64,000 nt of DNA from an uncultured Verrucomicrobiae bacterium (GTDB lineage: Bacteria > Verrucomicrobiota > Verrucomicrobiia > Chthoniobacterales > JAFAMB01). The position numbers and the translations under genes are program-made. The notes beneath the pieces are model-generated. The model made no database searches. It was not told where the DNA came from and saw nothing but the letters and a program-made list of their open reading frames with translations. Position 1 is the first letter of the stretch. Every line of letters starts with the position of its first letter. Of this stretch, positions 1 through 64,000 are shown one piece after another. Where the stretch lies: the NCBI GenBank assembly GCA_963813025.1, contig CAWEXO010000011.1:224001-288000 (forward strand), in the 5' to 3' direction.

Positions 1-545
1 TGGATACCTGCCTGGCGCGCGGCGCGCTCGGCCCGAGCGAGCGCAGCGCGGGCCGTCTTCGCCCGGAGGCGCCGCATCGCGATCCCCGCAACGACCAACT
101 CGTGGGCGGCCCTCGACGCGGGCGGGAAGGTCGCGGGGTCGAGCTCGGCGAGCCTACGCTCGGCCTCGTCGAGGCGCCCGATCAGGAGAAAACGACGGAC
201 CTCGAGGTACCGCGCATGCGCGGCGTTCACTCGGTCGCCGTGCTCTTCGAGCGTCGCCCGCGCTGCGTCGAGCGCTTTCGCAGGCCAGCCCAGGTCGCGC
301 GAGACGAGCGCGATCTCGGCCTCGGCGACCACACACCTCGCGTGGGCCACGGCCTCTTTCGGACCGAAGGCGCGCGCCGCACTTCGCACGAGAGCCTTCG
401 CTCGAACGAAATCGCCGAGCTGCGCCATCGCGATGCCGCGAAGCGCGAGCGCAGGCGCGTCGTCGCGCAAGGCGACCCGGTTCAGTGCGCCAAGGGGATC
501 ACCGGCCGCGAGCGCACGCGCCGCGGCCGTGATTAGCGCGTCCAT
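1..545 (-). CDS. HTH-domain/TPR-like regulator typically found divergent from DUF899 genes (3' end outside window)
   Basis: Not in the ORF track because it runs off the edge. My translation from ATG 545 gives MDALITAAARALAAGDPLGALNRVALRDDAPALALRGIAMAQLGDFVRAKALVRSAARAFGPKEAVAHARCVVAEAEIALVSRDL..., open to position 1. Family recognised from memory. Confidence 0.75.
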   Translation of the reverse strand, partial: MDALITAAARALAAGDPLGALNRVALRDDAPALALRGIAMAQLGDFVRAKALVRSAARAFGPKEAVAHARCVVAEAEIALVSRDLGWPAKALDAARATLEEHGDRVNAAHARYLEVRRFLLIGRLDEAERRLAELDPATFPPASRAAHELVVAGIAMRRLRAKTARAALARAERAARQAGI

Positions 546-780
546 CTGAAATCCCGCCACACTTGTCACTCCCACCGTTCAATGCCCAGCGCTAATCTAT
601 CTCATGGCCAAAAACCAGCACATCGTATCGAGTACTCACCGAACGACGAAGGACACCCAAAATACTGGACTTTCTCTTCATTGATCAGCCCGCTGTTGCC
701 GCTGCCCTTCGGGCCGACGGGCGCGACGCCGACAAAAGTTGTGCGTTAACCAAAAAATCCTGAACAACAGAAATCACAAT

Positions 781-1500
781 ATGATCAAGACTGACCTAAA
801 AAACCACAAGGTCGTTTCGCTGAACGAATGGCTCGAGGCACGAAAACAGTTTCTGACCCAAGAGAAAGAATTTACTCATCTCCGCGATCAATTGAGCTGG
901 CAGCGCAGGGAATTGCCCTGGGTCAAGGTAGAGAAGAACTATGTCTTTGATGGGCCGGATGGAAAGACGACACTGGCAGAGCTGTTTGGGGGCAGAAGCC
1001 AACTAGTGGTCTATCATTTCATGTTTGCCCCGGACTGGGAAGAGGGATGCCCTAGTTGTTCTTTCTGGGCTGATAGTTTCAACGAGATCGGTGTTCATCT
1101 GAATCATCGAGATGTTACCTTGGTCGCCATTTCGCGGGCGCCGTCGGAGAAGTTAGAGGCGTTTAAGCAGCGAATGGGTTGGAATTTCAAGTGGCTATCG
1201 TCCGGCAACAATGATTTCAACCGTGACTATCATGTTTCGTTTACGCCTGAAGAACTGGAGGGTCAGATCGAGTACAACTATGCGAAGATGGAAACAGACA
1301 CGTCAGATTGGCCCGGGGTGAGCGTCTTTTTCAAAGACGGAGATGGAAATCTCTATCACACTTATTCTGCCTATTCGCGCGGCATCGATATTCTGAATAC
1401 AGCATATAACTACCTCGATTTAGTTCCCAAGGGACGCGATGAAGCCGAACTGGAATTTTCGATGGACTGGGTGCGCTACCACTGTAAGTACGACCAGTAG
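781..1500 (+). CDS. DUF899 family thioredoxin-like protein (copy 1)
   Basis: Motifs RRELPWV, LFGGRSQLVVYHFMF, GCPSCS, YHTYSAYSRG, LDLVPKGRDE. ATG 781 preferred over the ORF-track start at 739. Confidence 0.9.
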   Translation: MIKTDLKNHKVVSLNEWLEARKQFLTQEKEFTHLRDQLSWQRRELPWVKVEKNYVFDGPDGKTTLAELFGGRSQLVVYHFMFAPDWEEGCPSCSFWADSFNEIGVHLNHRDVTLVAISRAPSEKLEAFKQRMGWNFKWLSSGNNDFNRDYHVSFTPEELEGQIEYNYAKMETDTSDWPGVSVFFKDGDGNLYHTYSAYSRGIDILNTAYNYLDLVPKGRDEAELEFSMDWVRYHCKYDQ

Positions 1501-1531
1501 ACGCGGCGGTTACAAACGGAAAGGAAGAACG

Positions 1532-2302
1532 ATGACGACACACATAACCGGGACACGTGAAGAGTGGCTGAGAGCGCGGCGCGAACTGCTCGAGGCCGAG
1601 AAGGAGCTAACGCGGCGCAGCGACGAGCTGGCGCGGCGACGTCAGGAGCTGCCCTGGGTCCGGGTCGACAAGGAGTACCGATTCGAGACCGATGAAGGGA
1701 GCGCCACGCTGGCCGACCTCTTCAGAGGGCGCTCGCAGCTCCTCGTTTACCACTTCATGTTCGGGCCCGACTACAAGGCGGGGTGTGCGACCTGCTCGAC
1801 GATCGCGGACGGGTTCGACGGCTTCGTCGTCCACCTGGAGAACCACGACGTCACGCTTTCAGCGGTGTCGCGGGCGCCGCTCGCGAAGCTCCAGGCGTAC
1901 AAGCGGCGGCTGGGGTGGACGTTTCCCTGGGCGTCCTCGCTCGGCACCGACTTCAACTTCGACTTCAACGTCTCGTTCACCGAGGAGCAACAGCGCGCGG
2001 GGGGCATCGAATACAACTACGAGCGCGGCGGCCACGCGATGGACGCGACATCGGTCCCTGAGCCCGTCGCCGAGAACGCGGCCATGACCGGAACCGACGT
2101 AGCCACGTACACGCGCGAGAGGCCGGGCATGAGCGCGTTCGTGCTCGAAGACGACGGCGTCGTCTACCACACCTATTCCACCTATGCGCGCGGACTGGAC
2201 GGCCTCTGGGGCATGTACCAGTGGCTCGACCGCGCACCCAAGGGGCGCAACGAGAATGAGGGCGTCTGGTGGCGCCGCCATGACGAGTACGACAAGCGCT
2301 GA
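1532..2302 (+). CDS. DUF899 family thioredoxin-like protein (copy 2)
   Basis: Motifs LFRGRSQLLVYHFMF, GCATCS, YHTYSTYARG, WLDRAPKGRNE. ATG 1532 follows an AAGGAAG RBS-like sequence. Confidence 0.9.
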   Translation: MTTHITGTREEWLRARRELLEAEKELTRRSDELARRRQELPWVRVDKEYRFETDEGSATLADLFRGRSQLLVYHFMFGPDYKAGCATCSTIADGFDGFVVHLENHDVTLSAVSRAPLAKLQAYKRRLGWTFPWASSLGTDFNFDFNVSFTEEQQRAGGIEYNYERGGHAMDATSVPEPVAENAAMTGTDVATYTRERPGMSAFVLEDDGVVYHTYSTYARGLDGLWGMYQWLDRAPKGRNENEGVWWRRHDEYDKR

Positions 2303-2354
2303 CTGAGCCAAGTCGTGGATGCGCGGCATCGTTCCTCGGCAGGCGGGTCGCGAT

Positions 2355-4463
2355 TCAGATCTCCCGGAATTTACAAGCTTCTTCCAACGAGATCGCCCCG
2401 GAAAAGGCTTCCTGCAGCGCCTGATCGAAGAGCGACGGTTCATCTTTGTGCTGGAGAATCTTGCGCAATTGACTGCTCGGTGCTCCCTCCTGGATAGCCG
2501 CTCTGACTTCGTCGTCGACGATCAGCATTTCAAAAATAGCTTTTCGTCCGGCAACTCCGGAGCCCCGGCAAAAGTCGCAGCCTCGTCCGCCACGCAGGCT
2601 TACCTCGGCCGGGACTCGGCAAGGTTCAATCCCCAATCTTCGCCAGCGTTGCTCCGACGGAATTGGCTGATCGACCGCACAACGCGGACAGATTTTTTTG
2701 ACCAGCCGCTGTGATACCGCGATTTTCAGGCTATCAGCCACCAGAAAAGGTTGAGCTCGCAAGAGGGAGAAACGAGCAGGCACTTCACAGACCGAATTCG
2801 TGTGCAGGGTGGAAATAGCGCGGTGCCCGGAAGAAGAAAGCCGCATTAAGGCTTCAACACTCTCCTCATCCCGGATCTCGCCCATCATCACGATGTCCGG
2901 CGCTTGCCGCAGGATGCCGCGGGCCCAAGCCGCAAAGGTGTAAGGACCGTTATCGTCAATCTGTGTCTGACTAATATTATCGAGAAAAACTTCGATTGGC
3001 GATTCCGCGGTAAGAACGTTGTTTTTGATGCGGTCGATTGATCGGAGAATACTGTAGATAGTGGTAGTCTTCCCTGAACCGGTCGGCCCACAGAGGATGA
3101 GCAAACCATGATCGCTGTTCATCAATTCATCGATCGCCCGGGCAGAACGAGCCGGCATACCGAGTTCCGCGAGAGATTTGATGTAACGCTGATCACGTTG
3201 GAGGCGCAAAACTGCCTGCTCGCCCTGTAACTGATAGGAAGTGTTAACCCGAAAATCGTAGCGGCGATCGCAAATCTTGATCGGAAAGGTTCCATCCTGC
3301 GGCAGTCTCATATACTGGATTTCCAAACCGGAGATGACCTTAATTCGCGAGATCACCTGTTTGGCGATGTAGCCGGGAAATTCACCGTTCTCATCAAACC
3401 AGCCGCCATCGAGCTTATAGCGGACTCGCAGCTTTTGCGGAAACTCCTGGAACATGATATCGCTCGCGCCCATATCGACCGCTTTGTAAATGATCGAATG
3501 CACGAACTTGATCACTGCTTGCTCGTCAACTCGATCCCGGCTGCCTGTCCGGCGCAGTTGATCGACGCGGATAACTTCGAGAGCCTCCTGGTTGCGTCCA
3601 GGCCGATCCGGCGGGCTCATCGCGGCGATCAAGCCGCCGGTATTGATCGCCCGGCTTTCGGAAGCACTGATCACGCGTTGGATGGCCGCTTCTTCCGCCA
3701 AGGCTTGCTGCACAAAAAACCGATGCCGCAGCGCGCCTTCAATCTCTGCTTTGGTTCCCGGGTCAAGCGGTCGAGCGACCGCGAGAGTCAATATCCGTCT
3801 TCCACAATAGATCGGTATTGCTTCAAACCGTCTTTGCAGCACCGGACTGAACCACTGCCCAATCTTATCGTTAGGCGCCACGCCATCGAGATCAATCCAC
3901 GGGATGCCGCCGTTCTCAATCGGGCGAAACTCTTGCTTGATGAACGGTTCAACGAGAAACCGTCCTTCGTCCGGCCGCGACCAGTCTCGCATCTGTACCG
4001 GTTCACACCAGACGCAGTTAACCCGGGAAACTCCCCAGAAAGCATTCAATGCTTGAAATGCCGGCTGACGAAGCAGGTCGGCTAATCCCGGGATAGCTGA
4101 AGCGACGGTCAGTTCGTCTCCGCGCTGACCGATCGGAAATAAGAAATGCTTGAGTGGCGGCACGCGGACCGCCTGTAACGATGGGCCAAAAAGCGCCAAA
4201 TCTATTGCGGGAGCCGGCCGTTCGCGGAGAAGCTTGGCAATCACGGCACCCAGATCCAGATCAAGCCGTTGACTGTAGTGCTCGAAAAAGGTTTCCAATC
4301 GCCAAACGTCGGGTACCTCCTTTTCGCTAATCCATTCAAGATGCTCGATGAAGTAACGAAAATGCGGATTTCCCTCGCAAATTCCCAGAAGTCGGCCGAG
4401 GTGCGCTTGCAGCGCATAACTTAACTCCTGCGCAACTCCTTTGTTATCGACGGCGGCGCGCAT
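2355..4463 (-). CDS. GspE/PilB-family assembly ATPase
   Basis: GASDI, RVRYKLDG, RLPQDG, Walker A GPTGSGKTT, LRQAPDIVMMGEIRD, GHRAISTLHTN, SQRLVKKICPRC...CDFC tetracysteine, GRKAIFEML. Confidence 0.92.
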   Translation of the reverse strand: MRAAVDNKGVAQELSYALQAHLGRLLGICEGNPHFRYFIEHLEWISEKEVPDVWRLETFFEHYSQRLDLDLGAVIAKLLRERPAPAIDLALFGPSLQAVRVPPLKHFLFPIGQRGDELTVASAIPGLADLLRQPAFQALNAFWGVSRVNCVWCEPVQMRDWSRPDEGRFLVEPFIKQEFRPIENGGIPWIDLDGVAPNDKIGQWFSPVLQRRFEAIPIYCGRRILTLAVARPLDPGTKAEIEGALRHRFFVQQALAEEAAIQRVISASESRAINTGGLIAAMSPPDRPGRNQEALEVIRVDQLRRTGSRDRVDEQAVIKFVHSIIYKAVDMGASDIMFQEFPQKLRVRYKLDGGWFDENGEFPGYIAKQVISRIKVISGLEIQYMRLPQDGTFPIKICDRRYDFRVNTSYQLQGEQAVLRLQRDQRYIKSLAELGMPARSARAIDELMNSDHGLLILCGPTGSGKTTTIYSILRSIDRIKNNVLTAESPIEVFLDNISQTQIDDNGPYTFAAWARGILRQAPDIVMMGEIRDEESVEALMRLSSSGHRAISTLHTNSVCEVPARFSLLRAQPFLVADSLKIAVSQRLVKKICPRCAVDQPIPSEQRWRRLGIEPCRVPAEVSLRGGRGCDFCRGSGVAGRKAIFEMLIVDDEVRAAIQEGAPSSQLRKILQHKDEPSLFDQALQEAFSGAISLEEACKFREI

Positions 4464-4479
4464 AAAACTGGCTAACTAA

Positions 4480-5991
4480 CTAGCGAGCGGCGCCCAGTTG
4501 ACTGAAGCTTCCTGCGGGAAAGGTCTCGACATCGAGCGGAGTGATTAAAGAAGCTCCAAACGCGGAGTTTGTTCCAGCGTTAAAGTCACCTTCAATGCCC
4601 AAACGATTCGGTGTGACGACGGAGAAATTCGACCGCAGAACGTCAGCGCTGCGTAATAAGACCAACGCATGCGCGTCGGGCTGCCCGGCTCCATTCGCGG
4701 CGACGAAATAGACCGACTGGATCGGTAATGCGGTCGGCAAAGTGGCGTAGTTGAGCGCGAGAACAGCTTGTCGAACCCCTCCCTCATCCGAATAACTCCC
4801 GAGCACCACGCTTGGCACTCCGGGTTTAGCAGGCCGACGAATTTCATTGTTGTTATTCGCACTGACTTCAGTCAATCCCTGGACCGGTTGGCCAGTGCGG
4901 GTCCAGAAGATTCGGGGAGATCCCTGACCGTTCACCATGATAGTGATGTCGCAGAGCGCGCCCAAGCCTGTTATGTTCAATTGCGGCGTTCCCTTATCCG
5001 CCGCATTCGAGGCAAGAACGCTGAAAGCCGGCGCGAGGTCGACCGGCAGAACGTCCGGTGTAACGATTTTCGCGGCGAATTGCGTCCTCGCATTGTCGAC
5101 CCACTGAGCGTCGCCAATGCTGCCGGCCGCCCCGGTGAGCGCAATGCCTGGCGGATCGCTGAAATTGATCCGGCCGGCGCCATTCGCGTTGACGACGCCG
5201 CCGCTGACCAGAGGATAGGCCGAGGAGATGACTCCGCGCACGTCCACATTCCCTTCGGCGAAAACTCGTCCGATTCCCTCAGGAAAAATCACCGCGTCCA
5301 ACTGAAGATCCGCGCGCCCTGCCGCGTAGAGAGTGAATTCGGATATCGGTATTTGCCGAATATCGATTTCCGGTGCTGCGGTTACGGTTTTGTCGACTAT
5401 CCGGGCGCTACTCGCTGTTTTGTCCATGGCGGTTGCGGCGACGGCCACCCGAGCGACTTCCGCAGTTGCTCCGGCAAAGGGGTCGGACGGTGTTTCCAGC
5501 CGCACCCCGCTTTGAGAAAGGGCGGCGGTATTGAGCGGAGCGATGGCCGGAATTGTTATCGTCTTGTCCTCTGACCCAGACGCCAGGAAAGCGAGCGAAA
5601 CAGCGGTTAAATCATTTGTCGGCAGAGGGGTGAACAAAGAAAGATCGACCTGCCCGGAGATCACTGCCTGGTATCGAATATTTTCCTTGGCCAATCGGAT
5701 TTCATCTTCAAGTACAGCTGTCTTGGCGTCTTGATCGGAAACACGCGCTTCCCGCTCGCGCTGATTCGTGATGTAAACCAGACAAGAACTCACGATGATC
5801 GAGGCGATCACAACGACAGCCAGAGTAACGACAAAGACGGATCCATTCTGATTCAGGCAAGCCCTGCCATTTAACGGTAGAGCGCTCCGGCTCTTCCGAT
5901 CCTCACGTCGATCAATGAAGGGCGAGAGGCATCGCGTAAACATGATAAGGGATAGATTCCGACTGCGTGTTGACATTCCAGGACGCTTCAA
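4480..5991 (-). CDS. PilX/GspK-like large minor pilin (true start probably near 5943 or further downstream)
   Basis: NG|SVFVVTLAVVVIASIIVS hydrophobic segment lacking Glu5, as in PilX/GspK. Follows two minor pilins and has a large beta-rich C-terminal region. Confidence 0.6.
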   Translation of the reverse strand: MKRPGMSTRSRNLSLIMFTRCLSPFIDRREDRKSRSALPLNGRACLNQNGSVFVVTLAVVVIASIIVSSCLVYITNQREREARVSDQDAKTAVLEDEIRLAKENIRYQAVISGQVDLSLFTPLPTNDLTAVSLAFLASGSEDKTITIPAIAPLNTAALSQSGVRLETPSDPFAGATAEVARVAVAATAMDKTASSARIVDKTVTAAPEIDIRQIPISEFTLYAAGRADLQLDAVIFPEGIGRVFAEGNVDVRGVISSAYPLVSGGVVNANGAGRINFSDPPGIALTGAAGSIGDAQWVDNARTQFAAKIVTPDVLPVDLAPAFSVLASNAADKGTPQLNITGLGALCDITIMVNGQGSPRIFWTRTGQPVQGLTEVSANNNNEIRRPAKPGVPSVVLGSYSDEGGVRQAVLALNYATLPTALPIQSVYFVAANGAGQPDAHALVLLRSADVLRSNFSVVTPNRLGIEGDFNAGTNSAFGASLITPLDVETFPAGSFSQLGAAR

Positions 5992-6433
5992 TCACGCCGA
6001 GGCGCATGCGAAAAAGATTCGGCGGATCAGCCAGCGTACAGTTGATAAAACGAACGCTGGTTTTCCGGGGTACAGATTGAGAAAGGATGATCTGATTGCC
6101 GGCGAACTCAAAGACGCTCGGTTGGCCGTCTTTCCAGCAGACCAGGAGGTTGCCTTGCGCTACGCCCGGATCACCCTCCACCGGCTTGGTAGTGCTCGGC
6201 CCGGGAAAAATCTGGAAATCATCCGCAGTTTTGACCGAAGCAAACAGCAGCTCCTCCAAATTGTCGTGTTGCGACTCAAGCTCAGAGCCCTGCAGGAAAG
6301 AGTGCTGCCGCTCGATCGCGGTGAGCAGAAAGCCGATCGCCGCCGACAAAATGACCACCACCGAGATAACGGCTGCTAACATCTCTACCAGCGTAAAGCC
6401 GGCGCCCGAGTTTACTCTGATCCGAGAGTTCAT
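5912..6433 (-). CDS. Minor (pseudo)pilin, PilW/GspJ-like
   Basis: Class III signal peptide AG|FTLVEMLAAVISVVVIL. ATGA overlap with the upstream gene. Confidence 0.85.
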   Translation of the reverse strand: MNSRIRVNSGAGFTLVEMLAAVISVVVILSAAIGFLLTAIERQHSFLQGSELESQHDNLEELLFASVKTADDFQIFPGPSTTKPVEGDPGVAQGNLLVCWKDGQPSVFEFAGNQIILSQSVPRKTSVRFINCTLADPPNLFRMRLGVIEASWNVNTQSESIPYHVYAMPLALH

Positions 6434-6870
6434 TTCGAGAGTTCGATCGTCTTTGTGAGTGACCCCGAACCGTTGCCGTTCGCCGCCGCCATCTGATAGA
6501 CCAGTGACAATTCTTTCTTATCAGGGCTGAGAGCAACAACGTAAGGAACTGCCTCGGTGTATTGTGAGACGCCGTTCGTCGAGGCCGGTTTTCCGAGCGG
6601 ATGGTAAAGAAACCCGCGGAGCGGATCATCCGCGCCAGAGTCATTTCCCAGATAATCTGGGGAAAGCGGGTCCGCCCAGCTCGGTGCAAAGGCATGCAAC
6701 TCGTAATATTCGCGCAGAATCCGGGAAGCCCGATGGTCAAGCCGGCCGGCCAGCTGCTTTTCGTCTATTAATTTCCAAGCTGCGGTGATTCCAACGGCGG
6801 CGCTCGAGAGCACCACGATTGACGCCAGCACCTCAACCAAAGAAAATCCCCTGGAAAAGCTCGGGTTCAT
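6430..6870 (-). CDS. Minor (pseudo)pilin, PilV/GspI-like
   Basis: Class III signal peptide RG|FSLVEVLASIVVL. Overlaps the secretin stop. Confidence 0.85.
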   Translation of the reverse strand: MNPSFSRGFSLVEVLASIVVLSSAAVGITAAWKLIDEKQLAGRLDHRASRILREYYELHAFAPSWADPLSPDYLGNDSGADDPLRGFLYHPLGKPASTNGVSQYTEAVPYVVALSPDKKELSLVYQMAAANGNGSGSLTKTIELSK

Positions 6871-8591
6871 TCACGGCGCACCGCTTTGGAATCCTTGACT
6901 TGTTTCCCGGAGTGCTCCAAGGGCAACGGCGGAGGTTCACCTGGCAAATCCGAAGACTCGCTCAGGATATCGCGTTCATTCTCTCCCAACCGATCGCGAC
7001 GACGGTTCGCGGCCGGAATGATGGTCGGTGAAACGATTACGACCAGATTCGTCCGGGCATTGGTGATTGACTTTGTTTTAAACAAATAACCAAGCACTGG
7101 AATTCGGGATATGCCCGGAATACCATTCTGGTTAAATTGGCTGTTATCTTGCAGGATGCCGCCGATCACCGCGGCCTGTCCGCTGCGCACGGTCACGTTG
7201 GCGGTAGTACTGCGCGTTGAGACGATCGGTACGGTCGTGGTAGTACCGGGTTGGGCCGGGCTACTACCCACCACCGAGGAAAGGGTCGGATTCAGATTCA
7301 TGTCGACCAAGCCGTCATCGAGTATCCGGGCAACAATATCAATCGTCAGGCCGGTGGTGAAGGTGTAGGGTGTTGTGCTCGGTCCGTAAAGTTGAGTGCC
7401 GGGGGTTTGCAGGAAGATAGTCTGTTTGGTATCTGAGCGAATAGTTACCGGCATTCCGCTCTTGGCAATGGTCATTGGTGAATTATTGCTGCGCACCCGA
7501 CCTCTTTGCTTCAGCGCCTGAAGGACTACCTGAATATTACTAACATCCAGGATGAGCCCATTCGTGAAAAAGGCGCCGGGAGTCAGTTTACCAAGAATGT
7601 CGCTGGTCGCGCTGGTGGGATTGCCCTGCAAGCGAAAACTCGCTCCCTGGCCCGGCTGCAAACCGAGTGCCTGACTCCAGTCCACGCCTCCTCCTAACCC
7701 GTTTGTGTCGTCAACTTCAACGACGTATGTCTTAATCAGGATCTGCCGTTCATGGCGATCTAGTCGCTCAATCAGGTCGGCAACCAGAGACTGATCATCC
7801 GGCGTCGCGCGAACGACCAGTGAGTTGCTGCTCCGCTCCACAAAGACCGCGTTCTGCCCCTCTTTCTTAAAACCGCCGGTCGACAGAGGTTCGTCGAAAG
7901 GCAGGCCAGGCTGAAAACGCGGTTGGCTTTGATCGCTACCCGTTGCGTTCGTGGCCGAGAGCGCGTCAGGACCGACTCTGGCATTAGCCGGTTTAGGATA
8001 GGCTGGAAAACTCTCGGCGGCGGGAACCGTCTTGATTCCAAGTAGACTAGCCACGGCCTGGAGCAGAAACTCAGCGGGCTGATTATGGATTGGATAGCGT
8101 TTTGTTAAGAAAAAGCTCGGCGTCACGATATCTGACCTGCGCAGTGTGTAGGTCGCTCCATCGGTCACCACCTGAAACCCGCGCGACTGCGCGATATCAT
8201 AGAAAGCCTGGAGTGGTGTCAGATTGGTCAGAGTGACAGAAATATGCTCATCGCCCGGCAGATCGGGTTCGATGTAGTTAATCCCCGCTTGTTCAGCCAA
8301 GATTCGCAGCACGCGTGCCAGCGGCTGATTCGTGTAACGATGAGTCCTGGGCTCATTTGGCGGCATCCGGGCAGCCGCCGCGGCTTCGGCATTCTCGCGT
8401 TCCCGCAAGAGACGCTCGATCTCGTCAACAACCGAATCATTGGGAGAAGGGCCCGGCACGGCCATCGAAGGCGAAGGAACGGGTTCCGCGGGAGAAGTTG
8501 ACGGAGGTGCTTCTGGGAGCGGTTCGTTTTCACCAAAAGCAGTGGAGGTTAACCCAACCGCGACAAAGAGGGTAAGAACTGCGTTATTCAT
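6867..8591 (-). CDS. Outer-membrane secretin (GspD/PilQ family)
   Basis: Signal peptide, Pro-rich linker, N0-like LARVLRILAEQAGIN, N3 SNSLVVRAT...LIERLD, and secretin domain ANVTVRSGQAAVIGGI...GIPGISRIPVLGYLFK...TNLVVIVSPTII. Confidence 0.92.
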   Translation of the reverse strand: MNNAVLTLFVAVGLTSTAFGENEPLPEAPPSTSPAEPVPSPSMAVPGPSPNDSVVDEIERLLRERENAEAAAAARMPPNEPRTHRYTNQPLARVLRILAEQAGINYIEPDLPGDEHISVTLTNLTPLQAFYDIAQSRGFQVVTDGATYTLRRSDIVTPSFFLTKRYPIHNQPAEFLLQAVASLLGIKTVPAAESFPAYPKPANARVGPDALSATNATGSDQSQPRFQPGLPFDEPLSTGGFKKEGQNAVFVERSSNSLVVRATPDDQSLVADLIERLDRHERQILIKTYVVEVDDTNGLGGGVDWSQALGLQPGQGASFRLQGNPTSATSDILGKLTPGAFFTNGLILDVSNIQVVLQALKQRGRVRSNNSPMTIAKSGMPVTIRSDTKQTIFLQTPGTQLYGPSTTPYTFTTGLTIDIVARILDDGLVDMNLNPTLSSVVGSSPAQPGTTTTVPIVSTRSTTANVTVRSGQAAVIGGILQDNSQFNQNGIPGISRIPVLGYLFKTKSITNARTNLVVIVSPTIIPAANRRRDRLGENERDILSESSDLPGEPPPLPLEHSGKQVKDSKAVRRE

Positions 8592-9166
8592 TTCTTGCTC
8601 ACTGAGGGCTTCCGCTCAAGCTGGATCTGTTGCGAAGGAACATCTCCTTCGAAGGGTAACTCGCATAGCGCAGCCTTGAATCCTGGGAGCACAATCGACA
8701 CGCCGGTCGCGTGCACCGAGCCAACCAAAACGGTGATGCTATCGTGACGAGGTTGGTTAACTTCAAGCGGTAATCCATAACTTCGCGCCAGTTCCTCCAG
8801 CTGCGCTAACTTTTCGGCGGGCAAAGGTAATGGGATTCTATCGCCCTGGGAGAAGGTGACGCCGTTAATTATCACCATCGCACGGGTCTGGTCGTCGCCG
8901 GTGCTGAGTCCGCCGACGAAGAGCTTGCGCTGGATGGCACCGGCAATAGTCTGCAAGTATTGCTGAACAATCTCACCGGAATCTATGCCCGTTGGGCCCG
9001 CGTCGCCGGAAACAATCGTTCGCTTGGCCTGGGCGCGGATGAAAGGGTCTCGGCGCGTTGGCTGATAATGATAGATGTAGAGATCGGGTAGACGCGGTAG
9101 TTCGATTTCCTGAGCGCGCGCCGCCATAACCAGGGCAAGAAAGCAGCAAGGGAGAATTGTTTTCAT
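8588..9166 (-). CDS. PilP-like exported protein
   Basis: Signal peptide, YHYQPTRRDPF resembling the PilP RDPF motif, and position immediately upstream of the secretin. Confidence 0.55.
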   Translation of the reverse strand: MKTILPCCFLALVMAARAQEIELPRLPDLYIYHYQPTRRDPFIRAQAKRTIVSGDAGPTGIDSGEIVQQYLQTIAGAIQRKLFVGGLSTGDDQTRAMVIINGVTFSQGDRIPLPLPAEKLAQLEELARSYGLPLEVNQPRHDSITVLVGSVHATGVSIVLPGFKAALCELPFEGDVPSQQIQLERKPSVSKK

Positions 9167-9741
9167 CGGCTGGTAAGCAGGCGAATGGTGAACCGCGCAT
9201 CCAGGTACGTCGGGTCTGAAGAAAAATCGGGCACATTAACCGGACGGTTCAGCACAACCCTGTCTAGAAAAAGAAAAGCATTCGAATTTTCCTGTTCCGC
9301 CAAAAGCGGGATCAAACGCTGCAACTCGAGCTTGGACGATCCAGCTTCATAGATCAGGGCGTTTTCGCCGGCCGGCACTCTATCTGGTCGAGCGACAATT
9401 CCGGCCTCGAGCAAACTCTTGGACAAGCCCGGCGTCTCGTCCTGGTCCAGTAAGCGGAATCGGTTGTTGGCGACTCCCCGAGTAATGTTCCCTGGCCGGA
9501 TGTAGATCGCGTCGCGCAACCTGACGTAGAGGGCCTTGACCCGCGACTGGCTCATCTTCAACCCGAGGACCTCCGCTTGTCTTCGCGCATTAGCTTCTTG
9601 AGAAATGTTATTCTGCTCGGTCGACTCGGCCAGCTTCCGGTGCAGATGCCGCAACAGGAAAAGCTCCGCTCCCAAAGTTGCGAAGACCAGCAAGCAAATC
9701 GAAGCGAAAAACGCGGCGCTGCTGGTCTCGGGAAATCTCAT
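9163..9741 (-). CDS. PilO/GspM-like bitopic membrane protein
   Basis: N-terminal TM helix, coiled coil, then a small alpha/beta domain. Call rests mainly on operon position. Confidence 0.5.
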   Translation of the reverse strand: MRFPETSSAAFFASICLLVFATLGAELFLLRHLHRKLAESTEQNNISQEANARRQAEVLGLKMSQSRVKALYVRLRDAIYIRPGNITRGVANNRFRLLDQDETPGLSKSLLEAGIVARPDRVPAGENALIYEAGSSKLELQRLIPLLAEQENSNAFLFLDRVVLNRPVNVPDFSSDPTYLDARFTIRLLTSR

Positions 9742-9748
9742 GGTTTAA

Positions 9749-10396
9749 TCAAAGTGAATTCCGATCACTAATCTTGGTGAGGCCAAGCCCGAAATAGTTG
9801 CCGCCGGGCTTCAGGGAATACTGGAGGACAAAGGGCACAACTTCCCCTGGCTGGTTTTCCAGATGCTCGACTCTCACCAGCTCCGTTCCGGCGGGTAAAC
9901 GTTTCTGTAATCGGTCGGTAAATGTCTGCACCGGATCGACTGCAGCTTTGCGAGCCTTGCCCTGGACCAACACGCTGTAATTCGTCGGAATCCGGTAGGT
10001 TCCGCCGATCACTTCCACCCGATCGTACTGGTCCGCTTCGATGGCGATAGAGCCGATCACCACATTGTCCGGGATAGTCGTCTCGATCAGACCCAAGAGG
10101 GCGCTCACTGGAACGCGCCGCCGCAAAATCGGTTCCCATTGCCGGATCTGCGTCAATTGCTGGCGCAGTTCCCTGAGCGACCCGTTCTGTCGCTCCAATT
10201 CATCCGCCTGTAAGAGCAAGCCAGCACGACGCGCACTCTGATCGCTCTGTTTCTGCCAGATAAGAACGCCCGAAAAAACCAAAGGAATCTGACACCCGAC
10301 GAAGGCCAAGACTAAGGCTCCGGCGACGCGATAGAGCGGCCCGCGCTGGTAGCGATGTCGGATTGCCTTCTCTGGAGAGACAAACAAGAACTTCAT
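9749..10396 (-). CDS. PilN-like bitopic membrane protein
   Basis: ATG 10396 overlaps the upstream stop (ATGA). TM helix, coiled coil, then LLGLIETTIPDNVVIGSI and VLVQGKA...VQTFTDRL, similar to PilN. Confidence 0.65.
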   Translation of the reverse strand: MKFLFVSPEKAIRHRYQRGPLYRVAGALVLAFVGCQIPLVFSGVLIWQKQSDQSARRAGLLLQADELERQNGSLRELRQQLTQIRQWEPILRRRVPVSALLGLIETTIPDNVVIGSIAIEADQYDRVEVIGGTYRIPTNYSVLVQGKARKAAVDPVQTFTDRLQKRLPAGTELVRVEHLENQPGEVVPFVLQYSLKPGGNYFGLGLTKISDRNSL

Positions 10397-11394
10397 ACCA
10401 GATCTCGAGTCACCCACCGCAACAAATAAGCTACCTGATCGTCCGTGGTAAATTTGTTCGTGCCGTTCCGGCGAAACGTCACCTGCGATCCGGCGATCTC
10501 GGAAAGAACTGGGCCGGCTAGCTCTGTGCCGTTCAAAGACTTGGTTAAATGAACCGGCAGATCGTTTGCGCTCCACACGTACAACGGTGGTGCAATCAAG
10601 TGAAGGTCCCGGGCGAGACCCGCCACCTCGCGCACCAGATGCTCATGGCCTTCCGCAAGTTGTCGCAAAAGAAGCACCTCGCCGTGCTCGATTACTGCCA
10701 GGACCGTCGACCGGGCAAGCAAAAGAAGCACAAAAGCTGTTTCTTGTTGAACTGGCAGCTGGCGTAAAAGCCAGGCGAGCACAGCGATCGGAACGGGCAC
10801 GATCCCCAACAGCGAGCCATTCTGCGTTTCGACCCAGTTTTCGATCTCTTCACAATAATCCGCCGGTAATCCAACCAGCATGATCTGGGAACCTGCTTGG
10901 TCAAGTCGCCCGGAGAAAACTTGCAATTCCGACCCAAACACGGCCCAGCGGAACGCGCGACTATCATCCCAGCTCCCAATGACTTGTTTGGGTTCTTCCT
11001 GCAAACTCTCCAGAAGATCCTCCACGGTGATTTCGCGGAGATTCGTAGTGCGATGAATCGTGCAATATAACTCGGTTGAACTCAGGTCGGGCAACAACCA
11101 GAACTGTGGCGCCCCACGCACGCGCGATCGGGAGAGCAGTTTGGCCGTAAAGCTGCGACCGACCTCCGAGCTCAAGGGTTGCACGCCCGGGAACGGGGGA
11201 GCATCCGGCAACTCCCTGATCGCTCTCTCATACCCGAGATGGTTTTTTTTGCGCGAAATCAAGATCGCCGAAAACTCGTCCGACAAATAGATTGCGAGAG
11301 TCGGATCCTGTGATCGGATCAATCCACCCTGGAGATAGTATTTCCAAGGAAAATTCCGGAGATAGTGCGTTACCGAATACTTCATCGCCATCAC
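10393..11394 (-). CDS. PilM/GspL-cytoplasmic-like protein (divergent)
   Basis: Position before the pilN-like gene. Segments IMLVGLP, LLGIVPVPIAVL and STVLAVIEHGEVLLLRQL recall the actin-like PilM fold. Confidence 0.5.
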   Translation of the reverse strand: MMAMKYSVTHYLRNFPWKYYLQGGLIRSQDPTLAIYLSDEFSAILISRKKNHLGYERAIRELPDAPPFPGVQPLSSEVGRSFTAKLLSRSRVRGAPQFWLLPDLSSTELYCTIHRTTNLREITVEDLLESLQEEPKQVIGSWDDSRAFRWAVFGSELQVFSGRLDQAGSQIMLVGLPADYCEEIENWVETQNGSLLGIVPVPIAVLAWLLRQLPVQQETAFVLLLLARSTVLAVIEHGEVLLLRQLAEGHEHLVREVAGLARDLHLIAPPLYVWSANDLPVHLTKSLNGTELAGPVLSEIAGSQVTFRRNGTNKFTTDDQVAYLLRWVTRDLV

Positions 11395-11438
11395 AATGAT
11401 CTAAATCACAGAATATAACAACATGTATTTATGGTGTT

Positions 11439-12656
11439 CTATATCTTTTGAAGAATTTCAATTGCCGGCAGAAACGTGGCAAACACAATACCGCCGATCA
11501 CCCCACCGAGAAAAAGAATCAACAGTGGATCGAGCACCTGGCGAATCGCGGTCAGCGAGCTGTCTACCTGTCTCTCCAGAAGATCAGTCAACCGGAAGAG
11601 ACCTTCCGTGCCGGCCCCGGAGATCTCCATGAATGAAAGCCCATTGACCAGCAAATCGCCGAAGATGTGTACTTCATCGGCCATGGCGCCCGCCAAGGAA
11701 TCACCACGTTGGACTCGCACGAGAGCGCGTGCCACCGACGAGCGGTATTGGTAATTCCAGCTCAGATCACGACACAGCAGAAGCGCATCCGTCGTCCGGC
11801 TTTTGGCGCTCTTCAGTTGCGCAAACGTCCGGCTAAAGTTGGCACGCAATAAGAGGCAAAGAAGTTTGCCAATTCCAGGTAGATGAAGAATAAAACCATG
11901 CGTCCGCGGCGTTTTGCGAATGAGTTGCGGTATCCTGGTCAGCAGGGTCAAAAGAGCCAAGCCCATCGCTAACACCGTGAATGGATGACCGCTGACCAAT
12001 CGCGAGCAGCTAAGCAGAATACGGGTGGGCAGTGGGAGGTCCGCGTGCAATTCCGCCAGGACATGGACAAATTGAGGAACCACTCGCACCATCAACATCC
12101 AGACCACGCCAAAGGCTGCCGCCAAGACGATCGAGGGATAGATAGACATTAAGCTCAGCCGATGCTGCAGTTCCTCGGTCCGCGTCCAGATCTTGCGAAC
12201 ATTGGTAAGCGCTTGACCGAAGGTACCTCCCTCCTCCCCGGCGGTAAGCAAACCGATGGCCACTTCGTCAAAAATCTCGGGATAGCTCTCGATTGCGCTG
12301 GCAAAGGAGATACCGCGGGAAAGTCGATCTCGCAGATCCTGAATGATCTCAGCCATCATCCGGCCCTGTTTTGTTCTCTGGCCGGTGGTTTTCCGGCAGA
12401 TGTCGAGAGCGGTTCGAAAATCCATGCCCAGGTATGAACTGGCCTCGAGTTGCTCGAGAAAGGTAAGTTTGGTGCGCAGGTTGGGCCGGAACGACCGCCT
12501 CGTTTTGGACGGTTTTGATTGTGCGAAAATCCGAACAACAACTTTATCCGCCCGAAAAAGTTTTTTGTTGAGAATGGCGGCGGACGGCGCATCGCCGGTT
12601 GCGCGCACAAAAGGTGCTCCTCGTTGAGCCTGGGTAACGTACGCAAAGCGCGGCAT
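11439..12656 (-). CDS. GspF/PilC platform protein
   Basis: FLEQLEASSYLGM, LSRGISFASAI, AGEEGG, YPSIVLAA, VVPQF...LPLPTRIL, DPLLILFLGGVIGGIVFATFLP. Confidence 0.92.
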   Translation of the reverse strand: MPRFAYVTQAQRGAPFVRATGDAPSAAILNKKLFRADKVVVRIFAQSKPSKTRRSFRPNLRTKLTFLEQLEASSYLGMDFRTALDICRKTTGQRTKQGRMMAEIIQDLRDRLSRGISFASAIESYPEIFDEVAIGLLTAGEEGGTFGQALTNVRKIWTRTEELQHRLSLMSIYPSIVLAAAFGVVWMLMVRVVPQFVHVLAELHADLPLPTRILLSCSRLVSGHPFTVLAMGLALLTLLTRIPQLIRKTPRTHGFILHLPGIGKLLCLLLRANFSRTFAQLKSAKSRTTDALLLCRDLSWNYQYRSSVARALVRVQRGDSLAGAMADEVHIFGDLLVNGLSFMEISGAGTEGLFRLTDLLERQVDSSLTAIRQVLDPLLILFLGGVIGGIVFATFLPAIEILQKI

Positions 12657-12693
12657 AGCGAGTCAAACCAGAACGCCGATAAACAGTTAACGC

Positions 12694-13179
12694 CTACGGC
12701 GTACCGGACGCCCCGGTTGCCGTCGTTTCTGAGAGCGGGTCAGCCTCTGGCTGGGCAATGAGTGGGACGTTGTATTTCTTCAGCAGAGCCGCGAAACTGG
12801 CGCTTTTGTCGTTCGGCGCAAAATACGCGCAGTTGAGCAAGTCACCAGGCTCAACTGTTCCACCGGTCCCCTCATTCAACTGATCCTGGGTGGTAACAGA
12901 CTGGCCGAAGCGGACCAGATATCCTTTAAACAGATCAAAGGTGGCATTGCTTACCGGAGTGGTATCATCCTGATGATCCAGCCGATATTGGAGCTTCGCT
13001 TTCTCGAGCGCATCGATTCGCTGGGCGGCGATGGCCGCCTCCGATTTTTGGATGGAGTTAATAATAGCGGGATAGATGATTCCAGCCAAAGCGGAAATGA
13101 TTGCGAGCACCACGAGCAATTCCACTAAGGTAAGACCCGTCTGAGCTCTTCGCTGAAGATTGTGACGATAAACTAACAT
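12694..13179 (-). CDS. Major (pseudo)pilin
   Basis: QTG|LTLVELLVVLAIISALAGIIYP. The segment IDALEKAKLQYRLDH resembles GspG. First gene of the operon. Confidence 0.88.
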   Translation of the reverse strand: MLVYRHNLQRRAQTGLTLVELLVVLAIISALAGIIYPAIINSIQKSEAAIAAQRIDALEKAKLQYRLDHQDDTTPVSNATFDLFKGYLVRFGQSVTTQDQLNEGTGGTVEPGDLLNCAYFAPNDKSASFAALLKKYNVPLIAQPEADPLSETTATGASGTP

Positions 13180-13446
13180 AAGATCGGAATCTCCCGACAA
13201 CTCCGGTTAACAATGATCCAAACTAAGTTTTTGTGCGTTTCTAATAGGAGCGACCTGCGAGATTAAAGAATCGGATAAGTTTTGCAAGGCATTACTTTTG
13301 GCGAATCGTGTCTTTGGTTGACATGAAAACCAGCTGGGTAATCGAATTCCATTTTGTAAGTTGTTTGAATCGTTGAGGTTAACCCGGCGGCAGATCACAA
13401 TGAAAAGTCCGTGTGAAATTTTTTTAATCTTTGTATCGCGCAGGCC

Positions 13447-13485
13447 GGCATCCTTGCCGGTCCGGAGAGAGAGGACAAGCTGAAA
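13447..13485. repeat. REP-like element, family B
   Basis: GGCATCCTTGCCGGTC-N11-GACAAGCTGAAA, related to copies at 14417, 20250 and 20825. Confidence 0.6.
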
Positions 13486-13537
13486 AATGGTGTCGGGACT
13501 TTGGTTTCTTGGGAGGATTGACAAGCGCTCGTTGCCG

Positions 13538-13615
13538 CGCTCCTTCAGAGCTCTGCGGTCTTTATGCGTTTTCCTGGGCTGCACCCCAGGCTAGCTTGAC
13601 TCGCCGCTTTCAGCG
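13538..13615. repeat. Three-hairpin REP-like element, family C
   Basis: CGCTCCTTCAGAGC, CCTGGGCTGCACCCCAGG and CGCCGCTTTCAGCG. Same architecture as 20655-20737. Confidence 0.5.
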
Positions 13616-13657
13616 CGGAAGAGCCTCCTGAAGCCGGATACGCCCCGGAAGCTTTCC

Positions 13658-14215
13658 CTATGACCGGAGCGGCACTTCTTCCGCGCCAAGCTCCTTTTGC
13701 ACTTCGCTGACCAGGTACGGCAAATCCTTGCGGGTCATCAGCCAACCGATCAATGGCACGATGATCGTCAGTGCGGCGAGCAGGTTTAGCACGAGGAAGC
13801 CGAGTCGGATCTGATCGGGAGTCCGTTCTGGGGTAAAATTGATGCCGGCCGGGTAGTGAAAAATTGTCAGGATAGCGACTAGCCCGCTTAGAATCCCAAA
13901 CGTCAGCACCCAACCAATTTTGAAGGCCAGATTGGCCCCTCCTTCGAGCTCGAGCTCCGATCCGTGGTCTCGCGGCAGGACTTTTCCGGAGATATGCGGC
14001 TGAAACCAACTGCCGGGCGTCAGGAACCACCATACCCAGGCCATCCTGATCCGCCGCATGAGACGGAACCGTTCACCGGAAAAGGCCGACACAATGGGCC
14101 GAGTGCCCCGGTAAAGACTGGGAACCGAGGGGTCAACGATCGCTGGATCGCCGATTTTGCGAATACGTTCCAAAGCTTCCTGAGGGGAGAGAGGGGTAAC
14201 CAACGATTTAACCAT
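13658..14215 (-). CDS. Hypothetical membrane protein
   Basis: 185 aa ORF with an AGGAG RBS upstream and two to three hydrophobic segments. Confidence 0.7.
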   Translation of the reverse strand: MVKSLVTPLSPQEALERIRKIGDPAIVDPSVPSLYRGTRPIVSAFSGERFRLMRRIRMAWVWWFLTPGSWFQPHISGKVLPRDHGSELELEGGANLAFKIGWVLTFGILSGLVAILTIFHYPAGINFTPERTPDQIRLGFLVLNLLAALTIIVPLIGWLMTRKDLPYLVSEVQKELGAEEVPLRS

Positions 14216-14286
14216 AGAAGTACTCCTTTTAGTCGCTCACGCGCAGGGCACAAGTCAAGGCAACGCTCCAGGGTGATGATTTTTGC

Positions 14287-14340
14287 TCAGCATGCGATGA
14301 TGCTGACGAAATTTGCTCACACTGGAGCCCGATTGTGAGC
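14287..14340. promoter_or_regulatory. Two adjacent inverted repeats, candidate enhancer (bEBP) sites
   Basis: TCAGCAT-N6-ATGCTGA (14287-14306) and GCTCACA-N12-TGTGAGC (14315-14340), 150-200 bp upstream of a sigma-54-type motif. Confidence 0.4.
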
Positions 14341-14416
14341 GTTCTTGTGCGCAGCGGGACTGCTGAAAAAATTTTCCTTCATGGACCGGCCGCGGCAGCG
14401 ACCGCTGGCGGAAGAT

Positions 14417-14458
14417 GGCATCCCTGCCGGTCACACAGGGGGTGACAAGCTGGAAGCC
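14417..14458. repeat. REP-like element, family B
   Basis: GGCATCCCTGCCGGTC-N11-GACAAGCTGGAAGCC. Confidence 0.65.
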
Positions 14459-14485
14459 TGCTCTCCGGGCCGAGACTCGGCTCGG

Positions 14486-14502
14486 TTGGCATATGGCGTG
14501 CT
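14486..14502 (+). promoter_or_regulatory. Sigma-54 (-24/-12) promoter of the urt operon
   Basis: TTGGCATATGGCGTGCT has exact GG-N10-GC spacing and lies about 60 bp before urtA, a nitrogen-scavenging gene. Confidence 0.7.
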
Positions 14503-14559
14503 ATGGCAAGCGCGTTGTTCCCTCATGTCAAAAGTGTCCATCGTCTCACCCTATCGCCC

Positions 14560-15869
14560 ATGAAAATCCCCAAACTGTTAAACGCGTCTTTCGCCGCATC
14601 TGTTCTCACCTGTTCACTGGCCATCTCCGCGTCGGCCGAGAGTAGCGAGCCAATCAAAGTTGGTGTCCTGCATTCTTTATCAGGAACCATGGCGATATCG
14701 GAAACCTCGCTCAAAGATGTCGCCTTGATGACCTTTGACGAGATCAATGCCGCGGGCGGGGTCATGGGACGAAAGATTCAGCCGGTCGTGGTCGATCCGG
14801 CATCGAACTGGCCGCTGTTCGCCGAGAAAGCGCGTCAGTTGCTGACTCAAGACAAGGTTGCCGCGGTCTTTGGTTGTTGGACGTCGGTTTCGCGCAAATC
14901 GGTTTTGCCGGTGTTCGAAGAGCTGAACGGTCTGCTCTTTTACCCGGTGCAGTATGAAGGCGAGGAAATGTCGCGGAACGTTTTTTACACCGGTGCGGCG
15001 CCAAACCAGCAGGCCATTCCGGCGGTGGAATATCTGATGAGCAAGGAAGGCGGCGGCGCCAAGCGCTTTTTCCTGCTGGGAACCGACTACGTTTATCCGC
15101 GAACGACGAACAAGATTCTGCGGGCGTTTCTGCACAGCAAAGGGGTTCAGGATTCGGATATCGCTGAGGTCTATACCCCGTTCGGGCATAGCGATTACCA
15201 GAATATCGTGAACGACATCAAGAAGTTCGCGCAAGGCGGCAAGACGGCGGTTATCTCGACGATTAACGGTGATTCGAATGTGCCCTTTTACAAAGAGCTC
15301 GGGAACCAGGGCCTGAAGGCGACCGAGGTACCAGTCATGGCCTTCTCGGTGGGCGAAGAGGAACTGCGCGGCATCGATACCAAGCCACTGGTCGGCCATC
15401 TGGCCGCCTGGAATTATTTCATGTCGTTGAAAAACCCGACCAATGACGCCTTCAAGAAAAAGTGGTTCGCCTACGTTGCCGCGCACAATCTTCCGGGCGG
15501 CAACAAACGGGTCACGAACGATCCCATGGAAGCGACTTATGTCGGGATTCATATGTGGAAGCAGGCGGTCGAGAAAGCGGGCTCGACCGATGTCGACAAA
15601 GTGCGGGCGGCCACGATCGGACAGACTTTCCGGCTCCATCCGGATTTACCCTGGAGATGGACGCCAATCATCATCTGCACAAGCCGGTGATGATCGGGGA
15701 GATCCGGCCCGACGGACAATTTAACGTTGTCTGGAAAACCAAAGGAACCATCCGGGCGCAACCGTGGAGTCCTTTCATCCCGGGGAACGAGAATAAACCG
15801 GACAGGGTCGCTGGGACGGAATCAGCGGATCCGATCGGAGCTTACCTGGCAAGCATCGGCAGGCCATAG
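14560..15869 (+). CDS. urtA: Urea ABC transporter substrate-binding protein (single-base frameshift near 15630)
   Basis: IKVGVLHSLSGTMAISE, FGCWTSVSRKSVLP, FYPVQYEG, GTDYVYPR. The C-terminus APSGFTLEMDANHHLHKPVMIGEI continues in another frame. Confidence 0.92.
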
Positions 15870-15878
15870 GCCTTCCCT

Positions 15879-17516
15879 ATGTATGGCGTTTTGTGTGTGC
15901 TCCACCGGCGACAGTGGCTGACACTGTGGCTGGTGGCTGGTTTTTTGGTTCTGGCGAAGATCAGCGCCGGCGCCTTGACCCAGGAGCAGCTCAAACCGCT
16001 GGCAGGCGATGATTTTGACGCCAAGAACCAGGCACTGGATCAGATCGTCGCCCCAAACGATCCCGCGGCGCGACGAATTCTGCAGGCGCTCGATCAGAAC
16101 ACGCTTTACGCGACCGATGCCGGGCAAATACTGATCCAGGTGGGCGACTCTTTTCACGACGCGCTCACCGATGCGCCCGTAGCGATCCCTGCTGATTCGG
16201 CGCAACCGGTCACCCTCAGTAACGTCCTCAGGGAACGGGTCACGCGAGGACTCGCGCGGGTCGACTTGGAATCGCCTGACAAAACTCTCCGTGCGCAGGC
16301 CATCGCGACGCTGCTCAGCGATCCTGATCCGGCCTTCAACTCAGCGGTAGAAGCCGCGCGCCAACATGAGACCGATCCGGGCCTGCGCAAACGCCTGGAT
16401 CAGCTCTGGGCGATGACCGCTCTCCGGGATCCTGACCCCCAACGTCGGGCGACCGCGGTCGAGCTGATCGCGCGGCGGCACGACCCGCAATTGCGAACCT
16501 TGATCGCTCCGCTTCTCGAGAAGGGGCCGGACGGCCGTTTTGTGGAACTCGATGCCGGGGTCCGCAAAGCCGCTCAAACAGCCATCGATCAGTTAAAATT
16601 CGACGAACAAAAAACGCAGTGGGTCGCGAACGCCTTCGCCGGGATCAGTCTTGGAAGCATTCTCCTGCTCGCGGCCCTCGGATTGGCCATCATCTATGGT
16701 CTGATCGGGGTCATCAACATGGCGCATGGCGAGTTCCTGATGATCGGCGCATACGCGACTTATGTGACGCAGCAGCAGTTCTCGAGTCACTGGCCCCAGT
16801 TCCTCGATTGGTATCCGATCGCAGCGCTGCCGGTGGCGTTCGGCTCGGCGGCCATCGTCGGTCTGGCGATTGAACGCCTGGTCATCCGTTTTCTTTACGG
16901 GAGGCCGTTGGAGACTCTTCTGGCCACCTTTGGGGTCAGTCTGATTCTCATCCAAACGGTTCGAACAATTTTCGGCGCCCAGAATGTCCAGGTCGCCAAC
17001 CCGAGCTGGATGAGCGGAGGAATCGAGGCGATGCCCGGACTGATTTTACCCTTCAACCGAATCTGCATCATCGTCTTCGCCCTGACCGTGGTCCTTTTGA
17101 CCTGGCTCGTGCTGCAAAAGACGCGGCTGGGACTTTTTGTGCGGGCGGTGACCCAGAATCGGAAAATGGCCTCGTGTCTTGGTGTAAAGACGTGGCGGGT
17201 CGATTGTTACGCCTTCGCTTTCGGAGCGGGCATTGCCGGTCTGGGAGGGTGTGCTCTTTCCCAGATTGGGAACGTGGGGCCGGACCTTGGTCAGACCTAC
17301 ATTATCGATTCTTTTATGGCGGTTGTGCTCGGCGGCGTTGGTCAGCTCAGTGGAACTATTGTTGGCTCCCTCGGCCTGGGCTTGGTGACAAAAAGTATTG
17401 AACCGTTCTGGGGCGCGGTTCTGGCCAAAATCGCCGTGCTGGTTTTGGTCATCCTCTTTATCCAGAAACGGCCGCAGGGTATTTTTGCGCTGAAAGGACG
17501 TAGCTCTGACGCGTGA
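15879..17516 (+). CDS. urtB: Urea ABC transporter permease
   Basis: N-terminal helical extension, then GLAIIYGLIGVINMAHGEFLMIGAY and YIIDSFMAVVLGGVG. Confidence 0.92.
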   Translation: MYGVLCVLHRRQWLTLWLVAGFLVLAKISAGALTQEQLKPLAGDDFDAKNQALDQIVAPNDPAARRILQALDQNTLYATDAGQILIQVGDSFHDALTDAPVAIPADSAQPVTLSNVLRERVTRGLARVDLESPDKTLRAQAIATLLSDPDPAFNSAVEAARQHETDPGLRKRLDQLWAMTALRDPDPQRRATAVELIARRHDPQLRTLIAPLLEKGPDGRFVELDAGVRKAAQTAIDQLKFDEQKTQWVANAFAGISLGSILLLAALGLAIIYGLIGVINMAHGEFLMIGAYATYVTQQQFSSHWPQFLDWYPIAALPVAFGSAAIVGLAIERLVIRFLYGRPLETLLATFGVSLILIQTVRTIFGAQNVQVANPSWMSGGIEAMPGLILPFNRICIIVFALTVVLLTWLVLQKTRLGLFVRAVTQNRKMASCLGVKTWRVDCYAFAFGAGIAGLGGCALSQIGNVGPDLGQTYIIDSFMAVVLGGVGQLSGTIVGSLGLGLVTKSIEPFWGAVLAKIAVLVLVILFIQKRPQGIFALKGRSSDA

Positions 17517-18682
17517 ATACTGATTCAGTCGGCACATCGTCGTTGCGGTTGGGCGGTCAAACAGTTCTCGGCCGCGCCGGTTGGATTTTGCTCGGAAGTC
17601 TCACCGGGCTGGTCCTGCTGGCGGTGCCGGTCTGTTCACTCGTTGTCCCGCCAGGATCGCCCTTTTTCTTTTCCACCTATGCGATGACGCTCGTCGGCAA
17701 GATGATCTGTTTTGCGACGGCGGCCGTCGCGCTTGACCTGGTCTGGGGTTACTGCGGGATTTTGAGCTTGGGGCACAGCCTTTATTTTGCGCTCGGGGGA
17801 TACATGATTGGCATGTACCTCATGCGTTCGATCGGTCTGGAGGGCGTTTACCACAGTCCTCTGCCCGACTTTATGGTCTTTCTTGATTGGAAAGCTTTGC
17901 CGTGGTTCTGGCATGGCACGGAGCATTTCCTTTACGCCCTGTTGCTGGTGATCGCCGTGCCTGGAGCGCTGGCCTGGGTCTTCGGCTTTTTCGCGTTTCG
18001 CTCCGGAGTCAAAGGAGTGTACTTATCCATTATCACTCAGGCGATGACCTTCGCCATGATGCTGTTGTTCTATCGTAACGAGACAGGTTTTGGCGGAAAC
18101 AATGGTTTCACTGACTTTAAACGGATCCTCGGTTTCCCCATCACGGCGACCGGTACGAGGACAGCCTTATTTCTGGCGAGCTTTCTTTTGCTGGTACTGA
18201 CGTTCCTCTGCGGTCGGATCATTGTGACCTCGAAGTTTGGCCGGGTGATTCGCGCAATCCGCGACACTGAACAACGCATTATTTTTCTGGGTTATAACCC
18301 GGTTCGGTACAAGCTTGCGCTCTGGACATTTTCCGCCGTGATTTGCGCGTTGGCCGGAGCGCTTTACGTACCCCAGGTTGGCATTATCAACCCGAGCGAA
18401 ATGTCGCCGGGTAGTTCCATTGAGATGGCTATCTGGGTAGCGCTCGGCGGACGCGGCACGTTGCTCGGCCCTATTCTTGGCGCGTTTATCGTCAATGGAG
18501 CCAAGAGCTATCTGACCGTCGCGTTCTCTTCGTACTGGCTCTTTTTTCTGGGCCTCCTTTTTGTGATTGTGCCCATCTGGCTACCGCGAGGAGTCGTGGG
18601 GCTTCTCCATTTGGCGCGCCGCAAACGAACCAATGTTCTGCCCGGGCCAGTTCTGGAATCGGCCCCGAAAGTAAGACGGTGA
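17513..18682 (+). CDS. urtC: Urea ABC transporter permease
   Basis: LDLVWGYCGILSLGH, LPDFMVFLDW, GFGGNNGFTDF, LYVPQVGIINP. Confidence 0.93.
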   Translation: MNTDSVGTSSLRLGGQTVLGRAGWILLGSLTGLVLLAVPVCSLVVPPGSPFFFSTYAMTLVGKMICFATAAVALDLVWGYCGILSLGHSLYFALGGYMIGMYLMRSIGLEGVYHSPLPDFMVFLDWKALPWFWHGTEHFLYALLLVIAVPGALAWVFGFFAFRSGVKGVYLSIITQAMTFAMMLLFYRNETGFGGNNGFTDFKRILGFPITATGTRTALFLASFLLLVLTFLCGRIIVTSKFGRVIRAIRDTEQRIIFLGYNPVRYKLALWTFSAVICALAGALYVPQVGIINPSEMSPGSSIEMAIWVALGGRGTLLGPILGAFIVNGAKSYLTVAFSSYWLFFLGLLFVIVPIWLPRGVVGLLHLARRKRTNVLPGPVLESAPKVRR

Positions 18683-19467
18683 AAATCTCGGACCAATCCG
18701 CCTCAACGATCGACGTCTCCCACGGAGTGATTCTTTACCTGGAAGATGTCTCCGTTGCCTTCGATGGAATCCATGCCCTGGATCGTCTGAATCTCACGAT
18801 CGATAACGGCGAGTTGCGTTGCGTAATCGGACCGAATGGGGCGGGTAAAACAACCATGATGGATGTGATCACGGGAAAAACGCGACCGGACCACGGAACC
18901 GTCTTTCTCGGACAACGGCTCGATCTACGACGACTCCGGCCACATCAGATTGTGCGCGTCGGGGTGGGCCGCAAGTTCCAGAAACCGACCGTTTTTGAGC
19001 AGCATCTTGTGTGGGAAAATCTGGAGTTGGCCATGGCTACACACCGGGCGTGGCACGATTCCTTGGCTCATTCGCTGGCTGCCACGACGCAGGAACACAT
19101 CGAGAAAACTCTCTCCCTCATCGGGCTGACCCGCGAAGCTTATCGGTTGGCCGGCGAATTATCCCATGGCGAAAAACAGCGGCTGGAAATCGGGATGCTA
19201 CTCATGCAAAAACCGCATCTGCTGCTGCTCGATGAGCCTGCGGCTGGCATGAGCGACCGAGAGACAGAACAATTGATCGGTCTGCTGAACACCTTCCGAG
19301 GAACCTGCTCCATGGTTGTCGTGGAGCATGACATGGAGTTTGTGGCGGCATTGAGCGGAGACACCGGACGCGTCACGGTGATGGCTGAAGGATCGATTCT
19401 CGCCGAAGGCACACTGCCGGAGATCAAAGCCAATCCGCACGTCATTGAGTCCTACCTGGGCCGATAA
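18679..19467 (+). CDS. urtD: Urea ABC transporter ATPase
   Basis: GPNGAGKTTMMDVITGKTRP, GRKFQKP, LSHGEKQRLEIGM. Confidence 0.93.
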   Translation: MKISDQSASTIDVSHGVILYLEDVSVAFDGIHALDRLNLTIDNGELRCVIGPNGAGKTTMMDVITGKTRPDHGTVFLGQRLDLRRLRPHQIVRVGVGRKFQKPTVFEQHLVWENLELAMATHRAWHDSLAHSLAATTQEHIEKTLSLIGLTREAYRLAGELSHGEKQRLEIGMLLMQKPHLLLLDEPAAGMSDRETEQLIGLLNTFRGTCSMVVVEHDMEFVAALSGDTGRVTVMAEGSILAEGTLPEIKANPHVIESYLGR

Positions 19468-20163
19468 ATGTTAGAAACCAAAGCGCTGAACCAGTATTAC
19501 GGCGGCAGCCACATTCTCCGGGACGTGAATCTTGAGCTTGCTCCGCGTGAACTCACCGTCTTGCTTGGCCGAAACGGGGTTGGCAAAACCACGCTTCTTC
19601 GCTGCTTGATCGGCCTGCTCCCGATACGATCGGGATCGATCGTGTGGGACGGAAAGCACCTCGAGAAACTGCCCCCTTACGAACGCGCGGCGCGCGGCAT
19701 CGGCTATGTACCCCAAGGTCGCGAAGTCTTTCCCAGACTGACCGTTGAAGAGAATCTTCTGGTAGGCGCAGCCGCCAAGCGTGGGCAAACCGAATCGCTT
19801 TTCGAACGGGTGTATGGATGGTTTCCGGTCCTTCGCACCATGAAGCTGCGGCGCGGCGGCGATCTTTCCGGCGGCCAGCAACAAATGCTGGCGATTGGCC
19901 GAGCGCTGATGAACGAGCCGAAGTGTCTCATGCTGGACGAACCGACCGAAGGCATTCAGCCTTCGATCATCCAGGACCTGGCGGTCACGCTTCGCCGTCT
20001 GGTCGCCGAGGCCGGGATCACGGTGCTGTTGATCGAACAGTATTATGACTTTGCCCGTTCTCTGGCAGACCACTATCTGGTGATGGACCGCGGCGAAATT
20101 GTCGCTAACGGCAAAGGCGTCGATATGGAGAAAGATGGTGTGCGGTCGATGATTGCGGTCTGA
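19468..20163 (+). CDS. urtE: Urea ABC transporter ATPase
   Basis: YYGGSHILR, GRNGVGKTT, LSGGQQQ, LDEPTEGIQPSII. Confidence 0.93.
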   Translation: MLETKALNQYYGGSHILRDVNLELAPRELTVLLGRNGVGKTTLLRCLIGLLPIRSGSIVWDGKHLEKLPPYERAARGIGYVPQGREVFPRLTVEENLLVGAAAKRGQTESLFERVYGWFPVLRTMKLRRGGDLSGGQQQMLAIGRALMNEPKCLMLDEPTEGIQPSIIQDLAVTLRRLVAEAGITVLLIEQYYDFARSLADHYLVMDRGEIVANGKGVDMEKDGVRSMIAV

Positions 20164-20249
20164 GGTCTTGCGTGAGATAGCCCTAGTCTGTTCGTCCGAT
20201 GTCACCGCTGCCGAGGTCAGAAATGCAGATCCCGCCCATTCAAAGCCAT

Positions 20250-20272
20250 GAGAAGCTGGAAGCTTATCCTAC
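20250..20272. repeat. REP-like half element, family B
   Basis: GAGAAGCTGGAAGCTTATCCTAC. Confidence 0.55.
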
Positions 20273-20363
20273 CGTGCAGGCCGCCTTGAAACGTGACTTC
20301 GGCTGTCTTGTGGAAGGGCAAAAATTTAGAGACTGTCTCACAACCTGGCCTTGGCCGTGTGCT

Positions 20364-20488
20364 GGTAGGGCGAGAATTTATCTGAGCCTTCGGCGAAGAC
20401 TCGTTCGAGCCGGGCACTGGAGTTGCCACTCCCCAAAGACGGCTCAAACAAGTTCTCGCCTGGCGCTCGAATGAATTTTCGCCCTACC
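20364..20488. mobile_element. REPIN/MITE-like element, family A, copy 1
   Basis: Terminal inverted repeats GGTAGGGCGAGAATTTAT...ATGAATTTTCGCCCTACC. A near-identical inverted copy lies at 32878-33000 and an extra half-site near 20526-20539. Confidence 0.85.
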
Positions 20489-20654
20489 GGCCGTGGCCAG
20501 CGCGATGTCGGGCGACAAACTTTGGATTCTCGCCCTACCAAGTTCTACCAAGTTCTCATGGCGATCTTGCGCAGAAGAGTTCCGCACGATTCTGCACAAG
20601 CACGGTATTGCTTTCGATGAACGCGCTGACTGGGATTAGAGCACCGAAATCTTA

Positions 20655-20737
20655 CGCCTCTTTCAGGGCGATATGTGGGGAACGGTTTTTCTCGGGGTTA
20701 AAAACCCGCGGGCTGAGTCCTGATGTCCCTTCGGGAC
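20655..20737. repeat. Three-hairpin REP-like element, family C
   Basis: CGCCTCTTTCAGGGCG, CTCGGGGTTAAAAACCCGCGGGCT and GTCCCTTCGGGAC. Confidence 0.5.
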
Positions 20738-20816
20738 GAGAGCTAAAGTCCGACAGATCCTCCCCCGGGCTCGTGTCGGACTTTGGATTTAGTATTCCGC
20801 AGGAGGTGGCCTAACG

Positions 20817-21692
20817 ATGTATGCGCCGTGCCTGCCGGCAACCTGCGCTGACAAGCTGGAAGCTTATGCATCTGGGTGGAAAGCCACGCTCGGCGCCCGT
20901 TTCGAATTCGTCGCAAACTGCACCCGCATCACCGACCGGAAACATTGCGGTCCGCTTCAAATTCAGAAGGCGCTTTACCCCGAGGGTCCCTCAATTTGTC
21001 ACGCAACAATTCTGCATCCGCCCGGCGGCCTGGCGGAAGGCGACGATCTTGCATTGGACTTTCAGGTGGGCCCGTCCGCCCAGGTTGTTCTAAGCACCCC
21101 TGCCGCCACGAAATGGTACAAGGCGCCAAACGGCTGGAGCAGACAGCGGGTATCCTTGCAAGCCCGCCGCAAAGCCCGGCTCGAATGGTTGCCCCAGGAG
21201 AATATCCTCTTCGATCAAAGCCATCCGCGGATGGATCTCCAGATCACTGTCGGCGACGATGCCTGCGCCCTGGGTTGGGATATGTTTAGTCTCGGGAGGA
21301 GAGCGGCCGGCGAATCCTGGCACAAGGGATCGCTTGAAATGAAAAGCGAAATTGTGCGCGAAGATGGTGACCTGCTCTGGGCTGAACAGGCTGTGCTGCC
21401 CGCTGATTCGGACGTGCTCAATGCTGACCACATCCTGGCCGGATTTCCCGTTTTCGGGACACTCTGGGCATATGGTCCGAACTGCACACCCGCTCTCGCT
21501 CAGGGGGTGACCTGTCCCTGGAGTGATCAGATCCGGTCAGGCGCAACCTGTCTTCCCGGAAATGTGTTGTTAATCAGAGCGGTGTCGCGTCAAATGGAGA
21601 CGTTGCGTATCGCGATGACAAACTGGAGAGCAGATCTTCGACCCATCATTCTCGGGGTGCTGCCTGCTCCTTTGCGCCTCTGGTCCACCTGA
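20817..21692 (+). CDS. ureD: Urease accessory protein UreD
   Basis: GPLQIQKALYPEG, LHPPGGLAEGD, TPAATKWYK, LEWLPQENILF. AGGAGG RBS upstream. Confidence 0.92.
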   Translation: MYAPCLPATCADKLEAYASGWKATLGARFEFVANCTRITDRKHCGPLQIQKALYPEGPSICHATILHPPGGLAEGDDLALDFQVGPSAQVVLSTPAATKWYKAPNGWSRQRVSLQARRKARLEWLPQENILFDQSHPRMDLQITVGDDACALGWDMFSLGRRAAGESWHKGSLEMKSEIVREDGDLLWAEQAVLPADSDVLNADHILAGFPVFGTLWAYGPNCTPALAQGVTCPWSDQIRSGATCLPGNVLLIRAVSRQMETLRIAMTNWRADLRPIILGVLPAPLRLWST

Positions 21693-21710
21693 AATGAGAA
21701 CTCTGCCGCT

Positions 21711-22013
21711 ATGAACTTAACCCCGCGTGAACAGGACAAACTGCTTCTTTTTACGGCTGGACTGGTCGCGGAAAGACGTCTCGCTCGCGGACTAAAGCTG
21801 AATCATCCCGAGGCCGTGGCTTTTCTGAGCGCGGCACTGTTGGAAGCTGCCCGGGATGGACGGACAGTGGCTGAACTGATGCATCTGGGTACGAAAATTC
21901 TCCGGCGAGACCAGGTCATGACCGGGGTGCCCGAAATGATTCCGGAGATCCAGATTGAAGCGACTTTTCCCGACGGTACGAAGCTGGTGACCGTTCATCA
22001 TCCAATTCCATAA
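21711..22013 (+). CDS. ureA: Urease gamma subunit
   Basis: [12 protein letters not shown]...[17 protein letters not shown]. Confidence 0.97.
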
Positions 22014-22019
22014 ACGCAT

Positions 22020-22325
22020 ATGATCCCAGGCGAAATCATTCCGCAACCCGGCGACATCGAGTTCAATGCAGGCCGCTCAACCGTCACGATTCAAGTAGCG
22101 AACACCGGCGACCGGCCAATCCAGGTTGGTTCCCATTTCCACTTTTTCGAAGTCAACGACGCGCTGTGCTTCGATCGCGAGAAAGCGCGAGGATACCGGC
22201 TGAACATTGTGTCCGGCACCGCGGTTCGTTTCGAGCCAGGACAGGAGCGCACGGTTGAGCTGATCGAACTGGCCGGCGATCGAGTGGTCTTCGGCTTCAA
22301 CGCTCGCGTGATGGGAAAACTCTAA
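22020..22325 (+). CDS. ureB: Urease beta subunit
   Basis: [33 protein letters not shown]. Confidence 0.97.
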
Positions 22326-22342
22326 AAGAATTTTTGCCGATC

Positions 22343-24044
22343 ATGAAAATGACGCGAAGCGCTTATGCCGAGATATTTGGTCCCACGACGGGCGATCGCA
22401 TTCGTCTGGCGGACACCGATCTTTTTGTCCAGATCGAACACGATTCCACGGTTTACGGCGAGGAAGTGAAATTTGGGGGCGGCAAGGTGATCCGCGACGG
22501 GATGGGCCAGTCTCAACGGACCAGCCGCGAGTCAGCGGATACAGTCATCACCAACGCGGTCATCCTGGACCATTGGGGCGTGGTCAAGGCTGACATCGGG
22601 ATCAAGAACGGCCGCATTTCGAGGATTGGCAAAGCCGGTAACCCGGATATTCAGCCCGGCATAACGATCGTGATCGGACCAGGGACCGAGATCATCGCGG
22701 GCGAAGGGATGATCGCGACCGCCGGCGGGATCGACACGCACATCCATTTCATCTGCCCGCAACAAATTGAGGAAGCGATTGCTTCGGGTATTACCACCAT
22801 GATCGGCGGCGGGACCGGTCCGGCGGCCGGAACTTGCGCCACCACCTGTACTCCCGGTCCGTGGCATATCGAACGCATGCTCCAGGCCGCCGAAGGTTAT
22901 CCCATGAACTTGGGATTTCTTGGCAAGGGCAATGCCAGCCGGCCGGAACCGCTCCGTGAACAGATTGCTGCGGGGGCGATCGGTTTGAAGCTGCACGAGG
23001 ACTGGGGAACGACTCCCGCCGCGATCGATACCTGTCTCGGAGTTGCCGACGATACTGACACGCAGGTCGCGATTCACACCGATACGCTGAATGAGTCTGG
23101 ATTTGTGGAGACGAGCGTCGCTGCGTTCAAAGGTCGGACCATTCACACTTATCATACCGAAGGGGCCGGCGGCGGCCACGCTCCGGATATTATCAAGGTG
23201 TGCGGCGAACCGAATGTGCTGCCGTCGTCGACCAATCCCACCCGGCCATTCACGGTCAACACGTTGGATGAGCATCTCGATATGCTGATGGTCTGCCATC
23301 ACCTTGATCCCGCGATCGCCGGAAGATCTGGCGTTTGCCGAATCAAGGATCCGGCGGGAAACGATCGCCGCGGAAGATATCCTCCATGACCTTGGCGCGC
23401 TCTCGATGATCTCGAGCGATTCTCAGGCGATGGGCCGGGTTGGCGAGGTCATCCTCCGAACCTGGCAAACGGCCCATAAGATGAAGACACAGCGAGGACG
23501 GCTTCCGGACGATACGGCTGACCACGATAACTTTCGGGTAAAACGTTATGTCGCCAAATACACGATCAATCCGGCTTTGACCCACGGCATTGCTCATGAA
23601 GTCGGTTCGATTGAGACCGGCAAGTGGGCCGATCTGGTTCTGTGGCAGCCCGCCTTCTTTGGCATAAAACCCAGCCTGATTTTAAAAGGCGGCATGATTT
23701 CCGTGGCGCTGATGGGCGATCCGAACGCCTCGATCCCTACCCCGCAACCTGTCCGGTACCGCAACATGTTCGGGTGCAGCGGAGAAGCGCTGGCCCGTAC
23801 TTGCTTTACGTTTGTTTCGAGAGAGGCCGCGGAAAACAAAGTTGCGGAATGTTACGGACTCCGCAAACAAATCGCAGCGGTGAAAGATGTCCGGAAGTTG
23901 CGAAAATCGGACCTGATCCACAACGGTTTGACTCCGCGGATCACGGTGGATCCAGAAACGTATCAGGTGATCGCTGACGGCGAAACGCTCCTCTGCGAAC
24001 CGGCGGAGGTGCTACCGATGGCTCAGCGCTATTTTCTTTTCTAA
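22343..24044 (+). CDS. ureC: Urease alpha subunit (extra G near 23321 splits the ORF)
   Basis: [51 protein letters not shown], then in a shifted frame [20 protein letters not shown] and [10 protein letters not shown]. Confidence 0.96.
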
Positions 24045-24051
24045 GAAGACG

Positions 24052-24567
24052 ATGACGATGGTTCGGATCGAGAAAATCCTGACCGAAACAACCGGGACCC
24101 TGCCGCCGGCCAAAATGGAGATGCTGCGCTTGCCCTTCGACCTCCGCCAGAAAAGTCGGCAGCAGGCCCAGTTCGATTCCGGAGAAACCGTGCAATTGTT
24201 TCTCCCGCACGGCACCCGGCTGAAGGACGGCGATCTCCTGGAGACAACCGATGGAAGAGTCGCGGTCGTCAAGGCTACGCCGGAAAGAGTACTGGTCGTC
24301 ACCGCGGACTCGACGATCGGGCTTGCCCGCCTGGCTTATCACTTGGGGAACAGACATACACCTGTCGAACTCGGAGAAGGTTATCTCCGGCTCGAGTACG
24401 ATTCGGTGCTGGAAGAAATGCTGCGCGGTTTGGGTGGCAAGGTGGAGGAACGGTCGGAGCCGTTTGAGCCTGAACAAGGCGCCTACGGCGGCGGTCATCA
24501 GCACGATATTGATGAGAAGGGGAAGCGCGAGCGTGCCCAGGAAGTTTTTCACGGGCGTGACTCTTGA
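24052..24567 (+). CDS. ureE: Urease accessory protein UreE
   Basis: RQKSR, LARLAYHLGNRH, FEPEQGAYGGGH. Confidence 0.93.
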   Translation: MTMVRIEKILTETTGTLPPAKMEMLRLPFDLRQKSRQQAQFDSGETVQLFLPHGTRLKDGDLLETTDGRVAVVKATPERVLVVTADSTIGLARLAYHLGNRHTPVELGEGYLRLEYDSVLEEMLRGLGGKVEERSEPFEPEQGAYGGGHQHDIDEKGKRERAQEVFHGRDS

Positions 24568-24706
24568 GCGGCTTGAGCGGCTTGAGCGGCTTGAGCGGCT
24601 TGAGCGACTTGAGCGACTGACACTAGCACTGACACTGGCACTCTTTGAACTCCTGCAACTCCCGAACTCCTCCAACTCCTGACTCCCGACTCCTGAGTCC
24701 CGACTC
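24563..24706. repeat. Compound tandem-repeat tract at the ureE/ureF junction
   Basis: (CTTGAGCGG/A)x6 at 24563-24616, (CTGACACTRGCA)x2 at 24617-24640, then about 8 ACTCC-core units to 24706. Confidence 0.9.
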
Positions 24707-25385
24707 CTTCCGGATAGAAGCGTTGGCCAAGATTCTTCAACTGGCCTCGCCGGCGCTACCTTTGGGCAGCTTCAGCTATTCTCACGGATTAGAGACGGCG
24801 ATTGAAGCCGGAGTGGTCCGAAACGCCGTAACCACTCGCTCCTGGATTGAATCGGGTCTGCGATGGGTGCTTGGCCGGTGTGAGCTGCCCGTGTATTTTC
24901 ATCAGTTCGCTGCGTGGCAAGCCGGTTGTGCCGCCGATTTGCAAAATCTGAATCGGTGGTTCCTGGCATCCCGGGAAACGAGGGAACTCCGCGAGGAGAC
25001 GGAACAGCTGGGCTGGTCCCTCGCCCGGCTTGCTCTGAGCCTGGATATAAACGACGCGCAGCGCCGAGATATTCTCCAGGCGATCCGGCCAGTCAGTTTC
25101 CCTACCGTTTACGCCTTTGTCGCGCACGGTTTTTTGCTCGATCCAAAAGCCGCAGCGACAGCGTATTGTTTTAGCTGGTTGGAGAACCAGGTCGCAACTG
25201 CGCTGAAAGCGGTGCCGCTTGGTCAAACGGAAGGCCAAAAGATTATCGCGGCGCTGCGACCTTGCTTGGCCGAGGTCATTGCGCAAGGCGAGCTGCGGCT
25301 CGCGGAAATCACGACTTACGCTCCGCACCTGGCGATTCTCAGCGCGCGACATGAAAGCCTCTATACGCGACTATTTCGCTCATGA
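24645..25385 (+). CDS. ureF: Urease accessory protein UreF (start uncertain: TTG 24645 or TTG 24723)
   Basis: [53 protein letters not shown]. Confidence 0.92.
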
Positions 25386-26026
25386 GCGACCTGACTAAAA
25401 CCCGTCGTACGAAGCGCAACCCTCCTCTGCGTCTCGGGGTAGGTGGTCCCGTTGGCAGCGGAAAGACGACTTTGATTGAGGTTCTCTGCAAGAACCTCCG
25501 CAGCCGGTACGATTTAGTGGTTATTACCAATGATATTTACACCAAAGAGGATCAACGTTTGTTAACTCAGGCCGGAGCGCTGCCGCCTGAGCGCATCATG
25601 GGCGTGGAAACGGGCGGTTGTCCTCATACTGCCATCCGCGAAGATGCTTCGATCAATCTCGAGGCCGTGGACCAGATGCTCGGCCGCTTTCCGGATGCCG
25701 ACATCATTTTCATCGAATCCGGCGGCGATAATCTGGCGGCGACCTTCAGCCCCGAGCTGTCTGACCTGACGATTTATGTTATCGACGTTGCCGGCGGCGA
25801 AAAAATTCCGCGCAAAGGCGGCCCGGGGATTACCAAATCGGATCTGCTGGTAATTAACAAAATCGACTTGGCACCTCACGTTGGCGCTTCGCTCGAAGTC
25901 ATGCGAGCCGATGCCGAAAAGATGCGCGGCACTCGTCCTTTTGTGATGTCCGATCTGAAGAAGGGCGAAGGGCTGCCTCTGATAGTCAAGTTCATCGAAG
26001 AACACGGTATGCTGGGAGCGGAGTGA
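25382..26026 (+). CDS. ureG: Urease accessory GTPase UreG
   Basis: [39 protein letters not shown]. Confidence 0.97.
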
Positions 26027-26111
26027 AGAGAACGGGCGAATAAGGCGGAAGGGGGATGGCATCGGCTCAGGTGGGATAACCGGCGCGGAACTCTCTCATT
26101 AAAAGGGGCGG

Positions 26112-26244
26112 AAAAGTGGTGTCTGTCGAGGTCGAACCATCCTTGTCACGGGCATCGACCAAGTCCGGATCGGCCGCGGCGAGAGGTCGCACTGTCCAAG
26201 TCACCTGCTCTCATGGCTCTAAGGATGCGGCGCTGCTGATTCAT
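26112..26244 (-). pseudogene. Probable ankyrin-repeat gene remnant
   Basis: ATG 26244 gives MNQQRRILRAMRAGDLDS, and a shifted frame gives LAAADPDLVDARDKDGST, resembling an ankyrin N-terminus that breaks off before PLH. Confidence 0.45.
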
Positions 26245-26454
26245 TTGAGATTCATTCCAGGCCAACGCCTCAGCTGGCTCTATTTTGGAATTCAGTTGCG
26301 GACTCTCTCCTCAGATGAGTTAGCTGTACGAAGCAGCTTGGCTTATACCCCACCAACAACTCAAGCGGACTTCCTTGCTCCCCTTCTGGATCGAGACCGT
26401 TCAGGAATCGTTGGCGATTGCTAAGGAGCACGCGTTTCTCTCTCCCCCAGCAGA

Positions 26455-28047
26455 ATGAATACGACCTCCACCTTCACCGCACTGCGAAATCCGATTTATC
26501 GCAATCTCTGGCTTGCCACCCTGCTGTCGGGGACTTGCGTCGCGGCTCAGGAGACTGCCGCGACCTGGGTGATGAATTCGTTGGGGCGATCCGGGATGTT
26601 TCTTTCTCTGATCTCGACCTTTTCTTCGTTGCCCTTCTTTCTTTTCACCCTGCCGGCGGGCGCTCTGGCCGATATCATTGATCGACGCAAACTCATCTCG
26701 GTCATGAATACCTGGCTTGCCTTGTCCGCCGGGCTTCTGGCGACCTTTGGCTGGTTGAACCTGCTCAATCCCTACCTCATTCTCGGCTGTATTTTCCTGC
26801 TGGGAGTCGGCTTCGCCTTTAATGCTCCAGCTTGGACTTCGGTCATTCCGGAGATTGTTTCAAACGAGGAGCTCCCGTCCGCCGCTGCCCTGGGCGGATT
26901 GCAACTGAACATGTCCGGGATTATCGGGCCGGCGTTAGGTGGGCTGCTCATTCCCCTCGTCGGCGCCAACGGGCTGTTCGCTCTGAACTCCGCAGGTTTC
27001 GTGGTAGTGATTCTTGCGCTCCTGGGATGGCGCCGACAAAGGACCGCCACGCATCTGCCGCTGGAAAGCTTCTTCGAATCCCTCACAGCGGCGATCCGGT
27101 ATCTTCGCTTTACTCCAGGGATCCAGGTTGTAGTCGGGCGCAACGTTCTCTTCGCGTTTTTCATCTCGCTCATCCCCGCTCTCCTGCCGGTGGTGGCTCT
27201 GAAAGGCCTGCATCTGGATGCTTCCGAGCTGGGATTCCTCTTTACCAGCATGGGCATTGGGTCAGTGGGTTGCGCTGTTTTTGTGATCCCGGCGCTACGC
27301 GCCCGTTTCTCGTCCAATCGGATCACGATCATCGCTAACACGCTGGTGATTGTGGTTTACCTGCTGATGGCATTTGTCCAAGATCACGTCGCATTCATTC
27401 TGGTAGCCGCTCTTGCTGGAATCGGATGGACATTATGCGCGGCTGAACTCTGGGTGGCGAGTCAGCGAGCAGCTCCGCCGTGGGCCAGGGGTCGGATGAA
27501 CGCCACAATCATTATGGGGTCGCAAGGAGCGATGGCTCTGGGCGGGATCGTCTGGGGCGGCACCGCGGCCGAAGCGGGTACGGGTCCGGTGTTGCTGGTG
27601 GCTGCGGTTCTCTTAGCGATTAGCCTCTACTTGGCGATCCGATTTTCCATCGATTTCACCAGCGCCCTGGATTTGACGCCCGCCACGGTAACAACGTTCT
27701 CGCATAGGTTGATTGAAATGCCTGAACCGCAAGACGGTCCAGTCCTTGTCACCCGTGAATTTGAAATCGATCGAAAGGGCGGACCTGAATTGGCGGATCT
27801 CGTTCGAAAAATCCGGCTGGTCTACTTACGCAACGGAGCGTTTAGCTGGCATCTGCACGAAGATCTCAGCCGATCGAACGTTTTTCGGATGGAGATGATG
27901 CTGCCTTCGTGGAACGGCTATCTGTTAGCGCGGGAAAGATTTACCAAAGCTGAACACGAGCTGATCAGTGCGCTTGAGGCCCTCCACGTCGGGGGTTCGC
28001 CGGTAGAAGAACGAGTATTTGTATGTGTGAACCGGGAAATGTTGTGA
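26455..28047 (+). CDS. MFS transporter (MFS_3-like) with C-terminal soluble domain
   Basis: LPAGALADIIDRRKL, FNAPAW, about 12 TM helices, C-terminal GPVLVTREF...RNGAFSWHL domain. Confidence 0.9.
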   Translation: MNTTSTFTALRNPIYRNLWLATLLSGTCVAAQETAATWVMNSLGRSGMFLSLISTFSSLPFFLFTLPAGALADIIDRRKLISVMNTWLALSAGLLATFGWLNLLNPYLILGCIFLLGVGFAFNAPAWTSVIPEIVSNEELPSAAALGGLQLNMSGIIGPALGGLLIPLVGANGLFALNSAGFVVVILALLGWRRQRTATHLPLESFFESLTAAIRYLRFTPGIQVVVGRNVLFAFFISLIPALLPVVALKGLHLDASELGFLFTSMGIGSVGCAVFVIPALRARFSSNRITIIANTLVIVVYLLMAFVQDHVAFILVAALAGIGWTLCAAELWVASQRAAPPWARGRMNATIIMGSQGAMALGGIVWGGTAAEAGTGPVLLVAAVLLAISLYLAIRFSIDFTSALDLTPATVTTFSHRLIEMPEPQDGPVLVTREFEIDRKGGPELADLVRKIRLVYLRNGAFSWHLHEDLSRSNVFRMEMMLPSWNGYLLARERFTKAEHELISALEALHVGGSPVEERVFVCVNREML

Positions 28048-28247
28048 GAACGCTCGCCGGTGGTACCCGTGGCAGCAGAGATTCGTTTCGCTTGCACCAA
28101 TCCTGGGCTTCTCTTGTTCGTACTACTTTCTTCTTATGTGATGTTTTCCTGCGAAGATTTCGGAGGAGCCAGACAAGGTTGTTTTCATTTACTGTCTACG
28201 TTGGAATCACGCGCGGCTAGACGGCTATTACGTTTCGCGGAGAGCCT

Positions 28248-28473
28248 TCTTTGCGATTTTTGCGATCTTTTGTTCGACCTCTTCGGTGTTCTCGTTTCCA
28301 GCCGATAATGCTGAAGAGTTTGAACAGAAGCTCCCAAGCAGTGCAAAGAAGAGAAATCGTTGAAAGTCGTCTGCTAGACGCCGTCTCTCTTTTCCCGAGA
28401 GGGCTACAACGACGAGCAGAGCAGGATTTGGTTGCGGCTACGCTGCGCTGTGATCTTCGCGGTCTTCTGTAAA
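28248..28473. repeat. Degenerate palindromic/tandem repeat tract
   Basis: TTGCGATTTTTGCGATCTTTTGTTC, and ACAGAAG (28324) paired with GATCTTCGCGGTCTTCTGT (28452-28470). No convincing ORF. Confidence 0.4.
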
Positions 28474-28539
28474 GAAACGTCTTGTGCAAAGGCGGCAGAT
28501 ACGACGATGCCGTCCGCGCTACGTTCTGGCAGCAAGATG

Positions 28540-29679
28540 CTAAGGTGCCACGCGATCAGCGATCTCGAATTTGCCCTCTTCGATGGCGATTACGAGGACT
28601 GGTTTCGAGGCGTTTCGGTGTTCGTCGATCGTGATCGTGCCGGTGACACCCGCAAAATCTTTCGTGGTAGCCAAGGTATCCCGGATGGCGTTCGACGCTG
28701 GTTTACCGGCCCGCTTGATCGCATCCGCCAGAAGACGCGCCGCATCGTAGCCCAGAGCCGCGAATGTATCGGGAATCGACCCAAATTTCGCCCGATACTC
28801 GTCAACAAAATGGCGGACAATCGGCGACGGGTCGTCGGGCGAAAAGTGGTTGGTAAAATAACAACCGTTCACTGCTTTCCCGCCGACCGAGAGCAGGGTT
28901 TCATTGGCCCAGCCATCGCAGCCCAGTCCCGGGAAGGTCAACCCGATCTGGCGCGCCTGCTTCAAAATGAGGCTTACCTCCGGGTAATATCCCGGGATGT
29001 AAAGAGCGTCCGGGCGGGATGCTTTGATATCGCTGAGCTGCGCTCGAAAATCGGTGTCGCCGCTGCCATAGCTCTGCTCCTTGACGATCTGCCCCCCGAG
29101 CTTGGTGAACTCCTCCTTGAAGAAGCGAGCGAGATCGACACTGTAATCCTGTTTCACATCCGCTAGCGCAGCAATGCGGGTGAGGTGCAGGCGGTCATAC
29201 CCAAACCGCGCGATGACTCGCGCCTGGAGTTTATCAAGAAAACACACACGAAAAATGTAATCGCCAATCTCGGTAATCCGAGGATTGGTGGCGCTCGGGG
29301 TGATCATCGGAACTTTCGCGGCTTGGGCGATCGGCGCAGCCTCGAGGGTAGCGGAAGATGTGGCGTCTCCGAGGATAGCGATCACATGGTCCTCAGTGAT
29401 CAGCTTGCGTACACCGGTCGCGCTCTGACCAGGTTTGGACTGGTTATCTTCGCTGATCAGCTGGATTTCCTGGCCAAGTACTGCTCCAGCGCCGTTTATC
29501 TCCTGGAAAGCCAGAAGAAAGCCTTGATGGCTGGAAATCCCGAATTGCGAAACCGCACCGCTGAGTGGATTAATTTCCCCGATTTCGATCTGGGCTCGCG
29601 CGTTGATGGAACCGAACGCGAGCAGAATGAAAACAGCGGCAAGGATCCGGCTGAGAGGAGGAAGTTCAGGGAAGTTCAA
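28540..29679 (-). CDS. Branched-chain amino acid ABC substrate-binding protein (LivJ/BraC-like), copy 2; start uncertain
   Basis: IGEINPLSG, EDNQSKPG, ITPSATNPRIT, FRVCFLD, DFRAQL, AALGYDAA, GVTGTITID. Confidence 0.9.
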   Translation of the reverse strand: MNFPELPPLSRILAAVFILLAFGSINARAQIEIGEINPLSGAVSQFGISSHQGFLLAFQEINGAGAVLGQEIQLISEDNQSKPGQSATGVRKLITEDHVIAILGDATSSATLEAAPIAQAAKVPMITPSATNPRITEIGDYIFRVCFLDKLQARVIARFGYDRLHLTRIAALADVKQDYSVDLARFFKEEFTKLGGQIVKEQSYGSGDTDFRAQLSDIKASRPDALYIPGYYPEVSLILKQARQIGLTFPGLGCDGWANETLLSVGGKAVNGCYFTNHFSPDDPSPIVRHFVDEYRAKFGSIPDTFAALGYDAARLLADAIKRAGKPASNAIRDTLATTKDFAGVTGTITIDEHRNASKPVLVIAIEEGKFEIADRVAP

Positions 29680-29887
29680 GGAAGTTCAGGGAATTCAGGG
29701 AACTCGGAATTCAGCGCTCAGACAAAGGGAACGCATCGCATACTGCAATCAATTGAGTACCTGGAAGTGCGACCTCCCGAATTCTGATGTTCCGTTTCGC
29801 CGTAGGTTTCTCCTTCGCGGTTATCGATTCTATCAATTCTCGCTTGAATTTCTGAACCAGAACTTAAGCTCGCTTCCCTGAACTTCC
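29660..29887. repeat. Element with tandem GAAGTTCAGG arms and an inverted partner
   Basis: About four copies of a GAAGTTCAGG-like unit from 29661, and the reverse complement TTCCCTGAACTTCC at 29874-29887. Confidence 0.7.
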
Positions 29888-29893
29888 CTAGCC

Positions 29894-31027
29894 TCAAGTG
29901 GCCTTGGGTGGCTGGATGGTCTGAAAATAACGCATCGCACCGTTCTTGATCGTGAGAATGACGGCCGATTTTGTGGCGTTACGTTCCGCATTGATCGTGA
30001 TGTTTCCGGAAACGCCCGGGAAATCCTTTGTACTGGCGATTGCGTCGCGCAGCTTTTCCGGATCGGTCCCGCCCGCCCGCTTAATGGCGTCGGCCAGGAG
30101 CTTGGCTGCGTCATAGCCGAGCGCGGCGAAGGCGTCGGGCAAAGCGTTATATTTCTGTTTATACTTGGAAACGAACTGCTGCACGATCGGCGACTGGTCA
30201 TCCACCGAGAAGTGATTGGAGAAAAAGGCGCCTTCGATTGCTTTGCCGCCAACCGGAATCAGCGAGGCACCGTCCCAGCCATCACCGCCGACCAGGGTTG
30301 CCTTAATACCGAATTGGCGGGCCTGCTTGGCAATCAAGGCAGCTTCCGGATAATAGCCGGTAATGACGATGACATCCGGATTAGCCGCTTTCAAATCGGT
30401 TAATTGCGCCCGGAAATCTTTGTCACCGGAGCTGTAACTCTGTTGCTTGACCACCTCGCCTCCACGCTTTTCCAGGTAGTTCTTCGCGATATTGGTCAGG
30501 CCGACACTGTAGTCCTGTTTGACATCCGTCATGAAGGCGACCCGCTTTTTCTCCAGGTTTTCCAGGATGAACCGGGCGATAACCACGGCTTGAAAATCAT
30601 CAGTGAAACAGACGCGGAAAATGAAGTCGCCGACTTGCGTTACCCGCGGGTTGGTTGCGGCGGTCGCGATCAAGGGGATTCTGCTCTCCTGAGCGATCGG
30701 GGCTGCTTCGAGCGTTTTGGAAGATGCGACCTCTCCGATGATAGCGACGACGTGATCCTGAGAGATCAGTTTGCGAACAATAGTCGTCGTCTCACCTTGC
30801 TTTGTCTGATTATCCTCGACGATCAGATCAATTTTTTTCCCGAGAACGCCGCCGGCATCGTTGATCTCCTGGACCGCCATCTGGACGCCGTTGTTCTGGG
30901 ATGTTCCGAAACTCGCGTTGTCTCCAGTCAACGACCCAAACTCTCCGATCTTGATTGTCTCCTGAGAGATCGCCGGACCGGCCAAGGCCGCCATCAGGCA
31001 CGCCGAAAGAATAACCAAACGCTTCAT
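29894..31027 (-). CDS. Branched-chain amino acid ABC substrate-binding protein (LivJ/BraC-like), copy 1
   Basis: Signal peptide, IKIGEFGSLTG, ATNPRVT, FRVCFTDDFQ, DKDFRAQL, GGDGWD. Confidence 0.92.
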   Translation of the reverse strand: MKRLVILSACLMAALAGPAISQETIKIGEFGSLTGDNASFGTSQNNGVQMAVQEINDAGGVLGKKIDLIVEDNQTKQGETTTIVRKLISQDHVVAIIGEVASSKTLEAAPIAQESRIPLIATAATNPRVTQVGDFIFRVCFTDDFQAVVIARFILENLEKKRVAFMTDVKQDYSVGLTNIAKNYLEKRGGEVVKQQSYSSGDKDFRAQLTDLKAANPDVIVITGYYPEAALIAKQARQFGIKATLVGGDGWDGASLIPVGGKAIEGAFFSNHFSVDDQSPIVQQFVSKYKQKYNALPDAFAALGYDAAKLLADAIKRAGGTDPEKLRDAIASTKDFPGVSGNITINAERNATKSAVILTIKNGAMRYFQTIQPPKAT

Positions 31028-31086
31028 AAATCGGCGATACTAGCAACCGGCGAACAAACTGCAATTCCGGTTTTAAGGAACAGCGA

Positions 31087-31306
31087 GGTGAACCACAGAT
31101 TTCACAGATTATGACTGCCGGAAGCTACTCGGGACGTGACCGCTTCGTCACCCGCGCGGCCAAAGTAACCCGGGGCTCTCGTCTTGTACCTGGGGGAAAG
31201 TGACGCGGAAAGCCGTGCATCGTCGCCCGAAACCAGAAATTCGATCGGAGGGCAGTTCGCAAACTCTTTCTGAATCTGTGAGAATCGGTAAAATCTGTGG
31301 TTCACC
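31087..31306. mobile_element. MITE/REPIN-like element with perfect 16-bp terminal inverted repeat
   Basis: GGTGAACCACAGATTT...AAATCTGTGGTTCACC, with internal repeats of CACAGATT/AATCTGTG. Partial relative near 58790-58811. Confidence 0.75.
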
Positions 31307-31318
31307 AGATCCTCTCTT

Positions 31319-31921
31319 TTAACCGTTCATATCTTCGCCCACGACGTAGCGGCTGAACCGGCGAATGACGATATTTTCCCCGACTTCGGAGATCTGCTTG
31401 GAGATCAAGTCTTTGATGGTCTGATCCGGATCTTTGATGAAGGGCTGGTCGAGCAAGCACATGCTGGAGAAAAACTTCTCTAATTTGCCTTCGACAATTT
31501 TTGTTACGACGTTTTCCGGTTTGCCCTTTACCTGGTCTCGATAGATGTCCTTTTCTCGATCGATCACACTTGCCGGCACCTGGTCCCGACTGACATACAT
31601 CGGGTGGGCAGCCGCGATGTGTAGCGTGATGTTTGTGACGAACTCAAGAAACTTTTCGTTCTTCGCAACAAAGTCGGTCTCGCAATTGATCTCGGTCAGC
31701 ACGCCGACCTTGCCATTGAGATGGATGTAGGAAGCAATAACGCCTTCCTTGGCCGACCGACTTGCTTTCTTGGAGGCAGTGGCGATTCCCCTTTTCCGGA
31801 GGATATCCTCGGCCTTGTCGAGATCACCGTCAGATTCGACCAGTGCCCTTTTACAATCCATCATTCCGGCATTGGTTTTTTCCCGGAGTTGTTTAACGAG
31901 AGAAGGATTTACATCAGCCAT
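31319..31921 (-). CDS. tsf: Elongation factor Ts (short 200-aa type)
   Basis: VKQLREKTNAGMMDCKRAL, EINCETDFVA, CLLDQPFIKD. Confidence 0.97.
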   Translation of the reverse strand: MADVNPSLVKQLREKTNAGMMDCKRALVESDGDLDKAEDILRKRGIATASKKASRSAKEGVIASYIHLNGKVGVLTEINCETDFVAKNEKFLEFVTNITLHIAAAHPMYVSRDQVPASVIDREKDIYRDQVKGKPENVVTKIVEGKLEKFFSSMCLLDQPFIKDPDQTIKDLISKQISEVGENIVIRRFSRYVVGEDMNG

Positions 31922-31989
31922 AAACGTCGCTTTCGGCCTCTGCGCGATTTTTGACGACTAGCACACCTCAAGACGAGCGCCGTGTCGGT

Positions 31990-32718
31990 TTAACCGGCGA
32001 CGGCCGCCAGGGTAGCTGCTTCTTCCTTGGCCGACTCGTGAGAAGCCGAGTAGATGGCATCGACCAGCTTCTGCAGGATAACCCGGATCGCCCGGATCGC
32101 ATCATCGTTACCGGCAATCGGATAGGTAACCTTCTCAGGGTCCGCATTGGTGTCCACGACGGCGATCGTCGGTATCCGGAGCCGTTGCGCTTCCGCCACG
32201 GCAATAGCCTCGCGAGTCGTATCAATGATGACCAAAACGTCGGGTAGGGAATCCATGGTCCGGATCCCTTCGAGATTCCTCCGCAGCTTTTCCGCCTCGC
32301 GTCTTAAAGCCGAAAGCTCCTGTTTTCCCATCTTCGAGTACTCGGGCGATTGCTCGATCTGTTCGAGATAAGTCAGGCGTCCGACACTCTTGCGGATGGT
32401 CGCGAGATTGGTCAGGGTACCACCAAGCCATCGCTGGTTGACATAAAACTGACCGCAAGCTTGCGCTGCTTCCTTAACCGCTTCCTGGGCCTGCTTTTTG
32501 CAGCCAATGAATAACACTTTGCCGCCGTCTCGTGAAACCTGCGCCAGATAATCAGTGGCGGCTTGCAGTTGCTTGACGGTTTCGGACAAGTTGATGATGT
32601 AAATGGAATTTCTCTGCTCGAAGATGAACGGTTTCATCTTTGGATTCCACCGTTTGGTCTGGTGCCCAAAATGAACTCCGGCTTCGAGGAGTTCGGTCAT
32701 TAATTCCATTGAAGACAT
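31990..32718 (-). CDS. rpsB: 30S ribosomal protein S2
   Basis: LLEAGVHFGHQTKRWNPKM, RWLGGTLTN, IAGNDDAIR. Confidence 0.98.
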   Translation of the reverse strand: MSSMELMTELLEAGVHFGHQTKRWNPKMKPFIFEQRNSIYIINLSETVKQLQAATDYLAQVSRDGGKVLFIGCKKQAQEAVKEAAQACGQFYVNQRWLGGTLTNLATIRKSVGRLTYLEQIEQSPEYSKMGKQELSALRREAEKLRRNLEGIRTMDSLPDVLVIIDTTREAIAVAEAQRLRIPTIAVVDTNADPEKVTYPIAGNDDAIRAIRVILQKLVDAIYSASHESAKEEAATLAAVAG

Positions 32719-32775
32719 AGCTATATCTGTGAGAACCGGAAGGCATTCAAATAGGCCTTCCGCGCGGAGCCGGAG

Positions 32776-32804
32776 ACTATGCTGCAGGTGGCCCGCATCC
32801 GCAA
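32776..32804 (-). promoter_or_regulatory. Putative sigma-70 promoter of rpsB-tsf
   Basis: TTGCGG-N17-CATAGT on the minus strand, followed by a GGAAGGC...GCCTTCC leader hairpin. Confidence 0.45.
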
Positions 32805-32877
32805 GGGAAAATCTCGGAGGTTAGCAGGGGCCGAGAGTCGAAAGATCATCTCGCAGCGTGTCTTTCGCCCTTGTTCC

Positions 32878-33000
32878 GGTAGGGCGAAAATTTATTCGAG
32901 CCTCAGCGAGAACTTGTTTGAGCCGTCTGTAGCGTGGCCAGCTCCAGCGCCCGGCTCGAACGAGTCTTCGCCGAAGGCTCAGATGAATTCTCGCCCTACC
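32878..33000. mobile_element. REPIN/MITE-like element, family A, copy 2 (inverted)
   Basis: Reverse complement of 20364-20488. Arms extend outward as GCCCTTGTTCC...GGAACAAGGGC. Confidence 0.85.
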
Positions 33001-33038
33001 GGAACAAGGGCTGGTGCCACGTTGCGAGACATGCTCGT

Positions 33039-33590
33039 TCATCCGTGGGTTTCGGCGTAACGGGCGAAGAGCCAGAGCACATCAGACAGTCGATTCAGAT
33101 ACCGGATAGCATCGGGGTTGACGTGTTCGGCACTGTCGGCCAGTGCCACGACCCGCCGCTCGGCTCGCCGGCAAGTGGTTCGAGCAACATCGAGCGTAGC
33201 GGACCCCAGCGTGTGACCGGGAGTCGCCCAATGTTTAAAAATGATGTGATGATTTTTCTCGAGATCATCCACAATCGCCGTGAGCCGGTCGACCATACCC
33301 GCAGCCACCAATTCATAGCCGTCCTTCTGGTATCGCTCGCGGTCCTCATCGGCGATCGCCAGTTCACCCATCAGGATGACCAGCTCTTTCTGGATGGAAA
33401 GAACCGCACTGCCGATGAGCGGTTCGCTGACAGTCGCCCGGACCATCCCCAAGGCCGCATTTAACTCGTCGACAGTACCGTAAGCTTCCACCCGGCGCTG
33501 TGTTTTCGGCACCCGCCGATTGTACATCAGCGCCGTCTGGCCGGCGTCACCGGTTTTCGTGGCAATTGACACCTTTTTTGGCAGAGCCAA
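33039..33590 (-). CDS. PduO-type ATP:cob(I)alamin adenosyltransferase
   Basis: IATKTGDAGQT, RVEAYGTVDELNA, ARTTCRRAERR, YLNRLSDVLW. Confidence 0.93.
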   Translation of the reverse strand: MALPKKVSIATKTGDAGQTALMYNRRVPKTQRRVEAYGTVDELNAALGMVRATVSEPLIGSAVLSIQKELVILMGELAIADEDRERYQKDGYELVAAGMVDRLTAIVDDLEKNHHIIFKHWATPGHTLGSATLDVARTTCRRAERRVVALADSAEHVNPDAIRYLNRLSDVLWLFARYAETHG

Positions 33591-33613
33591 TGAACCGACG
33601 AGGGGCCTAATGC

Positions 33614-36600
33614 TTAGCCGACCGCCGGTTCCTCTTCCGGCAGCGGTGCTTCGGCAACAGGTTCTCCGGTCTCGACCATGCGAATGGCGCGGTGGTCGCT
33701 AAAACCGGTGCCCGCCGGGATGAGATGACCCATGATCACGTTTTCCTTGAAACCGCGCAGGTGATCAATTTTGCCGAGCGTGGCCGCTTCGGTCAGCACC
33801 CGGGTAGTATCCTGAAACGAGGCCGCAGAAATAAAGCTGTCCGTCTCGAGTGATGCTTTGGTTATACCCAAAAGTACCGGCACGGCTTCGGCCGGTTTAC
33901 CGCCTTGCTCGACTACTCGCCGATTCTCTTTTTCGAATTCGAGCCGGTCAATCTGGTCGCCCCACAACAGAACGGTATCGCCCGGTTCGGTGACTTTCAC
34001 CTTGCGGAGCATTTGCCGGACGATGATCTCGATGTGCTTGTCATTGATCTCGACACCCTGTAGCCGATAGACCTCCTGCACTTCATTGACCAGATGTTCC
34101 TGGAGATCCTGCGGTCCGCAAACTTCGAGAATTTCGTGCGGAACGATCGGACCCTCTGTCAGTTGGGAACCTTTTCGCACGAAATCGCCTTTGAAGACGA
34201 TGATATGCTTATTCAGAGGGATCAGGTGTTCTTCCTCCTGTCCAGTCGTCGGATCCCGCAGAATCAGTCGCCGCTTACCGCGAACCGTACCACCGAACTC
34301 AACGGTGCCATCGATTTTCGCAATTTCCGCTGCGTCTTTCGGGCGGCGTGCTTCGAACAGCTCGGCCACTCGAGGAAGACCACCCGTAATATCTTTTGTC
34401 TTGGCGATTTTCCGAGGCGTTTTCGCCAAGAGCGTTCCGGCGAGAACCTTCTTGCCTTCCTGAGCGACGATATGAGCTCCCGCAGGAATCGAATAGCTCG
34501 CCAGCACGGTGTGCGTCGGCGCTTTGCCATCCTCTACGATAACCACTTGCGGATGCAGATCTTCTTTGTGCTCGATCACCACTGTACCCAGTACACCGGT
34601 CGCTTCATCGATCTCGCGCTTCACCGTGACGCCCGGAATCATGTCCCGGAACTCAACGCGCCCCGTTTTCTCAGTCAGAATCGGAACGTTATAAGGATCC
34701 CACTGCACGAAGGTGTCGCCCTTCTTCACCGGCTGGCCGTCACCGACGGAAACCACTGAACCGACAACGACGTTATAGCGTTCGAGTTCGCGGCCATCCT
34801 TGGCGTGAACCGAGACTGAGCCGTTCTTGTTCAGCACGATGTAGTTGCCATCCACGGATTTGACGACCCTCAGTTCGTTAAAGTGAAGAGTCCCTTCGTT
34901 CTTTGCTTTGATGATCGGTTGCTTGAAAAGCTGCGTCGCCGTACCACCGATGTGGAAGGTACGCATGGTGAGCTGAGTGCCCGGCTCCCCGATGCTTTGC
35001 GCGGCGATGATACCGACTGCTTCCCCGAGCTTCACCATTTGCCCGGTAGCCAGGTTGCGTCCGTAGCAGCGCGCACAAACGCCCCGCTTCGACTCGCAGG
35101 TCAGGACCGACCGGATCTTAAGCTGCTCCACCCCGATATCCATAAGGGCCTGACCATGCGGCTCTTCGATCAGCTCGTTGACCTTAATGATATTCTTTTT
35201 CGTGACTGGATTGACAATCGTCTCACAACTGACGCGCCCGACAATCCTCGTCGCCAAGTCGACTACCTCATCGTCGCCTTCATAAATCGGGCGAACAACG
35301 ATGCCGTTGGCCGTACCGCAATCCGGCTCGACGATGATGACGTCCTGCGCCGCATCGACCAATTTCCGGGTCAGATAACCCGAGTCTGCCGTTTTCAAAG
35401 CGGTATCAGCCAGGCCTTTCCGGGCGCCGTGAGTGGAGATGAAATACTCCAGGACCGATAAACCTTCCCGAAAGTTGGAAGTGATGGGACGCTCAATGAT
35501 TTCCCCCGAAGGCTTCGCCATCAAACCGCGCATTCCGGCCAACTGTTTGACCTGTTGCCGATTGCCTCGAGCGCCCGAGTCCTGCATCAGATACACCGGG
35601 TTCAGCTCGCGCCGTCCTTCGTTATACTCCAGTGTACGGAACATCACGTTGGAGATCTCCTCACCGGCGTGAGTCCAGATATCGATGATCTTGTTGTAAC
35701 GCTCGCCGTCGGTGATGATACCGCTGCGGTATTGACGCTCGACCAGGGAGATCTGCTTGTAGGCTTTATCCAGCTCGATCTTCTTTTCCTCCGGGATTAT
35801 CATGTCGGTAATGCCGATAGACACGCCCGCTTTCGTTGCCCAGTGGAAGCCGAGTTCCTTCAGTTTGTCCAGTGTCTCGACGGTACCGCTCTGGCCGGCT
35901 ACCTGGTAAGTACGCCAAATGATGTCGCTCAGCTGTTTCTTGCCGGCCACTTTGTTGAAATAACCAAGCTGCGCCGGCCAGATCCCGTTGAATACCACTC
36001 GGCCCGCAGTCGTTTCGAGCGTTTTGTTCTCAGAATTTCCGTAGATCGTCTGCCGGCCAAAATCCGGATTCCGGAAACGAATCCGGTCATGAACACGAAT
36101 AGCGCCTTCGGTTAGAGCAAACTCCAGCTCCGTCGCATTTGCGAAGAGCCGCAAGCGCTCCTCGTTCTGGGCGCCCTTGCGCGGATTTTGGGTAAGATAG
36201 TAGCAGCCAAGCACGATATCCTGGGACGGAGTCGTAATTGGTTTGCCGCTCGAAGGTGAAAAGATGTTGTTTGGCGCCAGCATCAGGAGGCGAGCCTCCA
36301 TTTGCGCTTCCACCGATAGAGGGACGTGGACGGCCATCTGGTCGCCATCGAAGTCAGCATTGTAGGCGGTGCAGACCAGGGGATGGACCCGGATTGCTTC
36401 ACCTTCGATCAGCATGGGCTCGAACGCCTGGATCGAAAGCCGGTGCAGAGTCGGCGCTCGATTCAGCAACACAGGGTGACCTCTGGTGACCTCATCGAGA
36501 ATGTCCCAGACCTCCGGTGTCTGGCGCTCTATCATCTTTTTGGCGCTCCGGACCGTGTGCACGTATCCCAGTTCCTTCAGACGGCGAATAATGAACGGCT

Positions 36601-37735
36601 CAAACAGGACGAGGGCCATCTTTTTCGGAAGCCCGCACTGGTGCAGTTTCAATTCCGGCCCAATGACAATCACCGATCGGCCGGAATAGTCGACCCGTTT
36701 ACCAAGAAGATTCTGGCGAAAGCGGCCGCCCTTGCCTTTCAGCATATCGCTGAGAGATTTCAGGGGACGGTTGCCGGCGCCGGTAACGGCGCGCCCATGC
36801 CGGCCGTTATCAAACAAGGCGTCGACCGCCTCCTGCAGCATGCGCTTCTCGTTCCGGATGATCACATCGGGAGTCTTCAGCTGGAGCAGGTTTTTCAACC
36901 GGTTATTTCGATTGATGACTCTCCGGTAGAGATCGTTTAGGTCAGAGGTCGCGAATCGGCCGCCTTCCAGCGGTACCAAAGGCCTCAGATCTGGCGGGAT
37001 CACCGGAAGAACATCCAGGATCATCCATTCCGGACGCGAATGCGAACTCATGAAACCCTGCACAAGCTTGAGGCGTTTGGCCAACTTCTTGCGAATTTGT
37101 TTGCTCTTGGTGTTGTTGATCGCTTCTTCGAGCTCGCGATTGAGCTGGTGTAATTCGGCCTGGGTAAGCAGCAGCCTGATCGCTTCGGCTCCCATGCCGG
37201 CGACAAACGTATCGCCATACTGCTCCTGCGCTTCGCGATATTCCTGCTCGTTGAGCAACTGGCATTTCTGCAGCGGCGTCTGGCCCGGATCGATGACGAT
37301 GTAATCCTCGTAATAGATCACTCGCTCAAGCTGCCGAGAGCTCATGTCGAGCATCAAGCCGATCCGCGAAGGCATACACTTGTAGAACCAGATGTGCGAG
37401 ACCGGCACGGCGAGTTCGATGTGACCCATCCGTTCCCGGCGGACCCGAGAGAGGGTGACTTCCACACCGCACCGATCGCAGATGACGCCCTTGTGTTTGA
37501 TGCGTTTGTATTTTCCACAGGAACATTCCCAGTCCCGGGTCGGTCCGAAGATACGTTCGCAGAATAGACCGCCTTTCTCTGGTTTGAATGTTCGGTAATT
37601 GATTGTTTCTGGATTTTTGACCTCGCCCTTACTCCAGGAACGAATGGCATCGGGAGAAGCGACACTGATTCCGACCTGGTCAAACCCGACGGAGCGTTCT
37701 TCACCGAAAATTTCGCGAAGATTGGTTTCGTTCAT
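33614..37735 (-). CDS. rpoC: RNA polymerase beta' subunit
   Basis: [15 protein letters not shown], catalytic [27 protein letters not shown]. Confidence 0.99.
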
Positions 37736-37851
37736 AATTCGCGGACTACTGGTTTATTAGAAAATTTTGCTGCAGCTCTCCCGTTTCCCGCCTGGCTGAA
37801 CAAAAGAATAACTGATTGGATTGTGATCATTGATTCGGGACCGGCCGAGGC

Positions 37852-40800
37852 CTACACGGCGGCGGCGGTCAACTCCAGAGAAGGATCAGGATAAGTTTGC
37901 GGTCGCCCCCCAACCTTTACGTCGAGGCCGAGGCTTTGCATTTCCTTGATCAAAACGTTGAAAGACTCCGGCGTACCCGCCTCCAGCGAGTTATCGCCTT
38001 TCACGATCGATTCGTAGATCCGGGTGCGGCCTTGCACATCATCGGATTTAACCGTCAGCAACTCTTGCAAGGTATAGGCCGCACCATAGGCTTCCAGAGC
38101 CCAGACCTCCATTTCCCCAAATCGTTGACCCCCATATTGGGCTTTGCCGCCCAGTGGTTGCTGCGTGACCAGCGAGTAAGGTCCCACCGCACGCGCGTGA
38201 ATCTTGTCCGCGACCAAGTGGCCAAGCTTCAGCATATAAATATAGCCCACCACGACGTTCTGATCGAACGGCTCGCCGGTACGGCCGTCACGCAACTCCG
38301 ACTTGCCGTTCTCGTTGACCCAGGCGAACCCACTCTTCTTCTTCGCCTCTGTCAGATACTTGCGAATCTCCGGTTCCTCAATTCCATCGAAGACCGGAGT
38401 GGCTACATTGAAGCCCAATGCCTTTGCCGCTACACCCAAGTGTGTTTCAAGGACTTGACCGACATTCATTCGGCTCGGCACTCCAAGCGGGTTCAGCACG
38501 ATCTCAACCGGCGTACCATCACTGAGGAATGGCATGTCCTCTTCCGCCACGATTTTCGCAACCACGCCCTTGTTGCCATGCCGGCCTGCCATCTTGTCGC
38601 CGACACTCAATTTGCGTTTGCTCGCAATGTAAACTTTGACCTGTTTGATAATCCCCGGATCAATGTCATCGCCGCTCTCGATTCGATCCAGAGAGCGTTC
38701 TTTCTCGAGATCGAGCTCGGCAAACTTGTGTTCGAACTGGCTGATGATCTCCCGAATCTTGTTACGGATCGGACTCGGATCGATGTCGATATGGTCGTAT
38801 ACTCCGGCCAGTTTTCGCAGGAGTGTCTTGGTGATCTTGCGGTTGGCCGGAATGATGATTTCGCCGGTCTCGGCGTTCACCACATCGAGCGGAATCTTTT
38901 CGCCGAGAAGAACGTTGGAAAGAGCCTCCGTGAGTTCTTCGTGCAACTCTTCCTTCCTTTGACGGTAATCTTCGGAAATTTGTTTCGCCTGGCGCTTGGT
39001 CTCCGCTGGAGTCAGTTTTTGCTTCTGGACTTCTTTGCGTGAAGAGACCTTGACATCCATCACAATACCGTACGTACCGGAAGGCACGGTCAGCGAAGTG
39101 TCTTTGACGTCGGCGGCCTTCTCACCAAAGATCGCTCGCAACAGACGTTCTTCCGGCGCTAGCTCGGTTTCGCTTTTCGGAGTAATTTTACCGACCAAAA
39201 TATCCCCCGGCTTCACCTCTGCACCGACCCGAATCACGCCGTCCGGACTGAGATTACGCAAAGCCTCTTCGCTGACATTCGGGATATCACGCGTGATTTC
39301 TTCTGGCCCGAGCTTGGTATCACGCGCCCCGATTTCAAACTCATCAATGTGGATGGAAGTATAGATATCCTCCTTGACCACTTTTTCCGAGATCAGGATG
39401 GCGTCTTCAAAGTTGTAGCCATTCCAGGGCATGAACGCGACGAGAACGTTTCGGCCGAGCGCCAACTCACCGTTCTCGGTATTCGGCCCATCCGCGATTA
39501 CCTGCCCGGCCTCGATCTTTTCGCCCTTCCGTACGATCGGCTTCTGGTTGATGCAAGTCCCCGCGTTTGACCGCATGAACTTACGCAATTCGTAGACAAA
39601 GCAGCCGGCTTCGGGCCGGCTGACCAGCCGGCGTTTGCTGTCGGGCGCTTTGCCGTCCTTGGTGACAATGATGTGCTCGGCGCTCACCGAGGCAACAATC
39701 CCGTCCGCCTCGGCCACAATAACCGCTCGAGAATCGCGCGCGACTTTTCCTTCTAATCCGGTTCCGACCAGCGGGGCCTCCGATCGAATCAGCGGGACGC
39801 CCTGACGCTGCATGTTCGAGCCCATTAAAGCACGGTTCGCATCGTCGTGTTCCAAAAAGGGAATCAGGCCCGCGGCCACTGAGACCAGTTGTTTCGGCGA
39901 GATATCCATGTAGTGGATCTTGTTCGGCTCGACTTCAAGAAAATCGCCGCGGTAACGGCAGGAAACCTTGACGTCGACGAAATGGCCGCGCGCATCCAAA
40001 GGGGCGTTGGCCTGCGCGACGAGATAATTCTCTTCGCGATCAGCCGTCAGAAATTCGATTTGATCAGTTACCCGCCCGTTCTCGACTCGGCGATAGGGTG
40101 TCTCGATAAACCCGAAATCGTTGATCCGCGCGAAGGTGCTCATCGAGCTGATCAGCCCAATATTCGGACCCTCCGGCGTCTCGATCGGGCAAATCCGCCC
40201 GTAGTGGGAGGGATGGACATCACGAACCTCGAATCCGGCGCGATCACGGCTCAATCCGCCTGGCCCGAGCGCAGACAGCCTGCGTTTGTGAGTGAGCTCG
40301 GCAAGCGGGTTGGTTTGATCCATAAACTGACTTAGCTGCGAACGTCCGAAGAAATCGCGGATCACCGCGCTCAAAGCCTTCGGGTTGATCAATTTCTGCG
40401 GAGTCATTCCGTCGATATTGACGTCAAAGAGAGTCATTCGCTCTTTTACCAGGCGTTCGGTCCTGGCCAAACCAACCCGGCACTGATTGGCGAGCAATTC
40501 ACCCACCGTCCGAACGCGGCGACTGCCCAGATGGTCGATATCGTCAAGCAGCCCTTCACCCTTGCGCAGGGTGACCAGATATTTCATCGCGCCGATAAAA
40601 TCCTCCTTGGTGAGGGTGCGCTCAGCCAGGTCAACGTCGATGCCCAGTTTTTGGTTGATCTTGTAGCGTCCCACTCGACCCAGGTCGTACTTCTTCGGAT
40701 CGAAGAATAAGCGACGCAGCAAACCCCGCGCATTCGCCACGGTTGGCGGATCGCCCGGGCGCAAACGCCGGTAGATATCTTTGAGCGCCTCTTCCTCGTC

Positions 40801-41667
40801 GTGAGCTGGATCTTTCTTGAGGGATTTGATGATCGTATCATCATTTTTCGTGTCGACGACTTCTACCTCGGTGACTCCAAGACTGAGGATCTGCTGAATA
40901 GTTGCCTTGGTGAGGGGTTCAAAAGCTCGGGCCACGGTAATCTCGCCGTCTCGAACATCGCTGATCAGAACTTTGGTAGTCAGTTCCTCCTCTTCGAGAT
41001 CGTTGCGCAGCGGCAGCTTCTCGATGTTATAAAAAAGCCGGATGATTTCCGCGTCTGATCCATAGCCGATCGCCCGCAGGAAAGTTGTAGCGAGGAACTT
41101 CCGACGCCTTTTTCGCCGATCGAGGTAGATGTAAAGGAGATCGTTGGTATCGAACTGCACCTCAAGCCATGAGCCGCGATCCGGAATGATACGAAAGCTG
41201 TAAAGGACCTTCCCATTCAGGTGAATCGAGGACTCAAAGGCAATGCCGGGCGAGCGATGCAGCTGGCTGACAACGACCCGTTCGGCTCCGTTGATCACGA
41301 AGGTTCCCTGCGGAGTCATGAGCGGGATCTCGCCCATATACACCTTCTCCTCCTTAGTGCCTTTTTCGTCTTTCAACTGAAAGGTAACGTGCAAAGGAGC
41401 GCTCAAGGTCTGACCTTCCCGTTGACACTCCAGAGCGGACATTTTCGGGTCGCCGATGTCGTAGCTCACGAAATCGAGAACGACCTTGTCGTCGTAACTC
41501 TGAATTGGGAAAACCTCTCGAAAAACTGCTTGCAAGCCGACGCTCTTGCGTCTGCTTGGCGGGATATCCTTCTGAAGAAACTCGACGTAGGAGTTGAGCT
41601 GGACCTCAATCAGGTTTGGTGGCTCAACGGCTTCTTTAATCTTTCCGAAATAAATGCGCTCTGACAT
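37852..41667 (-). CDS. rpoB: RNA polymerase beta subunit
   Basis: [43 protein letters not shown]. Confidence 0.99.
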
Positions 41668-41881
41668 ACGAGATCGTTAATCTAAGCCGAACCGGCACTT
41701 GCTCGTCGAAACCTGGGGAACGCCTACCTGTGGAGGTGGGATTTCAACAGCAAAGGGGAACAGAAGTAGCCCCAGTCACATGGCTTGTCAAATAAGCCAC
41801 GCAAAAGGAGCCGACAAACTAAAACGTTGTTGTTAAACGTGCGAGCGATATCTCGAGTTCCCCCGCGGATAACGGAAAGGC

Positions 41882-41909
41882 ACTCTAGCAGGGAAAAACG
41901 GAGACGCAA
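41882..41909 (-). promoter_or_regulatory. Putative promoter of rpoBC
   Basis: TTGCGT-N16-TAGAGT with a TG extension, about 215 bp upstream of rpoB and downstream of the rplL terminator. Confidence 0.45.
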
Positions 41910-42218
41910 GGGGATTGTGAGGAGTCACATGGAGTCGACCAGTAGAGATTGAGCTTCCGACTACGGACAAGCCTTCGTCGCGGCCCGGACATGGAATGGC
42001 ACAAACGCTTGACCGGAGGGCGCGCCGTAACCGTGCGAAGGCGGCCTGCTCGTCCAGATCGAGACGTAATCCAATGCTAGGAGGTCAAGCGGGAGCTTGC
42101 ACCTACCGACCTTGGGGTGTTGCGAGATAATCGCTAGATTTTCGACCTACCGGAACAGCACGCCACCCGGGTCAGCCTTATCCACTCCGGGGTGAACCGG
42201 ACCTTTCCTGGACTCCTG

Positions 42219-42250
42219 AAAAAAAGGCGCTCGCACAGAGCGAGCGCCTT
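42219..42250 (-). terminator. Rho-independent terminator after rplL
   Basis: AAGGCGCTCGC-TCTGT-GCGAGCGCC-TTTTTTT on the minus strand. Confidence 0.88.
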
Positions 42251-42275
42251 GCAAGGTTCGATTTGGAGCAATGGT

Positions 42276-42659
42276 CTACTTGACCTCGACTTTCGCGCCG
42301 GCCGACTCAATCTTTTTCTTGATCTCGGCCGCTTCTTCTTTGGTGACTCCTTCCTTGACGGGTTTCGGAGCTCCTTCAACAAGCGCTTTCGCCTCCGCCA
42401 AGCCTAACCCGGATACGGATGCGCGCACTTCTTTGATGACCGCGATTTTGTTGGGGCCAACCTCCGTCAAAACGACATCGAATGTCGTCTTCTCTTCCGC
42501 CACAGGCGCCGCCGCGCCAGCCGCAGCCGGGGCAGCCGCCACGGCTACCGGCGCAGCCGCGCTGACTCCCCATTTTTCCTCCAACTTTTTGACCAGGTCG
42601 GCGATCTCCAAAACGGTGAGGCCGCTTAGCTGGTCTACTAATTGTGTTGTATCTGCCAT
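42276..42659 (-). CDS. rplL: 50S ribosomal protein L7/L12
   Basis: ATG 42659 after [36 protein letters not shown]. Confidence 0.98.
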
Positions 42660-42865
42660 GTTTTCCTCTTGCTTGGTATCGTCGCGCTCGGAAGCCTCAC
42701 GAGCATTTAAGAACCGGCAGCCGCCGGTCCCGACGAGGAACCGGTTTTTTTTTTGCGATTTTCGCTCTGCGCGGCTTCCATCGCAGAGCGATGATGTGCC
42801 ATCCGACTGGAACAAACCTTCGAGGCACGGAAATCCGCTCCCGCAGGCTTGACCTTGGGACGACG

Positions 42866-43393
42866 TTAAATGTCCTTTTGCTCGCCTCCTTGGTCTAGTT
42901 TTGCCTGGAGGATTCGGGCCAGAGATGCGCCCGGTTCGCCGAACACGCGCATGAGTTTTTGCAGGGGAGCGGTAAAGACGCCGAGCAACTGCGCTCGGAG
43001 GACATCTTTGCTCGGCAAATCAGCCAAGGCCTGAATCTGTTCCTTTGAGATGACGACGTGATCAAGCACTCCCAGCTTGACCGATGGCCTTTGGAACTCA
43101 GCCGAGAAGCTCTTCAGAACTTTCGCGGCCGCGCAAACATCACTCGTCCCCAAGACAATCGCAGTCTGTCCGGCCAAGCTGGATCCCAGGTCAGGAAACC
43201 CCACTTCAACCGCGGCTTTTTTTAGAAAGGTATTCTTAACTACCCGGCAGTGGGCTCCGACACCTGCCAGGCGAGTTCGCAATTCTGACAGCTGGCCCAC
43301 GTTCATGCCCGTGTACTCGGTTACAATCAAAAAGGGCGACGCGTTCAAGCGCGATGTCAGTTCTTCGACGATGGAAGTCTTTTCAGCTCTCAT
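42866..43393 (-). CDS. rplJ: 50S ribosomal protein L10
   Basis: [28 protein letters not shown], plus operon position. Confidence 0.96.
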
Positions 43394-43406
43394 TTTTAGC
43401 TCCGGA

Positions 43407-44108
43407 TTACTTGGAATAGGGTCCAGCGTCGATTTTGATTCCCGGACTCATCGTCGCGCTGAGAGTGATGGATTGAAGAAACCGGCCCTTCGCGGAGGGC
43501 GGCCGGGATTTGGCGACGGCATCGATCACCGCCGTTCCATTTTCGACGAGAGCCTGCGGCTCAAAGGAGAACTTGCCAACCGGCACAGCGACATTGCCGT
43601 TCTTATCAAGCTTGAATTCCACCCGGCCCGCCTTGACTTCGCGGACTGCCTTAGCAGTGTCGTCGGTCACCGTACCGGTTTTCGGGTTGGGCATCAATCC
43701 GCGCGGACCCAGGACTTTGCCGAGCTTCCGAACCTCGGACATCGCCGATGGCGTCGCGATGGCCACATCGAAATCCTGAAAACCTTCCTGGCACTTCTTG
43801 ATGAGGTCCTCAAAGCCGACGTACTCAGCGCCGGCTTCCCGAGCGGTTTCCGCGGCTTGCCCTTGCGCAAAAACAAGCACTCGAACCTTTTTGCCGCTGC
43901 CATGCGGCAAAGGACAAGTGCCGCGGACCATCTGATCAGACTGCCGGGGATCAACCCCTAGCTTGAAGGAGAGCGTGACAGTTTGGTCAAATTTTGTCGC
44001 GGGAATCAGTTTCAAGGCTCCAATCCCTTCCTGGAGCGAGAAAGATCTGCTGAGGTCGACCAGCGCCAAGCTGGCTCGATAACGTTTACTGCGTTTTTTT
44101 GTCTTCAT
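43407..44108 (-). CDS. rplA: 50S ribosomal protein L1
   Basis: [30 protein letters not shown]. Confidence 0.98.
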
Positions 44109-44113
44109 ATTGT

Positions 44114-44146
44114 AGCAGTTCCAGCGATCCCGATGGATCTCCTGCT
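44114..44146 (-). promoter_or_regulatory. Putative L1-binding autoregulatory RNA element
   Basis: AGCAG-GAG-ATCC-ATCG-GGAT-CGCTGGAA-CTGCT forms a helix, GGAG internal loop and second helix, ending just before the rplA ATG. Confidence 0.6.
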
Positions 44147-44171
44147 GCGGAATTCAGCCGAGACTTGATTT

Positions 44172-44597
44172 TCAATCAATGATCTCGATGCCCATTTGGC
44201 GAGCGGTCCCGGCCAGAGTGCGGAAGGCGGCGGCTTCCGAACCGGCGTTCATATCCTTGATTTTGACTTTGACGATCTCCATAACCTGTTTCTTGGTCAA
44301 TTGGCCAACCTTCCCTTTGTTCGGCTCTTTGGCGCCGGCCGCGATGTTAGCCGCTTTTTTCAGAAGAATCGCCGCCGGTGGCGCCTTCGTGATAAAAGTG
44401 AATGATTTGTCTTTATAGACGGTGATGACAACCGGGAGAATATCGCCAGCCTGTTTCTGCGTCGTCGCGTTAAACTCTTTGCAAAAGGCCATGATATTGA
44501 CGCCGTTCTGGCCTAGAGCAGGACCGACGGGCGGCGCCGGGTTTGCCTGTCCGGCAGGAATTTGCAGTTTGATCGTTGCGACAACTTCTTTCGCCAT
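44172..44597 (-). CDS. rplK: 50S ribosomal protein L11
   Basis: [29 protein letters not shown]. Confidence 0.98.
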
Positions 44598-44636
44598 AAA
44601 TTTGCGTAATCTCGCTAAATTTTCTTCTGCCGAGAA

Positions 44637-45200
44637 TTATCCTCGCTCGACTTGCCAATATTCGAGTTCGACCGGTGTTGATCGGCCGAAAATGCTGACC
44701 GAGACCCGCAGTTTTCCGCGGTCGGGATCAATCTCCTCAACGACGCCGCTTTGGTTTTGGAAGGGCCCGTCGGCTACTTTCACGGTTTCGCCCACTTCAA
44801 AGCTGACCTTCGGTTTGACCTTGTCTTCTCTCTCGCGGATCTGCGCCAGCATGTTTTCGACCTCTTGCGGGCGCATGGGAACCGGTCTGTCCTTTGGTCC
44901 CGCGAAGCCAAGGACACCGGGCGTTTCGCGAATGAAATACCAGGTCCGGTCGACCAACTGGTTTTGCTTGTCGAGCAGATACATGTTGACGATCAGGTAT
45001 CCGGGAAAAAACTTTCGGGTCGTCTCGGTTTTCTTTCCCCGTTTAATTTCCGACACTCGCTCGGTCGGGATCAACACCTCGTAAACCAAGTCGCCCATTT
45101 CCTCGGTTTTAATTCGCCGGGAAATATTATCGAACACCTTCTGTTCCTGGCCGGAGAGAACGTGCACGACATACCATTGATTTTTGTCCGGCTCACTCAT
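44637..45200 (-). CDS. nusG: Transcription factor NusG
   Basis: WYVVHVLSGQE, FFPGY, DGPF, VSIFGRSTPVELEYWQV. Confidence 0.98.
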   Translation of the reverse strand: MSEPDKNQWYVVHVLSGQEQKVFDNISRRIKTEEMGDLVYEVLIPTERVSEIKRGKKTETTRKFFPGYLIVNMYLLDKQNQLVDRTWYFIRETPGVLGFAGPKDRPVPMRPQEVENMLAQIREREDKVKPKVSFEVGETVKVADGPFQNQSGVVEEIDPDRGKLRVSVSIFGRSTPVELEYWQVERG

Positions 45201-45261
45201 ATTTAAACAACTTCAGTGCCAAATGCTGTCGACCAGATCGCTCTTTGCTCTCGGCAACCCA

Positions 45262-45474
45262 TCAAGGCACCAACATTTTCACCAAGTTTACCATTACAAA
45301 ATCCCAAAACGCGATGTAGCCGCTCAGCAGGAGCATCGCGATCACGACCACGGTCGTCGAATCGATCAGCTCCCGGTATTTTCGGACTCCCTTCTCTTTC
45401 GGGTCCCAAGGCCAGCTCGCCTTCCCGAGTTCGGTTCGTACTTCAGTTAAAAACTGTCTTGCCCGGCCTATCAT
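45262..45474 (-). CDS. secE: Preprotein translocase SecE
   Basis: FLTEVRTELGKASWP, one TM helix, located between tRNA-Trp and nusG. Confidence 0.93.
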   Translation of the reverse strand: MIGRARQFLTEVRTELGKASWPWDPKEKGVRKYRELIDSTTVVVIAMLLLSGYIAFWDFVMVNLVKMLVP

Positions 45475-45496
45475 CTGTTTTTTTGCCCGAATCGCG

Positions 45497-45569
45497 CAGG
45501 TCAGGAGGGACTCGAACCCCCAACCGGCGGTTTTGGAGACCGCTGCTCTACCAATTGAGCTACTGACCT
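45497..45569 (-). tRNA. tRNA-Trp (CCA); 3' CCA not encoded
   Basis: AGGTCAGTAGCTCAATTGGTAGAGCAGCGGTCTCCAAAACCGCCGGTTGGGGGTTCGAGTCCCTCCTGACCTG. Confidence 0.96.
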
Positions 45570-45598
45570 GTCAATTCCGCAAAAAGATTCACTTCTGC

Positions 45599-45628
45599 AA
45601 AAACAAAGCAGTCCGGCCGCAGCCGGAC
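45599..45628 (-). terminator. Possible terminator/processing hairpin after tuf
   Basis: GTCCGGC-TGCG-GCCGGAC followed by TGCTTTGTTTTT on the minus strand. Confidence 0.5.
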
Positions 45629-45661
45629 CACTCCTGTCAGCCTATCTCCGAATTTAAACCG

Positions 45662-46847
45662 TTAGTCAAGAATATCGGCGACTCGACCAGCGCCGACGGT
45701 TCGGCCACCCTCCCGGATAGCGAACCGGATGGTCTTCTCCATCGCGATCGGGGTGATCAACTCAACCTCGATCGAAACGTTGTCGCCCGGCATAACCATC
45801 TCCACGCCCTCCGGCAGCTTCACAGTGCCGGTGACATCCGTAGTGCGGAAATAAAACTGTGGACGGTAGTTCGTGAAGAACGGCGTATGCCGGCCGCCTT
45901 CTTCTTTACTCAGCACATAGACTTCCGCCTTGAATTTCTTGTGCGGAGTGATCGTGCCCGGCTTCGCGACGACCTGGCCGCGTTCCACGTCTTCTTTCTT
46001 CACGCCGCGCAACAGCACTCCGACGTTGTCGCCGGCGCGCGCTTCATCGAGCAGTTTCCGGAACATTTCGATGTCGGTGACGGTCGTCTTCGCAGTCGGG
46101 CGCATGCCGACGATTTCAACTTCCTCCATTTTCTTGAGGATACCCGCGCTCGACTCGACCGGTCGCGACCGTGCCGCGACCTTCAATGTTGAACACGTCT
46201 TCGATCGGCATCAGAAACGGCTGATCAATCGGACGCTCCGGCAGCGGGATATATTCATCGACCGCCGCCATGAGCTGGAAGATCGCTTCCTTGTATTTCG
46301 GATCGCCTTCAAGCGCCTTCAAGGCGCTGCCTTTGACGATCGGGATCGTGTCGCCAGGAAATTCGTACTGGGTGAGCAGATCCCGAACTTCCATCTCGAC
46401 GAGGTCGAGCAACTCAGGATCGTCCACCATGTCGCACTTATTCAAAAACACAACGATCGACGGCACGCCGACCTGACGCGCGAGCAGGATGTGCTCACGG
46501 GTCTGCGGCATCGGGCCGTCCGCGGCGGAAACCACCAGAATCGCGCCATCCATTTGCGCGGCGCCGGTGATCATGTTTTTCACATAGTCCGCGTGGCCGG
46601 GACAATCCACATGCGCGTAGTGGCGCTTGTCGGTTTGATATTCGACGTGCGCGGTGTTGATCGTGATGCCGCGCTCTTTTTCTTCGGGAGCATTATCGAT
46701 CTGATCGTAGCGCGTCGCCTGCGCCATGCCCTTCTCGGCCAGCACCGTCGTGATCGCGGCGGTCAAAGTGGTCTTGCCGTGATCGACGTGGCCGATAGTG
46801 CCGATGTTCACGTGCGGTTTGGATCTTTCGAATTTATCCTTCGCCAT
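45662..46847 (-). CDS. tuf: Elongation factor Tu (extra base near 46144 splits the ORF)
   Basis: [24 protein letters not shown], then in a shifted frame [12 protein letters not shown]...[10 protein letters not shown]. Confidence 0.98.
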
Positions 46848-46909
46848 TTAAGGTCTCCTTCTTACTCTATCTGCTGTTTCAAATTGTCTGGTTGTTCAGG
46901 CCAAGGGCA

Positions 46910-46985
<76 letters not shown>

Positions 46986-47136
46986 AATGTTTTTACTCAG
47001 CCAGCCTCGCCGTTTCCTGACTAGACTGAACTCTCCGCATTGTCGTATCCGAGGATCAGAACGCCCCTGCAGTTCTAATCGAGTCCCAATCAGAAGCCAG
47101 GTCGACCGCCGCCCAAGGTCCGTCAAGCGAGCCGGA

Positions 47137-47164
47137 AACTTAACAAAGAGTGCCTGACCGTCAA
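47137..47164 (-). promoter_or_regulatory. Putative promoter of the tRNA-Thr/tuf operon
   Basis: TTGACG-N16-TAAGTT with a TG extension. Confidence 0.45.
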
Positions 47165-47220
47165 AAGGATTCTAAAACGGTGGAAAGCGCCTCCATCCCC
47201 CGATCTGAGGTGCGGGCTCG

Positions 47221-48080
47221 CTAACGATTCCGGTCGGCCGAACCCGCGCGATCCAAAGACGCCCCGCCGCCCGCGTTTTCCAGTTCCGGTTCGGACGGCA
47301 TGTACAGTTCAGAGACTCGTCGGATCGACTGGGCGCGCCCAGTAGTCTCGTCAATCTCGGCGATGATCCCGTTCAGCTTCACGTCGCCCTTTGCCACGGG
47401 AAAATTCACCGGCATGCTCGTTAAGAAACGCTGGACGATCGGTTGAATCTCACGACCGAGCACCGAATGCGCCGGTCCACACATTCCCGCATCGCAGATA
47501 AAAGCCGTGCCGCCCGGGAAAATCTGCTCGTCGGCAGTTTGTACGTGGGTGTGCGTTCCCGCCACAACCGAGACCTTTCCGTCGAGAAAACGGCCGATCG
47601 CAATTTTCTCGCTGGTAGTTTCCGCATGGACGTCGACAAAGATTATCGGCGTCTCCTCACGCAGTTTTTCCACTTCCAGACGAACCCGGAGGAAAGGGTT
47701 TTCCAGAGCGGGCAACATGAAGGTACGGCCTTGGACGTTCAGGACCCCACTTTTCCTTTCGCGGTTTCGAGCACGATGGACGAATTGCCCGGAGTGCCAT
47801 CGGGATAGTTCACCGGACGCAGGAGCCGAGGTTCAGTATCAATAAACGAGACAATCTCTTTCTGATCCCAGATATGATCGCCGCTAGTAATGACCGCGAC
47901 GCCGGCGCGCAGCAGATCGATTACAATTTTTGGGGTGATCCCTCGACCGGCAGCGGCATTCTCCCCGTTCGCCACGATAAAATCGAGGTCCCATACCTCC
48001 TTCCAGCGAGGCGCCACATCAATTACCGCCTTCCGCCCAGGTTCACCGATGATATCACCAAGAAATAAAAGTCGAAGCAT
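47221..48080 (-). CDS. ymdB: YmdB-family metallophosphoesterase (missing G near 47746)
   Basis: LFLGDIIGEPGR, ANGENAAAGRGIT, TSGDH, RPVNYP, then in a shifted frame VDVHAETTSEK, GTHTHVQTADE, DAGMCGP. Confidence 0.9.
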
Positions 48081-48151
48081 CAATGCCCCTGGAGTTATAT
48101 ACCCGCCGTCTACTTTAGCATGGTTGACCCCCAACGACGGAAGATATTGTT

Positions 48152-49456
48152 TTGCTTCCGAAAAACAAACTCCACTCTCTTTGTCGACCAGTGAAGTCCT
48201 GCCCGCATTCGGCTGCGCATCTACCCGGAGGTATCGTCCTTCTCCTTTGGCCAATCCTGGTATGGTCCAGCCAGCTCAGCCCCCTCGCCGTGAAGCCTGA
48301 TTGGAATCGCTTAAACGAATTTCAACAAACTGTCGCACACGACGATTTTTTGGGCTTGCTGCGAAATGTCTACGCGCCAAACGGAGCGGCCGATTCCTGG
48401 TTCCGGATCGAACCCGATCGCGCGATCATTCAAACGGGGGAAGGTGCGGATTTTGTTCTTCAGTTCGCGCCGCAACGAGCTGATTGCCGGTCAATCACGC
48501 GTTACTGGGCGTTTCCGCACAAAAGACCGGGCGGAGCCAGAAGACCGTTGCGCGGACTGACGATCGCGATCGATCCCGGGCATCTGGGCGGAGAATGGGC
48601 GAAAATGGAGGAGCGCTGGTTCCAGTTGGACAGCCTCCCACCCGTAATGGAAGGAAATCTCACTCTGCGGGTTGCCCAGATCCTCGCACCCCGGCTTCAG
48701 ACGCTCGGTGCGGATGTTCGACTGGTCCGCAGCAAACTTGAACCCCTCACGAATCTTCGCCCGGAACAACTGGCCGGAGCCGCGATGGATGAACGAAAAG
48801 ATCTCGCGCCGTTTCTTGGGTCAATCCAAGAGGGCGACGCCGTCCTGGCCGCTAAGACCATCATCAGCAAAGACGCGGAGCGATTGTTCTACCGGGTCGC
48901 CGAGATTCGCGAGCGGGCGCACCGGGTCAACGATCAGATCCGGCCGGACCTGGTTCTTTGTTTGCACTTTAACGCGGAGCCTTGGGGCAATCCTCAGGAA
49001 CCGACTCTGGTGGAGGCAAATCATCTTCATCTCATCGTCAACGGCGCTTACCAGGCGGCGGAACTGCGCAATGACGACGTGCGGTTCGCGATGCTTATAA
49101 AACTGTTGAACGGTTCGCACGACGTGGAACTCGCCGTCTCGGAATCAATCGCCGCTGCCTTGAAAAACGCGACAGGGTTGCCGCCCTTTCGCTATTCCGG
49201 ACCCAACGCGGTCGCCGCGGATTCGAGCGGCTACATCTGGGCACGAAACCTCCTCGCCAACCGGCTGTACGAGTGCCCGGTGATTTATATCGAGTGCTAT
49301 GTGATGAATAGCCGCAGTTTTTTTGAACGATTCCTGGCCGGCGAATATTCCGGGGTACGGGAGTTCCAGGGCGTCCTCCGACCGAACATTTTTGAGGAAT
49401 ACGCGAATGGTATCGCGGAAGGATTGGTGAAATACGTTCAACAGAAGAGTCCTTGA
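48152..49456 (+). CDS. N-acetylmuramoyl-L-alanine amidase-like protein (Amidase_3); start uncertain
   Basis: IAIDPGHLGG, EGNLTL, RERAHRVN, LVLCLHFNA, IYIEC, plus a signal-like hydrophobic stretch. Confidence 0.75.
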   Translation: MLPKNKLHSLCRPVKSCPHSAAHLPGGIVLLLWPILVWSSQLSPLAVKPDWNRLNEFQQTVAHDDFLGLLRNVYAPNGAADSWFRIEPDRAIIQTGEGADFVLQFAPQRADCRSITRYWAFPHKRPGGARRPLRGLTIAIDPGHLGGEWAKMEERWFQLDSLPPVMEGNLTLRVAQILAPRLQTLGADVRLVRSKLEPLTNLRPEQLAGAAMDERKDLAPFLGSIQEGDAVLAAKTIISKDAERLFYRVAEIRERAHRVNDQIRPDLVLCLHFNAEPWGNPQEPTLVEANHLHLIVNGAYQAAELRNDDVRFAMLIKLLNGSHDVELAVSESIAAALKNATGLPPFRYSGPNAVAADSSGYIWARNLLANRLYECPVIYIECYVMNSRSFFERFLAGEYSGVREFQGVLRPNIFEEYANGIAEGLVKYVQQKSP

Positions 49457-49544
49457 AATTCGCTAGATTACTTATTCGCTAATACTTATGAGGTACTCGT
49501 TGCTTTCCTCTGACCGTCGATGTAACCTCGCCACTCCCAATAAA

Positions 49545-49619
49545 CGGGCTGTGGCTCAGCTTGGCTAGAGCGCCACGTTCGGGACGTGGAGGCCGTGGGT
49601 TCGAATCCCACCAGCCCGA
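49545..49619 (+). tRNA. tRNA-Pro (CGG); 3' CCA not encoded
   Basis: CGGGCTGTGGCTCAGCTTGGCTAGAGCGCCACGTTCGGGACGTGGAGGCCGTGGGTTCGAATCCCACCAGCCCGA. Confidence 0.96.
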
Positions 49620-49650
49620 TTCTGATTTCGTCGGTTAATTGCGTAGCGCT

Positions 49651-49803
49651 TCAGTCTATTTCGACGCGGATATCCGTAAATCCTTTAAAATCGGCGTCGA
49701 ACGTCGCAATCGGGATGTCCTCCGCTGCGGCGCTCGCTGCAACTGTGCAATCCACGAAATGAATCGTCGTCTGTCCTTTGCTTGTCACAGTTGAACGGCG
49801 CAT
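49651..49803 (-). pseudogene. Collapsed AbrB-antitoxin/PIN-toxin (vapBC-like) fusion remnant, 50 aa
   Basis: MRRSTVTSKGQTTI|HFVDCTVAASAAAEDIPIATFDADFKGFTDIRVEID joins an AbrB-like N-terminus in frame to a PIN-like C-terminus. Confidence 0.7.
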
Positions 49804-49919
49804 TGCAATTCCTTACCTTTTTTATTTGCCTTACTTTCATTCGCCGGCCAGCTATTTTCTTTGTGTGAGATCGGGCTCCGGGAAGTCTCGGACGACCTGG
49901 CCCGTCCCGTGTTCCGCAA

Positions 49920-50342
49920 TCAGGATCCCGGTTCCCAGCCCTCCGGTGCGAGCTCGAATCCGGAAAATTCAAATCCGGGTGCAACGGTGCACCCGACGAG
50001 GCTCCACGCACCAAGCGGCTCGGCGCTTTGCCATTCACCGGCGATGACCACAGCCTGAGGACGTTCACCCGTTCGGAGGTTTGTCCCAAGGCGAACACTT
50101 TGGATCGCACCGCCGTGTCGCCAGGTCTGGAGACGGAGAGCGGTCCCAGCATACCAATGCCAGACCTCTGCCGCATCGACGCGGTGCCAGCGAGAGCGTT
50201 GCCCCATCTCTAACAAAAAGTAAATCGCGGTCGAGGCGGCCCGACCCTGAACCACCTTCTCGTCCCGGAACATCTCCCGATAACAACCGCCTTCCGGATG
50301 CGGTTCGAGCTCAAGAAGCCGGATAACGTCCTCTGCTGTCAT
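49920..50342 (-). CDS. Cupin_5 (DUF985) family protein
   Basis: LELEPHPEGGCYRE, STAIYFLL, SRWHRV, EVWHWYAG, GCTVAPGFEF. Confidence 0.92.
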   Translation of the reverse strand: MTAEDVIRLLELEPHPEGGCYREMFRDEKVVQGRAASTAIYFLLEMGQRSRWHRVDAAEVWHWYAGTALRLQTWRHGGAIQSVRLGTNLRTGERPQAVVIAGEWQSAEPLGAWSLVGCTVAPGFEFSGFELAPEGWEPGS

Positions 50343-50416
50343 GTTCACCGCCATTCCAACGTTTTTTCTCCCGCCCACTAGAATCACACGGGCTCTCGTA
50401 TTAGCTTGCCAATCTT

Positions 50417-53400
50417 ATGGCCAAAGCGGTCTTTCCGACGCAAGCAGCGATCGTCGTTCGCGGCGCGCGCCAGAACAATCTTAAAGGCATCGACTTGGAC
50501 TTGGCGCTGAATAGTCCACGTGGTCACAGGCCCGAGCGGCAGTGGAAAATCGAGTCTGGCCTTCGACACGATCTACGCCGAAGGGCAGCGCCGCTATGTC
50601 GAGACTTTCAGCCCTTACACCCGGCAGTTTCTCGATCGCATGGACAAACCGCTGGTGGACGAAGTAACGGGCATTCCGCCCGGCAATAGCGATTGGGCAA
50701 GCGAACCGGGTTCGCACGACCCGCTCAACGGTCGGCACGATGACGGACATCAATGATTATTTCAAGCTCTTCATGGCGAGAGTGGCGCGAGGCGTTTTGT
50801 CCCAGTTGTCAGCGCGAGATTACGCCCGAGACGCCCGACAGCGTCGTCACCGCAGCTTTTGCGCGATTGTCCCGGGTAATCCGTGCTCTGATCACCTTTG
50901 GCGTCCCCGTGCCTCCGGGAACCAAGCCGCGAGACTTTTTCCAATTCATTGGGCAGCAGGGATTTTTGCGCGTTTGGCTCAATCGAGAAACGTCAGGACC
51001 GACTCGCGACACGATGTCAAGCGGCTTCCCGGCAATCGTGCCGGTGATTCAGGATCGATTACAGATTTCGGCGGAAACCGTCCTCGCCTGATTGAAGCGA
51101 TCGAACAAGCGCTTCGCTTCGGCAAGGGGCGGGTCATGATCGTCAGCCTCGAACCAATGCACGAACATCGCTTTTCCAAGGGCTGGCATTGTCCATACTG
51201 CGATCTCGACATCCGCCCACCCTCTCCCGGCCTTTTCTCTTTCAACAATCCGGTAGGCGCATGTCCGGCTTGCCGAGGGTTTGGCCGGACCATTGGCATC
51301 GATTTGGATCGGGCGATTCCCGACCGCCAACTGAGCATCGCCGACGGCGCGATTAAGCCGTTCCAATTCGCCCAAATGCATGAATGCCAGCGCGATTTGA
51401 TCAAGCGCGCGCTGGAACGAGAGATCGACATCCATCTCCCATTCCAGGAACTTACCGGAAGCCGATCAGAGATGGGTGATCGAAGGTGAAACCCGACCCG
51501 AAGCCAGCGCAGAGGAAATCTGGGAAAGCGGTGGTTGGTATGGTGTCCGCGGGTTTTTCGAGTGGATGGAGTCCCGCACTTATAAGATGCATGTGCGCGT
51601 CTTTCTCAGCCGCTATCGCGCTTACACTCTCTGCCCGGACTGTCGCGGAACGCGATTGAAACCCCAGACCTTGAATTTCCGTGTCTGCAGTCGGCGAGCA
51701 CTCTTTCAGTCTGCCGCAGCTGCAGCAAATGCCGATTGACGAACTGGTGGAGAGAGCGGCCTGATCAGCCTGCCAGGCAGCGACTCCGCGACGGAGGTAA
51801 TTCGATCCCAAATCATTGCGCGACTCCGTTATCTGGTTGAGGTTGGGCTAGGCTACTTGACGCTCGATCGTTCGACCCGCTCGCTTTCCGGTGGCGAAAT
51901 TCAGCGGGTCAATCTGACCACCTGCCTCGGGGCGTGGCTGGTCAATACTCTCTTTGTCCTGGATGAACCCAGCGTTGGACTGCACCCGCGAGACGTCGAA
52001 AGATTAGTCGGCGTGCTTCATGGATTGCGGGACAAGGGCAACACGCTTCTAGTCGTCGAACACGATGAAACGGTGATGCGCGCCGCCGATAACTCTGCTC
52101 GAGCTCGGGCCGGGCCGGGGCGAGGCGGAGGGCATCTGGTTTTCGCCGGGCCGCTGTCAGATCGGTGCGAATGTGCCCGAGTCGCTCACCGCGAGTTACC
52201 TGACCGGCCGCAAGGAAATCCCAATCCCAAGCCGACGCCGACAACCTCGACGGTACCTGCGGGTAAAAAAGGCGCGGGAGCACAATCTCAAGGACATCGA
52301 TGTCGCGATCCCGTTAATGCTTTTGTCTGCGTAACCGGCGTCTCCGGCTCAGGGAAAAGCACGCTCATCCAGGATGTGTTATATGAGAATTTGCTGCGAC
52401 TAAAGGGCCTTGGCTCTGAACAAGCGCCGGCGCGTGCAGCGGAATCACCGGTGCGCACCTGGTCGAACAAGATCTTCTGGTGGACCAGTCGCCGCTGGCG
52501 CGCTCGCCTCGCTCGACTCCGGCAGTGTATCTCGGGGTTTTTGATAAGATCCGCGAACTCTTCGCCGCGGTGCCGGAAGCGTTGCTGCGGGTCTGAGCTC
52601 CGCGGCCTTTTCTTTTAACTCTGGCCCGGGCCGTTGCGAGCGCTGCGCGGGACTCGGCTTTGAGAAGGTCGAGATGCAATTTCTCAGCGACCAGTATGTT
52701 CGTTGCGCCGAATGTCAGGGCAGACGGTATCAACCGCATATTCTCAAGATCCGGCTATAGCGGAAAATCCATTGACGAGGTCCTGGATTTGACGGTGACG
52801 GAAGCGATCGAGTTCTTCCAGGCAATAAAGAAAAACTCCCCTTGCCGACCCCCTGGACCTCTTGCGGCGAGTTGGTCTCGGTTATCTTCGGCTCGGACAG
52901 CCGGTCAACGTCCTCTCCGGCGGCGAATCGCAGCGTCTGAAACTGGTTGGCCATTTAGCCGAGGGCAACAAAGGGAAACGGCGGCAACCTGCTGATCTTT
53001 GACGAACCGACGACCGGGCTGCACTTCGATGATATCGCTGCGCTTTTGCGATGTTTCAACGAGCTCGTCGACAGCCGGTAATTCCGTATTGGTGGTCGAG
53101 CACAATCTCGAAGTTATCCAGTCAGCCGATTACCTCATCGACCTCGGGCCGGAGGCCGGCGAAGGCGGCGGACAGATTGTCGCGACCGGCACTCCGGAGG
53201 AGGTCGCGAAAAACCAACATTCACGAATCGCGATATTCCTGAAGCGAGCGGCTTGCCGGCGTCATCGCGCGGACTATACTGAATCTCGCGAGAGAATCGC
53301 CGAGTTTCCGAAGGTTCGACCCAGCGATCGCGGTCCACGGCGCGCGCCAGCACAACCTGAAAAATTTAAGCGTCCGATGCCGCGCGAGAAGATGGACGGT

Positions 53401-56002
53401 GATCACCGGCTTGAGCGGCTCGGGAAAGTCGAGCCTCGCCTTCGATATCCTTTTTGCCGAAGGCCAGCGCCGTTTTCTCGACAGCATGTCGACCTATGCG
53501 CGGCAATTTGTCGAACAGCTGGAACGCCCGGATGTCGATCACATCGAAGGCTTGCCGCCGAGCGTCGCGATCGAGCAGCGAGTTACCCGCGGTGGAGGAA
53601 AATCCACCGTCGCGACAGTCACGGAAGTATACCATTTTCTCCGGCTGCTCTTTGCCAAACTGGGGCGCAATTTTGCCCCAAGTGCCGCGATCGCGGTCGA
53701 GAAGCAGAGTCTGGCCGCTATGCAGTCGATTGTGCTCGAACGGCTGCGCGCCAGCTCGGCTCTCCTGGCTGCCCCAGTGGTGAAGGCGCGCAAAGGGTTT
53801 CACCGGGAAATTGCCGAGGCCGCGGAGCGGGACGGCTATAAAAGCCTGATCGTTGATGGAGTGCGGTACTCGACAGATCAGTTCCCCGACCTGGAACGCT
53901 ATCGGGAACACTCGATCGAGGTCGTCGTCGCTGAGCTGGAACGGGGCGGCCCACCTGATTTGCCAGCTCTTCTGAAAACCGCTTTGCGGGTCGGTGGCGG
54001 ATCCGCGTTTTTGCTTCTGCTCAGGAGAGCGGGGCAACGCGGCAATGGCCGAAGCGCGAAAGCGCAGCCTGGCTTTGAGAAGGTTGTGCTCAGTAACGAG
54101 ATGAGCTGTCCGTCGTGCGGAACGGCGTTTGAAGAACTCGATCCGCGGCTCTTCTCGTTTAACTCGCCCCATGGCTGGTGCCTGACCTGCGAAGGATTCG
54201 GTTACTTGTTGCCTTTTTCAGCGGAGCGCGAGAGTACCCAATCCGTTCTCGAAGCGGAACTCGCGGTCGAACGGCGGAGCGACTGGATCGAAGAGGCAAC
54301 GCTGGAACAATGCCCAGACTGCGCGGGAACCCGGCTGAATCCCATCAGTCGCGCGGTTCGCTTGAAAGGCCTGCAGATCGAGCAGATCGCCGCGAGTTCG
54401 ATCCAGCAAGCCGATGTTCTTTTGCGCAGTTTGGATTTTTCATCGGCTGAACGGAATATCACAGCGCCGATTCTGCCCGAGATTCAGCAGCGGCTCTCTT
54501 TTCTGAAACAGGTCGGGCTGGATTACCTGGCGCTGAATCGCTCGGCGAAAACGCTGAGCGGAGGGGAAGCTCAACGGATCCGGCTAGCCGCTCAGCTTGG
54601 ATCGAACCTTCGAGGCGTTTTGTATGTTCTGGATGAACCAACAATTGGGCTTCATCCTCGCGACAACGAACGTCTTCTCGGGACATTGACCGCCCTGAAG
54701 GACAAAGGAAACACCGTAGTCATCGTTGAGCACGACGAGGCGACGATGCGAAGAGCCGATGTCGTAGTCGATCTTGGTCCCGGAGCCGGTCGAGAGGGCG
54801 GCCGCCTGGTGGGGCTGGGCACGCTGAGCGACATTCAGAAAAACCCTGACTCCGTCACCGGCAAATTTCTGGACTCACCTCCGCGGCATCCGTTGGGCGG
54901 AACCCGCCGAAGTCTCAATGACGTCCGCTGGATAAGATTGGACGGTGCGCGCGCCCACAATCTGAAGAATGTCAATGTGCAGCTTCCCGTAGGGCGCCTG
55001 ACAGTCATTACCGGAATTTCCGGCTCCGGAAAGAGTACCCTCATGCGCTCCGCTCTCCTGCCAGCCGTCCAGCAAGGACTGCGTTCAAGGCGTTCTTTGC
55101 CGGACGGGCGCGCGTGGACCGCGATCAGCGGCCTGGAAGCGATCGAAAACGTGTACGAGGTCGATCAATCACCCATCGGTAAAACGTCTCGCTCGATCCC
55201 TGCAACTTATGTCAAAGTCTTTGACCAGATTCGCGCCCTATTTGCCCAGCTGCCGGAGTCGAGAATCCGCGGTTATTCGGCCGCTCGATTTTCTTTCAAT
55301 AGCGAGGGAGGACGCTGCGAGATTTGCGCCGGGCAAGGTGTCATCAAAATGGAGATGAATTTTCTGCCGACCAGCTATTTGCCGTGCGAGACTTGCGGCG
55401 GCAAGCGTTTCAACACACAGACGCTGAGCGTGGAGTACAACGGCAAAAGCATCGGTGATGTCCTCGAAATGACCGTCGCGGAAGCGGCCGAATTTTTCCG
55501 ATCGCAACCTCGTATTTATCGAGCCTTGGACCTTCTGCGACAGACCGGCCTCGGCTACCTGCAACTCGGTCAGCCGAGTCCGACCTTGTCAGGCGGCGAA
55601 GCTCAGCGGCTCAAACTCGTCAATGAGTTGCGCGGAGGAGTCGGCAGAGCGATCGAAGAAAGAATCCGCAGGAACCGGACGCCAAGATCGAATCTCTATC
55701 TCCTGGAAGAACCGACCATCGGATTGCATATGGCGGATGTCCAGCTGCTCATCGAGGTACTGCAGCGTCTGGTGACTGAAGCAAACACCGTGGTGGTGAT
55801 TGAACACAACCCCGAGATCATGGCGGAAGCAGATTACATTATCGATCTCGGGCCGGAAGCCGGGCAAGCCGGAGGGGAGATCGTGGCTGCCGGTCCACCG
55901 GAATTCATCGCCGAACACCCGGTCAGCCGGACCGCTCCGTTCTTGAAAAAGATTCTCGACCGCGGCCGTCCTCTGGCCGAGCCGGCCTTGGCGCTCGAAT
56001 AA
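50417..56002 (+). CDS. uvrA: Excinuclease ABC subunit A, double-length tandem form; many frameshifts in the first module
   Basis: Four Walker A motifs ([36 protein letters not shown]), four LSGGE signatures and two AEGQRR motifs over about 1860 codons. Confidence 0.88.
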
Positions 56003-56122
56003 GCGTGTCGGCGGAGCTGTCGACGTTATCGCATGCTGACACGCAGACGCCGATACGCAAGACGCTAACTTCCACTTGACCCTCAGCGGAAGCTGAGTCA
56101 GTCAACCGTGAGTTGATTTACC

Positions 56123-56827
56123 ATGCGATTGTCCCGTAAAATCCATAAGTTGACCACCGGAGAAGCCTGGAACAGCGCGCTCGACTCCTACTATCGTTTC
56201 GCCCGGTCTCTCACCGTCCCGCAGCTTTTGCGCAATCTTCCGAGCGGCGATTTCGAACAGCTCCGAATCAAGTACGGCGTTGCCGGCAAAACCAAGGCCT
56301 GGCAGAAGTACGTCGATCAGAAACGGTGGTTGAGCTTAGCGATCGAGCAGGCCCAAGAGCTTCACCTGGACCGCCGAAAACCCTGCCGGATCCTTGATCT
56401 GGGCAGCGGCGCCGGCTACTTCTTGTTTGTCTGCAAGCACCTTGGTCACACCGGCCTGGGTCTGGATTTAGATTGGCCGCCCTTATACTACGAGACATTC
56501 CGCTTGCTCGGGCTTAAACGAGTGATCTGGCGGATAGAACCATTTCAGCCCCTGCCGGAGCTGGACGGCCGGTTCGATCTGGTGACCGCTTTCGCGATTT
56601 GCTTCAATGCCCACGAGACGGATCAGGTCTGGGGCCCAGAAGAGTGGGGATTTTTTCTGGACGATCTTCAGAAAAATGTTCTCAGCCCGGGGGGAGAAAT
56701 CTTTCTAAGTCTGAACCCAGAGTCTTACGGGCATTACACCCCGGAACTGAAACAGTTCTTTTTGGAACAAGGAGCAAAGATAGATCGGCAAAAGGTCTTT
56801 ATCCGGAACGAAGCGGCCGAGCCGTAG
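56123..56827 (+). CDS. Class I SAM-dependent methyltransferase
   Basis: RILDLGSGAG, GRFDLVTAF, LSPGG. Confidence 0.85.
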   Translation: MRLSRKIHKLTTGEAWNSALDSYYRFARSLTVPQLLRNLPSGDFEQLRIKYGVAGKTKAWQKYVDQKRWLSLAIEQAQELHLDRRKPCRILDLGSGAGYFLFVCKHLGHTGLGLDLDWPPLYYETFRLLGLKRVIWRIEPFQPLPELDGRFDLVTAFAICFNAHETDQVWGPEEWGFFLDDLQKNVLSPGGEIFLSLNPESYGHYTPELKQFFLEQGAKIDRQKVFIRNEAAEP

Positions 56828-56832
56828 CCAAA

Positions 56833-57798
56833 TCACAGAGTCCGCTGTGAACGAATCGCCGCGAGGACCTGTTCGACGCTTAACCCTTCCATCTCTCCAG
56901 TCGCGCTTTGGAGCACGATGACGCGAGTTCCCAGAGGCGCCCAGATCGATGGATCAGTGGGACCAAACAGAGCGATTGTTGGTAGGCCGAGCGCGGCAGC
57001 CAAATGCGTTACCCCAGAGTCGTGCCCGAGAAACAATTGACAACTACTCAGCGCCGCGACCAGCTCTCCGAGGGTCGGGAGCTCGAGCCTGATCGCATGC
57101 GGCGGCAAACGGAACGCGCGCATCTCCCGACTGATTGGGAGATCAGCTTCGCCAGTGATCAAGAGGATCCTCGGCCAATCGCGTTCTATCTCGATCAGAC
57201 ATTCCATCCATCTTTCGAGCGGCCAGTTCTTCCTTGGTGAACCGCTCCCGGGATGCAATGCCAAAGTTGGCTGGAAGTCGTCCGACTGGACTCGCGGCAA
57301 GCGGGGAAACCGATCCCCAAGTGGTATACCAAGGCCGGAAAGAGGTGCTGCCAGCTGATCGACAGCGTGCATCCGGCTGTCAAAGCGATAAGGTCCGCGG
57401 ACAACCTGGCCGACTCGAGCTCTTTGCAGTTGACTCACTACGACGTCTTCCGGATCCGCCAGATAGCTGATGGCCAAATCTGTTTTTCTCAATCGCTCCG
57501 TCCATTTGGCGGAGAAGTCAGCTCCCCGAATAAAGAGGCCCAGCAAATCCTGGCAGTTCAGGTCGTGCACGGAATCGGCAACATCGGCCGGGGCGAGTTT
57601 CGCTTGGGGCATTGTTCCCAGGACCTCAATCCTTGCTGCAGGAAAGGCTCGCCGAAGCGCCGCTAAGACAGGCAGCGTCAAAATGAAATCGCCCAGCGCT
57701 CCCCCGCGCAGGACCAGAATGCGCACAGCTCGACCCAGATTTTCAAGCAAGCCCCCGCGCTCAAAACCGCGACCTCGCGTGCTAATGCGGTTGCCCAA
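56833..57798 (-). CDS. Glycosyltransferase family 9 (heptosyltransferase-like)
   Basis: ILVLRGGALGDFILTLP, LHPGSGSPRKNWP, GHDSGVTHLAAALG, LFGPTDP. Confidence 0.92.
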   Translation of the reverse strand: MGNRISTRGRGFERGGLLENLGRAVRILVLRGGALGDFILTLPVLAALRRAFPAARIEVLGTMPQAKLAPADVADSVHDLNCQDLLGLFIRGADFSAKWTERLRKTDLAISYLADPEDVVVSQLQRARVGQVVRGPYRFDSRMHAVDQLAAPLSGLGIPLGDRFPRLPRVQSDDFQPTLALHPGSGSPRKNWPLERWMECLIEIERDWPRILLITGEADLPISREMRAFRLPPHAIRLELPTLGELVAALSSCQLFLGHDSGVTHLAAALGLPTIALFGPTDPSIWAPLGTRVIVLQSATGEMEGLSVEQVLAAIRSQRTL

Positions 57799-57973
57799 TC
57801 CCAGGCATCGAGCCTAACTGGCCACCTTGTTCCCAGTCCTCTGGTTTGTTCCAGGGGATAGTGCTAGTCGGTTTACCAAACTCTGGGGTCCGTGTTGTCT
57901 TTTCCGCGTCGGGATCGACCTGACAACCGGTCGCCACCAGCGCAAACCCAACAATTAACACTACTTTTTTCAT
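57782..57973 (-). CDS. Small lipoprotein
   Basis: MKK, hydrophobic stretch, lipobox ATG|C. ATGA overlap with the upstream gene. Confidence 0.8.
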   Translation of the reverse strand: MKKVVLIVGFALVATGCQVDPDAEKTTRTPEFGKPTSTIPWNKPEDWEQGGQLGSMPGIGQPH

Positions 57974-58671
57974 CGTTTAGTTAGTGTGACGGTATCTCCA
58001 ACCGAAACTCGGGCAAAATTATCGGGAGTCGGGTTAACAAATTCCGCGACGCAAGTATTGCTTTCCACGGACACGACTCGCAAATGCCCGACGGTCTGGC
58101 CATCCTTCCGAACGTCAAGGCGGGTGTTCGCTGCCAATCCAACATTCTTGCCCAAACTCACCGTTACGGCTTTTGCTTCGCGATTGATCGAAAGAATGCT
58201 GCCTTCCAGTTCAATCGGCGTTGTGCCATGGCGTGCATTCAAACTCAGCTCATTGAGGTTCGCTTCCACTTGGATGAGCCGGGCGGCCAGCGCTTGCCGG
58301 TCGTTCTCGGCTTGCTGCTTTTGATCGAGGTTGCGACCCGCCTCGGTCAAGGCGGCGGTGAGCGCCTTATTCTCGTTTGCGCGCATCGTCAATTGATCGG
58401 TCACCTGGTTCAGCTTCGCTTTGGTGCTATTGAGTTCAGCGCTTCGACTGTCTCGCTCTTCCTGCGTGAGTCGCTCCTGGGTGAGCAGTCTTTCCTGCGT
58501 TTGCTTCAGTGTTTCTTGAGTATCCTTCAGCTGGTTCTGGCTGTTCTGTGATTGCTGCCGCACTCGGGCGAGTTCATTGTTCAGATCGTTCAATTTAGTC
58601 CGGTTGAAAAATCCGAGTCCCCCCGAAAACAGTGTGCACAAAAAAGCAATCGATAACAGAAACCGCATCAT
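57970..58671 (-). CDS. Membrane-anchored coiled-coil protein with C-terminal beta domain
   Basis: N-terminal hydrophobic anchor, long Q/E/L heptad region, then LEGSILSIN...VTVSLG...GDTV. Confidence 0.75.
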   Translation of the reverse strand: MMRFLLSIAFLCTLFSGGLGFFNRTKLNDLNNELARVRQQSQNSQNQLKDTQETLKQTQERLLTQERLTQEERDSRSAELNSTKAKLNQVTDQLTMRANENKALTAALTEAGRNLDQKQQAENDRQALAARLIQVEANLNELSLNARHGTTPIELEGSILSINREAKAVTVSLGKNVGLAANTRLDVRKDGQTVGHLRVVSVESNTCVAEFVNPTPDNFARVSVGDTVTLTKR

Positions 58672-58913
58672 GGGAATGCGATCTTGAGTGTTCAGCGAAG
58701 ACGGCTCGCAGTCAACGGCGGGTCGCAGGATTCACTGCTGAGTTGCGCCTGTCACTTGCAGAAAACGACAGTTGTCTTTCAATCCACGAAAATCTGTGCC
58801 ATTTGTGGTTTAACCGTCAGGGGCTATGGAACGCGGACTTACAAACCCCGCCAGGGCAGGAATGCAGCAACGGTAGTATGCTCTTCGTGGTCGTAGTCCT
58901 CTGACGGGCTTTT

Positions 58914-58982
58914 TTTCACGTTTCGCGTTTCACGTTTCACGTGTCGCGTTTCAAGTTGCTGACGAGCGTGAAACGCGAAACG
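58914..58982. repeat. Heptamer tandem repeat (TTTCRCG)x6 with inverted arm
   Basis: Six units at 58914-58955 and the reverse-complement arm CGTGAAACGCGAAACG at 58967-58982. Confidence 0.85.
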
Positions 58983-58989
58983 TATTCCC

Positions 58990-60619
58990 TTGGCGATCGA
59001 GATTTCCGTTCTTTCTGGGCTGGCCCCGCGAAAATTGCAGATCGATGAACCAACCGTCGTCGTTGGTCGGGATCCGGCAGTAGATCTGGTACTGGCCCAT
59101 CCGGAGATATCGCGACGTCATTGCCGGCTTATTCAGGAAGGCGACGATTGGTGGACCGAAGATCTCGGGAGTCGGAGCGGCACCCGAACCAACGGCGTCA
59201 AAATCGAAGGAAAACAAGTTCTTCATCCGGGCGATCGCATTTCTCTCGGACCGGTATTGCTCCACGCCTTATTCTATTCCGCGCGGCTTCGACTCGCGGC
59301 CGATACTCCGACTTTGGAGATTAAGCGGCTCGTTCGTCACACCATGGCCAACCTCGGCCTGTTCGATCACCGGGATGAGCGCATTGCTCAGTTATCCGGC
59401 GGTTAGCGCAAACGCGTCAGTGTCGGAGTCGAACTGCTTCATCGTCCCCCGCTCTTGTTTCTGGACGAGCCCACTTCCGGACTTGATCCGCTTGCGGAGT
59501 TCCGATTGATGGAGTTGCTTCGGCGTTTGGCCGATACCGGTTGCACCATCATCTGCACAACCCATGTGATGGAGAACGTCTATCTCATGGATCAGATCGC
59601 TGTCCTGGTTGGCGGGCGCCTGGTTTTTCAAGGCTCGCCCGAAGCCGCGCGTGCCCGGTTTTCGGTTGCTCGTCTTACCTCTCTCTACGATGCCTTGCAA
59701 TCTCTTGGTCCGGCCGATTTGCCGCCGGTTACGCCTCTGTGGGAGGAAAAATCCGAAGAGAAACCGGTGCAGGCGGTCGAAGCTCCCGGGAAAAACAGCC
59801 CACCTTATCTTTCGATCTTACTCAGCCGCCTTATCGCCATCTACCAGGCCGACCCGAAAAACATTTTGCTCCTGATTGGACAGCCGCTGATTATCGGTTT
59901 GCTAGTTTGCTGGGTGACCAGCGACCCGCCCCTCATCGAAGTTTTCACTTATGTCTCCGCCCTCTGGTTCGGGTGCAGCAATGCGCCACAGGAGATCGTG
60001 AAAGAACTGCCGATCTATCGCCGGGAACGGCTGGTTGGGCTTAGGCGGACAAGTTACCTGCTCAGCAAATTTCTCTGGTTTAGTTCCTTAACGGCAGTCA
60101 AACGACCTTGATCGTGCTGGTGACCGCTCTCACAAAAGGGGGCTTCCACGACCGGCACCGGTCTTCGCTTTGTCGGACTGATGCTCTTGTGCGTTGCCGG
60201 CACGGGTATCGGGCTGGTCATTTCCACCCTCGCCCGCTCGGCGCTGCCAGCAGCCATGCTGGTGCCGCTGATCCTGATTCCGCAGATCTTGTTCTCGGGC
60301 TTTACGGTTCCACTCCGAGACATGTCGGGTCCGGTCGCCGCGATCGCGCATGCCGTACCCACCTTCGCCGCGCAGCGGGTGAGTGATCTCGGCTTTCTTC
60401 TGAACAAACAGATCACGGGCGCCTTGGCCCGGGACCTCCCGATTCCCCTACTCAAACCTGAATGAATTGCACCGCCAGCGGACCGGCGAACGCCTGCATA
60501 GTGGAACAATTTTCATCGAAACGGGCTCGTTGTGGTCAGGCTACGCGTGCTTAGTTCTGTGGAGCGTGCTCAGTTTCGTCGCAAGCTATCTCCTTCTGGC
60601 CAGGAAAGAACGGGAATGA
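58990..60619 (+). pseudogene. FHA-domain ABC exporter (FHA-ATPase-ABC2 permease), disrupted
   Basis: FHA motifs (VGRD, ISRRHC, DLGSRSGT.NG) join directly to ALFYSARLRL with no Walker A. LSGG*RKRVSVGVELL has an in-frame TAG at 59404. FLDEPTSGLDP and EIVKELPIYRRERLVG follow, with frameshifts after about 60100. Confidence 0.8.
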
Positions 60620-60772
60620 ATGAGAGCGGCGGGAGCGGCGCGAGCGGGTTTGGTGGAGGAAGGTAGCGCGAGAGTGCAGAAGCGGACTATCATCGGCAAT
60701 AGACGCTCGGGGAAAAGTCCGAGAATTGTCTGAATGAGCGGCGCCGCCTTGATCTTTCCAGATTAGCCGTTT

Positions 60773-61690
60773 TCAATTTTTAGCCGGCTCAATCAAACCG
60801 AACACGCCAACCCGCTGGCTTTTCCCTTTCAGCTGGAAATCGCCGAAGGGCTGAAATTTGCGTCCAGCCGGCAGAACAGTAACAAAATCCTGGGAACAAA
60901 CCAGTTGCTGGTTGAGTTCTTTCGCAACGCCTTCCAATCGGAAAACTGTATTCACCGCGTCGCCGAGAATTGTTGCATCGCGCACGGCCATCTGCCCGAC
61001 ATTGCTGCTGGTCACTCTCCCAAAGTGAAGAGCGAGAACGATCCGAAAGGTTTCGCCGGCCGGCCAGCTCCGGCGGACGGCCAACTCCCGAATGGTCAGA
61101 GCCGTCGATAGGCAAGTGGCACATTCCGTTCCGCGTTCGTCATGAGCAGGCCAGTAGGCAAGCACGGCGTCGCCGATATACTTGTCGATCACTCCGGCGC
61201 TGGCCTGAACCGTGTTGCCAATGTCGCGAAACCAATTGCCGATGATCCGGGCCAACTCGCGCTCTTCGAGCCGCTCCGTCATCGTACTGAAGCCGCGGAT
61301 ATCGCAGACCAGCATCGCCGCGGAAAGAGAGTTTTGACCTGCATCGCTGCCTTGAGCCGCTAAAGTAGCGTCCACCTGATCTTCGGTCCCCTCGTCTGGT
61401 AAGTGGTCGAAGATCAACTCATAATCCGCAATGCGCACCTTTGCTCCCGGCTCCAGGACGACGGGGGTGATCACCCGGCGACCATTCACAAAGGTACCGT
61501 TTCGACTTCCCAGATCCATGATCTGGTATTGGAAGGCGTTATAACAACGGACGATCGCATGCTGCCGGGAGACATGGCTGCCCGGAAGCATGATGGTGTT
61601 GTCCGCTGTCCGTCCAATCGTCGCCGTATTGCTGATAAACTTCTCGGTTGGCTCCCGATCGCTCCGGCAAACTCGAAACTTGGCGGACAT
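60773..61690 (-). CDS. FHA-domain class III adenylate cyclase
   Basis: FHA (IGRT, VSRQHA, DLGSRNGTFVNG) and cyclase motifs CDIRGFS, DKYIGDAV, TILGDAVNTVFRLE. Confidence 0.92.
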   Translation of the reverse strand: MSAKFRVCRSDREPTEKFISNTATIGRTADNTIMLPGSHVSRQHAIVRCYNAFQYQIMDLGSRNGTFVNGRRVITPVVLEPGAKVRIADYELIFDHLPDEGTEDQVDATLAAQGSDAGQNSLSAAMLVCDIRGFSTMTERLEERELARIIGNWFRDIGNTVQASAGVIDKYIGDAVLAYWPAHDERGTECATCLSTALTIRELAVRRSWPAGETFRIVLALHFGRVTSSNVGQMAVRDATILGDAVNTVFRLEGVAKELNQQLVCSQDFVTVLPAGRKFQPFGDFQLKGKSQRVGVFGLIEPAKN

Positions 61691-61768
61691 AGACTTTCGT
61701 CAAACCGGGATGATGCCACAGCCTGCGTTGCTCGCAAATCTTCCCCCGCGGCAGACGAACGGCGCAGC

Positions 61769-61924
61769 CTAACGCATCCCGCCCACGTAAACGTAGTGCG
61801 ATAAGGTCGTCATCAACAAAATGAACAATCCGACTAGAATGGCGGCCATCCCAAAACCAGCGAGCGGGACCGCAAGCTGCTCACGGTAAAACTCATTCCA
61901 GCGGCGTTTACGATCGGGATCCAT
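61769..61924 (-). CDS. Small single-pass membrane protein, 51 aa
   Basis: My translation: MDPDRKRRWNEFYREQLAVPLAGFGMAAILVGLFILLMTTLSHYVYVGGMR. Below the ORF-track cutoff. Confidence 0.55.
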   Translation of the reverse strand: MDPDRKRRWNEFYREQLAVPLAGFGMAAILVGLFILLMTTLSHYVYVGGMR

Positions 61925-61994
61925 GGTGCACACAATTCACACATCATCGGTGTCCGGCACAAGGATTAGTTTGCCTCGAACCTCGACTTTTCTG

Positions 61995-62023
61995 TTGACG
62001 GACGGGTGACCGTCTCCTAGCTT
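61995..62023 (+). promoter_or_regulatory. Sigma-70 promoter upstream of the SAM riboswitch
   Basis: TTGACG-N17-TAGCTT, ending about 10 nt before the aptamer. Confidence 0.7.
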
Positions 62024-62032
62024 CGCCGACAT

Positions 62033-62144
62033 TCCATCAAGAGTGGCAGAGGGACTGGCCCGACGAAGCCACGGCAACCGATCCTGGGCAACCAGGGTGA
62101 CCAGGTGCCAAATCCAGCCTCGAAACGGTTCGAGGGAAGATGGG
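62033..62144 (+). ncRNA. SAM-I (S-box) riboswitch
   Basis: CCATC-AAGAG-TGGCAGAGGGACTGGCCCGACGAAGCCACGGCAACC...GGTGCCAAATCCAGC...GGAA-GATGG, with P1 pairing CCATC/GATGG. Confidence 0.93.
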
Positions 62145-62192
62145 TCCGGAGCTTCGTGACTCTTGGTGGAAAGCCAAAAAGCCGCTCTTGCC

Positions 62193-63452
62193 ATGGATAC
62201 ACCTTCGTACTTTTCGCACCTGCAGTGTCGCGAGTGCGGTCGACACTACCGCAAGGAAGCCGTTCACGTCTGTGAGTTTGATTTTGGTCCGCTCGAAGCC
62301 GCTTATGATTATGCCGCAATTCGCGCGGCGATCGGACGCGAAACCATTTCGGCGCGTCCCCGGTCAATGTGGCGTTATCGTGAGTTTCTGCCGATCGAGA
62401 ACGTGCCAACCGTGGGCCTGTATACGGGTTCAACTCCCCTGGTGCGTGCTGACCGGCTGGCCGCGAGACTGGGTGTGCGGGAACTCTACCTGAAAAATGA
62501 TGCGTACAATCATCCGACGCTCTCGTTCAAGGATCGCGTGGTCTCGGTGGCGCTCAGCCGGGCTCGTGAACTCGGTATCGGCACAGTGGCTTGCGCGTCG
62601 ACGGGCAACCTGGCAAACGCCGTAGCCGCTCATGCCGCTTCGGTCGGCCTGAAAAGCGTCGTGTTGATTCCTTCGAACCTGGAGCGAAGCAAAGTGATCA
62701 ATTCGCTCGTGTACTCCACCAACTTGGTCGCCATTGAGGGCGCTTACGATCAGGTGAACCGACTTTGTGCGGAAATTGCCGGGAAATACGGATGGGGTTT
62801 TGTGAACGTCAACCTGCGGCCCTACTACGCCGAAGGCTCAAAAACCATGGGGTTCGAGATCATGGAACAACTGGGCTGGCGGCTGCCCAGGCACACCGTG
62901 ATCCCGATGGCGAGCGGAGCGTTATTAACCAAAATCTCCAAGGCCTATCATGAGTTTATCGAGGTTGGTCTGGTATCCGAGGGAGAATTCTCGATTCACG
63001 GAGCGCAAGCGGCTGGCTGCTCGCCGATCAGTACGGCGGTGAAAAACAATAGCGAAGTCGTCCGCCCGGTACCCAAACCACAAACGATCGCCAAATCGCT
63101 CGCCATCGGCACACCGGCGGATGGGTACTATGCCATTCGGGCCATGAAAGACAGTGGCGGGACTGCGGAAGACTGCACCGACGCTGAAATCGTCACCGCG
63201 ATTCAGTTGCTGGCGGAAACGGAAGGAATTTTTGCCGAGACCGCGGGAGGGGTAACCGTGGCCTGCGCTCGCAAGTTGATCGAGGCGGGCCGAATTCAGC
63301 CTCATGAATCAGCGGTTCTTTGTATCACTGGATATGGGCTGAAAACCCAGGAAGCGGTCGCCGAACACATGGAATTCCCTCCGGTCATTCGTCCGACGCT
63401 CAAAGACTTCGAGGCCTTGCTTGCCGATCGACGTTTCGCCAATATTAACTGA
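62193..63452 (+). CDS. Threonine-synthase-like PLP enzyme (probable sulfur-incorporating homolog)
   Basis: N-terminal CRECG...C, PLP lysine in SFKDR, ASTGN, NLRPYYAEGSKT, PMASGALLTK, EGIFAETAGG, ITGYGLK. Confidence 0.88.
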   Translation: MDTPSYFSHLQCRECGRHYRKEAVHVCEFDFGPLEAAYDYAAIRAAIGRETISARPRSMWRYREFLPIENVPTVGLYTGSTPLVRADRLAARLGVRELYLKNDAYNHPTLSFKDRVVSVALSRARELGIGTVACASTGNLANAVAAHAASVGLKSVVLIPSNLERSKVINSLVYSTNLVAIEGAYDQVNRLCAEIAGKYGWGFVNVNLRPYYAEGSKTMGFEIMEQLGWRLPRHTVIPMASGALLTKISKAYHEFIEVGLVSEGEFSIHGAQAAGCSPISTAVKNNSEVVRPVPKPQTIAKSLAIGTPADGYYAIRAMKDSGGTAEDCTDAEIVTAIQLLAETEGIFAETAGGVTVACARKLIEAGRIQPHESAVLCITGYGLKTQEAVAEHMEFPPVIRPTLKDFEALLADRRFANIN

Positions 63453-63464
63453 GGAAAACATCCT

Positions 63465-63740
63465 ATGCCTGTACCCGTTCGAATCCCTACCCCGCTCCGT
63501 AAATTGACTGCCAACCAGGAGGTTGTGCAGGTCGAAGGCGGGACTGTCCGCGAAGTGATCAACCATCTGGAGATCGCTTTTCCCGGTCTGAAGGAACGCA
63601 TCTGCGACGAAGAGAACAACGTCCGCCGTTTCGTGAACGTCTTTGTTAACGACGAGGACATCCGGTTCCTGGAAGACACTGACACCCGATTAAAATCGGG
63701 AGACGAGATCAGTATCGTGCCGGCGATTGCGGGAGGATAG
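63465..63740 (+). CDS. ThiS/MoaD/CysO-family ubiquitin-like sulfur carrier
   Basis: VRIPTPLR, RRFVNVFVNDEDIRFL, C-terminal PAIAGG. GAGG RBS upstream. Confidence 0.93.
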   Translation: MPVPVRIPTPLRKLTANQEVVQVEGGTVREVINHLEIAFPGLKERICDEENNVRRFVNVFVNDEDIRFLEDTDTRLKSGDEISIVPAIAGG

Positions 63741-63749
63741 GCGGTAGCG

Positions 63750-63784
63750 TTTCACGTTTCGCGTTTCGCGTTTCACGTTCCGCG
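63750..63784. repeat. Heptamer tandem repeat (TTTCRCG)x5
   Basis: Same unit as 58914-58955, with the last copy degenerate. Confidence 0.85.
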
Positions 63785-63873
63785 TTGTCCGCGTGCGCGC
63801 GCGGTGCGCGTTTTCCATTGCGCATATTCAGTGTAGACATGTCGAAGCTTTTATAACCAGGTTATTGAGAGTT

Positions 63874-64000
63874 ATGACTATTACTCGATTTGAAGACCTG
63901 GAGGCTTATCAAGTTGCGCGGGAGTTCACCCGAAAAGTTGGCCAATTGTTGCGCACGCCGAGCTCTGCTAAAAGAACGCACATGGTAGCCCAAACAGAAC
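63874..64000 (+). CDS. Four-helix-bundle protein (23S rRNA IVP-like), truncated by the window end
   Basis: MTITRFEDLEAYQVAREFTRKV matches the family's typical FEDL-x-x-W/Y start. Confidence 0.65.
   Translation, partial: MTITRFEDLEAYQVAREFTRKVGQLLRTPSSAKRTHMVAQTE

Follow-up and report, generated by a model that had tools for sequence, protein, structure and literature searches.

The window analysed here is a stretch of 64,000 nucleotides from a genome assembly of an uncultured Verrucomicrobiae bacterium (the source genome, G000, 80% complete). It carries two adjacent genes preceded by a riboswitch, with the following features.

61995..62023, + strand: probable sigma-70 promoter, -35 TTGACG (61995-62000), 17 nt, -10 TAGCTT (62018-62023), read in the sequence
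62031..62146, + strand: SAM-I riboswitch aptamer (RF00162), from the Rfam covariance model
62160..62171, + strand: anti-aptamer strand CUCUUGGUGGAA, complementary to the aptamer 5' strand UUCCAUCAAGAG (62032-62043)
62165..62195, + strand: candidate weak hairpin over the start region, from folding and comparison with same-family loci
62193..63452, + strand: putative MetM-type homocysteine synthase (ThrC paralog), 419 aa, from ORF, profiles, motifs, tree and fold
63465..63740, + strand: putative MetO-type ubiquitin-like sulfur carrier, 91 aa, with a free Gly-Gly end, from ORF and profiles

The aptamer matches the full RF00162 model (1-108) with 82.5 bits, for a gathering score of 44.4 and an E value of 6.2e-18, and is the sole SAM-I match of the genome among the 150 of 308 first-look candidates that were scored. 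It ends 46 nt before the enzyme gene, which runs from ATG 62193 to the stop at 63452, the mechanically called ORF opening at TTG 62163. The first product is a fold-type II PLP enzyme (PALP fold, 219.9 bits) with PLP lysine K113, an N-terminal CxxC...CxxD and a PMASGALLTK loop. The second belongs to the ThiS family (66.7 bits), also scores over the cut-off of MoaD/SAMP1-type models and terminates in ...PAIAGG; its gene lies 12 bp further downstream (63453-63464). The initial annotation had read the unit in this way, as a SAM-I aptamer, a ThrC-fold PLP enzyme and a Gly-Gly-ending ThiS/MoaD protein with 12 bp between the genes, and each of these elements is borne out. For the promoter that it had also proposed, the sequence is present and conserved, but a consensus scan does not list it. 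Our call of this promoter rests on conservation and not on the scan, because the scanner missed TTGACG/TAGCTT, whose -10 fits only three of six positions, yet TTGAC is kept 39-43 nt 5' of the aptamer core in 30/30 loci; a more relaxed TTG-N16-18-TAnnnT pattern is present in 26 of the 30. A promoter upstream of the aptamer is probable, with transcription expected to start at about 62030.

The unit is widely conserved. Close orthologues of the enzyme (E below 1e-150) are encoded by 35 of 41 genomes of the order, the source genome included, and by 21 of the 25 high-quality ones (completeness of 90% or more, contamination of 5% or less). Relatives' loci were taken from the best 30 matches, 29 of them from genomes other than the source genome, and in 29/29 a SAM-I aptamer lies upstream and the carrier downstream, one carrier being cut by a contig end. 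The 0.9-Mb genome G032 (99% complete) also has enzyme and carrier, with no Rfam riboswitch match at the locus. Close homologs of the enzyme, at 73-79% identity, belong to Chthoniobacterales or Verrucomicrobia bacteria, which situates the lineage, and those that are named are annotated as threonine synthase.

Relationship of the enzyme to MetM and to threonine synthases

A thiocarboxylate route from O-phosphohomoserine to homocysteine is described for Streptomyces albulus in the accessible text of GapMind 2026, with the carrier MetO, the hydrolase Mec, the ligase MoeZ and the synthase MetM, the latter being often misannotated as threonine synthase according to the same source. The route is credited to Hasebe et al. 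2024 (Appl Environ Microbiol 90:e01247-24) in the accessible parts of bioRxiv 10.1101/2024.10.14.618325 / PMC13759103, PMC12172450 and bioRxiv 10.64898/2026.09.15.751699. The initial annotation had pointed to a MetM/MetO route of this kind in Streptomyces, in agreement with the published one as these sources give it. It had also supposed that the occurrence and regulation in this lineage might be new; for the regulation this does not hold, a SAM riboswitch having already been reported upstream of S. albulus metM (PMC12172450, accessible text).

By profile and by fold the enzyme of the window resembles a threonine synthase. Its best NCBIfam models are threonine synthases, among them TIGR00260 (thrC; 272 for a cut-off of 167), and its nearest solved relatives by sequence are threonine synthases as well. 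The structures closest to its AlphaFold model (pLDDT 94.5) are again those of threonine synthases, with a TM-score of 0.92 on the target and 32-35% identity. TIGR00260 is nevertheless not discriminating, since the riboswitch-linked enzyme of Streptomyces also passes its cut-off, with 267 bits.

Orthology was judged via actinomycete proxies, a set of 81 loci made up of one Nonomuraea locus, on a chromosome-sized record, and the 80 top-ranking among 582 stretches that were confirmed; the S. albulus entries A0A059WBP2 and A0A059W7F4 of UniProt are absent among the 15 members listed per 90% cluster. In all 81 loci of this set the riboswitch-and-carrier-linked enzyme is 50-56% identical to that of the window (53% in a pairwise check) and is followed 3' by a carrier gene with 45-53% identity, and a SAM-I aptamer lies 5' of the gene in 21 of the 21 loci scanned. 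The best match of the enzyme in each of five actinomycete genomes is the gene with SAM riboswitch and carrier (53-55%), whereas canonical ThrC reaches 36-38% there.

Sequence motifs separate the two types. SFKDRV, STGNLA, FVNVNLRPYY[AG]EGSK and ASG[AS]xLT are present in 23/23 riboswitch/carrier-type rows of the alignment and in 0/7 canonical ThrC rows, which carry instead SFKDRG, STGNTS, GN[AG]GNI and IR[IV]GNPA; the enzyme and its actinomycete counterparts also have AKSL[AS]IG[TN]PADG in common. The contrast between the PMASGALLTK loop and the PxGNxGN of ThrC, to which the initial annotation had drawn attention, cleanly splits these 23 rows from the seven. According to alignment and tree, the enzyme is without the canonical PxGNAGN, STGNT and PxR motifs, which we take to be phosphate-site motifs of ThrC, and falls outside the clade of known ThrC. 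The phylogeny proposed at the outset, here a quick search on 67 rows, assembles the riboswitch/carrier-type enzymes of the window and of actinomycetes in one 42-row clade (SH-aLRT 100, with weakly supported branching inside), apart from the ThrC clade (99). The enzyme thus appears, from sequence comparison, to be an orthologue of Streptomyces MetM rather than of ThrC.

The source genome contains three ThrC-like genes. The possibility, raised by the initial annotation, that the enzyme of the window is the genome's sole ThrC is contradicted by a separate canonical thrC in a hom-thrC-lysC operon on contig C11, whose product displays the GNAGN loop and falls together with the ThrC of actinomycetes (SH-aLRT 99). 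The third paralog (C5:305k) forms a clade of its own and has no riboswitch. Canonical thrC is found in 38/41 genomes and in 24 of the 25 high-quality ones, including all 21 high-quality genomes with the riboswitch-type enzyme.

These data bear on the alternative that survives best, namely that the gene encodes a second, SAM-regulated threonine synthase or a threonine deaminase, the carrier serving another sulfur pathway, for example that of molybdopterin. Apart from the ThrC fold and the TIGR00260 score, it can draw on a Microcystis homolog 51.6% identical to MetM, which adjoins a metO-like gene, has no riboswitch and is reported to display threonine synthase and deaminase activities in vitro and, according to its authors, not to behave fully as MetM in cells; its sulfur test used sodium sulfide (PMC12172450, accessible text). 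Such side activities are plausible for the window enzyme too. However, the same profile is passed by the Streptomyces enzyme, the genome already has its canonical thrC as well as separate ThiS and MoaD-like carriers, and neither the SAM control nor the missing MetA, MetX and MetY would be explained. We hold this alternative to be improbable.

Methionine pathway and partners of the carrier

MetA was found in none of the 41 genomes (its positive control matched in 8/14), full-length MetX (E about 1e-104) in four (G027, G031, G034 and G035) and MetY over the cut-off in three (G027, G034 and G035). As plain counts among kindred genomes, given without a statistic, the enzyme comes with no MetA, MetX or MetY match in 19 of its 21 high-quality genomes, and MetX occurs in two of the four high-quality genomes without it. 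G027 and G034, both of high quality, keep MetX and MetY in addition to the enzyme. A MetX-like match of the source genome was rejected as MetX: it is partial, its best model is PRK07581, below cut-off, and its N-terminus is hydrophobic and signal-like.

Upstream and downstream of homocysteine, the source genome encodes ThrB, over cut-off and with its neighbouring pieces in frame, and MetH, in frameshifted pieces. Frameshifts also break uvrA and a Cys/Met-metabolism lyase, so that those of metH fit assembly indels; the aptamer and the two genes of the operon are unbroken. The best model of this lyase is cystathionine gamma-lyase, below cut-off. We assign the strong Cys/Met-lyase matches of the family to reverse transsulfuration, given that G001 and G007, the two genomes inspected, have a cystathionine beta-synthase-like gene immediately upstream, an assignment limited by profiles that give 485 bits each to gamma-lyase and gamma-synthase and cannot tell them apart.

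For the activation of the carrier, a full-length ThiF-family enzyme is present in 37/41 genomes and in 25/25 high-quality ones; the two that were examined have MoeB/MoeZ models as best matches, below cut-off, and a rhodanese domain. No ThiF/MoeZ gene was found in the 80%-complete source assembly. This assembly contains no DNA orthologous to the 18-kb moeZ block of G001, a genome of the same genus, the best matches of the neighbouring genes reaching at most 48%, although the orthologues of the enzyme and of thrC are 94% and 88% identical between the two. The missing moeZ is most likely due to a gap in the assembly, since the whole block is absent and the two further ThiS/MoaD-like carriers of the source genome, separate from that of the operon, also need such a MoeZ-type enzyme.

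The same observations could be turned into another alternative, in which enzyme and carrier are MetM/MetO orthologues but do not form the working methionine route of this organism, either through loss of moeZ or with homocysteine arising from the cystathionine-lyase-like protein. The missing ThiF-family gene, the frameshifted metH and the presence of a Cys/Met-metabolism PLP enzyme would agree with it. Against it stand the incompleteness of the assembly, from which an entire block is missing in spite of such close orthologues elsewhere, and the distribution of frameshifts, which touch uvrA and the lyase as expected of assembly indels and spare the operon. This alternative seems less probable still than a second threonine synthase.

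The initial annotation had looked to a JAMM peptidase as a further partner, but an actinomycete Mec-type query found no Mec in any of the 41 genomes, in a search run without internal positive control. Pfam JAB gives weak matches in these genomes (best E 3e-10), as against 2e-31 to 2e-29 in five of five actinomycete genomes. Four of the 22 JAB matches were inspected: two turned out to be RadC or similar to it, a third is a long ORF unrelated to Mec, and the fourth belongs to an unrelated JAB/ThiF cluster. The match of the source genome is RadC and was rejected as Mec. Mec would not be needed for maturation of the carrier, because the carrier already ends in Gly-Gly. If the route works here, homocysteine would presumably be released without this peptidase, by thioester hydrolysis. 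A small NIL-domain gene, confirmed by Pfam, follows the carrier in eight of nine other-family loci and occurs in 10 of 16 other-family genomes; it seems dispensable, as it is found in none of the 25 genomes of the family to which the source genome belongs.

The least probable alternative, a carrier-dependent cysteine synthase acting on O-phosphoserine like CysM/CysO or a cysteate synthase, shares the carrier chemistry and a related fold, but the enzyme gives a weak cysteate synthase match (TIGR03844, 72.6 bits for a cut-off of 324.9) and 43 bits with the cysM model (cut-off 394), the two actinomycete Mec loci read have Mec, a second carrier and a cysteine-synthase-like gene in a separate cluster, and the mycobacterial CysM/CysO cysteine route needs for release of cysteine a Mec, which was found in none of the 41 genomes.

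Leader RNA and proposed route

Downstream of the aptamer, CUCUUGGUGGAA (62160-62171) can pair with UUCCAUCAAGAG (62032-62043) in a helix of 12 bp, with a computed duplex energy of -16.7 kcal/mol. This anti-aptamer helix and the aptamer P1 are mutually exclusive, and the unconstrained fold favours the former. It beats shuffled sequences at p<=0.01 in 21/21 same-family loci and in 23 of 30 loci overall. No terminator with a U tail separates the aptamer from the gene, the longest U-run in the window's leader being 2, and none of the 21 same-family loci has GGAG, GAGG or AGGA 5' of the AUG.

Once P1 is formed, the freed GGUGG is able to pair with a pyrimidine tract 5' of the AUG. When P1 is forced, accessibility of the pre-AUG region is lower in 19/21 same-family loci, in several by 0.05 or less; the leader of the window itself goes in the opposite direction and becomes more open (0.18 to 0.44). 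The hairpin over the start region (62165-62195, -4.2 kcal/mol) is not significant in the window (p 0.73 versus shuffles), and in the same-family loci it reaches p<=0.05 in 6/21 and p<=0.2 in 15/21. Our best reading is a translational OFF switch, in which a hairpin over a start without Shine-Dalgarno motif would form once P1 forms. This reading rests more on SAM-I precedent and on the biosynthetic role of the genes than on the folding of the window.

Taken together, the unit is very probably a SAM-repressed metM-metO operon of a Chthoniobacterales-type verrucomicrobium, making homocysteine. In the pathway that we propose, ThrB, whose gene is present, would supply O-phosphohomoserine. A MoeZ-type E1-rhodanese, with its established chemistry and a gene found in the relatives but not in the source assembly, would adenylate the C-terminal glycine of the carrier and convert it into a thiocarboxylate. 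The PLP enzyme would eliminate the gamma-phosphate as ThrC does and, where ThrC adds water at C-beta, attach the sulfur of the carrier at C-gamma, yielding homocysteine, a step reported for the Streptomyces enzyme in the accessible literature and expected here by orthology. MetH, for which a gene is found though frameshifted in the assembly, would then methylate homocysteine to methionine. At high SAM, P1 would replace the 12-bp anti-aptamer helix and expression would fall, most likely at translation initiation; the aptamer and the alternative helix are computed, and from them we infer direction and level of the regulation. The gamma-replacement on O-phosphohomoserine with carrier-bound sulfur, bypassing MetA/MetX, which the initial annotation had put forward, is thus supported, and it corresponds to the MetM/MetO chemistry as published in the sources accessible to us.

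The pathway and its control by SAM are already known from Streptomyces (2024, as the accessible sources present it), and the operon of the window is a new copy. We found no report of a MetM/MetO route in Verrucomicrobia or Chthoniobacterales in a literature search that most subscription papers lay outside. The Chthoniobacterales form devoid of Mec and NIL, together with its leader structure, was likewise not found in print, although Hasebe et al. 2024 may cover the distribution. We lean, with some reserve, towards the view that this two-protein MetM/MetO without Mec or NIL is the only homocysteine route of the family, under a SAM-I switch occluding a start without Shine-Dalgarno motif. If so, no peptidase would be needed for the enzyme to free homocysteine from the carrier, and abundant soil verrucomicrobia, as well as the reduced 0.9-Mb genome G032, would be methionine prototrophs that standard annotation calls auxotrophs.

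A correction of annotation follows, the homologs labelled threonine synthase being most likely MetM-type. It is because of this label that Chthoniobacterales without MetA, MetX and MetY look unable to make homocysteine; despite the apparent gap, 21 of 25 high-quality genomes carry a MetM/MetO-type route. The lineage would offer a natural minimal version, with neither Mec nor NIL, in which to study the release of homocysteine from the carrier, as well as a compact SAM-I platform that has no Shine-Dalgarno motif.

Comparison with known systems

In the CysM/CysO/Mec and Wolinella HcyS/MetY/HcyD systems, a protein C-terminal thiocarboxylate gives its sulfur to a PLP enzyme, and both use a JAMM peptidase for release of the product. 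They differ from the unit described here by their enzyme families and substrates and by this peptidase, which we did not find among the 41 genomes. Canonical ThrC (Thermus 1UIM, Aquifex 2ZSJ, Bacillus 6CGQ) has the fold, the PLP lysine and probably the substrate in common with the window enzyme, which displays ASGAL in place of the GNAGN loop, STGNL in place of STGNT, a tyrosine where PxRxxGQKT has its arginine, and an extra N-terminal Cys motif.

On the side of the carrier, the closest characterized protein that we compared is PtmS3 of Streptomyces platensis, 51% identical to that of the window and in the same 90% cluster as a carrier adjoining a Streptomyces MetM-type gene. In vitro, PtmS3 donated sulfur when combined with a MoeZ homolog and thiosulfate; it was studied as a donor recruited into the synthesis of a natural product, with no link to methionine in the accessible text (PMC6006322). 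Unlike the carrier of the window, it has a Cys cap after GG. Among the actinomycete loci (Nonomuraea and the best 80 of 582), 61/81 carriers end in plain GG, as the uncapped carrier of the window does, whereas 20/81 bear a GGC or GGCR cap.

The nearest system remains MetM/MetO of Streptomyces. Compared with it, the leader of the window stands out by an anti-aptamer helix specific to its family and by the lack of a Shine-Dalgarno motif upstream of the AUG, and the second metal-site motif of the enzyme is CxxD instead of CxxC. Mec, listed in the accessible sources as a carrier-maturation step in Streptomyces, was found in none of the 41 genomes of the window's order. As far as the same sources describe S. 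albulus, both systems nevertheless consist of a ThrC homolog usually called threonine synthase, an adjoining carrier and an upstream SAM riboswitch, with a separate canonical thrC; a MoeZ-type activator is encoded elsewhere, on the verrucomicrobial side in the high-quality relatives.

Persistence of the predicted route in a reduced genome

One genome of the same order, G032, holds only 0.9 Mb in a single contig and is 99% complete. At the two loci examined there, L052 and L053 (G032:C1:447000-457000 and 545000-554000), and in the genome at large, a MetM-type enzyme 68% identical to that of the window is retained together with the carrier, the carrier-activating enzyme moeZ and a canonical thrC, while searches of G032 for MetA, MetX, MetY and the Cys/Met-lyase gave no match. 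This gene content argues that the predicted MetM/MetO route has outlasted strong genome reduction in G032. No riboswitch was found at the G032 enzyme locus, and thus the route may be unregulated there.

Additional paralogs and interrupted genes

The source genome G000 encodes a third ThrC-like paralog (G000:C5:305115-306281; see also loci L060 and L062), which displays the motif GGGTG, forms a separate clade of its own and for which no riboswitch was found. Its counterpart in G007 lies just 5′ of a cystathionine beta-synthase/gamma-lyase-like pair, and in G010, G011, G015 and G023 the paralog is at most about 3 kb from a lyase match. In G013 (79% complete), the MetM-type gene is found twice, on contigs G013:C255 and G013:C191, in nearly equal copies that score 76% against the window's enzyme; duplication or binning could account for the pair.

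Three genes of G000 are split by frameshifts:

window 51857-56002, uvrA-like gene
G000:C11:976532-980086, metH
G000:C13:607415-608499, cystathionine-lyase gene

Since these frameshifts are probably assembly indel errors, claims of gene loss in G000 call for caution.

Surroundings of the operon and a JAB-domain locus

The following features were recorded in the window:

22490-22775, - strand, Rfam match to 5′ ureB sRNA, possibly merely urease coding sequence
45497-45569, - strand, tRNA (Rfam)
46913-46985, - strand, tRNA (Rfam)
49545-49619, + strand, tRNA (Rfam)
58815-58909, + strand, small SRP RNA (Rfam)
60773-61690, - strand, gene with FHA and adenylate/guanylate cyclase domains, transcribed divergently from the putative metM-metO operon
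63741-63811, region 3′ of the carrier, TTTCRCG repeat followed by a GC hairpin with U-tail
63874-64000, + strand, small four-helix-bundle gene continuing beyond the window

The repeat is of low complexity, with 47 genome matches by short-word blast. The hairpin (63791-63811) is a possible operon terminator, such hairpins occurring at a chance-level count. The gene at 63874-64000 matches PF05635 (78.9 bits), the family of 23S rRNA-intervening-sequence proteins; it does not appear among the same-strand ORFs listed 3′ of the carrier in the same-genus genome G001.

In sister families, an 80-aa NIL-domain gene directly follows the carrier (loci L026, L031-L035, L037 and L038) and was found in 10 of 16 genomes; none was found in the source family (0/25).

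In G018, a JAB-domain gene stands beside a ThiF-like gene, with a ubiquitin/E2-like ORF upstream (L155, G018:C11:76139-78959). This locus looks more like a defence cluster of the bacterial ubiquitin-like type than like Mec, the JAMM/JAB peptidase of the Streptomyces route.
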